Below, piece by piece: positions 1 through 34,391 of a stretch of 34,391 bases of DNA (position 1 is its first letter; every line of letters begins with the position of its first letter). The DNA is from a virus (taxonomy: Duplodnaviria > Caudoviricetes): positions 1 to 34,391 of IMG/VR virus record IMGVR_UViG_3300002541_000010; one strand, given 5' to 3'. The notes beneath the pieces were generated by a model. It saw only the letters and a program-made list of their open reading frames with translations. It was not told where the DNA came from and did no database searches. Both the position numbers and the translations under genes were made by a program.

Positions 1-527
1 GCAAGTTCAACAAGGATAGCAGCCTTTACATCCATATTGTTACAGTTACACATAGCCAGACTTTGTGCTGTTATACCTCTGTTCTTTTGTTTTGTTCCGC
101 CGGCAAGATGTTTCAAGACGATTTCAGCCATCTTCTTTGACTGACCGGGATATTTGTCATGTATGTATATCCCAACTCCTTCGGCGGAGTTAAAACTTTT
201 GCCGTCGCCATAAGCATTGAAATGGATTGATACGCTATAGTCGCAATTTGCCAGTGCTATAGCTCGTTGCCTATCGCTCAAAGGTGTGTCTGGGTCATCA
301 AAAGCATTGGCATCATTCCAGCCGGTCCGCATCGTCTCAAATCCGCATCTTTTTAACTCCTGTTCCAATAAAAAAGCAACTCCGACATTTGCGATATGTT
401 CACGGAATTGCTCGCCTTTCTTCACGGTTAATTTATCGTTTATTTTTACATCCTTCGGAAATGGAGGGGTACGCTTGCCTGCTGTGTCCGTTCCGTGGCC
501 TGCGTCTATATTAATCTTAATCGGCAT
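1..527 (-). CDS. Endolysin, N-acetylmuramoyl-L-alanine amidase (Amidase_3); 3' end runs off window
   Basis: Not in ORF track; manual translation from ATG at 527: MPIKINIDAGHG...REH...SVSIHFNA...AILVELA, the Zn-binding H/E/H and catalytic E motifs of Amidase_3; directly follows the holin. Confidence 0.93.
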   Translation of the reverse strand, partial: MPIKINIDAGHGTDTAGKRTPPFPKDVKINDKLTVKKGEQFREHIANVGVAFLLEQELKRCGFETMRTGWNDANAFDDPDTPLSDRQRAIALANCDYSVSIHFNAYGDGKSFNSAEGVGIYIHDKYPGQSKKMAEIVLKHLAGGTKQKNRGITAQSLAMCNCNNMDVKAAILVEL

Positions 528-975
528 TCTTCTCACCTTCTATCTTCGCCTTATCTTCTACCTGCTTTTTCACATTTTCCACAAGCGGTTTAAGGAAAGG
601 CGGTAAATTAACGCCTGTATCTTTAATATTTTCAAGTATGGAAATTAACTCGTTACAGATAATCCATATCGCCACTACGCAAGCAATTGCAAACTTAAAT
701 GGTAACTTTATCCCGATTGTATCACCTGCATATAAAACAAGCTGGTCCATTAATGCACCAACAATAACCAACAACCACATGCTAATTTTTTTCGCAATCC
801 CTCTAAATGATTTGTAACTGTTAATAGGCTCATCCCGATATTTGCTTGCTATTAGACCGGTGATGTAGTCAACGAGATTGCTTGCTATCATTAGTCCGAC
901 TGGAATTGCCAAAATCCCTAACCAGGATGTAATTGTTGATAAGATTGCAGTAAAAATTGCTTTGAATTTGTTCAT
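517..975 (-). CDS. Phage holin (Phage_holin_4_1 / TcdE-like family)
   Basis: Several hydrophobic segments; DYITG, KSFRGIAKK and NELISILEN..GVNLP motifs; upstream of amidase. Confidence 0.9.
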   Translation of the reverse strand: MNKFKAIFTAILSTITSWLGILAIPVGLMIASNLVDYITGLIASKYRDEPINSYKSFRGIAKKISMWLLVIVGALMDQLVLYAGDTIGIKLPFKFAIACVVAIWIICNELISILENIKDTGVNLPPFLKPLVENVKKQVEDKAKIEGEKNAD

Positions 976-995
976 GCTTTTGCCCCTTTCTGTAT

Positions 996-1016
996 AAAAT
1001 AAGAGCCTTACGGCTC
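996..1016 (-). terminator. Short hairpin plus U-tract before holin
   Basis: Minus strand GAGCC-GTAA-GGCTC then TTATTTTA. Confidence 0.45.
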
Positions 1017-1535
1017 AAAATCTTCCTCATTATTTTCGTCCACGTCTTCGTTTTCTTCATCCGGCATTTCTTCATCAGGGATTTCTTCGTCTAGCATATC
1101 TTCCTCGGTTTCTTCCGGTATTTCTGGCTCTTCCTCTGGAATTTCTTCTGTTTCCTCTTCTTTTTCGGATAACAGCGTTTCCACCCTTTGTTTTAATTCA
1201 TTGTTTTGCTGTTCAAGATGTTCTACTTTTGCCTGTAGCTCTTGAATAAGTCTTTCGGTTGTATCTGTGCTCATTTCGGCCATATATGTACCGTCTGCCT
1301 TTTTGGACAGCACTTTTAAGCCAGCACAATCTGTAATAATATCTGCGACATTACCGCTGTCAAACGTGCATGAAATTTTGCAGATATTATTGTAATCGGA
1401 CAATAGATTGAAAACCTCATCATAAGACAAATCGGTCTCAAAACAAATTGTCCGGGTTTTTGCCATGCTATTTGGGTATGTTATAGGAGGAACGGTCTTT
1501 AAAATGATACCGTTATTTAAAACAAAATTTTGCAT
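1008..1535 (-). CDS. Hypothetical phage protein, coiled coil plus very acidic C-terminal tail
   Basis: SD GAAAGGAG upstream; 175 aa; position between tail fibre and holin. Confidence 0.75.
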   Translation of the reverse strand: MQNFVLNNGIILKTVPPITYPNSMAKTRTICFETDLSYDEVFNLLSDYNNICKISCTFDSGNVADIITDCAGLKVLSKKADGTYMAEMSTDTTERLIQELQAKVEHLEQQNNELKQRVETLLSEKEEETEEIPEEEPEIPEETEEDMLDEEIPDEEMPDEENEDVDENNEEDFEP

Positions 1536-1599
1536 ATTCCAACTCCTTTCTAAGCATAAAAATAAGCCCTACATGGGCGGTGGTTGGTAAGCTAAATAG

Positions 1600-2097
1600 C
1601 TATTTAAGTACATTCCAGCCGACACGAGAATAGGTACTATTATCATAAATCACATAATCTATCGCAAATTTACCAACAAGAGCTCCGACAGCCATCATTT
1701 GCAAGATGTTATTGGACAAAATCCTAACATATACGGACGTGTAATTAGCAAACCCAGTCGGATTGCCAACTAGGATCTTAAAATTAGTAACAGGGTCTAA
1801 GTTGCCAACTCTGCCAAAACCTACTCTATAAGGATTTGCACGCATAAGAGTAAATATTTCTGCAAATGTAGCACAATCGGTAAGGTCTACAGTAGTTTGA
1901 AACGCTAAATTATTATTTAGCTCATTTACTGCCGACACCAAACTGGATTTATTTGATGTATTTAGTTGCGCTAAATCACCAATAGCTTTATCGTTATCGT
2001 CAATACCTTTATCCATCTTATTAAGATTTTCGGCACTTATCGGTGTTGCCACATTAGGCTTATTCTGCCAATTTATTCTATCATACCTGTATGCCAT
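1600..2097 (-). CDS. Putative short tail fibre / receptor-binding protein (165 aa, start revised to MAYRY)
   Basis: SD-like GAAGGAG before ATG 2097; N-terminal WQNKP..TPISAENLNKMDKGI and IGDLAQLNTSNKSSLVSAVNEL segments are typical of Firmicute phage tail proteins. Confidence 0.65.
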   Translation of the reverse strand: MAYRYDRINWQNKPNVATPISAENLNKMDKGIDDNDKAIGDLAQLNTSNKSSLVSAVNELNNNLAFQTTVDLTDCATFAEIFTLMRANPYRVGFGRVGNLDPVTNFKILVGNPTGFANYTSVYVRILSNNILQMMAVGALVGKFAIDYVIYDNSTYSRVGWNVLK

Positions 2098-2302
2098 CTT
2101 TCTTCTCTCCTTCCTCATAAGCTTTGCGTTCATTGGCAATAGCCATAGCGTTTTGCGTTTGCACCTGGGCCGCAAATTCATTCAGTATCATTAAGAGTAT
2201 TCCGGGTGGCAGCTGAGTTTTATTGATTACTGCAGCAATATCTTCTTTGGCTTCCTGGATTCTAAGGTTTATTCCCTTTTCAGATTGCTTAATTTCTGGC
2301 AT
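2081..2302 (-). CDS. Small hypothetical tail-region protein (73 aa, start revised to MPEIK)
   Basis: SD AAGGAGTG upstream of ATG 2302; overlaps start of next gene. Confidence 0.7.
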   Translation of the reverse strand: MPEIKQSEKGINLRIQEAKEDIAAVINKTQLPPGILLMILNEFAAQVQTQNAMAIANERKAYEEGEKKDGIQV

Positions 2303-2324
2303 TAAATCACTCCTTATTAGTAAT

Positions 2325-2347
2325 AAAAAAGACAGCAATTTGCTGTC
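2325..2347 (-). terminator. Intrinsic terminator
   Basis: GACAGCA-AAT-TGCTGTC followed by T6 on minus strand. Confidence 0.6.
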
Positions 2348-2355
2348 AAAGTGTG

Positions 2356-2382
2356 TTGCATTATGGTAAATTGTGGTATAAT
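2356..2382 (+). promoter_or_regulatory. Sigma-A extended -10 promoter for the antisense Zn-ribbon gene
   Basis: TGTGG-TATAAT (TATAAT 2377-2382); TTGCAT at 2356-2361 with a short 15-bp spacer. Confidence 0.65.
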
Positions 2383-2428
2383 CTCCTTATCAGCTGGCGG
2401 CTGAAATACATGAGAGAGGAGGATTAAA

Positions 2429-2623
2429 ATGGATAAGTGTCCATATTGTGGTAGCTATAATTTTGGTAAGCTTACTCCTACAAAAGGGAATAGGTATGGG
2501 CTAACCGAAATCAACACCAATACTAAACAAGTTTTTGCCGATACCTTACTAATCGTTGATGTGTATGGCTGCCTTGATTGTAAAGGCATAATACTAAAAA
2601 ATGAAGATTTAAAGCGAAATTAA
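2429..2623 (+). CDS. Small Zn-ribbon protein (64 aa), antisense moron
   Basis: SD GAGGAGG, CPYCGS...CLDC motif pair, own promoter. Confidence 0.8.
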   Translation: MDKCPYCGSYNFGKLTPTKGNRYGLTEINTNTKQVFADTLLIVDVYGCLDCKGIILKNEDLKRN

Positions 2624-2760
2624 TCGGACTTAATGCTCATTACTACTTTGCCTGACAATGTAACATTATTAGCAGTTATGTATTGCTGGCCTTGAACTTG
2701 CCTTTCGAGGTCAGCAATTCTTCTTTCTATAACCTGTATTCTTTTCTTAGATATAAACAT
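2620..2760 (-). CDS. 46-aa hypothetical coiled-coil peptide
   Basis: Manual translation MFISKKRIQVIERRIADLERQVQGQQYITANNVTLSGKVVMSIKSD; SD GAAAGGAG 7 nt upstream; stop overlaps the convergent + gene stop (TTAA). Confidence 0.65.
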   Translation of the reverse strand: MFISKKRIQVIERRIADLERQVQGQQYITANNVTLSGKVVMSIKSD

Positions 2761-2782
2761 ATCCATACTCCTTTCTTTGCAT

Positions 2783-2814
2783 AAAAAGAGCAGATGCCGT
2801 AATGGCTCTGCTCT
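2783..2814 (-). terminator. Intrinsic terminator of the Ig-domain moron
   Basis: AGAGCAGAGCC-ATTAC-GGCATCTGCTCT followed by T-run. Confidence 0.65.
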
Positions 2815-2832
2815 GTGAATTGATATTTGATT

Positions 2833-3720
2833 TTATTCCGCCGATTCGGTTACTGTTATATCAAACCTTTCAATATATGTGTTATACTCCATATCCATAG
2901 CAATGCATGTAATAAATGTTGTACCCTCTCTGCGTGCTGCAATTTCGCCTGTATAATAGCCTACGTCTGCTATCGAAGGCTTGTTTGAAGTATAAATAAC
3001 AGTATGGTTAGATGTATCGTATTTATTTTTTATTTTAAACACATCTCCATCTGCCAGTTGAATATTAGCATTTATTTTCTTATTATCAACCACTTTAACC
3101 TTTAATTGTAATGTGTATTCTTCGTCATAAGGTGTAGTCATATAGCAAGTAATGGTTGCGGTACCGGCCTTTTTAGCTTTAAGCTTACCTGTCTTTTTAT
3201 TTATGGAAACTATAGATTTATCACTTGTTTTCCATACGTAGTCGGAACCGCCGATATTATTGTCTATCTGGGGATAATAGCTTGTCCCTACTTCCATAGT
3301 TAATGATTTATGTTTAAATACAGGAGCTGTTTTTTCATCGTCTTCATCTCTCATAGTCCCCCAGGTAGGAAGTATTATTATAGCTTTGACTGTTCCTGTA
3401 ATTGGTTTTATACTTTTATCTTCCGGGATAAATACCCATTGTAGGTCGAACATTCCAAGTTTGGAGCTATCATAATTTGAATAAGTATATTTACCTTTGA
3501 GTCGCTTTCCTTCCTGATAAATAGGTGGCATGGGATAGTCTTCATTATCTTTGATTTTTGACCCATAGACAAACGACATGACAATATTTTCATAAATATC
3601 ATGTACATATAAATTCTTTCTTGGGTCGTCTGGATTTTCAATTATCCTTACTCCTGCAAACGCGGTACTTGGTACTAATAGTAGGCAGATAGCTAATAAT
3701 AAAACTAAAAATTTTTTCAC
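2833..3720 (-). CDS. Secreted protein with two bacterial Ig-like (Big_2) domains; moron
   Basis: Sec signal peptide MKKFLVLLLAICLLLVPSTAFA; WKTSDKSIVSINKKTGKLKAKKAGTATIT and YTSNKPSIADV..TGEIAARREGTTFIT Big_2 patterns; SD AGGAGGTG before GTG. Confidence 0.85.
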   Translation of the reverse strand: MKKFLVLLLAICLLLVPSTAFAGVRIIENPDDPRKNLYVHDIYENIVMSFVYGSKIKDNEDYPMPPIYQEGKRLKGKYTYSNYDSSKLGMFDLQWVFIPEDKSIKPITGTVKAIIILPTWGTMRDEDDEKTAPVFKHKSLTMEVGTSYYPQIDNNIGGSDYVWKTSDKSIVSINKKTGKLKAKKAGTATITCYMTTPYDEEYTLQLKVKVVDNKKINANIQLADGDVFKIKNKYDTSNHTVIYTSNKPSIADVGYYTGEIAARREGTTFITCIAMDMEYNTYIERFDITVTESAE

Positions 3721-3739
3721 GGTATCACCTCCTATTATT

Positions 3740-3768
3740 ATTATATAATATTATGAAATAAATTTCTA
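3740..3768 (-). promoter_or_regulatory. Putative sigma-A promoter of the Ig-domain moron
   Basis: TAGAAA-17 bp-TATAAT in a very AT-rich gap. Confidence 0.5.
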
Positions 3769-3784
3769 CATAATTATACAATTT

Positions 3785-6133
3785 TTAGAAGCCAGCCCTT
3801 GTTATTCTTTCATCGATATACTTTAGATATAATAATATAGGAGCGATTAATTCTTCGTAACGTAAGTGGTATGTATAATCAATAATTGTGCTGTCTTCAT
3901 CATATCCGATTATATTACCTTTATTATCTTTTATAATGCCTTCATATATCGGAGCCTTTACCAATCCTGCAAATTCAATGTCCGATATACCGCACTCGTT
4001 CATGATTTTTTCTATCTCTTGCGCTATAAATCCTGTATGGAAGCGTCCGGAGGTTCCCTGTTTCATTTTAAATACTTTTGGAACAAGTTTTTTAATAAAT
4101 TTCAGATATCTTTCGTCCATTTCTTTTATATTTTCTTTTAGTCTCTCATCGGATGTTGTTACCCATCCACTAACGCCATAACCACCAGCCCAGGGATTTC
4201 CGCTAGAACCAATATACATTATCGTTGATTGACTTCCGATAAAATTATCATTGACAGATATATATGCATAGCGCGTTAAGGCGTTATTGTATATATAATT
4301 CGAAATATCTGCTCGAAATGCTGCGCCTGCGTTAGAAGCAAAACTTACAGATTGGCTTCCAATATTACCAGCATTTATCGGTGCGTATCCATTTATAGTA
4401 TTACATTGCAGGTTTCCATATACATCAATCCCGCCGGGCCATATATCTAACGTTATAGACCCGCCGGTATTTCTGCCTCGAATATACGCACCATTTATTT
4501 CAATTGACCCCACGCCCGGTCCATTAGATGTTATTACAGTACCGCTTATATTTCCGCCGCTTATATACGGGCTTACGATAGTGTTTCCGGACAATGTTCC
4601 TGTAAATGTTCCGTCTGCGCCCAAAAGCGTACCAGTAAATGTTCCAGACGCAGCTACAAGCTGTCCGCTGAATTTGCCGTTGGTAGCTTCCATTGAGCCA
4701 TCTGGCAGTATTTTAAAATATCCGTTTGCCGTAACAAGCCCTTCGAGACTTATATTGTCGGCCTTAAATTTTATTGCCGTCCCCTGGCTCGGATCCGCAC
4801 CAAGCTCTACGGCTGCCACATTACCGCTGCTATCGACTTTAAGTACGATTTGTCCGGCAAGAACTGATATGCCGGAGTATAAGTCTTGGGCAATATCTTC
4901 TACCTCGACTAATACACCCTCGACATCCTTGCGGATACGGGTAACTTTCCCTTGTAATTGAATTATTTCTTCGTTTACGCCAAAATTCTGCTCCCTTTCC
5001 TCGTTTCCGCTTGCTATATAGTTATCTGTCAAAACCTGTATGCCAGTTAACGTCCTTTGTAATACATACCCAGTCACAGGATTGCCGTAGTTATTAAATT
5101 GTACTGTATCGCCTGGCTCGATATAAGGCAAGCCAATACTTATTCCGTCATAAGGCTTGTACGGCCTTTTTGCTATATTTCCAAATGCATTGCGGGCTAT
5201 CTGTTGTAATTCTGCGGCACCTTTGCCGAACACTAGAAAATTTCCTTGTATTATGTACGCATTACTGCCAGTTCCGTATATAGCCCCGATATCATCTTCC
5301 TCTGACCTGATAATCAGTTTATTTATTTCCTTAACAGTGTATTCTTGAAAATAAATATCTTCATGCATTGGAATTATTTCGTCAATTAGCGTTTCGTTAA
5401 TATATAATGTATCATTTTCTGCTACAGGGAATAAATCGTCACCAGGGAATAAATCATCGCCCGGGTATAGTCCGTAAGCAGGCTGCAGAATCTTATGATA
5501 AAATTTTCCGTACCGATTTATTTGTCCAAACGCCCCGTTTAACTCTATACACCGTCTTAATACTTCTCTGCCACTTATAGAAGCTACATCAATAGTTTTT
5601 TCAATTATCATATCATCGTTCGGCAGGTATTCATCTTCATATTCGATTCCGAGATGGTCAAGCAGACTTTCCCGAAATTCTTTTAATGTGTAGGTTTCGT
5701 TGCCTGTCGGGAATAATGAATTATACCAATCAGCAACATTTACATCTGTATATTTCAGGGCATTGTATGCGGTTATTTCCTTAAATCTCAAGTCGTCTTG
5801 CCTTACACAACTCTCAACTTTAAATAGTCCGAGTGGCACCGGGTCATATCCCTCGATAGTCTGGCTTACCGTAAACCATTGACCTTTTAAATCTTCTTCA
5901 ACATCAGCGACGGTAAATTTTATCTGGGCTGCTTCACAGGTGCCGAATATAAGGTCGTCAGCTGTGCATATGCTTTCGGACAACTCGAAACTGTCGTCTA
6001 CAATCTGATCCGTTCCGATAGTTAAGTCCAGAGCAGGAAAATGTACGGTTAAATCTTTAGGAGTGACTTCATCTGTAAATGGAAAACGGTCATTTTTATA
6101 TATATCTTTTAGTGCTTCGGGGATATTAAGCAT
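3785..6133 (-). CDS. Tail tip / spike protein with C-terminal intramolecular chaperone (Peptidase S74)
   Basis: SDERLKENIK autocleavage motif, GFIAQE and LRYEELIAP motifs; GTFTGTL and LYP/LFP repeats; follows the distal tail gene. Confidence 0.88.
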   Translation of the reverse strand: MLNIPEALKDIYKNDRFPFTDEVTPKDLTVHFPALDLTIGTDQIVDDSFELSESICTADDLIFGTCEAAQIKFTVADVEEDLKGQWFTVSQTIEGYDPVPLGLFKVESCVRQDDLRFKEITAYNALKYTDVNVADWYNSLFPTGNETYTLKEFRESLLDHLGIEYEDEYLPNDDMIIEKTIDVASISGREVLRRCIELNGAFGQINRYGKFYHKILQPAYGLYPGDDLFPGDDLFPVAENDTLYINETLIDEIIPMHEDIYFQEYTVKEINKLIIRSEEDDIGAIYGTGSNAYIIQGNFLVFGKGAAELQQIARNAFGNIAKRPYKPYDGISIGLPYIEPGDTVQFNNYGNPVTGYVLQRTLTGIQVLTDNYIASGNEEREQNFGVNEEIIQLQGKVTRIRKDVEGVLVEVEDIAQDLYSGISVLAGQIVLKVDSSGNVAAVELGADPSQGTAIKFKADNISLEGLVTANGYFKILPDGSMEATNGKFSGQLVAASGTFTGTLLGADGTFTGTLSGNTIVSPYISGGNISGTVITSNGPGVGSIEINGAYIRGRNTGGSITLDIWPGGIDVYGNLQCNTINGYAPINAGNIGSQSVSFASNAGAAFRADISNYIYNNALTRYAYISVNDNFIGSQSTIMYIGSSGNPWAGGYGVSGWVTTSDERLKENIKEMDERYLKFIKKLVPKVFKMKQGTSGRFHTGFIAQEIEKIMNECGISDIEFAGLVKAPIYEGIIKDNKGNIIGYDEDSTIIDYTYHLRYEELIAPILLYLKYIDERITRAGF

Positions 6134-6531
6134 TATTCTTCACTCCCGTAATCAATAAATTCAAATTCAAGTGCTTCATAATAGAAATTACCATCTTTGT
6201 CTATGTGTTTTATCTTATATTCAATGTCTGGTACATAACAAACCATTGTCTGATATGCATTTCTCTCGTCATTCCATACCTCAGCTATTACTTTATCCCT
6301 GTTCGGGAAAAATGCCTGTACGATTAATTTCTGTCCGTATGTCAAGTAATCAATGGTTTTTATTTTTATAGTAGTTCGCTTAACCGGAAGTATTTTTCTA
6401 TGAGTAACGCCCCGGCCGTCAGTGTAGGAATTTTTATCTTGTCTACGGTCCGGGACGTTTGAATACTCGGCAAGAAGGGAATTTGGAAAAATAGTATTGC
6501 CTACTTTTAAAACATATCCATTTCCTGTCAT
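6133..6531 (-). CDS. Putative distal tail protein (132 aa, start revised to MTGNG)
   Basis: SD AAAGGAGG upstream of ATG 6531; immediately after tape measure; TDGRGVTHR and CYVPD motifs. Confidence 0.7.
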   Translation of the reverse strand: MTGNGYVLKVGNTIFPNSLLAEYSNVPDRRQDKNSYTDGRGVTHRKILPVKRTTIKIKTIDYLTYGQKLIVQAFFPNRDKVIAEVWNDERNAYQTMVCYVPDIEYKIKHIDKDGNFYYEALEFEFIDYGSEE

Positions 6532-6544
6532 TAAATCCCCTCCT

Positions 6545-9094
6545 TTACATTGATGCAAATGCTGAACGCCCGGTCTGTCTTCTGTATTCTCTGTCAACTC
6601 TTACAACCTCACTGTGAATCTGTTTACCGGAAAGATTTACGTTCAGGATTACTGTATTTACGCCTGCCCCGCCCATCTCTTGTATAACTTCTTTAAGCGC
6701 CTGTTTCATTGTTGATAATGGCGATACGACCTCAGCTTCTCGTTTGTTATCACCAAGGATTGCTAAAAACTCGCCGTAATTTGCCGGGACAACTGTACCT
6801 GTTGCCAACCTCGGTATTTTGGGAGCGGTTAAAGGTTTAAGGTTAAACCCAAACGTCTTCCCGCCAAGTTTAGGCACCCAGTCAGGAATATCAAAACTAA
6901 GAGCGTTAAGGGCTTTTATTACGGTATTAATGCCGGTTACAACCCCACTGATAAGCCCGTTGATTATATCGATAATGAGATTTATGGGTGTCTTTACGAT
7001 ATTAACCATAGCATCCCATATACTTTTAAAGGTTTTCTTAATGCCTTCCCAAGCGCGATTCCAGTTACCTGTAAATACTCCGACAACGAAATCAATAACG
7101 CCCTTTAAGGCATCTATAACACTGTTGGCAACGTCTATAATTCCGCCAAGCCAGTCCCCAAACACTCCGATTATGTATGTTATTACCTTGGCTATCGGCG
7201 GGCCAAATTTTTCAATAAACCACTTCACAACAGGAGCAATGAATTTGTTGTAAATTGTCAACGCTCCATCAACGAGTGTGCCAATGAAGTCCATAAAATT
7301 AGCCAGGAAAGGTTTTAAATGTTTGTTCCATAACTTGTCTACAGTTTTCATAAAAGTATCCCAGATTGGCTTTAAAACCTTGTTCCAAACTGTCTTAAAG
7401 ACGTCCGCTGTTTTCTGCCATGCTTCCCGCATTCCGTCAAAGATAGGTTTACCCCATTTTTCCCAAAAGTCTCGTATTATATTTGCCACGTCGGTCCAAA
7501 CCTTTGCAAAGAACGCAAGCACTGGGGTGGCGACATCTTTCCAAAGCATATCAAATATTTCTTTGACTTCGTTGAATACATCACCCATGAGCTTGCTAAA
7601 CTCGGTTGCCATTTCGGTCAACGTAGGAAGTACGGATGTTATAATACTTTGCAAAATTGGAAATATAGCAACATTCCAAATATCTGCAAACACCTTATTA
7701 AAGGTATCAAATAATCCAGTTAATATTTGGCCTATCAATGCAAATTTTTGCTGTAAAAACGGTATGAATTGACCTGATACATAATTAAGAAACGGTTGCC
7801 ATAAAGTCTGAACATCTTTAAATACCTGTGAAATATTAGTCTTGAATCTGTCTATGACAGGTTTTAAACCGTCCATAAAATTACTAAATGTCGGGCCAAA
7901 CGTGGCTTTAAGCCAGTTAAGCATATTCTCAAATGATGATTTAATATTATCTGCTACGGTTGAAATTTTCGGATCAATTTCAATCGTTTCGAACATGTCC
8001 TGTATGGACGGTGTTCCTGTATCACCGGCCGCCGTGTCGGCTACTACGTTTAGTTTATCAATGGGGCTTAAAGCCTTATCTGCCTCTGTAGCTGTCTTAC
8101 CGAGGGATTTTGCATAATCAACCTGTGCGTCCTTTGCTTTGGTAAAAGTAGTTGCACCGGTAAGTAAAACTGCAAAAAATTGCCCCATGACTGTTATAGC
8201 CTGGGACATATAATTAATCAGTGTTTGTAAAGCTGGTGTTACAACCGTCAGAATAGGAGTAAAGGCTGTAGCAAAACTATTTTTTAAGGTTAAAAATGAA
8301 GTTTTTAATGCAGAGATATCCTTATTGGTTTGTGTACTATATTGGGCTAAATTTTGAAATCCCTCTCCAATAGCTTTCATGGAAGCGTTTAACGCCCTAA
8401 AAGCAAATGAAAACAGCAACGACATTTTTAATAATCTTAATGTCTTATTAAATTTGCCGGTTTTTTGACTGGTTTTATTGACTTCCTTGCCTAGCTTTTT
8501 TGTGCTGCTTGCTGTTTTCTTTTGTTGTGCATCGATTTCCTGTAATCTCTGCCGGTATATCTCTGCTTTATTAGTTAAGTCTGTGTATTTCGCCTGCATT
8601 TTCTGATATTCGGCGGTATCTCGTCCTAATCTGAAGGCTTTTCCGGAAGCCACAAGGTCGTCTAATTCACCTTTTGCATATGCTATTGTATTGCTTAGTT
8701 GCTCAAGGTCATATTGCATCCTTTTATATGCCTGGCTGTCTGTTTTGCCGCCAAGCTCAATGAATTTTTCCTGTCTTTCGATTAACTTATTATATTTTGC
8801 TGTTGCATCATCAATCTGCTTTTGAATTTCCTGGTATTCCTCTGTCGGAAGCTGCTTATTTGCATATACTTCCATTTCTGCCTCAAGCTGTTTTAAGGCA
8901 TTTTCTGTTTTTCTTAACGAATCTTGCACCCTCATAACAGAGCTTGAAGCATTGGCAAATGTACGGCTTATTTCTGTTCCTGATTTGTTCAAACTGGTAG
9001 TAATGGATTTAAGCCGATTTTTAAGAGATTCTGCATCTTTTTCAAAACCTTCCGTATCTATCCTAGTATCAAACTTTAAACTACCATCTGCCAT
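6545..9094 (-). CDS. Tail tape measure protein
   Basis: 849 aa; MADGSLKFDTRID N-terminus, coiled coils, periodic W/F repeats, IPRLATG..GD..EAEVVSPL C-terminus. Confidence 0.92.
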   Translation of the reverse strand: MADGSLKFDTRIDTEGFEKDAESLKNRLKSITTSLNKSGTEISRTFANASSSVMRVQDSLRKTENALKQLEAEMEVYANKQLPTEEYQEIQKQIDDATAKYNKLIERQEKFIELGGKTDSQAYKRMQYDLEQLSNTIAYAKGELDDLVASGKAFRLGRDTAEYQKMQAKYTDLTNKAEIYRQRLQEIDAQQKKTASSTKKLGKEVNKTSQKTGKFNKTLRLLKMSLLFSFAFRALNASMKAIGEGFQNLAQYSTQTNKDISALKTSFLTLKNSFATAFTPILTVVTPALQTLINYMSQAITVMGQFFAVLLTGATTFTKAKDAQVDYAKSLGKTATEADKALSPIDKLNVVADTAAGDTGTPSIQDMFETIEIDPKISTVADNIKSSFENMLNWLKATFGPTFSNFMDGLKPVIDRFKTNISQVFKDVQTLWQPFLNYVSGQFIPFLQQKFALIGQILTGLFDTFNKVFADIWNVAIFPILQSIITSVLPTLTEMATEFSKLMGDVFNEVKEIFDMLWKDVATPVLAFFAKVWTDVANIIRDFWEKWGKPIFDGMREAWQKTADVFKTVWNKVLKPIWDTFMKTVDKLWNKHLKPFLANFMDFIGTLVDGALTIYNKFIAPVVKWFIEKFGPPIAKVITYIIGVFGDWLGGIIDVANSVIDALKGVIDFVVGVFTGNWNRAWEGIKKTFKSIWDAMVNIVKTPINLIIDIINGLISGVVTGINTVIKALNALSFDIPDWVPKLGGKTFGFNLKPLTAPKIPRLATGTVVPANYGEFLAILGDNKREAEVVSPLSTMKQALKEVIQEMGGAGVNTVILNVNLSGKQIHSEVVRVDREYRRQTGRSAFASM

Positions 9095-9097
9095 GTA

Positions 9098-9670
9098 TTA
9101 CACCTCCCCGTTAAGGAGCTTTTCAAGATATTCTTTCTCCGCTTGTTCTTCTGCACTTAATCGTTTCTTTATGTCAATCAGGGCCTTGTTCTCCCTGTAG
9201 AATTCCTGCTCATATTTTTCAAGTTTTTTGCCTTTATTCTTTTTCTGCCGAATGCTTATAACAGTTGAAAGTAATCCCTCTCCAATCTCGTTGAAGTATC
9301 CCAGGAATGTCCACCAATGTAGATAGTCAAGTGCTCTGGTCTCTTTTCCTGCGACTTTATTTACAGCGCTAAATATCATCTGTTCATCCTGTTCCCAATC
9401 TATAATTTTCTTAGGACTTCTTTTTATATCATCATGTTCTATGCCGCCGTCTAAAAACCAAACGGCTTTGCTTATTGCTTCTTCTATATCCTCTGCCGGG
9501 ATACTTTCAAAATCTTCGTATAAACAATCCAGCATCGCTAATGTTTTTTCCCTGTCATTTAATTCTGGGTCGTTATAGGCCTGGAATATTAAAAGAGCCA
9601 CCCGGTAATCGCTCCGGATAGCTCTTTCAACGCCGTTTATATTCAGCGAGGTCGGTAATTTACCAATCAT
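9098..9670 (-). CDS. A118 Gp15-like tail assembly protein
   Basis: IRSDYR, DWEQD, YLHWWTF motifs; just before tape measure. Confidence 0.85.
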   Translation of the reverse strand: MIGKLPTSLNINGVERAIRSDYRVALLIFQAYNDPELNDREKTLAMLDCLYEDFESIPAEDIEEAISKAVWFLDGGIEHDDIKRSPKKIIDWEQDEQMIFSAVNKVAGKETRALDYLHWWTFLGYFNEIGEGLLSTVISIRQKKNKGKKLEKYEQEFYRENKALIDIKKRLSAEEQAEKEYLEKLLNGEV

Positions 9671-9671
9671 A

Positions 9672-10112
9672 TCATTTCACCTGCTTGGTGTATTTTTCAA
9701 TCCTCTTTTGACTTGCTTCCATTTCTTTCTTAACTTCTTTTTCTATAGCCTCTTTAGCTGCCATAATAAATCTTTCAAAAAGTGGAACACCTTTAACCAG
9801 CGCTAAAGGTGATTTATTGCCGAATACCATTTCAGACACAGGACTATCGAATATATAATCAATCTGATCTTTAATAAGCTTATTAACCTTAGCCACAGCT
9901 TCCGCAGCTTCTTCAAGTTCGCTCAAAGGCTCCCCTTTAGAATCAATATTAACATCATTTTCGAGATTTTCTGTCGCTTTCTCTATGTTCTTCATAGCAT
10001 TGTTAAATCTCTCAATAATTGCAAAGTCTGTCGGATCAAATCTTATAACCTTGTTAGGGTCATCATTAATCATAAACTCCTTATAACCATCGTCAAAGCG
10101 TATGCTTTGCAT
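9672..10112 (-). CDS. Putative tail assembly chaperone
   Basis: Position between tail tube and Gp15-like gene; strong SD GAGGAGG. Confidence 0.7.
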   Translation of the reverse strand: MQSIRFDDGYKEFMINDDPNKVIRFDPTDFAIIERFNNAMKNIEKATENLENDVNIDSKGEPLSELEEAAEAVAKVNKLIKDQIDYIFDSPVSEMVFGNKSPLALVKGVPLFERFIMAAKEAIEKEVKKEMEASQKRIEKYTKQVK

Positions 10113-10183
10113 AAAATCCCTCCTCTATTGCGGGCAGCGGCAGGAGGTAGACCGCCACCCGCCTCAAACTAAAACTTATTGGC

Positions 10184-10675
10184 TTAATCTTCACTATCTT
10201 CGGTAAAGGCTTTGGTTGACACGTTAAATGTGCCCTTAACTCTGTTGCCAATATGATGTAAGTTAAAAGATATTTGGTACCCTGTAGTATCACCACCGTA
10301 GGAAGATACCTCAATAATGGCATCTTCTCTGTACGCGACAAAGGTATTGGCAGAACCCTCTACTGGCTCCCAAAGATGTACTTCAACAACAGTGGTTTTT
10401 AAATCGTCAAGTGTTCGTCTTTCGTCTACAATCTTTTGAAGTTTTTCGAACATCGGATCATCATCGTCTGCATAGTAAGGCTCTACGCTTGCCTGCGGCT
10501 CGTACCCGTCGATTATCGTCGATGCATCACCAAGGATATTTCTCCTGGTCTCAACGTTGGCATTCATTTCAACGTTGTATTCTTCCAGGTCTTGTCCCAA
10601 CCGTACATAGCTAGGTGTTTGTGTCAGCGAAGCATCAATATAATGAGCCATGTACTTTCTTTGAATTTTAGGCAT
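10184..10675 (-). CDS. Major tail (tube) protein
   Basis: 163 aa acidic beta-rich protein, VSSYGGD and GNRVKGTF motifs, position after neck genes. Confidence 0.8.
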   Translation of the reverse strand: MPKIQRKYMAHYIDASLTQTPSYVRLGQDLEEYNVEMNANVETRRNILGDASTIIDGYEPQASVEPYYADDDDPMFEKLQKIVDERRTLDDLKTTVVEVHLWEPVEGSANTFVAYREDAIIEVSSYGGDTTGYQISFNLHHIGNRVKGTFNVSTKAFTEDSED

Positions 10676-11125
10676 TTAAAATCCCTCACTTTCTATTCTG
10701 TATTGTGCTTGTATCTGTATTTGATAAGTAACCGGACCGGATAAGGTTTCGTTTTGGTATCCGTAAAGCATGCCGTTTGCGCTGCTAAGTTTATTTAACT
10801 TACCGTGAAGTGTTTTATTATCAACAGTTACTTCAACATCTTGTCCTGTTGCCGCTTTTTCAAGATAATAGGCAAGGTTTAATAAAAAAGTGCTATTTGC
10901 AAGCCTGTCATAATCGTTGAAGCTTTGAAAGACTGCATATAGCACAAAGTTATGTTGCCTATCTTGATTGCCGAGAATATCTTCTCTTAATAGTTGGTCG
11001 CCTGTTGGATAAAGCCCAAAACTTACCGGGCTATCTTCGGTATAATCAATGTTTATACTGCCGGACAAGTCCTGTACCAATGGGCAATCAGATATTATTA
11101 GCTTTACTGCTTCGATTATGTTCAT
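10676..11125 (-). CDS. Putative tail terminator / neck protein
   Basis: Synteny; C-terminal YQIQIQAQY strand. Confidence 0.65.
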   Translation of the reverse strand: MNIIEAVKLIISDCPLVQDLSGSINIDYTEDSPVSFGLYPTGDQLLREDILGNQDRQHNFVLYAVFQSFNDYDRLANSTFLLNLAYYLEKAATGQDVEVTVDNKTLHGKLNKLSSANGMLYGYQNETLSGPVTYQIQIQAQYRIESEGF

Positions 11126-11547
11126 TTCGCACCGGCCACCTTTCTGGCTCCGTTTAGGATTTCTTCTTTATGTTCCGCCTTCATTCTCTCAAACCAAAAT
11201 GGTCCGGCTTGTGGATGCCGGCTTTTATCATGTACCAGGTCTTTATCGGTCAATACCTTCTTTTCCCCATATCTCGCCCATGCACTTCCGGTTATAGACG
11301 AGACCATAAGTTTCCCATAATATTGATATCTAGCATAAGGAGCAATCTGATTTATTTCGCCGGAACCTATCTTTGTCCCCAGTGTAGCAGACCTCATCAG
11401 AAATCCGTTTCTCATAGGTGTATATGGAGCCATCAGCCTAATGCATTCGCTGTCAATGTATTTTTGCACAGGCCCCATATCTTGCAGCCCTCGCTCTTTA
11501 AGGAGAATATCCGTTGCCTTAATTTCCAAGTGCCCATTAAACTGCAT
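11122..11547 (-). CDS. Neck / 'minor capsid' protein (Minor_capsid_2-like)
   Basis: PYTPMRNGFL, APYARYQYYG and AGPFWFERMK motifs. Confidence 0.8.
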   Translation of the reverse strand: MQFNGHLEIKATDILLKERGLQDMGPVQKYIDSECIRLMAPYTPMRNGFLMRSATLGTKIGSGEINQIAPYARYQYYGKLMVSSITGSAWARYGEKKVLTDKDLVHDKSRHPQAGPFWFERMKAEHKEEILNGARKVAGAK

Positions 11548-11555
11548 ACTATCAC

Positions 11556-11930
11556 CTACTTACAGCCAAGCTGTACATGCCGCATCCAGGGGCTGCCGTA
11601 CATTTTTTCGTCCACTATGGAGACGGTCAGGACCTTGTCATTTTGCTCTTTTAATGTCTTGAGGCTGTTTGATATAGTCTGCTGGGACGTGTTGTCAAAT
11701 TCAAAGTCTGTTATGCCTTTGACAATTATATCTTTGCCAGCATTAAATTTTAGTTCACTGGGTAGATTTTCTGCCGGGATAAATACTTTTACTGTTTCAA
11801 TAGATGTAAGCCCACTTTTTAAGACGTTGGCCTGTTTGGTTTCTTCCCAGTGTGCTCCCCTGATTTCGTACCGTGTATATTTACCGGCGCTGTCACAGGA
11901 ATAATATGTAATATCTGCATTTGTTATCAT
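11556..11930 (-). CDS. Putative head closure protein
   Basis: Synteny; 124 aa; DIIVKG and YGSPWMRH motifs. Confidence 0.65.
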   Translation of the reverse strand: MITNADITYYSCDSAGKYTRYEIRGAHWEETKQANVLKSGLTSIETVKVFIPAENLPSELKFNAGKDIIVKGITDFEFDNTSQQTISNSLKTLKEQNDKVLTVSIVDEKMYGSPWMRHVQLGCK

Positions 11931-11931
11931 A

Positions 11932-12294
11932 TCAGCACCCCCGATACAGCAAGCCGGTATTTATCAGCCAGTTGTAGATGATTTCCTTGCATTTTCCACG
12001 GTGCTGTGTCTCAGCTTTCTCTTTATCCACATAAGAAACGCTGTACTCCCCGACTTTTTCAGATACAATATTACCGGCATTTTCTTTTTCATGTTTGTAT
12101 ATTTCTTCGGCTAACTCACAGCAACACATCTTTGCTTCATCGGGGATATTATCTTCCTTTATCCGATTGAATGTGTGTAGTTTAATAAGCTGTGTGGCTT
12201 TCTGTGCATAAAATGGATATGAGGCGGCATCAATTACCGCCTGCCTGCCCTGTAGATATTCTTTTATATAATACTCATATGTAGCATAGCTCAT
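11932..12294 (-). CDS. Head-tail adaptor protein
   Basis: YATYEYY, CCELAE, SEKVGEYSVSY and TGLLYRG motifs. Confidence 0.8.
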   Translation of the reverse strand: MSYATYEYYIKEYLQGRQAVIDAASYPFYAQKATQLIKLHTFNRIKEDNIPDEAKMCCCELAEEIYKHEKENAGNIVSEKVGEYSVSYVDKEKAETQHRGKCKEIIYNWLINTGLLYRGC

Positions 12295-12312
12295 TGATAC
12301 CGCCTTCCTTTA

Positions 12313-12411
12313 TTATTCCTGATTAGCTTCCTGCTTCTTATTCTCGCCTTTATTATCTCCAGCAGATTTATTGTACCTTTTCTTAATTATTAATCCGACT
12401 ATTTTCCCCAT
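12313..12411 (-). CDS. 32-aa peptide downstream of major capsid
   Basis: Manual: MGKIVGLIIKKRYNKSAGDNKGENKKQEANQE; SD AGGAGGG; fills the gap exactly. Confidence 0.6.
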   Translation of the reverse strand: MGKIVGLIIKKRYNKSAGDNKGENKKQEANQE

Positions 12412-12427
12412 GCTCTACCCTCCTATA

Positions 12428-13309
12428 TTAAACTACCGGCTTATGATGCAGATAGATGCCGGCTAGCTTATTTTCGTATACATCAACCAAACCGTATTTA
12501 CGATATTTCTGCATATATGCATCGGAGCTCTGGTTTGCCTGCGGCGTAATGATATCGCTTGCGATATGCTTATCAAATTTCAGGACCGCAGATTTGTGAA
12601 CGATCATGAAGTTAATATCTGCGGCACCGTTGGCCTTTTTATAGCCACCTTCAAGCTCATTTTCACTTGTCCCGTCCAAAAGTTCTATTGCGGTATAGAA
12701 TCTGCTTTGGGGAACCTTTATTATCTGTGTAAAGGCTTCTAGGATTTCTCTGGACTTCGTGGTGTCAAGGCCTTTGATGGCATTGTAAAGCGTTGGGGTA
12801 ATAAACAGGTATCTGTTTTCCTCCGGGACCTCGTCGTCGTCCATAACTGTAGTGGCTTCAATCAAGGCTTTCATGACGTCCTCGCCGCTTTCCAATACTG
12901 CTGGAGTGCTAACTTTAGATATTCCCTCTTTACCCGCAAGTGTAGCAAAAGTAAATGCATCTGCTTCCGGAGCAACCTTTGTCCTCTGAAATTCTGCAGC
13001 AAGCATTCCGAAGGCGACTTCGGCAGTTTCCTCATTGTCAAGATAGTCAACCTCAAACTTACGACCTCTGTCGTAATTGAATTTTACTGTTTCCCATGTC
13101 AGGTTGACATCGCCTTTTACATAGCCAGAATTTCTGGAATAGTCAGCCAGACCATCCATTTTAATCTTAGGAATTATAATCTCATTTGCTCTGGCTCCAG
13201 CTCTTGCCATTGCATCGTTTGTGTTTAAAACAGTTGTAAGAGACGCTTTCTTATAAACCTGATCCAACAAAGGGACATAATTTTTAGATAACTCAATTAC
13301 ATTTGCCAT
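12428..13309 (-). CDS. Major capsid protein
   Basis: 293 aa after scaffold; IPKIKMDGLADYSRNSGY, DRGRKFEVD and VPEENRYLFITP motifs. Confidence 0.9.
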   Translation of the reverse strand: MANVIELSKNYVPLLDQVYKKASLTTVLNTNDAMARAGARANEIIIPKIKMDGLADYSRNSGYVKGDVNLTWETVKFNYDRGRKFEVDYLDNEETAEVAFGMLAAEFQRTKVAPEADAFTFATLAGKEGISKVSTPAVLESGEDVMKALIEATTVMDDDEVPEENRYLFITPTLYNAIKGLDTTKSREILEAFTQIIKVPQSRFYTAIELLDGTSENELEGGYKKANGAADINFMIVHKSAVLKFDKHIASDIITPQANQSSDAYMQKYRKYGLVDVYENKLAGIYLHHKPVV

Positions 13310-13325
13310 AAATTAATCATCCTTT

Positions 13326-13886
13326 CTATTTTTCTTTTTCATCTGTTAATCCCATAGCCGCCTTAAGTGCTGCCAAATGAGCATCTTCACTAGATGGTGT
13401 TTTCCCACCAGTAGGTGCTACAGGATTGTTTATAGGTTCGTTTGCCCCAAATAAATAATCATTTTCTTCCTTGCATGCTTCAAGAGCTGCTTTAATGTCG
13501 GCTTCCTGATTCTTGCTTGCTTTGAGAGTTTCAATGTCCAGTAACGCTTTTACCGCTTTGACATTTCTGCCGCCAAACTCATTAATTTGTCTTTCCAACA
13601 GTGCATTGAAATCCCTGTCGGCAAGCTCCTTCTGGTACTGTTCTTCCTTTTCTTTGAGAGTATTTTGTAGTTTTTCAATCTCGCTTTTTAGATTGTTTAC
13701 ATCAACTCCCTCAAATTCTTTCAGAGCCGCCTGAGCTGTTTCTAACTGAGACTTGTAATTCTCTCTTTCTGCCTCGATTTTTGCAAACTTATCGTGCTCT
13801 CTCTGGATGTCCTTGCCATTCTCGGCCATGATAGCCTTTATTTGTTCCTCGTTAAGTCCGAGTTCTTTCAGAAATTCAGTTTTCAT
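13326..13886 (-). CDS. Capsid scaffolding protein (Phage_GP20 family)
   Basis: MKTEFLKELGL..IMAENGKDI, coiled coil, KAVKALLD, YLF. Confidence 0.9.
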   Translation of the reverse strand: MKTEFLKELGLNEEQIKAIMAENGKDIQREHDKFAKIEAERENYKSQLETAQAALKEFEGVDVNNLKSEIEKLQNTLKEKEEQYQKELADRDFNALLERQINEFGGRNVKAVKALLDIETLKASKNQEADIKAALEACKEENDYLFGANEPINNPVAPTGGKTPSSEDAHLAALKAAMGLTDEKEK

Positions 13887-13909
13887 AAATTCTCAATCTC
13901 CTTTCGCTT

Positions 13910-13977
13910 ATTAGGTATTTTTTAGGTGTTTTACCAAACCACCAAGCGCCGACTGTTTTAGGTCTAATCAACTGACC
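13910..13977 (-). promoter_or_regulatory. Candidate structured RNA leader of scaffold gene (two tandem stem-loop/pseudoknot units)
   Basis: GGTC-N9-GACC-TAAAA and GGTG-N11-CACC-TAAAA units on minus strand before the SD. Confidence 0.55.
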
Positions 13978-13981
13978 ACAT

Positions 13982-14007
13982 AAAAATAAGCCGTAGCAAT
14001 ACGGCTT
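13982..14007 (-). terminator. Intrinsic terminator
   Basis: AAGCCGTA-TTGC-TACGGCTT then ATTTTT. Confidence 0.6.
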
Positions 14008-14137
14008 AATCGTCTTTATGAATTGTTCGGTAAGCAGCGTCTATGAGTTTTAATGCCGCGCAAATACCAGTTGTATACAGAAATGTAATAGGCATATCCA
14101 ATTTCAGGCCTAATATAAATATTAAAATATAAGCCAT
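14006..14137 (-). CDS. 43-aa hydrophobic peptide
   Basis: Manual: MAYILIFILGLKLDMPITFLYTTGICAALKLIDAAYRTIHKDD; SD AAGGAGGT 4 nt upstream; terminator follows. Confidence 0.65.
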   Translation of the reverse strand: MAYILIFILGLKLDMPITFLYTTGICAALKLIDAAYRTIHKDD

Positions 14138-14180
14138 CTTTACCTCCTTGCATAAAAATAATACCGTTTACGATCTTGTG

Positions 14181-14477
14181 TTACTCAATCCTATCTATTC
14201 CATATTCAACAGCACATTCATGCTCAATTCTGCACCCTCTTGCTTCTTGCCATCCTTGTGCAAAATATGCCACATCCGCTTTTGATAGATATTCTATGGA
14301 ACGCGCTAAATATTCAAGTGGTTTAGCATTTGAATCAAAATCGTCAAAGAATGTGTCAAGTACTTCTACTTCTTCTCCAATAAGTTCCTTCGCTTTTTGA
14401 ATTGCATGTTCTCTTTCTTTGAGGATTTCTTCATCACTTTTACCTCTCATTGGTTGTGAAATAAATAATTTCTTCAT
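14181..14477 (-). CDS. DUF4406-like protein (nucleoside 2-deoxyribosyltransferase-like fold)
   Basis: KLFISQPMRG, LSKADVAYF and GWQEARGCRIEH motifs. Confidence 0.8.
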   Translation of the reverse strand: MKKLFISQPMRGKSDEEILKEREHAIQKAKELIGEEVEVLDTFFDDFDSNAKPLEYLARSIEYLSKADVAYFAQGWQEARGCRIEHECAVEYGIDRIE

Positions 14478-14478
14478 C

Positions 14479-15639
14479 TTATCCTACCTTTCCTAATCCA
14501 TCCATGTAAATTCTTTCTCTTTCCTGCGGTAACCCCATTTTCTTAGTAAAGTCAGCATATTCAGCCATTGACGCCCTATATTTTGCTTGTGCCGCTATTA
14601 TTTCATCTTCGTTCGCTCCGCCTTCCTTCAACAGTTTTATTTGTCTTCGTAACGCCCTCATTTTTGTTTCAAGGTATCTTTGCCGCTGTGTTGCCTCGTA
14701 TGTAGTATATTCTTTATCTTTATATTTCTTCGGAGTATTTTCCTTGGCGTTCATTCTGTCAAGTTCTTCATCTGTCCATTGCCTGACAGATACACCAGGT
14801 ATAAACGGCCAATAGCTATGATAGCAATTCCATCCACACAGCCCCGGACCTGTACCGAGACCGCATACATCTACAAGCTGTTGTCTTGTATAAACTCTGC
14901 CTTGCCAAACCTGATGTGTTGGCCTTGCTGTCGCATGCCATGATACCTCGAAATATTCCGTTCCTAATTGTTGGGCGTTAAAGTCGTTTATGTGTTGCAC
15001 AACCTGGTTTACTCCGGTCATTAATGCACGCCTGGCCGCAACTTCTATTCGGTTACTCCATCCAGATTCATAATCAACTGTCCTAACACCGCTTTTAGTC
15101 ATTTCCCGGATAACCTTGTTCAGCGTGACGTTATAATCAAATGTTCCGGTTGTTACCTCGAATACCGCCTGATCCAACGTTCTTTGCAGGTATTCGGCAA
15201 GCGGTGTAAATACCGTTTTCCCGCCTATTTCTATAGCAAATCCCATAGTCTGAGTTATATTAATGAGTTCTTGCTTTGTCTGAGCTATAACCGACTGTAT
15301 AAGCTGTTGTAATTCGAAGTTTTCCTCGAACGGTATAAAATCTTTTCCAACCGCTTCGTATATACTTGCGTCTCTTGCATAACCGGAAGCGATAATGTCT
15401 TTGTAAAGCCTTTCAATTTCGGCATCTGTAAGTTTTAATGCCTGCTGAATGTATTTCCTTATTTCTTCCCGGCTTTTGCCAACCTGCACTAATTGATATA
15501 TCTGCCAGTCTGCAGAACGGGTAATTTCATCGTTGATTTTTATTCGGCGGACGATATCTTGCATAATACGGATTTCTAATTCAGCCATGATGCGTTCAAG
15601 TTCTTTTGGTATCCGCTCTAAGTCAGAAGGTCTGTACAT
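14479..15639 (-). CDS. Minor capsid / head morphogenesis protein
   Basis: VSWHATARPTHQVWQGRVY, GLCGWNCYH and QRQRYLE motifs; follows portal. Confidence 0.9.
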   Translation of the reverse strand: MYRPSDLERIPKELERIMAELEIRIMQDIVRRIKINDEITRSADWQIYQLVQVGKSREEIRKYIQQALKLTDAEIERLYKDIIASGYARDASIYEAVGKDFIPFEENFELQQLIQSVIAQTKQELINITQTMGFAIEIGGKTVFTPLAEYLQRTLDQAVFEVTTGTFDYNVTLNKVIREMTKSGVRTVDYESGWSNRIEVAARRALMTGVNQVVQHINDFNAQQLGTEYFEVSWHATARPTHQVWQGRVYTRQQLVDVCGLGTGPGLCGWNCYHSYWPFIPGVSVRQWTDEELDRMNAKENTPKKYKDKEYTTYEATQRQRYLETKMRALRRQIKLLKEGGANEDEIIAAQAKYRASMAEYADFTKKMGLPQERERIYMDGLGKVG

Positions 15640-15652
15640 AAGATATCACCGC

Positions 15653-17002
15653 CTACGGAATTATGTCTGCTTGCTCCGGTATTTTGCTTTTTGCTGTTTC
15701 TTCATCTTCCCCGTACCATTTCATACGATATTCCCAAAGTGGCATGACGCCCATAGCAACATCCTGCCGGTCTTGCTGACGTTCGGTTTCTTCGTCCGTG
15801 AGAATGCTATCCTTAAAGTCACATATAAATTCATAACCGCTTGTTGTAAGTCCGTTATAAAATGCCAGTGCGTCAACCAAATCAGATAAGCAATCTTTCA
15901 GGTTGCTCTGTATGGCTGTAACCGTGTTATATTTGCGTTTCTTTGCTGCCTTTACTTCTGTGGCTGTCTTTTCCACGTATGCCGGATTGGATAAATCTCC
16001 GTACGCAAGGCCGACGGCAAATTCTATGTTCCTCTTGTATTCTTCTAGGCCTTTGATTATGGACTGTTCCCTAAATTCAGGTGAGAATACCTCGAACAGC
16101 TCTTTGCCGTTTCCCATTTCTACGTCAACAGCACGATATAATCTTTTGTTGAGCTTGGGTAATTTCCAATCACCTGTATTCTTATTAAGTTTCATTGCTG
16201 TGGCGTCTACGTGTACCGCACGTTCACCTGATTCAAATTCCCAGTCTAACCTTGCAAATTGTATGTCGGCCTTTTTAATTAAGTCTTTGGCGGCATCAAA
16301 AATTGACACGCCGTTATATGACCTATCAATGGTATTCTTAATCGGGTTGCGATAGTACCCAAAATCAGGTTTAAAGAATGGATATGTAACTTCTGGGATA
16401 AGATTAGCCCAGTCACTTACTTCTGTCAGGCTTACCTCCACACCGAGGGAATTGATGTTTTTTGAATGATAAGCCTTATTTATAATTGTGAGTCCATTTT
16501 TGTCTACGGCGTGATATTCAAAACGCCTATAAATATCATCTTTGGCAATCTGTTTTGTCTCAACAAAAATAACTTTTGTTAATCTGCCCTGACTGTTAAA
16601 TTCCAATGGGATGTAATTGCCTTGCGTGACACATTCGACCTTATCTCCACCTAATGGCTTAATAATAAATGATCCAAGGGCTAGTCCGCTTTGCAAATCC
16701 TCATTTAAATCCCGGATAGCAGATTGATATATCTTGTCCAACTTCTCAACCGTAACCTTGCTTGTCATTTCATTTAAGGCAATATTGGCAAATTCTTTGA
16801 CTATCCCCTGTTCTAACCTCAATGAGTGAACTATATCGTTTACCCAAGGAGCTTCGCCTTTATACATCTTCTCCCAAAGTTCAATTCGTTCTATCATTTC
16901 ATCTGAGATTGCCGGGTCTATATCAAAAACTTGCTTTATGGTTTTAACAGGAAACATACGCCTTACCACATCCTTTACAAATTTAACGATGCGTTCAAAC
17001 AT
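15653..17002 (-). CDS. Portal protein (A118/SPP1 gp6-like; start revised to MFERI)
   Basis: ATG overlaps terminase TAA; GVSIF, WEFESGER, KTATEV and DFKDSI motifs. Confidence 0.92.
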   Translation of the reverse strand: MFERIVKFVKDVVRRMFPVKTIKQVFDIDPAISDEMIERIELWEKMYKGEAPWVNDIVHSLRLEQGIVKEFANIALNEMTSKVTVEKLDKIYQSAIRDLNEDLQSGLALGSFIIKPLGGDKVECVTQGNYIPLEFNSQGRLTKVIFVETKQIAKDDIYRRFEYHAVDKNGLTIINKAYHSKNINSLGVEVSLTEVSDWANLIPEVTYPFFKPDFGYYRNPIKNTIDRSYNGVSIFDAAKDLIKKADIQFARLDWEFESGERAVHVDATAMKLNKNTGDWKLPKLNKRLYRAVDVEMGNGKELFEVFSPEFREQSIIKGLEEYKRNIEFAVGLAYGDLSNPAYVEKTATEVKAAKKRKYNTVTAIQSNLKDCLSDLVDALAFYNGLTTSGYEFICDFKDSILTDEETERQQDRQDVAMGVMPLWEYRMKWYGEDEETAKSKIPEQADIIP

Positions 17003-19008
17003 TACTGCCCCCTCCGTTTCCATACCGGATTCATGGCATATCTAACTGCGTCTATAGCATGATTATTTTTATCAGGATAACCGCTTATGATATTACCTTC
17101 TTTGTCTCTCTCGTATTCATAATTTAAAAATTCTTCTGCTGTATAAGGGCATCTTCTGTTATCTATAATGATTTCACTTAATGATTGCAACCACTTCATG
17201 GAATAATCAACGCTTCCGGGGCCTTTTTCGGCCCCTCTTGCTAATAATCCGTATGCTTTATAATCGCTTACTGATTTTTGCTCAGCACTGTCGCAGGTGA
17301 TTAAGTCATTTTCAGTTATACCTAATTCCCTGAGTTTATTTGCTGTCTCTTGGTTGGATTGTTTCCAGCATCTATATTCCATGAAGATATACAATTTATG
17401 CCTTGCCGAATCATAATGCATACGGCTGAAATGATACGGGTCAGGGTACCAGCCCCAGTCAACGCCATTATATATTCGGTCAAACTCTTTAATTTCTGCG
17501 TCTGTAATTTCTCTTATAGTAACATTATCGAATATATTTCCGCCTGTACCATTGGCTACGCCTAGATATTCATTTTCATAAGCTGTAGGATTGACTTCCT
17601 TTAAGAATTCTGCTTCGTCTATAAATGGTTTACCAAGCCATTCTTTTGGCACGTCTAAATATGTGCTTGGTATTACTAATCTCGTAACCTTTGGTACCTT
17701 GATATATTTGTTTGCCCAGTTATTTGCGCTCTTAGGAGGGTTAAATGACTTAAATACCCATGCTTTTTCGCCGCCACGGATAACTGATTGCTCGATTTTT
17801 CGTACAGCTTCCTCGCCCTGGAATTGGTCCAATTCCTCAAACCATATTATACCGATATATCCAAACGGCACTTTAATAGATTTTATCTTTCCCGGATCAT
17901 CCGTACCGCGGAAATATATCTTTTGGCCTGTGCTTTTTCGGGTAATCTCCAGGGGACTAACCGTACAATAAAATTCATCTTCCAGTCCCAGCGCTTCGAT
18001 GGCCCATTGCATCTGTGCATATACAGATGTCCTAAGAGTGTCGGCAACCTGACGTACTATTACGGCATGTATTTCTTCGTTTTTCATCAGTAAATCAATA
18101 ATTTGTAAGCTGATGAAAGAAGATTTTGTAGAGCCACGACCGCCAGGAAAAACATATTCAATATGCTCCCTGTTCTGTATATCAAAAGCCACTGGTGCGA
18201 ACTTTGGAATAATCATTGTCGCCGGAATACCTGTATAGCGAACACCCTCGGAACTTATGTCGGGCTCTATCTTCTTTTGTTCGAGCTCAAGCTTTTTATT
18301 CTCATATTCAATCTTGTGTTTGTCCAGAGGGTTTATGAGGAAGTATTTATCAAGCCATTCCAGCGACTTTTGCTTATCGGCAAGTTTTATTGTAACTCCT
18401 TCCCTGCCTTGTTTAACCTCTTGAATTATTTGTGTGTCCAAATTGGAGGATTCTTTCAATAGTACTTTATTTATTTGATACTCTTCACCATCTTTGGTTT
18501 CAAGCGTTTCTCTACCAAACTCCACATAGTCGCCTATATCAGCAAAAGCTATGCGCATATGCAAATCAACTATATCTTCTGTGTTTGCAACTATCTGCTG
18601 GCGCTTTATCTCCTGTAATCTTTGAATTTCAGCTCTAATCTTAGGATTTCTAAGGAGATTGCTACCCTCAACCATTGCTGTATTGTAGCTGCATCCATAA
18701 GCTTTTAGATAGCTCTGTGTTGCATTAAATATCTTACTGTAATATATGCAAAAAAGCCTTTGTTCTGGAGTAAGGTTTTCATTCAACATGGTTTCCCTTG
18801 TTCCATCATCAAAAGGCTTTGAATACTCTCTTTGTGTGCATACTTTTTCTTGTTTGGTGTGCATACTTTTTTTATTTTTAGTCCAGTATCTTTGTTTCCA
18901 TGACTTAACTGTATTTAATGATACACCGTATTTCTCGGCTATATCTTTATATTTCATACCAGCCATGTAATCTTTTTCAGCCAATTCATAGGTCCTTACT
19001 TCATCCAT
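17002..19008 (-). CDS. terL: Terminase: small subunit fused in frame to PBSX-type large subunit (668 aa)
   Basis: N-terminal HTH plus [12 protein letters not shown]...[13 protein letters not shown] (TerS); GGRGSTKS Walker A, IWFEE Walker B, SFNPP, GVDWG and NHAIDAVRY (TerL). Confidence 0.92.
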
Positions 19009-19050
19009 CCATCACCTCACCTGCCTATTATGTGTTTGTTTTGGAACATG

Positions 19051-19074
19051 AAAAAAGCATCCCAAAGGATGCTT
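19051..19074 (-). terminator. Intrinsic terminator upstream of terminase
   Basis: AAGCATCC-TTTG-GGATGCTT followed by T-run. Confidence 0.7.
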
Positions 19075-19083
19075 AATTATTAT

Positions 19084-19196
19084 TTATTGATTTTTTATTG
19101 TTTCAATAGCGTTATGTATTGCCTTAATTTTTAATTTAAAATCTTCCAAATCCGCTATAGATATATATTTCCTATTTCCTACTCGCTAATCTCCAT
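19084..19196 (-). pseudogene. Remnant of a moron gene
   Basis: SD plus ATG 19196 gives only MEISE*; an out-of-frame open stretch RVGNRKYISIADLEDFKLKIKAIHNAIETIKNQ* ends just before the terminator. Confidence 0.45.
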
Positions 19197-19218
19197 AAAA
19201 ACACTTCCTTCCACCCAA

Positions 19219-19247
19219 ATATTACTACATTGTGTCAGTATATGCAA
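19219..19247 (-). promoter_or_regulatory. Putative sigma-A promoter of collapsed moron
   Basis: TTGCAT-17 bp-TAATAT, same hexamers and spacing as the host tRNA promoter at 34095-34123. Confidence 0.55.
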
Positions 19248-19267
19248 TATAAAAGGAAGTTTTTCTA

Positions 19268-19379
19268 TCACTCGGGCAAGGATTTGCACCCTGCAACCGG
19301 GTACCACTCTCGCGGGTTTCGATTTAATCCCTATCCACCCACGGTCTGTGGCTGCGTCTACCTATTCCGCCACCGAGTG
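19268..19379 (-). ncRNA. tRNA-like RNA with extended anticodon arm
   Basis: Acceptor CACTCGG/CCGAGTG, tRNA-Leu-type D arm TG-GCGGAATAGGTAGACGC, T arm GCAGGG-TGCAAAT-CCTTGC; no canonical 7-nt anticodon loop. Confidence 0.8.
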
Positions 19380-19562
19380 TTATATATCAATACTTACTAC
19401 TTCAATCTTCTCTATTTCATCTTTAACTTTATTAATAACCTTTTTTATTTCGCTTTCTACCTGATATAGTGTTCGCAATATTATCAATAGTTTTTCTTTC
19501 TGCATCTTTAAATCGGGCTCACTTTTTATCACTTCATTTATTAATAAATTAATCTTATCCAT
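19380..19562 (-). CDS. 60-aa hypothetical protein
   Basis: Overlaps upstream gene end with SD-like GGGGGAAG; stop abuts the tRNA-like RNA. Confidence 0.55.
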   Translation of the reverse strand: MDKINLLINEVIKSEPDLKMQKEKLLIILRTLYQVESEIKKVINKVKDEIEKIEVVSIDI

Positions 19563-19894
19563 TCTGCTTCCCCCCAGTTTTTAATTTCATTTACACCAAA
19601 TCCGTCTATATCGCAGGCTCCGCTATCTGTTGGAATATAATGTGCATTGGGGTGTTGAGGATACATAAACTCAATCATTGCGAAATTTGCAATATCAGCT
19701 AAAAATTCAGCGTTTCCTGTTTCTTTATATTTTTGTAGTCTCTTTTCTAGGCTGTTAATAGCATTAATGGTTTTTTCGGTTTTGTAATTCTCTTTGATAG
19801 ATCCGTATTTGTAGTAAGACATAACCATCATATTCTTACGGATTTCGTCAAACCGTTCTGAATATTCAGTTTTAAGAATTTCCTCCCTATTCAC
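19541..19894 (-). CDS. Putative all-alpha NTP pyrophosphatase (MazG-like)
   Basis: YKYG followed by helical segment and EFLADIANFAMIEF, resembling the ExxDxxN motif of MazG-like proteins; SD GGAGGT. Confidence 0.55.
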   Translation of the reverse strand: MNREEILKTEYSERFDEIRKNMMVMSYYKYGSIKENYKTEKTINAINSLEKRLQKYKETGNAEFLADIANFAMIEFMYPQHPNAHYIPTDSGACDIDGFGVNEIKNWGEAEWIRLIY

Positions 19895-19897
19895 GCC

Positions 19898-21013
19898 TTA
19901 CCTCCAATTCTTCCAATCATCTGTTATAGCTTTATAGAATGGAATATATTCTTGTTTGATCCGAGTTACTGTTCCATCATCATCAACATGTACTTCTACA
20001 ATCCAGCCACCCATATGTGCCGATATTTGCTTACCTCTCATCCATGGCGTCTGCGCGCATACCGTTCCGCTTTGGATTGCGTGTACGTTTCTGTAGAAGA
20101 TATATTCTGCCTTATGGTAATGTCCAACTGCTAATATATTAGGTTTTTCACCGCCTGACATAGCTTCAATCATTTTTTGCGTCTTATATGAGATTGCATA
20201 TGCCGTGCCATCTATGGGATGTCTTAATTCTAATGTGCAGTTTGGTGTCAGGTTGATTACTGCGCTCATGTATCCGAGATAAATCATATCCGGCCGTTTT
20301 TCTGCTATCTTGCATCCAATGTCTAATCCGCATATTTTTACATAGCTTATATCATGATTACCGGTAATAAAGTGTGTTGTAATACCTTCTCGTTTTGGGA
20401 ATACTCTTACTATTTCTTCAATGTGTTCATCTGCACCATGATTATATAATTCATATTCGTGGCCCGGACGCATTTTCTCGCCTTCGTCTATATCGCCAGT
20501 ATGATAGACCGTATCAATTCCCTCTGACTTAAAAATGTCGTATAGCTTATGCAAATGGGTAATTTGCGTGTATTTTGAATTGATGTGCGTATCGCCAATG
20601 ATACCAAATCTTATTATTTTCTCGCCTGTCCATTCTCTTTCTATCCTATTTTCTGTTGGTACGACGATATTAGATATTTGCACAATGTCGCCAATACGCT
20701 GTATATTGTATCCTTGATTTTTTATATCGGATATGATACTTTCTGCTGTTGTTAATGATATATTTAGTTTTTCTGCTAACTCACTTATCTCAATGCCTTT
20801 CTTTAGAGTTTCGATAATGTCAAATTTCTGTTTATTTTCTTTCTTTTGTACCGGCTCACTCATTTGGTAGCCATTTCGCCAATTACGTATCATTCGCATC
20901 ATGCTTTCGATAGAGCCGTTAGAGTGCTGGTTAAATATTTTATATATCTCAGTAGCTTCAACTCCATCATCCGCCATTTCTATACATTTTTTCTTTATCT
21001 CCAAAGGTATCAA
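19898..21013 (-). CDS. HTH-fused calcineurin-like metallophosphoesterase (371 aa, TTG start revised)
   Basis: GDTH, HTGDIDEG, GNHD, RHP and GHYH motifs; N-terminal helix-turn-helix (ISELAEKLNISLTTAESII). Confidence 0.88.
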   Translation of the reverse strand: MIPLEIKKKCIEMADDGVEATEIYKIFNQHSNGSIESMMRMIRNWRNGYQMSEPVQKKENKQKFDIIETLKKGIEISELAEKLNISLTTAESIISDIKNQGYNIQRIGDIVQISNIVVPTENRIEREWTGEKIIRFGIIGDTHINSKYTQITHLHKLYDIFKSEGIDTVYHTGDIDEGEKMRPGHEYELYNHGADEHIEEIVRVFPKREGITTHFITGNHDISYVKICGLDIGCKIAEKRPDMIYLGYMSAVINLTPNCTLELRHPIDGTAYAISYKTQKMIEAMSGGEKPNILAVGHYHKAEYIFYRNVHAIQSGTVCAQTPWMRGKQISAHMGGWIVEVHVDDDGTVTRIKQEYIPFYKAITDDWKNWR

Positions 21014-21033
21014 ATTATCACCGTCTTTCCATG

Positions 21034-21067
21034 AAAAAGGCATCCGGCCGCAGCTAACCGGATGCCT
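21034..21067 (-). terminator. Strong hairpin plus U-tract just after late promoter
   Basis: AGGCATCCGG-N10-CCGGATGCCT then TTTT. Confidence 0.7.
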
Positions 21068-21104
21068 AATCTATATAAAAGGAGGTTTATCTTATGTATT
21101 TCAT

Positions 21105-21157
21105 TATAATGTCTCTAAATATAATTTAACATATTTTTGTGTGCCATTCTATGCCAT
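21105..21157 (-). promoter_or_regulatory. Putative late promoter with activator-binding direct repeat
   Basis: ATGGCA twice at 10-bp spacing (21142-21147, 21152-21157) overlapping the activator stop, followed by an AT-rich -10 region; this layout matches RinA/ArpU-type regulators. Confidence 0.55.
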
Positions 21158-21562
21158 CTTGAAATTACTTAAAGCATTACTATGTAGCCTATGAGTTTGT
21201 CTCCAACTATAATTAAGTTCAACGCATATTTCTTCCCAGCTTTTAAATTCCAGGTACCGCTTTCTAAGAATATCAGCTTCTATCCCGTCCGGCATATCAG
21301 CTATTTTGTCTTCTATTTCCAACTTTCGCTTTATGCATTCTGCCCTCAATCTTACTATCTTTGTGTATACCTCTTCTATTCGGACCATTACATCAGACAA
21401 ATCCGTCTGATTATGTGCCTTAGGCATGTCCGAAATAGAAGGAATCTTAGCTGATTCTTCCGTTTCCCGTAAAGACTGTAACTGATCTTCTAATGATTTT
21501 AGTTTATTGCAAAGATTTTTATAGCTGTTAAGGTATTCTTTCTTTTTATCGTTGTCTGTCAA
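21149..21562 (-). CDS. Late transcriptional activator (ArpU/RinA-like, sigma-4-like HTH)
   Basis: KKEYLNSY, ILRKRYL..KSWEEICVELNYSWRQTHRLHSNAL; last early gene. Confidence 0.85.
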   Translation of the reverse strand: MTDNDKKKEYLNSYKNLCNKLKSLEDQLQSLRETEESAKIPSISDMPKAHNQTDLSDVMVRIEEVYTKIVRLRAECIKRKLEIEDKIADMPDGIEADILRKRYLEFKSWEEICVELNYSWRQTHRLHSNALSNFKMA

Positions 21563-21855
21563 TTTATCACCCCTCTAAAACGGTCCGGGATTTTCACATT
21601 GGTATGCTTTGGTTGCAGTCTTGCCCACAAATCGTAATAAAGTATTGACGTCATATAACCAAATTCGTTGCGGCATAATATATGATTTTCATAAAAGGCC
21701 ACTATTCTTACTTTCCTCGTTCCATCCTCAAAAGGTATATCGACGGTTATTTCATCGCCGAATTTAACTTTTTGCATAACCTCTCGCCGCATCTCCTCCA
21801 TGGTTTGCATTGGCAGGTCGTATTGTTTTGGATATACATATGTTACACTTGCCAT
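21559..21855 (-). CDS. Hypothetical protein
   Basis: SD AGGAGG; coupled to neighbours. Confidence 0.7.
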   Translation of the reverse strand: MASVTYVYPKQYDLPMQTMEEMRREVMQKVKFGDEITVDIPFEDGTRKVRIVAFYENHILCRNEFGYMTSILYYDLWARLQPKHTNVKIPDRFRGVIN

Positions 21856-22064
21856 TATCGTTTCCCTCCTATCTTTTCATATAGGTGTTCAGTGTAATTT
21901 ATACAACGTCCATCTTTGCCTATCTGTTTATCCAGCTTATTACATGCCCGACAATTATCCTTATCCTCCCATCCGCATCCGGTACAGGCTGCTATACAGT
22001 TCACGCATGCCTGCCGGCCTTCAGGGATTATGTCGCCACTACTTACGCATCTATCTGCATCCAT
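21855..22064 (-). CDS. Small Cys-rich protein
   Basis: DRCVSSGDIIPEGRQACVNC; SD GGGGAGGT. Confidence 0.7.
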   Translation of the reverse strand: MDADRCVSSGDIIPEGRQACVNCIAACTGCGWEDKDNCRACNKLDKQIGKDGRCINYTEHLYEKIGGKR

Positions 22065-22097
22065 CTGTTTACCTCCCCCAAATTTATGTATATTCTT

Positions 22098-22412
22098 CTA
22101 TCTGCTGTCAATAGAGTGATTACCTTTCAGGGCTTTTCTCCCTGTTTCAACCATTGTATTTATAATGGATGCTGTCAAAGGATTATCCATATTAACATTG
22201 TGGCTCCCTCTGATTTTGGATGTACCGTCTTTCAGGACTTTGTGTACCAAGCACTCTGGACAATAATGCTTAAATTCCCCGTCAACCAACCTTTTCTTCC
22301 AGCCTTCTTCATTCATAAAGTCCATCACATCAGCCCAACTGTCGCATTCTTGCCCTGTTCCGCAGTTATCACAAGTGACCATATACTTGTTTTTATATAT
22401 TTTTTCTATCAT
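22098..22412 (-). CDS. Small Zn-finger protein
   Basis: TCDNCG...GW...HYCPEC. Confidence 0.7.
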   Translation of the reverse strand: MIEKIYKNKYMVTCDNCGTGQECDSWADVMDFMNEEGWKKRLVDGEFKHYCPECLVHKVLKDGTSKIRGSHNVNMDNPLTASIINTMVETGRKALKGNHSIDSR

Positions 22413-22665
22413 CCTTCTTCGCCTCGCTTTCTAGCATTCCAAATTTCTTCATCTTCCTTTTTGTTGCCTCCATGACCTCTTTAGCGTCAAACATTACATA
22501 TATCCCTCTACCTGAGATTTCTGATACAATTTCGCCTTCTGGGCCACCAGGCCACAATCGTCTTGTGTTCCGTTTTCCCCACTTTCCAGGTAACAAAAAG
22601 CCTACGTTAGGACTGCCTAGCATTAGTTGTCGTTCGCAACATTGGATTATTTCTTGTGGTGTCAT
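22393..22665 (-). CDS. Hypothetical protein
   Basis: SD AAGGAAGG; overlaps neighbours. Confidence 0.65.
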   Translation of the reverse strand: MTPQEIIQCCERQLMLGSPNVGFLLPGKWGKRNTRRLWPGGPEGEIVSEISGRGIYVMFDAKEVMEATKRKMKKFGMLESEAKKDDRKNI

Positions 22666-22919
22666 CCTTCCTTACCCTCGCTTTCTATTGGCTTCCTAAG
22701 CCAATCAATATATTGTTTATAAGTTGCAAAGTATGGCGGTTCATCGCCTAAAAACTGTGCCAGTTCTTCATCCGTCATGCTTCGTATACGGTCTGCGTTG
22801 GTCACAATCTTTGGTCTATATGCCCCACAAGGCCAAACTAACCCGCTTCCATTGCGGCAATCATCATACTTTTTACAGTTTTCGCATTTAGGTATCGTGT
22901 TCGTCCTCACTTTCCTCAA
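22662..22919 (-). CDS. Hypothetical protein with TNADRIRSMTDEELA motif; start uncertain
   Basis: Motif is common in Firmicute phage early ORFs; CxxCxxxxxC N-terminus. Confidence 0.65.
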   Translation of the reverse strand: MRKVRTNTIPKCENCKKYDDCRNGSGLVWPCGAYRPKIVTNADRIRSMTDEELAQFLGDEPPYFATYKQYIDWLRKPIESEGKEG

Positions 22920-23019
22920 ATCTTAAATACAAACCACCATGAAAGTTAACGCAGGGTTACTATTTATCAAAACGTGTTTTGCAGTTAACCCACCTTCAAA
23001 GTTAAATACCCGTAAAATT

Positions 23020-23208
23020 TTAGTTTTGCTTAGTAAATATATCCTTAATGCGTTTATGTCGCTCTGAAATCTCTTTTTCTTTTTTAAAGTCCCTTTTTTC
23101 TAAATGTACGCCATCAATATTTACAATAACATTAATATGTTTAATATTTTTTATTCTTAAATACCATATTATTGGCTTTGAAAGTAGTTTACTTATTGGA
23201 TTTTTCAT
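23020..23208 (-). CDS. 62-aa basic AT-rich hypothetical protein
   Basis: SD AAAGGAG; flanked by a 15-bp imperfect direct repeat. Confidence 0.6.
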   Translation of the reverse strand: MKNPISKLLSKPIIWYLRIKNIKHINVIVNIDGVHLEKRDFKKEKEISERHKRIKDIFTKQN

Positions 23209-23239
23209 AATAATCTCCTTACATTCAATAAACTAAATC

Positions 23240-23590
23240 TTAATTTTGCGTAACTTCCCGTATTATTTTTCTTCCGCATTTCGGGCAGTAGTACATTTCG
23301 TTTTTTAATGGAGTATCTACTGCTAAATGCCATAGCAATCCACATTTACTACATTTCCATGTATTAAAATCGTCGAGTTCAAGTATATATTCGCATGTTT
23401 CTTCTTTTGATGCAGGAATATTATGCAAGAATTCTTCGATAGCATCGCAAAGTTTTTCTTTTTCGTAGTCGCTAAAAGATTTATTAGCATGGTATTTAAC
23501 CGTTACAGTACATTCGCATGGATTATTTTGTATTACATTTGCCCATATAGGTCTTATTTCACATGGATTGTCATTGACTGTTATCTTCAT
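23240..23590 (-). CDS. Zn-ribbon protein
   Basis: WKCSKCG...YYCPKCGRKI. Confidence 0.75.
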   Translation of the reverse strand: MKITVNDNPCEIRPIWANVIQNNPCECTVTVKYHANKSFSDYEKEKLCDAIEEFLHNIPASKEETCEYILELDDFNTWKCSKCGLLWHLAVDTPLKNEMYYCPKCGRKIIREVTQN

Positions 23591-23913
23591 GATTTATTAT
23601 CGTCACCCCAATCCAGTGCTTGACCGCAACTGCAACAGTATTTATAGTACGTTATAAGTACGCCGCAATTTGGACATTTATAAATACTGGTTCCTTTGCT
23701 AAAAGTCACATTTCCAATTTTGACAGGCTTGTTTGTTGTGCATTTAACTGGTTTCTTTGGCACCTTCTTTCCCAGTGCTTCTATTGCCAAATCTACTGCT
23801 TTCTCCTGTTCATCCCAATCAACTTTAGAGTTCTGTTTTCTAAGATCTTTAATTTCTGCCTTAAATTCACTCCAATAAGATATAGCCTTTTCAATTTCTT
23901 GCTTATCCATCAT
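23587..23913 (-). CDS. Zn-ribbon protein
   Basis: AIEAL.K..PKKP, CPNCG, YCCSCGQALDW. Confidence 0.78.
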   Translation of the reverse strand: MMDKQEIEKAISYWSEFKAEIKDLRKQNSKVDWDEQEKAVDLAIEALGKKVPKKPVKCTTNKPVKIGNVTFSKGTSIYKCPNCGVLITYYKYCCSCGQALDWGDDNKS

Positions 23914-24085
23914 ATCCCCTCCACTCTTCTTTCTCCCGGTGTATACAATCCGGGCCGTTTATTATATCCCTGCTTGTAAGCACCCTTGGACTATTGTTAT
24001 ACCAGCAAAATATCCGACCGTTTATTATCTTGCGGTGTTTACAGGTCCAGCAGGTGTTGCAGTTTTGCCATTCTTTCTTTGTCAT
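23903..24085 (-). CDS. Small Cys-rich protein
   Basis: SD AAGGAGG; CNTCWTCKH. Confidence 0.65.
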   Translation of the reverse strand: MTKKEWQNCNTCWTCKHRKIINGRIFCWYNNSPRVLTSRDIINGPDCIHREKEEWRGYDG

Positions 24086-24094
24086 AGTTCCTCC

Positions 24095-24898
24095 TTAAAT
24101 TGATAATTGTTCGTAATTATTTTCTTTTAATTGAGTAAATATCGTCGTCTGCACATTCCTAGCTAATTTATCCCGGAATCCCTCGATGTACTCTTTCTTA
24201 ATCTCAAATCCATATGACTTCCGTCCCAATTGCTCCGCAGCTAGTAACGTCACGCCACTGCCAGCTACCGGATCAATTACCACATCACCCGGATCGGTAA
24301 ATAGTTCGATAAGGTTTTGGATTACATAGATACTTTTCTGTGTCGGATGTATTTTCGTTGTTTCCATATCTCGCACATATTCCATGCAGTTAAATATCAT
24401 CTGGCCGTTGTTTCTAAACTTCGGTAGCTTTTCCCGATACATCAGTACGGCATATTCACAATTTCCTACCACTTTCATATTTGCTTTAAGGACCTGTGCA
24501 GAGTAGTTTTTGCGAAATACTAATGGGATATAATGGTTAAATCCGTATTTCTTGCCTTCCTGAATGAGCATGAATTGTTGTTCGTATTCGCAAAATACTA
24601 TCATACATCCGGCTTGACCTTTTTCTTTTGGCTCTTTCTTTAGCATTGTACTGACAAAATGCATAAACTCCGGTACTCTAAAATCATTGTCAGTATCAAA
24701 GAAGGCTTTCTTTGCCAGCTCGCTCTCGCCGTTTTTGTTGTCGCCGTCCTTATACCACTGTGGATTGCTGGCATATGCGTTTTGGCCTATGTTGTATGGG
24801 ATATCCGCTATAATTAGCTGGGCTTTGGGGATATTGTATTTTTTGTAATTTTGGAAATGGTCTCTGTATAAATGCATGTTGCCGATATGTACTTCCAT
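24095..24898 (-). CDS. Orphan DNA amino-methyltransferase (N6A/N4C, beta class)
   Basis: Motif IV IIADIPY, HPTQK, motif I VIDPVAGSGVT, GFEI. Confidence 0.9.
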   Translation of the reverse strand: MEVHIGNMHLYRDHFQNYKKYNIPKAQLIIADIPYNIGQNAYASNPQWYKDGDNKNGESELAKKAFFDTDNDFRVPEFMHFVSTMLKKEPKEKGQAGCMIVFCEYEQQFMLIQEGKKYGFNHYIPLVFRKNYSAQVLKANMKVVGNCEYAVLMYREKLPKFRNNGQMIFNCMEYVRDMETTKIHPTQKSIYVIQNLIELFTDPGDVVIDPVAGSGVTLLAAEQLGRKSYGFEIKKEYIEGFRDKLARNVQTTIFTQLKENNYEQLSI

Positions 24899-24900
24899 AA

Positions 24901-25307
24901 TTACCTCCTGTCATCTGGAAATTTCATAAACGCCGTCCAGTGCGTATTCTTATGTTTGCCGCTTCTATGCCCGAACAATGGTTCCGCGCCCCCCGATCGC
25001 TTTTAAGACATCCTTGAGCGATATATCTACCTCGCTCCATTTAAAGATCAGAGTGCCGTAATCGTCCAGGACCCTCATGCACTCCCAGAAGCCATCATGT
25101 ATCATTTGTGGCCAGTTATCATCCAGGCAACCATATTTTAACCGCATCCATGATGTCGGCCCTGCATTTCCAAGTCTTCTGGCCTTAATTAGTATTGCAT
25201 TTTCCGACCGATTAAGTTTCTTAGCTATAGTTTTGAGAGAAACTGTTCCCCCACTTATCTTGAAGATAATCATATTCTTCTTGTGTCCATTTTCTGCTCT
25301 TTTCCAT
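24901..25307 (-). pseudogene. Chimeric HTH::DNA methyltransferase gene with two +1 frameshifts
   Basis: Removing one G from each of the runs at 25248-25252 and 24989-24994 gives a 134-aa frame MEKSRKWTQEEYDYLQDKWGTVSLK...ARRLG|NAGPTSW...KYG...ECMRVL..GTLIFKW...PLFGHRSGK..THWTAFMK. Confidence 0.75.
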
Positions 25308-25707
25308 GAGTTTCACCCCTTTTTATGCACCACATAGGACTTGTGCGACAGCTTCTATTTATTAGTCTTTTAGCCGGCAAACAAAGCAGTACTTCTCTAT
25401 CTGTTGTATTGTGGACTGTCCAGCATTGTTCGCACTTACTACATCTTGGCGCATCGTATTCCAGATTGGTTCCACCCATCGTTACCCGGGATTGTATCCC
25501 TCTTGACCGCATAAATGCATATACAGCACTTTCATCAACAACTTCATCAAAATAAGGTTGCAATAGCTCAGCAATTTCTCTTACTGTCATACCTGCTATG
25601 ATATATTTGGTTATTTCAGCTATGTACGGATCAAATTTACTTTTCTTAAAACGTTTCTGCCCTCTTTCCATAACAGCCCCCTTATTTACTGGTTTATCTC
25701 TTTGCAT
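25270..25707 (-). CDS. HTH plus Cys-rich hypothetical protein
   Basis: KSKFDPY..I...GMTVREIAELL HTH; CSKCEQC...C...SPMWC. Confidence 0.7.
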   Translation of the reverse strand: MQRDKPVNKGAVMERGQKRFKKSKFDPYIAEITKYIIAGMTVREIAELLQPYFDEVVDESAVYAFMRSRGIQSRVTMGGTNLEYDAPRCSKCEQCWTVHNTTDREVLLCLPAKRLINRSCRTSPMWCIKRGETHGKEQKMDTRRI

Positions 25708-25933
25708 TCGGATTAATCATAAAGCGGACTCTATCCCACTCTTCCATAAATTCAATCTCTTGCTTACTAATAATCCTATATCTATCCTTGTATAAAATTG
25801 CATGCTTGGCATATCTGCTTGCTCGCTCTTTGGGTATTCCAATTGTCTTTTCTATTACGTTATTGCTTTTATCTCGCAATATGTATTTACAAGCCTTAAT
25901 ATCGTAAACACTGTATTGGTTTTGTCCAGGCAT
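25694..25933 (-). CDS. Hypothetical protein
   Basis: SD AAGGAGG; coupled to next gene. Confidence 0.65.
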   Translation of the reverse strand: MPGQNQYSVYDIKACKYILRDKSNNVIEKTIGIPKERASRYAKHAILYKDRYRIISKQEIEFMEEWDRVRFMINPNAKR

Positions 25934-25947
25934 TCCCGTCCCTCCTT

Positions 25948-26697
25948 CTACAGTCCCTTATTTATTAACTTGCGTTCCAGTTCCGCATAATCTTGTGCTG
26001 TATAAGTCCTTTGCGGGAACTGGTTGAATTTATTTGGTGTTTTGGTTTGTTCCTTTGATTCCTCTTTAAGAGAAAAAACTCCCTTCCAACCGTTTAAGAT
26101 AGATTGGTTGATAATTTTAATTTGTGTCGCTTTGTCGGGGGATAATTTATTGAGTTTGGAGATTAGTAAGTCAATTGCTTTTTGTGTCATTGGCGCTTTT
26201 ATTTTTTTGCGATATTCGATGAAGTCAAGAATTGCTTTGTTTAATTCTGGGTCGTCAGAGTATGTATTATCTTTATATATATTCTTTTCATTCTTTACAT
26301 TCTTGTTTGTGTCTTTCAGTGGTCTGTCAGTGGTCTTTTTATGGTCTTTTACTGGTTTTTCTGTGGTTTCTGTTTCTTGGTAAGTGCCGTAATTTACTAT
26401 ATTTATCGTGGTCTTTTTACGGTCTGATTTTTTAACTATCATGCCATCATTTTGTAACTGATTTAAAAACAACCTGACTTTTGATTTACTCCATCCCCAG
26501 CGTTCCATTAATTTAATTTCAGATGTTATTAGGCTGCCACGTTCAACCGTAACCACTTTATCACCGAGTGGAAATTTATTGTCTTTATGATTAGCCATAA
26601 TAATCAGGTCAATCCATGCTTGTCCTTTTGAAAAGGGTTTATCATTCCATACCCAGTTTTCTGTTATACTGCGGTGTAATTTTACCCATCCATCCAC
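25948..26697 (-). CDS. Phage replication initiator / replisome organiser
   Basis: GWVKLHR, AWIDL, ERGSLITS..LMERWGW wHTH; internal iterons; C-terminal FIEYRK..QSILNGWKGVF. Confidence 0.88.
   Translation of the reverse strand: MDGWVKLHRSITENWVWNDKPFSKGQAWIDLIIMANHKDNKFPLGDKVVTVERGSLITSEIKLMERWGWSKSKVRLFLNQLQNDGMIVKKSDRKKTTINIVNYGTYQETETTEKPVKDHKKTTDRPLKDTNKNVKNEKNIYKDNTYSDDPELNKAILDFIEYRKKIKAPMTQKAIDLLISKLNKLSPDKATQIKIINQSILNGWKGVFSLKEESKEQTKTPNKFNQFPQRTYTAQDYAELERKLINKGL
26320..26369. repeat. Five 11-bp-period iterons, probable phage origin
   Basis: TGGTYT at 26320, 26331, 26342, 26353 and 26364; adjacent ATTCTT repeats at 26281-26304. Confidence 0.7.
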
Positions 26698-26701
26698 CGG
26701 A

Positions 26702-27028
26702 TCACCTGCTTTCTATGCTATTTGCCCATTCCCGGTATAATTCAATCCAATGCTCTAAGGGCATGGTAACTAGCCATTCACAGTTATTCTTCCGGTGAAA
26801 TACAGCAGGGAATTTATCGTTTCCTGCATCTCGCTTTGTTTGAGTTATAGCATTATATATGTTTAATCGCTCGACACGTTTGCACTCGATATGTATCCCT
26901 GGGAGACCGACAATATCCTCGCCCTCAATGCCACTGTACTGTTGCCCTCTCCGGCAGTTATAACCGTATTCCCGGAGTTTCTTAGCAAGTTCCCTTTCGC
27001 CTCGCTTGCCTTTCTCTCTGCTGTTCAA
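26702..27028 (-). CDS. Holliday junction resolvase-like PD-(D/E)XK nuclease (108 aa, TTG start revised)
   Basis: NSREKGKRGERE, D....IHIECK, PAVFHR; SD GAAAGGAGG. Confidence 0.85.
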   Translation of the reverse strand: MNSREKGKRGERELAKKLREYGYNCRRGQQYSGIEGEDIVGLPGIHIECKRVERLNIYNAITQTKRDAGNDKFPAVFHRKNNCEWLVTMPLEHWIELYREWANSIESR

Positions 27029-27137
27029 GATATTCCCTCCTTTCCCCGGGACGGTTGCCCGCCCCGGTTTGGATGTCATGGTATGGCTGTGTGATATGTT
27101 ATACTGATGCAACGCCTGATGCGTCAGCGTACTACCT

Positions 27138-27437
27138 TTACATAAACGAAATTCCATATCTTTTGCGGAATGCTTCTCTGTCGCCGTAATGTGCTTCCCA
27201 AATAGCTTGTCCTAATTGTTTAGATAATTTTTCAGCTATCGGGTTTCCGTGTATTCTATCCTCTGGCTTTATGGCAATGTTGTGACATTTATTACATGCT
27301 GGTACTTTTAACCCGTCGGCATCTGCTAATTTTCTAAGACTGTTTCCAAAGATAAGATGATGTTCGCATTCCGCCGGACCTCCACAAAAGAAACATATGT
27401 CGGTGTGTTTTGTTACAATTGACTTCAAATTCCCCAC
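27138..27437 (-). CDS. HNH-like Zn-binding protein
   Basis: CFFCG..ECEHHLIFG..R...GLKVPACNKCH. Confidence 0.75.
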   Translation of the reverse strand: MGNLKSIVTKHTDICFFCGGPAECEHHLIFGNSLRKLADADGLKVPACNKCHNIAIKPEDRIHGNPIAEKLSKQLGQAIWEAHYGDREAFRKRYGISFM

Positions 27438-27964
27438 CTCTCTTTCATCCGCTGGATTTCATCCGGTGGCAGGGTTTCAATACCCAGCTCCTTTGCATCC
27501 GCCACTGTACCATCAATCAGGAGTGACATTTCCTTTGTGTCGTAAGTATGAGAGCCACGATAGACCTTGTAAAATGTCACGTTCCCGTCAAACTTAATAG
27601 GCAGGCAGTGTATGTATTCCTGTTCCCACATAAATTCAGGCGGAGCATTGGTTTTGTAAACCATGATCTCCCCATCCGGGAGAAGTTGAGGTTGTCCGTA
27701 TTTGCATATAAGCATGTTTTTAGCTCTGGCTTTGGATATGGTCAGGACCTCGGCTATTTTGCCGACTAAGACATGGAAATATGCATTGGCGCTTAAACTG
27801 CGCTTCTCCCGGTATGGTTCGATTGAGATTTTTAATTTGTCATGGTTCTTGAGTTTTTCGTATCCATGCAGCAGCATGTCCGTTTCGTTAATAGATAAGG
27901 TTATAAATGTTTCTCCGGTTATGTAGTCATTAGAAATGCCTTTAATCCGTCCTGTGAGTTCCAT
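27425..27964 (-). CDS. NinB/Orf-like recombination accessory protein
   Basis: KRSLSANAYFH and GSHTYDTKEMSLLIDG...AKELGIET motifs. Confidence 0.7.
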   Translation of the reverse strand: MELTGRIKGISNDYITGETFITLSINETDMLLHGYEKLKNHDKLKISIEPYREKRSLSANAYFHVLVGKIAEVLTISKARAKNMLICKYGQPQLLPDGEIMVYKTNAPPEFMWEQEYIHCLPIKFDGNVTFYKVYRGSHTYDTKEMSLLIDGTVADAKELGIETLPPDEIQRMKERWGI

Positions 27965-27972
27965 ATGAGCAC

Positions 27973-28581
27973 CTACTTCATTCCAACCTTTTCAAGTTGT
28001 TTCAACGCTTTTACATACTGCTCCTTAGTAAGCTGCTCAATTGGTATCTTGAATATTTTGGTTTCATCCAGCCCCTTTTTTTGTATCAGATTTCTAAGCA
28101 CCTGTATTTCTGCAGGCGATATTGTCTCTGGCTTGCTTTGCTTTGATTCTTGCATGTTGTACTTAGTTTTATCTCCCTGCCAGTACACATCAGCGCCAAA
28201 ACCTAACTGCTTGCATGCAACTGATATAGCGTCTGTTGTGGCCATCTTGAAACATTCGTCAGATACATATATTCCATTCTTTTCTTTAGCAGCAAACATG
28301 CTGCCTCCGGTTCCGCTAATGGGCATTGACCATTCGCCATTAATCTTGATGTATAACTCAATATCAACAAATGCCGCTATTTCTTCCCCACATTGCTCAA
28401 GCCATTTACGGACTGGTTTATAATACCAACCAATACCACATGGTCCAAATTGCTCTGTAAGGCATTTTATACGCCACATAGGATTAATATCTGTCTTGCC
28501 CTTCATTCGCCCGGCTTCAATTTTTCTCTGAGCGTTTTCGGGCACCTGACGATATTTTTCGTATATATCCATGTTTCCCAT
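27973..28581 (-). CDS. Single-strand annealing protein (Rad52/Sak-like)
   Basis: LTEQFGPCGIGW and KMATTDAISVACKQLGFGADVY motifs. Confidence 0.75.
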   Translation of the reverse strand: MGNMDIYEKYRQVPENAQRKIEAGRMKGKTDINPMWRIKCLTEQFGPCGIGWYYKPVRKWLEQCGEEIAAFVDIELYIKINGEWSMPISGTGGSMFAAKEKNGIYVSDECFKMATTDAISVACKQLGFGADVYWQGDKTKYNMQESKQSKPETISPAEIQVLRNLIQKKGLDETKIFKIPIEQLTKEQYVKALKQLEKVGMK

Positions 28582-28585
28582 ATCA

Positions 28586-29071
28586 TCACCTTATCCTTAA
28601 ACTTTCTGATTGCTCTAAATGAGCAAATGGTAATTCTTTTTCTTTCAAAATCTCTTTCAGTTTTGCATTATCTACTTTTGGCGGTTGAGGTATTAAGAAT
28701 TCTTCTGGTATTTCTTCCGGCTTATCAATTACCAGTTTTGGCGGGTTTTTCTGTATACCGAAATTAAATAGATTGGTTTTAAACTTAACTTTGCCGGTTA
28801 TATACATGGCGTTTTGTAACGCTTCTTTCATGGATTTAATATTGTTTTCAATAGCCGTTTTTCTGTTTGATAGCCGATCGATCTCACTTTTTAGCAATTC
28901 CGCCTTTCCTTCAAGCTCACGAATTATCTTTGCGTACCCGTCGGCTTTTGTTTCAATCTCACCTTCCAATGCTTCCAATGTATCCGCTATTAACTGCTTG
29001 TCCAATTCTTCTGTTTCAGCCATATCTAAGAGTTGTTTGTATTGTCCGGTAAGTTCATATAAGGTTGCCAC
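28586..29071 (-). CDS. Siphovirus Gp157 family protein
   Basis: TLYELT, DTLEAL, K+KT.LF.F.IQKNPP, SESLRIR. Confidence 0.9.
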   Translation of the reverse strand: MATLYELTGQYKQLLDMAETEELDKQLIADTLEALEGEIETKADGYAKIIRELEGKAELLKSEIDRLSNRKTAIENNIKSMKEALQNAMYITGKVKFKTNLFNFGIQKNPPKLVIDKPEEIPEEFLIPQPPKVDNAKLKEILKEKELPFAHLEQSESLRIR

Positions 29072-29184
29072 TTGTCATCTTCCTCCTTTTCTTCTTCGAT
29101 TTCATATCGCTTTCTTAGTCTTTCTCTTCGGGCTTGTTCGGCTTCATATGCCTGGTAAGCGTCGTAATTATCGGGAACATACAC
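29026..29184 (-). CDS. 52-aa hypothetical protein
   Basis: Manual: MYVPDNYDAYQAYEAEQARRERLRKRYEIEEEKEEDDKWQPYMNLPDNTNNS; GTG start with SD AAGGAG. Confidence 0.6.
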   Translation of the reverse strand: MYVPDNYDAYQAYEAEQARRERLRKRYEIEEEKEEDDKWQPYMNLPDNTNNS

Positions 29185-29407
29185 TCGATATCAGCTCCTT
29201 AAGATAACTCTCAGCCATATTAAAACCATAATCCGCTGATTCTAAGCCGGGATTGATTCTTATATACCATGGCATTTCAAGCCCAGCATCGCCTGACGTA
29301 AAATAAAGAATCTCTACACTATGAATTGATTGCTGAAATTGTATGTTATGCCCTTTCTCTTGAGCTTGCATGCAAAGATTTAACAACTCTTGAATTCGTT
29401 CTTGCAT
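29168..29407 (-). CDS. Hypothetical protein (79 aa, start revised to MQERI)
   Basis: SD AAGGAGGT upstream of ATG 29407. Confidence 0.7.
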   Translation of the reverse strand: MQERIQELLNLCMQAQEKGHNIQFQQSIHSVEILYFTSGDAGLEMPWYIRINPGLESADYGFNMAESYLKELISSVCSR

Positions 29408-29477
29408 AATTGACCTCCTTGTTCTATAATCCAAATTGATAGTTAATTACTTATGAGCCATTTCGGAGTTGCCGCTC

Positions 29478-29690
29478 CTATTGGCTCTTTTCTTCTGCCC
29501 ATCTTTGTCCGTCAAAATATGCGTCTATGTACCGGATGCATGGATACTCTATTGCGCAGGCTATTATAAGCCCGCTGTAAAACATCCATTCTGGGATTGC
29601 TCCGTTGGCGGCCATGCCGGTTAAGATGACTATCCCGGCAATACCGCCGAATGCGCCGAGCGTGGCAAGTAGTCGTTTTATGTGTTTCAT
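29478..29690 (-). CDS. Small two-TM membrane protein
   Basis: SD AAGGAGG; two hydrophobic segments. Confidence 0.7.
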   Translation of the reverse strand: MKHIKRLLATLGAFGGIAGIVILTGMAANGAIPEWMFYSGLIIACAIEYPCIRYIDAYFDGQRWAEEKSQ

Positions 29691-29968
29691 GGCTCGTCCT
29701 CCTTTTTATTTTTCCAGAATACGCATTGTATCTTAGGCAGCGACGAAGGATACATATTTATTCCAGGGTAGATACAGTTATTTGCTTGTATTATGCCGCC
29801 ATACTCACCCATATAATCATTGTAAATACATGTACAGCATGTCCTGTTCTTTGGATTGTAAAAGCATTGTTCTTCGTGCTGTCTCATTCTGTATTTAGAA
29901 AATAATACTTTTGGTCTTGCTTTATGGGCCATACAGTATTCACATTGGTAAACGGTTCTTTCTATCAA
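29687..29968 (-). CDS. Cys-rich Zn-finger protein
   Basis: YQCEYC...HEEQCFYNPKNRTCCTC. Confidence 0.72.
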   Translation of the reverse strand: MIERTVYQCEYCMAHKARPKVLFSKYRMRQHEEQCFYNPKNRTCCTCIYNDYMGEYGGIIQANNCIYPGINMYPSSLPKIQCVFWKNKKEDEP

Positions 29969-29982
29969 ATCCCTTCTCCTTC

Positions 29983-30192
29983 CTATTCCTTAATAAAGCT
30001 TACCTTCCCGTCTTCGGAACATTTTTTGCAGAAAATGTGTGTTCCGTAAAGATCTCCGCCATCTTCAAAAATCTCTGAAATATCAACCTGTATTTCTGTC
30101 CCGCATCCGGGGCATTTGGTATATACGTTTTCGTCAGTAATATCAATGGTTATGGAGCATTCGTCTGATATTTTCTGCTTGACATAAAACAC
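29983..30192 (-). CDS. Zn-ribbon protein (69 aa, GTG start revised)
   Basis: SD GGGAGG; ENVYTKCPGCG...FCKKCS. Confidence 0.72.
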   Translation of the reverse strand: MFYVKQKISDECSITIDITDENVYTKCPGCGTEIQVDISEIFEDGGDLYGTHIFCKKCSEDGKVSFIKE

Positions 30193-30208
30193 TATTTGTC
30201 CCTCCCTT

Positions 30209-30946
30209 CTATGCAACATATTTAACCGTGTACTCTTTAACAATCGCAGTAAAGATTTCTTTAAGTCTTGGATCATGTTCAATTACATCCAGTCGCCCGA
30301 AGGCTTCTATAACTTTCTTTGGCGCTCCTGCTTCCTGCAACCTAAATCTGCCGTTATTTACCCGAACAGATAAGTCACAATGTGCGCGTTTTTCCAATTC
30401 GTCATAAAGCCTGTTCCAGGTATTAGCAAATGTTTCACCAGTTGCTTTCTGGATAGCTGATACCTTATGCCTGATATCTTCTCGCCATTCGTCATATTCC
30501 TCGACGATTGCGTCTTTAATAGCTTTGGTTGTGGTCTTTACTTCCTGGATTTCTGCTGCCTGTCGTTTCATTTCGTCTAACATGCCTTGTAAAAATTCAA
30601 GGCCTTTTGATTGTGGCATTATGTACGCGCCGGTTTTGCGTAATGCAGGTAATACTTCTGATGTTACCCAGCGTTTAAAGCGCTTTGCCGTTTCTAATCT
30701 GCTCCCAAACACAAGAGCATACAGACCGCTTTCATTAATTATGGTTAATTCTTGTTTGCCACCAAGGGTGTCGCAATTTGCTACTCCCTTATCTTCTGCA
30801 TCTACGTGTTTACTAATTGCGTCCCTGGGATTTGCATATCCTAAAATTTCTGCTACGTCTTTAGCCACAAACCATGGTTGACCATCTTTAACTAATGTAC
30901 GAACTTGTCCAAATTCGGGATTTTCAAAGATTTTAAGTTCGTTCAT
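30209..30946 (-). CDS. BRO-N domain antirepressor-like protein
   Basis: FENPEFGQVR..PWFVAKDVAEILGY..INESGLY..FKRWVTSEVLP. Confidence 0.92.
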   Translation of the reverse strand: MNELKIFENPEFGQVRTLVKDGQPWFVAKDVAEILGYANPRDAISKHVDAEDKGVANCDTLGGKQELTIINESGLYALVFGSRLETAKRFKRWVTSEVLPALRKTGAYIMPQSKGLEFLQGMLDEMKRQAAEIQEVKTTTKAIKDAIVEEYDEWREDIRHKVSAIQKATGETFANTWNRLYDELEKRAHCDLSVRVNNGRFRLQEAGAPKKVIEAFGRLDVIEHDPRLKEIFTAIVKEYTVKYVA

Positions 30947-30960
30947 TTACATTCACCTTC

Positions 30961-31248
30961 CTAAAATCCAAATATTTTTTCTCGCATTGTCTTTTCTCTT
31001 GGTTTTAATTCTTCTTTTGTCTCGTTTTTATAAAACTGGCTCATTGGTATTCTTTTTATAGCTCCAAGTTTTCCAGTGGCGTATATTTCGCCGGATCTAA
31101 TTTTTAAGTAGATGTTATTTACACTGCAGTTCATAATTTGTGCCAGTTCTTGCGGTGTTACCCATATGTCTTTATAGTTTGAATTGATATGTTCTGTAAG
31201 TCTCGCCACAGTTTTTTCTAACCTTTCGATTCGCTCTTCAATTCCCAT
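30961..31248 (-). CDS. xis: Excisionase-like HTH protein
   Basis: WVTPQELAQIMNCS..IY..IRSGEI.A.KLG..RIP motif. Confidence 0.75.
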   Translation of the reverse strand: MGIEERIERLEKTVARLTEHINSNYKDIWVTPQELAQIMNCSVNNIYLKIRSGEIYATGKLGAIKRIPMSQFYKNETKEELKPREKTMREKIFGF

Positions 31249-31285
31249 ATACTATTCACACTCCTAATTGTCACTTGATGTGACA

Positions 31286-31492
31286 TTATTCATTAAAAAA
31301 AATAGATTGCACGCTTTTGCTGTAGTATTCGGCTATTTTCTTTTTAACTTCGTCTCTTGGAATTCTCTGACCGAGTTCATACATTGTAATAGCCGATAAA
31401 CTTACTCCTATAGCTTCAGCTACTTCCTGTCTGCTTTTGTTTCTTTCTTCCCTTAATTTAGTTAGTAGTTCACCAATTTTTGTTTTATCCAT
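31286..31492 (-). CDS. cro: Cro-like XRE HTH regulator
   Basis: 68-aa HTH_3, divergent from the repressor. Confidence 0.88.
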   Translation of the reverse strand: MDKTKIGELLTKLREERNKSRQEVAEAIGVSLSAITMYELGQRIPRDEVKKKIAEYYSKSVQSIFFNE

Positions 31493-31535
31493 TTCATCCT
31501 CTCCTTTCTGTCACTGTAAGTGACTTTCTGCCTTT

Positions 31536-31564
31536 ATAATATCACTTACTGTGTCATTTGTCAA
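31536..31564 (-). promoter_or_regulatory. Early lytic promoter
   Basis: TTGACA-17 bp-TATTAT with extended TG; overlapped by two operators. Confidence 0.8.
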
Positions 31565-31634
31565 CACTAAAAGTGACAAATAAAATTATGAAAATTTTTG
31601 TCGAAAACTTTTATCACAAATTGTGATTTTATTA

Positions 31635-31663
31635 TTTACAAATATCACTAAATGTGATAATAT
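31635..31663 (+). promoter_or_regulatory. Putative lysogenic (repressor) promoter
   Basis: TTTACA-17 bp-TAATAT with an operator in the spacer. Confidence 0.55.
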
Positions 31664-31684
31664 ATTTTAAGGAGGTGTGTTAAA

Positions 31685-32035
31685 ATGCGTCAGTTTGCTG
31701 AAATACTGGTTGAGCTTAGAAAAGAAGCTAAAATGAGCCAACAAGAATTAGCTGATAAATTAGGTGTGTCAAGAAGCACGATAGGAATGTATGAAAGTGG
31801 TGAACGAGTACCAACAAAAGAAGGAATGGAAGCAATTGCAGATTTGTTTAATGTAGATATGGATTATTTATATGGAAGAACAAATATTAAAAGAGTTTAT
31901 GATTTTGAAAAGCAAAATAAAGTTATATTGGAAGATGTTTATTTTAGTTTTGCAAAAGAATTGCAAGATAAAAAAGTATCCAAAGAAGATTTAGAAAAAA
32001 TGCGGAAGTTCTACGAAATGATAAAAAATTCGTGA
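31685..32035 (+). CDS. cI: CI/ImmR-like repressor (XRE HTH, no S24 peptidase domain)
   Basis: SQQELADKLGVSRSTIGMYESGERVP; SD AAGGAGGT. Confidence 0.9.
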   Translation: MRQFAEILVELRKEAKMSQQELADKLGVSRSTIGMYESGERVPTKEGMEAIADLFNVDMDYLYGRTNIKRVYDFEKQNKVILEDVYFSFAKELQDKKVSKEDLEKMRKFYEMIKNS

Positions 32036-32646
32036 CAGGAGTTGATCACTTGACTATCAAGGGATTTATAAAACCTGAAGCGCTTGAGCAAATCGTGTAT
32101 GATAAATTACACGAAATAGGTATTCGTAAAGAGGATTATCCGATTAATCCTTATGAATTAATAGAAAAAGAAAAGATTATATTACAAGAAGTCCCGCTGG
32201 ACTCACAAGACATTAAAGGTATGATTGTATATGGTCCAAATAAAACAGGCATCCTGATTAACGCCAATAGAAATTATGTGTCGCGTAGATTTATCGCAAT
32301 GCACGAACTTTGCCATTACTGGTTCCATCCAAAGGAAGCAAAAAGGGTTTGTTTTGAAGAATATCAATCAAGGTCAAGGGGTATAGAGTGGCAAGCCAAC
32401 AACGCTGCTGCGTACGCATTAATGCCAAAAGAATTGGTTATTGAATTATACGATCATTACTTTGGAGATATTAATGCCATGGCTGATTGGTTAAAAGTAA
32501 GTGTTGAAAGTTTAAAATATAGAGTAAACGAGTTAAAACTTAAACCAATTAAGAACCCATTTGCATTTACGCAAGTCTCTAATAATTATTTTGTAGATAC
32601 AGAGTTACTGAGCTTAGAAAATCATTGGCTTTATGGCGGTTTGTAA
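32032..32646 (+). CDS. immA: ImmA/IrrE-family metalloprotease (anti-repressor); may start at TTG 32050
   Basis: RRFIAMHELCH and EWQANNAAAYALMP motifs. Confidence 0.9.
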   Translation: MTGVDHLTIKGFIKPEALEQIVYDKLHEIGIRKEDYPINPYELIEKEKIILQEVPLDSQDIKGMIVYGPNKTGILINANRNYVSRRFIAMHELCHYWFHPKEAKRVCFEEYQSRSRGIEWQANNAAAYALMPKELVIELYDHYFGDINAMADWLKVSVESLKYRVNELKLKPIKNPFAFTQVSNNYFVDTELLSLENHWLYGGL

Positions 32647-32660
32647 AGGAGGCTGGCTAA

Positions 32661-33896
32661 ATGGCTATAATAGAAAAAAAGTATGTGTCTAAGAAAACAG
32701 GCAAAGAAATATCAAAATATTACGCTTGTGTTTATAATCCAATGACCGGTAAACATATCTGGGGTAAAGGTAGAGAAAAAAGAAAGGATGCCGTAAAAGA
32801 CGAAGCAGATATACTTGAAGATATTGAAAAGGGAACTACCGAGGCAAAAGGAAAAATGAAATTTAAAGACTTAGCCAAATTATGGTTTGATTCCACCGAA
32901 ACCACATATGCCGAAAGCACTTGGCGTGGGTATAAGGGGTATTACAATGCAAAATTGGCCCCTGTTTTTGATGAAGTATATGTAAATAAAATCACACCTA
33001 CCCACGTTCAGATGTTTAAAAATGAGCTTAGCAAAAAATATAAGCCGGCTACCGTTAATAAAACTCTTAATTTGTTGTCTATGATGATGGATTATGCTAT
33101 TAAACCTCTCCATATAATTAAATATAACCCATGCAAAGATATTAAAAGAGATAAAATTGAAACCCCTGAGCATACAACCTGGGACGAACAGACAATAGGT
33201 TATTTTTTAAATTTAGAAAGCGTTGTTAATTCGGATTATTACGAAATGCTTGTTTTGTCATTTACTACCGGACTACGTCCAGGTGAAGTATGCGGCGTAT
33301 CAACTAAATCTCTTAAGAAGGACAACCTGTTATCTTTGTTTAGAGGATACAATAAATATGGTAACATCACTGATATGAAAACACCGGGAAGCCATAGGCC
33401 GATTGCGTTGGATCCCTTTGTATATAATATTCTAAAGCAAAAATTAGAGAAAAAGAAAAAACAGAAAGAAGAATATACTAAAAAATATTTAAAAGGCAAG
33501 GTTCCAACTCCATATAAGGACAATGACTTTTTATTTACTTATGAAGACGGAACGCCAATAACCCCTAATAGTTATTCGAGAGCATTCCGCAATCTAATAA
33601 GAAACCATAATTCTGAATTAAAGAAAATTGAAGCTGAAAAAGGTAAATTGCCACCAGGTTTATATTATTTGCCACAAGTTCGTTTGTATGACTGCAGACA
33701 TAGTTTTGCCACCAATAATATATTAAGCGGCGAAAACGCAAAAACCGTTGCCGAGATAATGGGGTCAAGGGTTGAAACAATAATGAGAAACTATGTACAC
33801 GTAGGAAGAACAACACATCAAGCAACGTTATCAAAATACTCAGGAAAAATATTTAATTTCAACGAGATAACCGAAAAGAATAACACAGTATCATAG
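32661..33896 (+). CDS. int: Tyrosine integrase
   Basis: TGLRPGE, KT, LYDCRHSFAT and ..IMG....IMRNYVH catalytic motifs; N-terminal arm-binding and SAM-like regions. Confidence 0.95.
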   Translation: MAIIEKKYVSKKTGKEISKYYACVYNPMTGKHIWGKGREKRKDAVKDEADILEDIEKGTTEAKGKMKFKDLAKLWFDSTETTYAESTWRGYKGYYNAKLAPVFDEVYVNKITPTHVQMFKNELSKKYKPATVNKTLNLLSMMMDYAIKPLHIIKYNPCKDIKRDKIETPEHTTWDEQTIGYFLNLESVVNSDYYEMLVLSFTTGLRPGEVCGVSTKSLKKDNLLSLFRGYNKYGNITDMKTPGSHRPIALDPFVYNILKQKLEKKKKQKEEYTKKYLKGKVPTPYKDNDFLFTYEDGTPITPNSYSRAFRNLIRNHNSELKKIEAEKGKLPPGLYYLPQVRLYDCRHSFATNNILSGENAKTVAEIMGSRVETIMRNYVHVGRTTHQATLSKYSGKIFNFNEITEKNNTVS

Positions 33897-33906
33897 ATAA
33901 ATATAT

Positions 33907-33942
33907 AATTCGTTGAAAAATTCGTTGAAATAATCGCTGAAA
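33907..33942. repeat. Three tandem 12-bp repeats, probable integrase arm-type sites
   Basis: AATTCGTTGAAA, AATTCGTTGAAA, TAATCGCTGAAA between int and tRNA. Confidence 0.7.
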
Positions 33943-33951
33943 ACAGACACT

Positions 33952-33990
33952 AAAAAACCACATCCAAAGTTCTGGATGTGGCTTATTTAT
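33952..33990. terminator. Bidirectional terminator between int and tRNA
   Basis: A6-CCACATCCA-AAGTTC-TGGATGTGG-CTTATTT. Confidence 0.75.
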
Positions 33991-34008
33991 TTACTTTTTA
34001 AGAGATAA

Positions 34009-34080
34009 CAGCTCGTAGGGGAATCGAACCCCTGTTTCCGCCGTGAGAGGGCGGCGTCTTGACCGCTTGACCAACGAGCC
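34009..34080 (-). tRNA. tRNA-Glu(CTC), integration target; CCA not encoded
   Basis: GGCTCGT-TG-GTCAAGCGGTCAAGAC-G-CCGCC-CTCTCAC-GGCGG-AAAC-AGGGG-TTCGATT-CCCCT-ACGAGCT-G. Confidence 0.97.
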
Positions 34081-34094
34081 ACGGAACAATATTT

Positions 34095-34123
34095 ATATTA
34101 TACTATTCCGTTATAAAATGCAA
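34095..34123 (-). promoter_or_regulatory. Host sigma-A promoter of tRNA-Glu
   Basis: TTGCAT-17 bp-TAATAT with A-rich UP element. Confidence 0.65.
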
Positions 34124-34391
34124 GTACTTTTTTTTAATTTTTTAAATTTTTTCGCCAATTAATACAACTGTTCTTGTCATTTTATTCCAATATCTTTCAT
34201 TTTGCTACATTAGTTGTCGTTAGATATATTGTATAATATGTTCGTTTATTTTAAATTATTTTATCAATATGCAATATACAACCAGATTATGGTGTCTATT
34301 ACTGTGCAAATTTTTCAAATTGTTTCATCAATTAACACAATCGTACCAGGTACCTGACACTCACTAAAGAAAATCCAGCAGCGACATCTGG

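What the first reader, a model, noticed from the sequence alone, without database searches (positions are those of the whole stretch)
19268..21013. Candidate uncharacterised system at the head of the late transcript: DP1-like phosphoesterase + MazG-like protein + 60-aa ORF + tRNA mimic
Seen: four tightly coupled elements (gaps of 3 nt, overlap, 0 nt) between late promoter and terminase. The phosphoesterase motifs GDIDEGEKMRPGHEYEL, PNILAVGHYH and SGTVCAQT resemble, from memory, those of the archaeal PolD DP1 exonuclease subunit, here fused to HTH domains. Known: calcineurin-like and MazG-like folds hydrolyse nucleotides and nucleic-acid ends. Inference: a module acting on nucleotide signals, the stringent response or RNA/DNA ends during packaging, possibly counter-defence, with the RNA as cofactor or substrate. 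The distant DUF4406 gene may belong to it. No function is demonstrated.
Basis: partly seen in the sequence, partly recalled or inferred. Interest (0 to 1): 0.72.

Follow-up and report, generated by a model that had tools for sequence, protein, structure and literature searches.

The report
Phage nucleotide-enzyme cassette beside tRNA mimic
The four neighbouring parts are real but do not stay together across phages: two are unannotated enzymes that likely break down DNA building blocks (one closely resembles the proofreading subunit of an archaeal DNA polymerase), and the tRNA look-alike is a separate, widespread, uncatalogued phage RNA that marks the same swappable stretch.

Summary
All four parts exist as described. 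They are not a conserved four-part system: among 91 distinct relatives of the phosphoesterase, 0 had the RNA nearby and 4 had the small helical protein; the 60-aa ORF was found only in this phage lineage. One near-identical phage contig keeps the protein block but has a different RNA centre. Two separate things are new. (1) The phosphoesterase is a free-standing, HTH-fused relative of PolD DP1 (VIA Z 20.9, versus at most 15.7 for Mre11), from a family of about 2,800 clusters with no dedicated model. It recurs with a helical diphosphohydrolase-like gene (this protein, DUF5664 or DUF6378, interchangeably) and DUF4406, which suggests a nucleotide-breakdown route; no activity is shown. (2) The RNA belongs to a phage family with a covarying 7-bp acceptor plus 6-bp T stem, no anticodon, almost never CCA, and a 22-71 nt variable centre; no Rfam match. 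This scan noted that RNA family before on other DNA (e1-1965738, e1-3600223). Verdict: observation confirmed, system interpretation only partly supported.

The parts
21149..21562 (-). ArpU/DUF1492-like late transcription activator (upstream context)
   Evidence: PHROG 36 E 3e-23; Pfam DUF1492 E 1e-5; TIGR01637 ArpU E 0.002, under cut-off
21038..21067 (-). 12-bp hairpin plus U run; upstream boundary of the cassette
   Evidence: terminator-like site; contigs in runs X4, X6 and X7 diverge exactly behind 21066
19898..21013 (-). Two N-terminal HTH-type domains plus a DP1-like calcineurin-type phosphoesterase domain (residues about 121-363)
   Evidence: Pfam Metallophos_2 E 2e-8, HTH_11 E 2e-4; model pLDDT 90; DP1 in the top 10 Foldseek rows; VIA Z 20.9; hhalign probability 98.3
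19541..19894 (-). 117-aa all-helical protein, likely a new family of all-alpha NTP pyrophosphohydrolases akin to DUF5664/DUF6378
   Evidence: no significant Pfam, PHROG or NCBIfam family; 709 relatives; model pLDDT 90; weak fold matches; takes the gene slot of PF18909 or DUF6378
19380..19562 (-). 60-aa AT-rich orphan ORF, found only in this phage lineage
   Evidence: no family; only self in viral contigs; no Atlas hit; intact in near-identical relatives; GC 0.25
19268..19379 (-). tRNA-like RNA: 7-bp acceptor, Leu-type D arm, 59-nt centre without a conserved anticodon arm, 6-bp T stem with UGCAAAU loop, no CCA
   Evidence: sequence; family of about 530 IMG/VR stretches; geometry and covariation; no Rfam or ARAGORN call
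19055..19074 (-). terminator-like hairpin between the RNA and the terminase
14181..14477 (-). DUF4406 (NDT-like) gene 5 kb downstream; probable functional partner
   Evidence: Pfam PF14359 E 2e-6; neighbourhood counts

Best explanation
This is a swappable accessory stretch between the late activator and the terminase, holding two independent things: a gene pair that likely breaks nucleotides down, and a tRNA-shaped RNA that likely serves as a cut site or decoy for host tRNA-handling proteins. Shown: the parts, their folds and families, their mostly independent distribution, the recurring order phosphoesterase - helical diphosphohydrolase-like gene - DUF4406, and exchange of the RNA centre within its conserved arms. 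Inferred (about 50%): the phosphoesterase is a two-metal 3'-5' exonuclease/phosphodiesterase like DP1 that releases dNMPs from DNA ends or oligonucleotides, its HTH domains replacing DP1's OB fold for binding nucleic acid; the 117-aa protein turns (d)NTPs into (d)NMPs; DUF4406 removes the base from dNMPs. Together they would clear unwanted, modified or alarm nucleotides late in infection. Inferred (about 45%): the RNA folds inside the late transcript, keeps the D/T-loop elbow, and is cut by RNase P or RNase Z or binds elbow-reading proteins; it does not decode. Its conserved arms also act as crossover points for cassette exchange. The 60-aa ORF is a passenger.
For: Independence: RNA near 0 of 91 phosphoesterase groups, 71 of which had at least 1200 bp downstream; phosphoesterase in 0 of 120 RNA loci; RNA in 2 of 79 loci of the helical protein, about 2.5 kb away. 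Exchange: a 3025-nt contig in run X6 matches 19356-21066 with 2 differences and 1 gap, then has 84 other letters in place of 62 inside the RNA; another X6 contig has the window's RNA behind a different upstream sequence. Enzyme pair: adjacent in L030, L294 and L349, one gene apart in L044; the middle slot holds PF18909 in L291 and DUF6378 in L292, each followed by DUF4406; 14 of 23 NDT-like hits lie within 800 bp, p 0.0013 against locus length. DP1: all five metal motifs present, GNHD, H265 and H300 invariant in 47 of 47; DP1-type GDxxDG..Y.G and QxQT.F segments align. Precedent: DUF5664 converts dATP, dGTP and dUTP to dNMP, and NDT-family hydrolases act on dNMP (PMC12884076, passages and section 19). 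RNA: 98.1% of cells paired, 11 of 16 pairs change on both sides, slid controls 36-45%; CCA in 2 of 109.
Against: No activity, transcript or phenotype was measured. 72 of 91 phosphoesterase groups had none of the helical protein, DUF5664, DUF1599 or an NDT-like gene within 800 bp by my profiles, so the pathway is optional at best. Two of the four pairings (L030, L044) were found through the helical protein, and the NDT profile was seeded and iterated on these same loci, which inflates the counts. The helical protein's fold matches are not significant (best E 0.45; Z 7.0 for a helical bundle), and it lacks a conserved ExxE...ExxD motif. DP1's pocket tyrosine is Arg in the window protein and in 39 of 110 relatives, so the substrate may differ. 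In this phage DUF4406 is 5 kb away. All four parts do stay together in close relatives (L329, 94% DNA identity).
Confidence: 0.6

Rival explanations
1. One reading: the four parts form one dedicated system, with the RNA as cofactor, guide or substrate of the enzymes.
For: Tight spacing. The block from hairpin to RNA moved at over 99% identity into other phage backbones and is whole in L329. An unrelated HTH-calcineurin gene lies near the RNA in 10 of 80 RNA loci, 2-3 genes downstream in most.
Against: RNA near 0 of 91 phosphoesterase groups; 60-aa ORF restricted to one lineage; RNA centre replaced while the proteins stay 99.8% identical; the RNA carries stem changes in L329.
Confidence: 0.08
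2. The phosphoesterase acts alone as a host-DNA-degrading or counter-defence nuclease, like mycobacteriophage Gp48; its neighbours share the slot only because this region collects accessory genes.
For: Most relatives have no partner gene nearby and sit in varied places. Gp48, a phage metallophosphoesterase, degrades DNA and silences defence genes (PMC12287305, abstract and sections 10-11). The slot around the RNA often holds Tad2-like anti-defence genes (13 of 80 loci).
Against: No Gp48-bearing mycobacteriophage matched by tblastn (1 record of 50,697 matched, a Halorubrum virus). Gp48 is an early gene; this one is placed late. Three different helical families fill the slot between this gene and DUF4406.
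Confidence: 0.2
3. The phosphoesterase is an HTH-targeted end-processing or proofreading nuclease for packaging or concatemer maturation, linked to the terminase.
For: Position before the terminase here; a match to the window's terminase in 12 of 80 loci, the window's own copy included; DP1-like pocket for unpaired 3' ends (PMC4996933 passages).
Against: Many relatives lie among replication or accessory genes; the N-terminal HTH is poorly conserved (mean column identity 0.32); most similar phages package without it.
Confidence: 0.1

Closest known systems
PolD DP1 proofreading exonuclease (PDB 5ihe, 6t8h; PMC4996933, passages read)
   Same: Best fold match (Z 20.9, rmsd 3.2 over 229 residues); five metal motifs; DP1-type loop and QxQT.F segment; aromatic at the F589 position in 103 of 110 relatives (residue mapping inferred from the alignment)
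   Different: No OB fold in the aligned part, two HTH-type domains instead; no DP2 found in the record (record 78% complete); Y415 position is Arg; viral, free-standing
DUF5664 dATP/dGTP diphosphohydrolase (PF18909), DUF6378, DUF1599, AF0060: all-alpha NTP pyrophosphohydrolase-like families
   Same: 16 of the 50 listed BFVD rows belong to these families, top probability 0.92; AF0060 (2p06) is the top VIA row and is in this superfamily (PMC2238974 passage); KYG motif; same gene slot
   Different: No Pfam match; no significant E-value; profile comparisons with small alignments not significant; own invariant motif G-N-x-E-x-L-x-D-x-A-N
DUF5664/Dut plus NDT-like DmtZ enzymes of Z-genome phages (PMC12884076)
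   Same: A diphosphohydrolase and an NDT-fold enzyme acting in series on nucleotides
   Different: No PurZ/PurA and no polymerase among the 36 ORFs scanned; adds a DP1-like phosphoesterase
Mycobacteriophage Gp48 metallophosphoesterase (PMC12287305)
   Same: Phage calcineurin-like enzyme with five motifs
   Different: No sequence match seen in the phage collection; early gene; not described as DP1-like in the parts read
YrlA Y RNAs (PMC4201824, passages), tRNA-Sec (8/5, 9/4) and allo-tRNAs (8/4, 9/3; PMC7609411 passages, PMC5389517 abstract start)
   Same: tRNA elbow mimicry; 13-bp acceptor-T helix as in tRNA-Sec; M. smegmatis YrlA with a 7-bp acceptor stem is cut by RNase P
   Different: 7/6 split; no anticodon arm; UGCAAAU T loop; no Rfam match; no TROVE/Ro60 gene in the record

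Membership tests
Calcineurin-like phosphoesterase superfamily | Five metal-binding motifs (DxH, GD, GNH, H, GHxH) on the two-layer sheet fold | tested here: met
   D141/H143, D174, N219/H220, H265, H298/H300; Pfam over cut-off; fold
PolD DP1 subunit | DP1-type catalytic domain | tested here: met
PolD DP1 subunit | Full-length DP1 model with OB domain | tested here: not met
   NCBIfam DP1 models 33 bits against a cut-off of 445, C-terminal stretch only; N-terminus is HTH
PolD DP1 subunit | DP2 partner in the same genome | tested here: inconclusive
   none in the record, which is 78% complete
PolD DP1 subunit | 3'-5' exonuclease activity on mispaired ends | not testable with these tools
   needs an assay
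MazG (PF03819) | Pfam match and conserved ExxE...ExxD metal motif (motif recalled) | tested here: not met
   no Pfam match; conserved acids are E10, E63, D67, E75, D90, giving ExxxD only
All-alpha NTP pyrophosphohydrolase superfamily | Helical subunit fold | tested here: inconclusive
   convergent weak matches: Z 7.0, rmsd 3.6, 78 aligned to AF0060; 16 of 50 BFVD rows, none at E 0.001; Atlas 0.81-0.85
All-alpha NTP pyrophosphohydrolase superfamily | (d)NTP hydrolysis | not testable with these tools
   needs an assay
Canonical tRNA | 7/5 acceptor-T branch | tested here: not met
   7/6 in 105 of 109 and 34 of 36; the sixth T pair covaries
Canonical tRNA | Conserved anticodon arm | tested here: not met
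   centre 22-71 nt and unalignable; ARAGORN called 0 of 113 long and 1 short member, without an anticodon
Canonical tRNA | Elbow letters U8, A14, A15:U48, G18, G19, C56 | tested here: met
   U8 in 109 of 109 and U48 in 79 of 79; the D- and T-loop letters were fixed by the search pattern
YrlA Y RNA | Rfam match and Ro60/TROVE gene nearby | tested here: not met
   no Rfam match over the RNA at E 5; no TROVE in the record, 78% complete
   together only within this lineage

The most novel reading that the evidence does not exclude
The phosphoesterase, the helical protein and DUF4406 form an undescribed phage counter-defence pathway that destroys nucleotide danger signals (DNA end or dNTP to dNMP to free base), built on the only large free-standing viral sister clade of PolD's proofreading subunit; the 7/6 tRNA look-alike is a general phage punctuation or decoy RNA that lets host RNase P or Z release such cassettes from the late transcript.
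Probability: 0.2. Interest if true: 0.75.

Novelty: new variant of a known kind. Interest (0 to 1): 0.5.

Why it matters
DP1-type proofreading is described as unique to PolD (PMC4996933 passage). A family of thousands of viral HTH-fused DP1-like enzymes gives a testable handle on where that subunit came from and what else the fold does. The interchange of three helical families between this gene and DUF4406 gives a direct assay for two unknown families. Modified dNMPs are now known defence triggers (bioRxiv 10.64898/2026.01.15.699771, passages), so phage enzymes that remove them would matter. The RNA family is common, is missed by ARAGORN and Rfam, was unannotated in the 8 full or two-piece matches in cultured Lactobacillus/Lacticaseibacillus phages, and has a 7/6 geometry not seen in the tRNA reviews searched.

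Tried and rejected
Single-sequence PDB search of the phosphoesterase found nothing; only the profile reached DP1. Profile search of the helical protein against PDB sequences: 0 matches; Foldseek PDB: none at E 0.001. Profile-profile comparisons with 3- and 4-sequence DUF1599-like and DUF5664 alignments were not significant. Complex prediction of the phosphoesterase with two copies of the helical protein gave no answer. PADLOC matched only the HTH region. Expression: one RNA library held five short contigs in patches and none over the RNA; contigs cannot show transcription. B. cereus tRNA-Other was considered; it carries a Trp anticodon and its paper gave no structure passage to compare. The RNA pattern was absent from 5 of 5 records holding the enzyme cluster, most incomplete. 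An own sigma-A promoter for the RNA: 2 of 65. The HTH-calcineurin near the RNA in lactic-acid-bacteria-type loci is not a homologue beyond the HTH. Ten paper searches turned up no description of this phosphoesterase family, the gene triad or the 7/6 RNA in listings and passages; the library lacks most subscription papers, Iyer et al. 2013 on nucleotide-modification domains was not held, and no supplements were read, so prior mention cannot be excluded.

Full report
Setting. The window is a 34-kb temperate phage record, 78% complete, with an integrase beside a tRNA-Glu gene. On the minus strand an ArpU/DUF1492-like activator (21562-21149) is followed by a terminator-like hairpin (21067-21038), the four parts, a second terminator-like hairpin (19074-19055) and a fused small-plus-large terminase. 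RinA-type proteins activate late promoters upstream of terS (PMC3152322, abstract start), so late expression is a fair inference, but no transcript was shown.

The phosphoesterase. Pfam gives Metallophos_2 and HTH matches. It has 2,218 relatives of similar length and a profile finds 2,831 clusters at 50% identity, 1,263 at E 1e-30 or better (the weakest may include other calcineurin-like proteins). The only match among 50,697 GenBank phage records is a hypothetical protein of a Halorubrum virus. The six best PDB sequence matches of the profile are PolD DP1. The model (pLDDT 90) gives DP1 in the first 10 Foldseek rows and VIA Z 20.9 against at most 16.4 for other phosphodiesterases and 15.7 for Mre11. 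A 110-sequence profile against two archaeal DP1 proteins gives probability 98.3, E 1e-14 over 204 columns. The metal ligands are conserved in 47 near relatives, except that H143 is Gln in 32 of 47. Using the alignment and the pocket residues named in PMC4996933 (passages), I map DP1 F589 to W324 (aromatic in 103 of 110) and Y415 to R182 (Tyr in 51, Arg in 39 of 110). It works like DP1 by fold and active site. It is not a DP1 subunit: the NCBIfam models score 33 bits against 445, and no DP2 was found.

The 117-aa protein. No family model matches it; it has 709 relatives. Its model is all-helical (pLDDT 90). No fold match is significant, but they converge: AF0060, an all-alpha NTP pyrophosphohydrolase (PMC2238974 passage), heads the VIA list at Z 7.0, rmsd 3.6, 78 aligned, with MazZ and two other MazG-like chains at Z 4.1-4.4; 16 of 50 listed BFVD rows are dATP/dGTP diphosphohydrolase, DUF6378 or nucleotide-modification-associated domains; Atlas neighbours with a family are PRA-PH/MazG at 0.81-0.85, a lead only. 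The MazG acidic motif (recalled) is not conserved. It is better placed beside DUF5664 and DUF6378 than in MazG proper.

Gene company. I pooled 149 phosphoesterase loci into 91 groups at 85% identity, leaving out the window's own lineage. The helical protein lay within 800 bp in 4 groups (2 of them found through the helical protein itself), an NDT/DUF4406-like gene was present in 23 and within 800 bp in 14, DUF5664 within 800 bp in 3 and DUF1599 in 1; 19 of 91 had at least one. The RNA was in 0. Pfam on 146 neighbours shows the order phosphoesterase - X - DUF4406 with X = PF18909 (L291), DUF6378 (L292) or the helical protein (L294; also L030), and DUF1599 or PF18909 just upstream in L296 and L303. 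Of 47 distinct loci of the helical protein, 5 had DUF4406/NDT among the one upstream and two downstream genes, and 5 had another calcineurin-like gene within 700 bp by motif search. The link is loose and my NDT profile was trained on these loci, but the replacement of one helical family by another is what a shared function predicts. Tested precedent: DUF5664 turns dATP, dGTP and dUTP into dNMPs and NDT-fold hydrolases cut dNMPs (PMC12884076, passages and section 19). The record has no PurA/PurZ.

The 60-aa ORF. Only the same phage was found in viral contigs and only L328 and L329 among 28 metagenome loci; no Atlas hit. It is a passenger on present evidence.

The RNA. ARAGORN and Rfam miss it. 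In 105 of 109 distinct long members a 7-bp acceptor pairs in register after a 6-bp T stem; U8 is invariant; CCA follows in 2; 34 of 36 short members agree and none has CCA. On 79 aligned members 98.1% of cells pair, 11 of 16 pairs change on both sides, including the sixth T-stem pair, and slid controls give 36-45%. The centre spans 22-71 nt and does not align. In 80 loci with flanks it lies one or two genes after ArpU (13) or RinA (10) genes, near Tad2-like genes (13), or in tRNA clusters. A terminator follows within 300 nt in 19 of 65 against 5 of 65 control windows, and a consensus promoter precedes it in 2 of 65. So it is usually part of a longer transcript. The 13-bp branch recalls tRNA-Sec, but the 7/6 split was not in the passages read (PMC7609411). 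RNase P cuts a YrlA RNA with a 7-bp acceptor stem (PMC4201824 passages), which makes processing plausible; this is untested. Earlier notes of this scan describe what appears to be the same family (e1-1965738, e1-3600223); they are not independent evidence.

Short-range movement. In runs from five other studies (X4, X6, X7, X8, X10) and in X5, contigs cover the protein block at 99% identity or more up to 21064-21066; X4, X6 and X7 show different DNA behind 21066. One 3,025-nt X6 contig continues from the block into an RNA with the same arms and 84 other letters in place of 62; another carries the window's RNA behind different upstream DNA. L329 keeps all four parts at 94% identity with changes in the RNA stems. 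Metagenome contigs can be chimeric, so this is good but not final evidence. It shows a cassette that swaps at the hairpin and within the RNA's conserved arms, with no matching of RNA centre to protein.

Verdict. The four-part system does not. What remains is a large unannotated DP1-like viral enzyme family, a probable new helical diphosphohydrolase family in a loose three-gene cluster with DUF4406, and a widespread 7/6 tRNA look-alike. Mechanisms are inferred from fold and company only. Interest 0.5; new variant of known kinds.

Noticed in passing
window 17002-19008 (-): Small and large terminase are fused in one 668-aa ORF (Terminase_2, Terminase_3, Terminase_3C); identical in L001.
   Followed up: no
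window 19570: Six DNA runs (X4-X8, X10) and L329 lack one base of this homopolymer run, so the helical protein there ends at 112 aa with its stop overlapping the start of the 60-aa ORF; the window's last residues are an extension.
   Followed up: partly
proteins P0252, P0326 and similar 640-740 aa hits: Tandem-duplicated HTH-phosphoesterase proteins whose first copy has degenerate metal motifs; suggests a dimer with one inactive half, as in polymerase B subunits. Source organisms not determined.
   Followed up: partly
proteins P0273, P0302, P0312, P0359, P0366, P0375: Several family members carry inteins, some with LAGLIDADG domains, which is typical of conserved nucleic-acid enzymes (recalled).
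   Followed up: partly
alignment A1, position 143: Motif I DxH is DxQ in 32 of 47 near relatives but His in 97 of 110 distant ones: a clade-specific change of a metal ligand.
   Followed up: partly
L167:703-1851 and 9 similar loci: An unrelated HTH-calcineurin gene lies near the RNA, mostly 2-3 genes downstream, often followed by an HNH gene.
   Followed up: partly
window 21079-21129 (+): Strong ribosome-binding-like sequence and an 11-codon hydrophobic ORF on the opposite strand across the presumed late promoter; the alternative flank in X4, X6 and X7 also starts with such a sequence.
   Followed up: no
OQ850970.1 (L326): The only GenBank phage record matched by the phosphoesterase is a haloarchaeal tailed virus, annotated hypothetical.
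   Followed up: no
L049:3697-3927: An Acb2/Tad1 anti-defence gene lies directly upstream of a relative of the helical protein.
   Followed up: no
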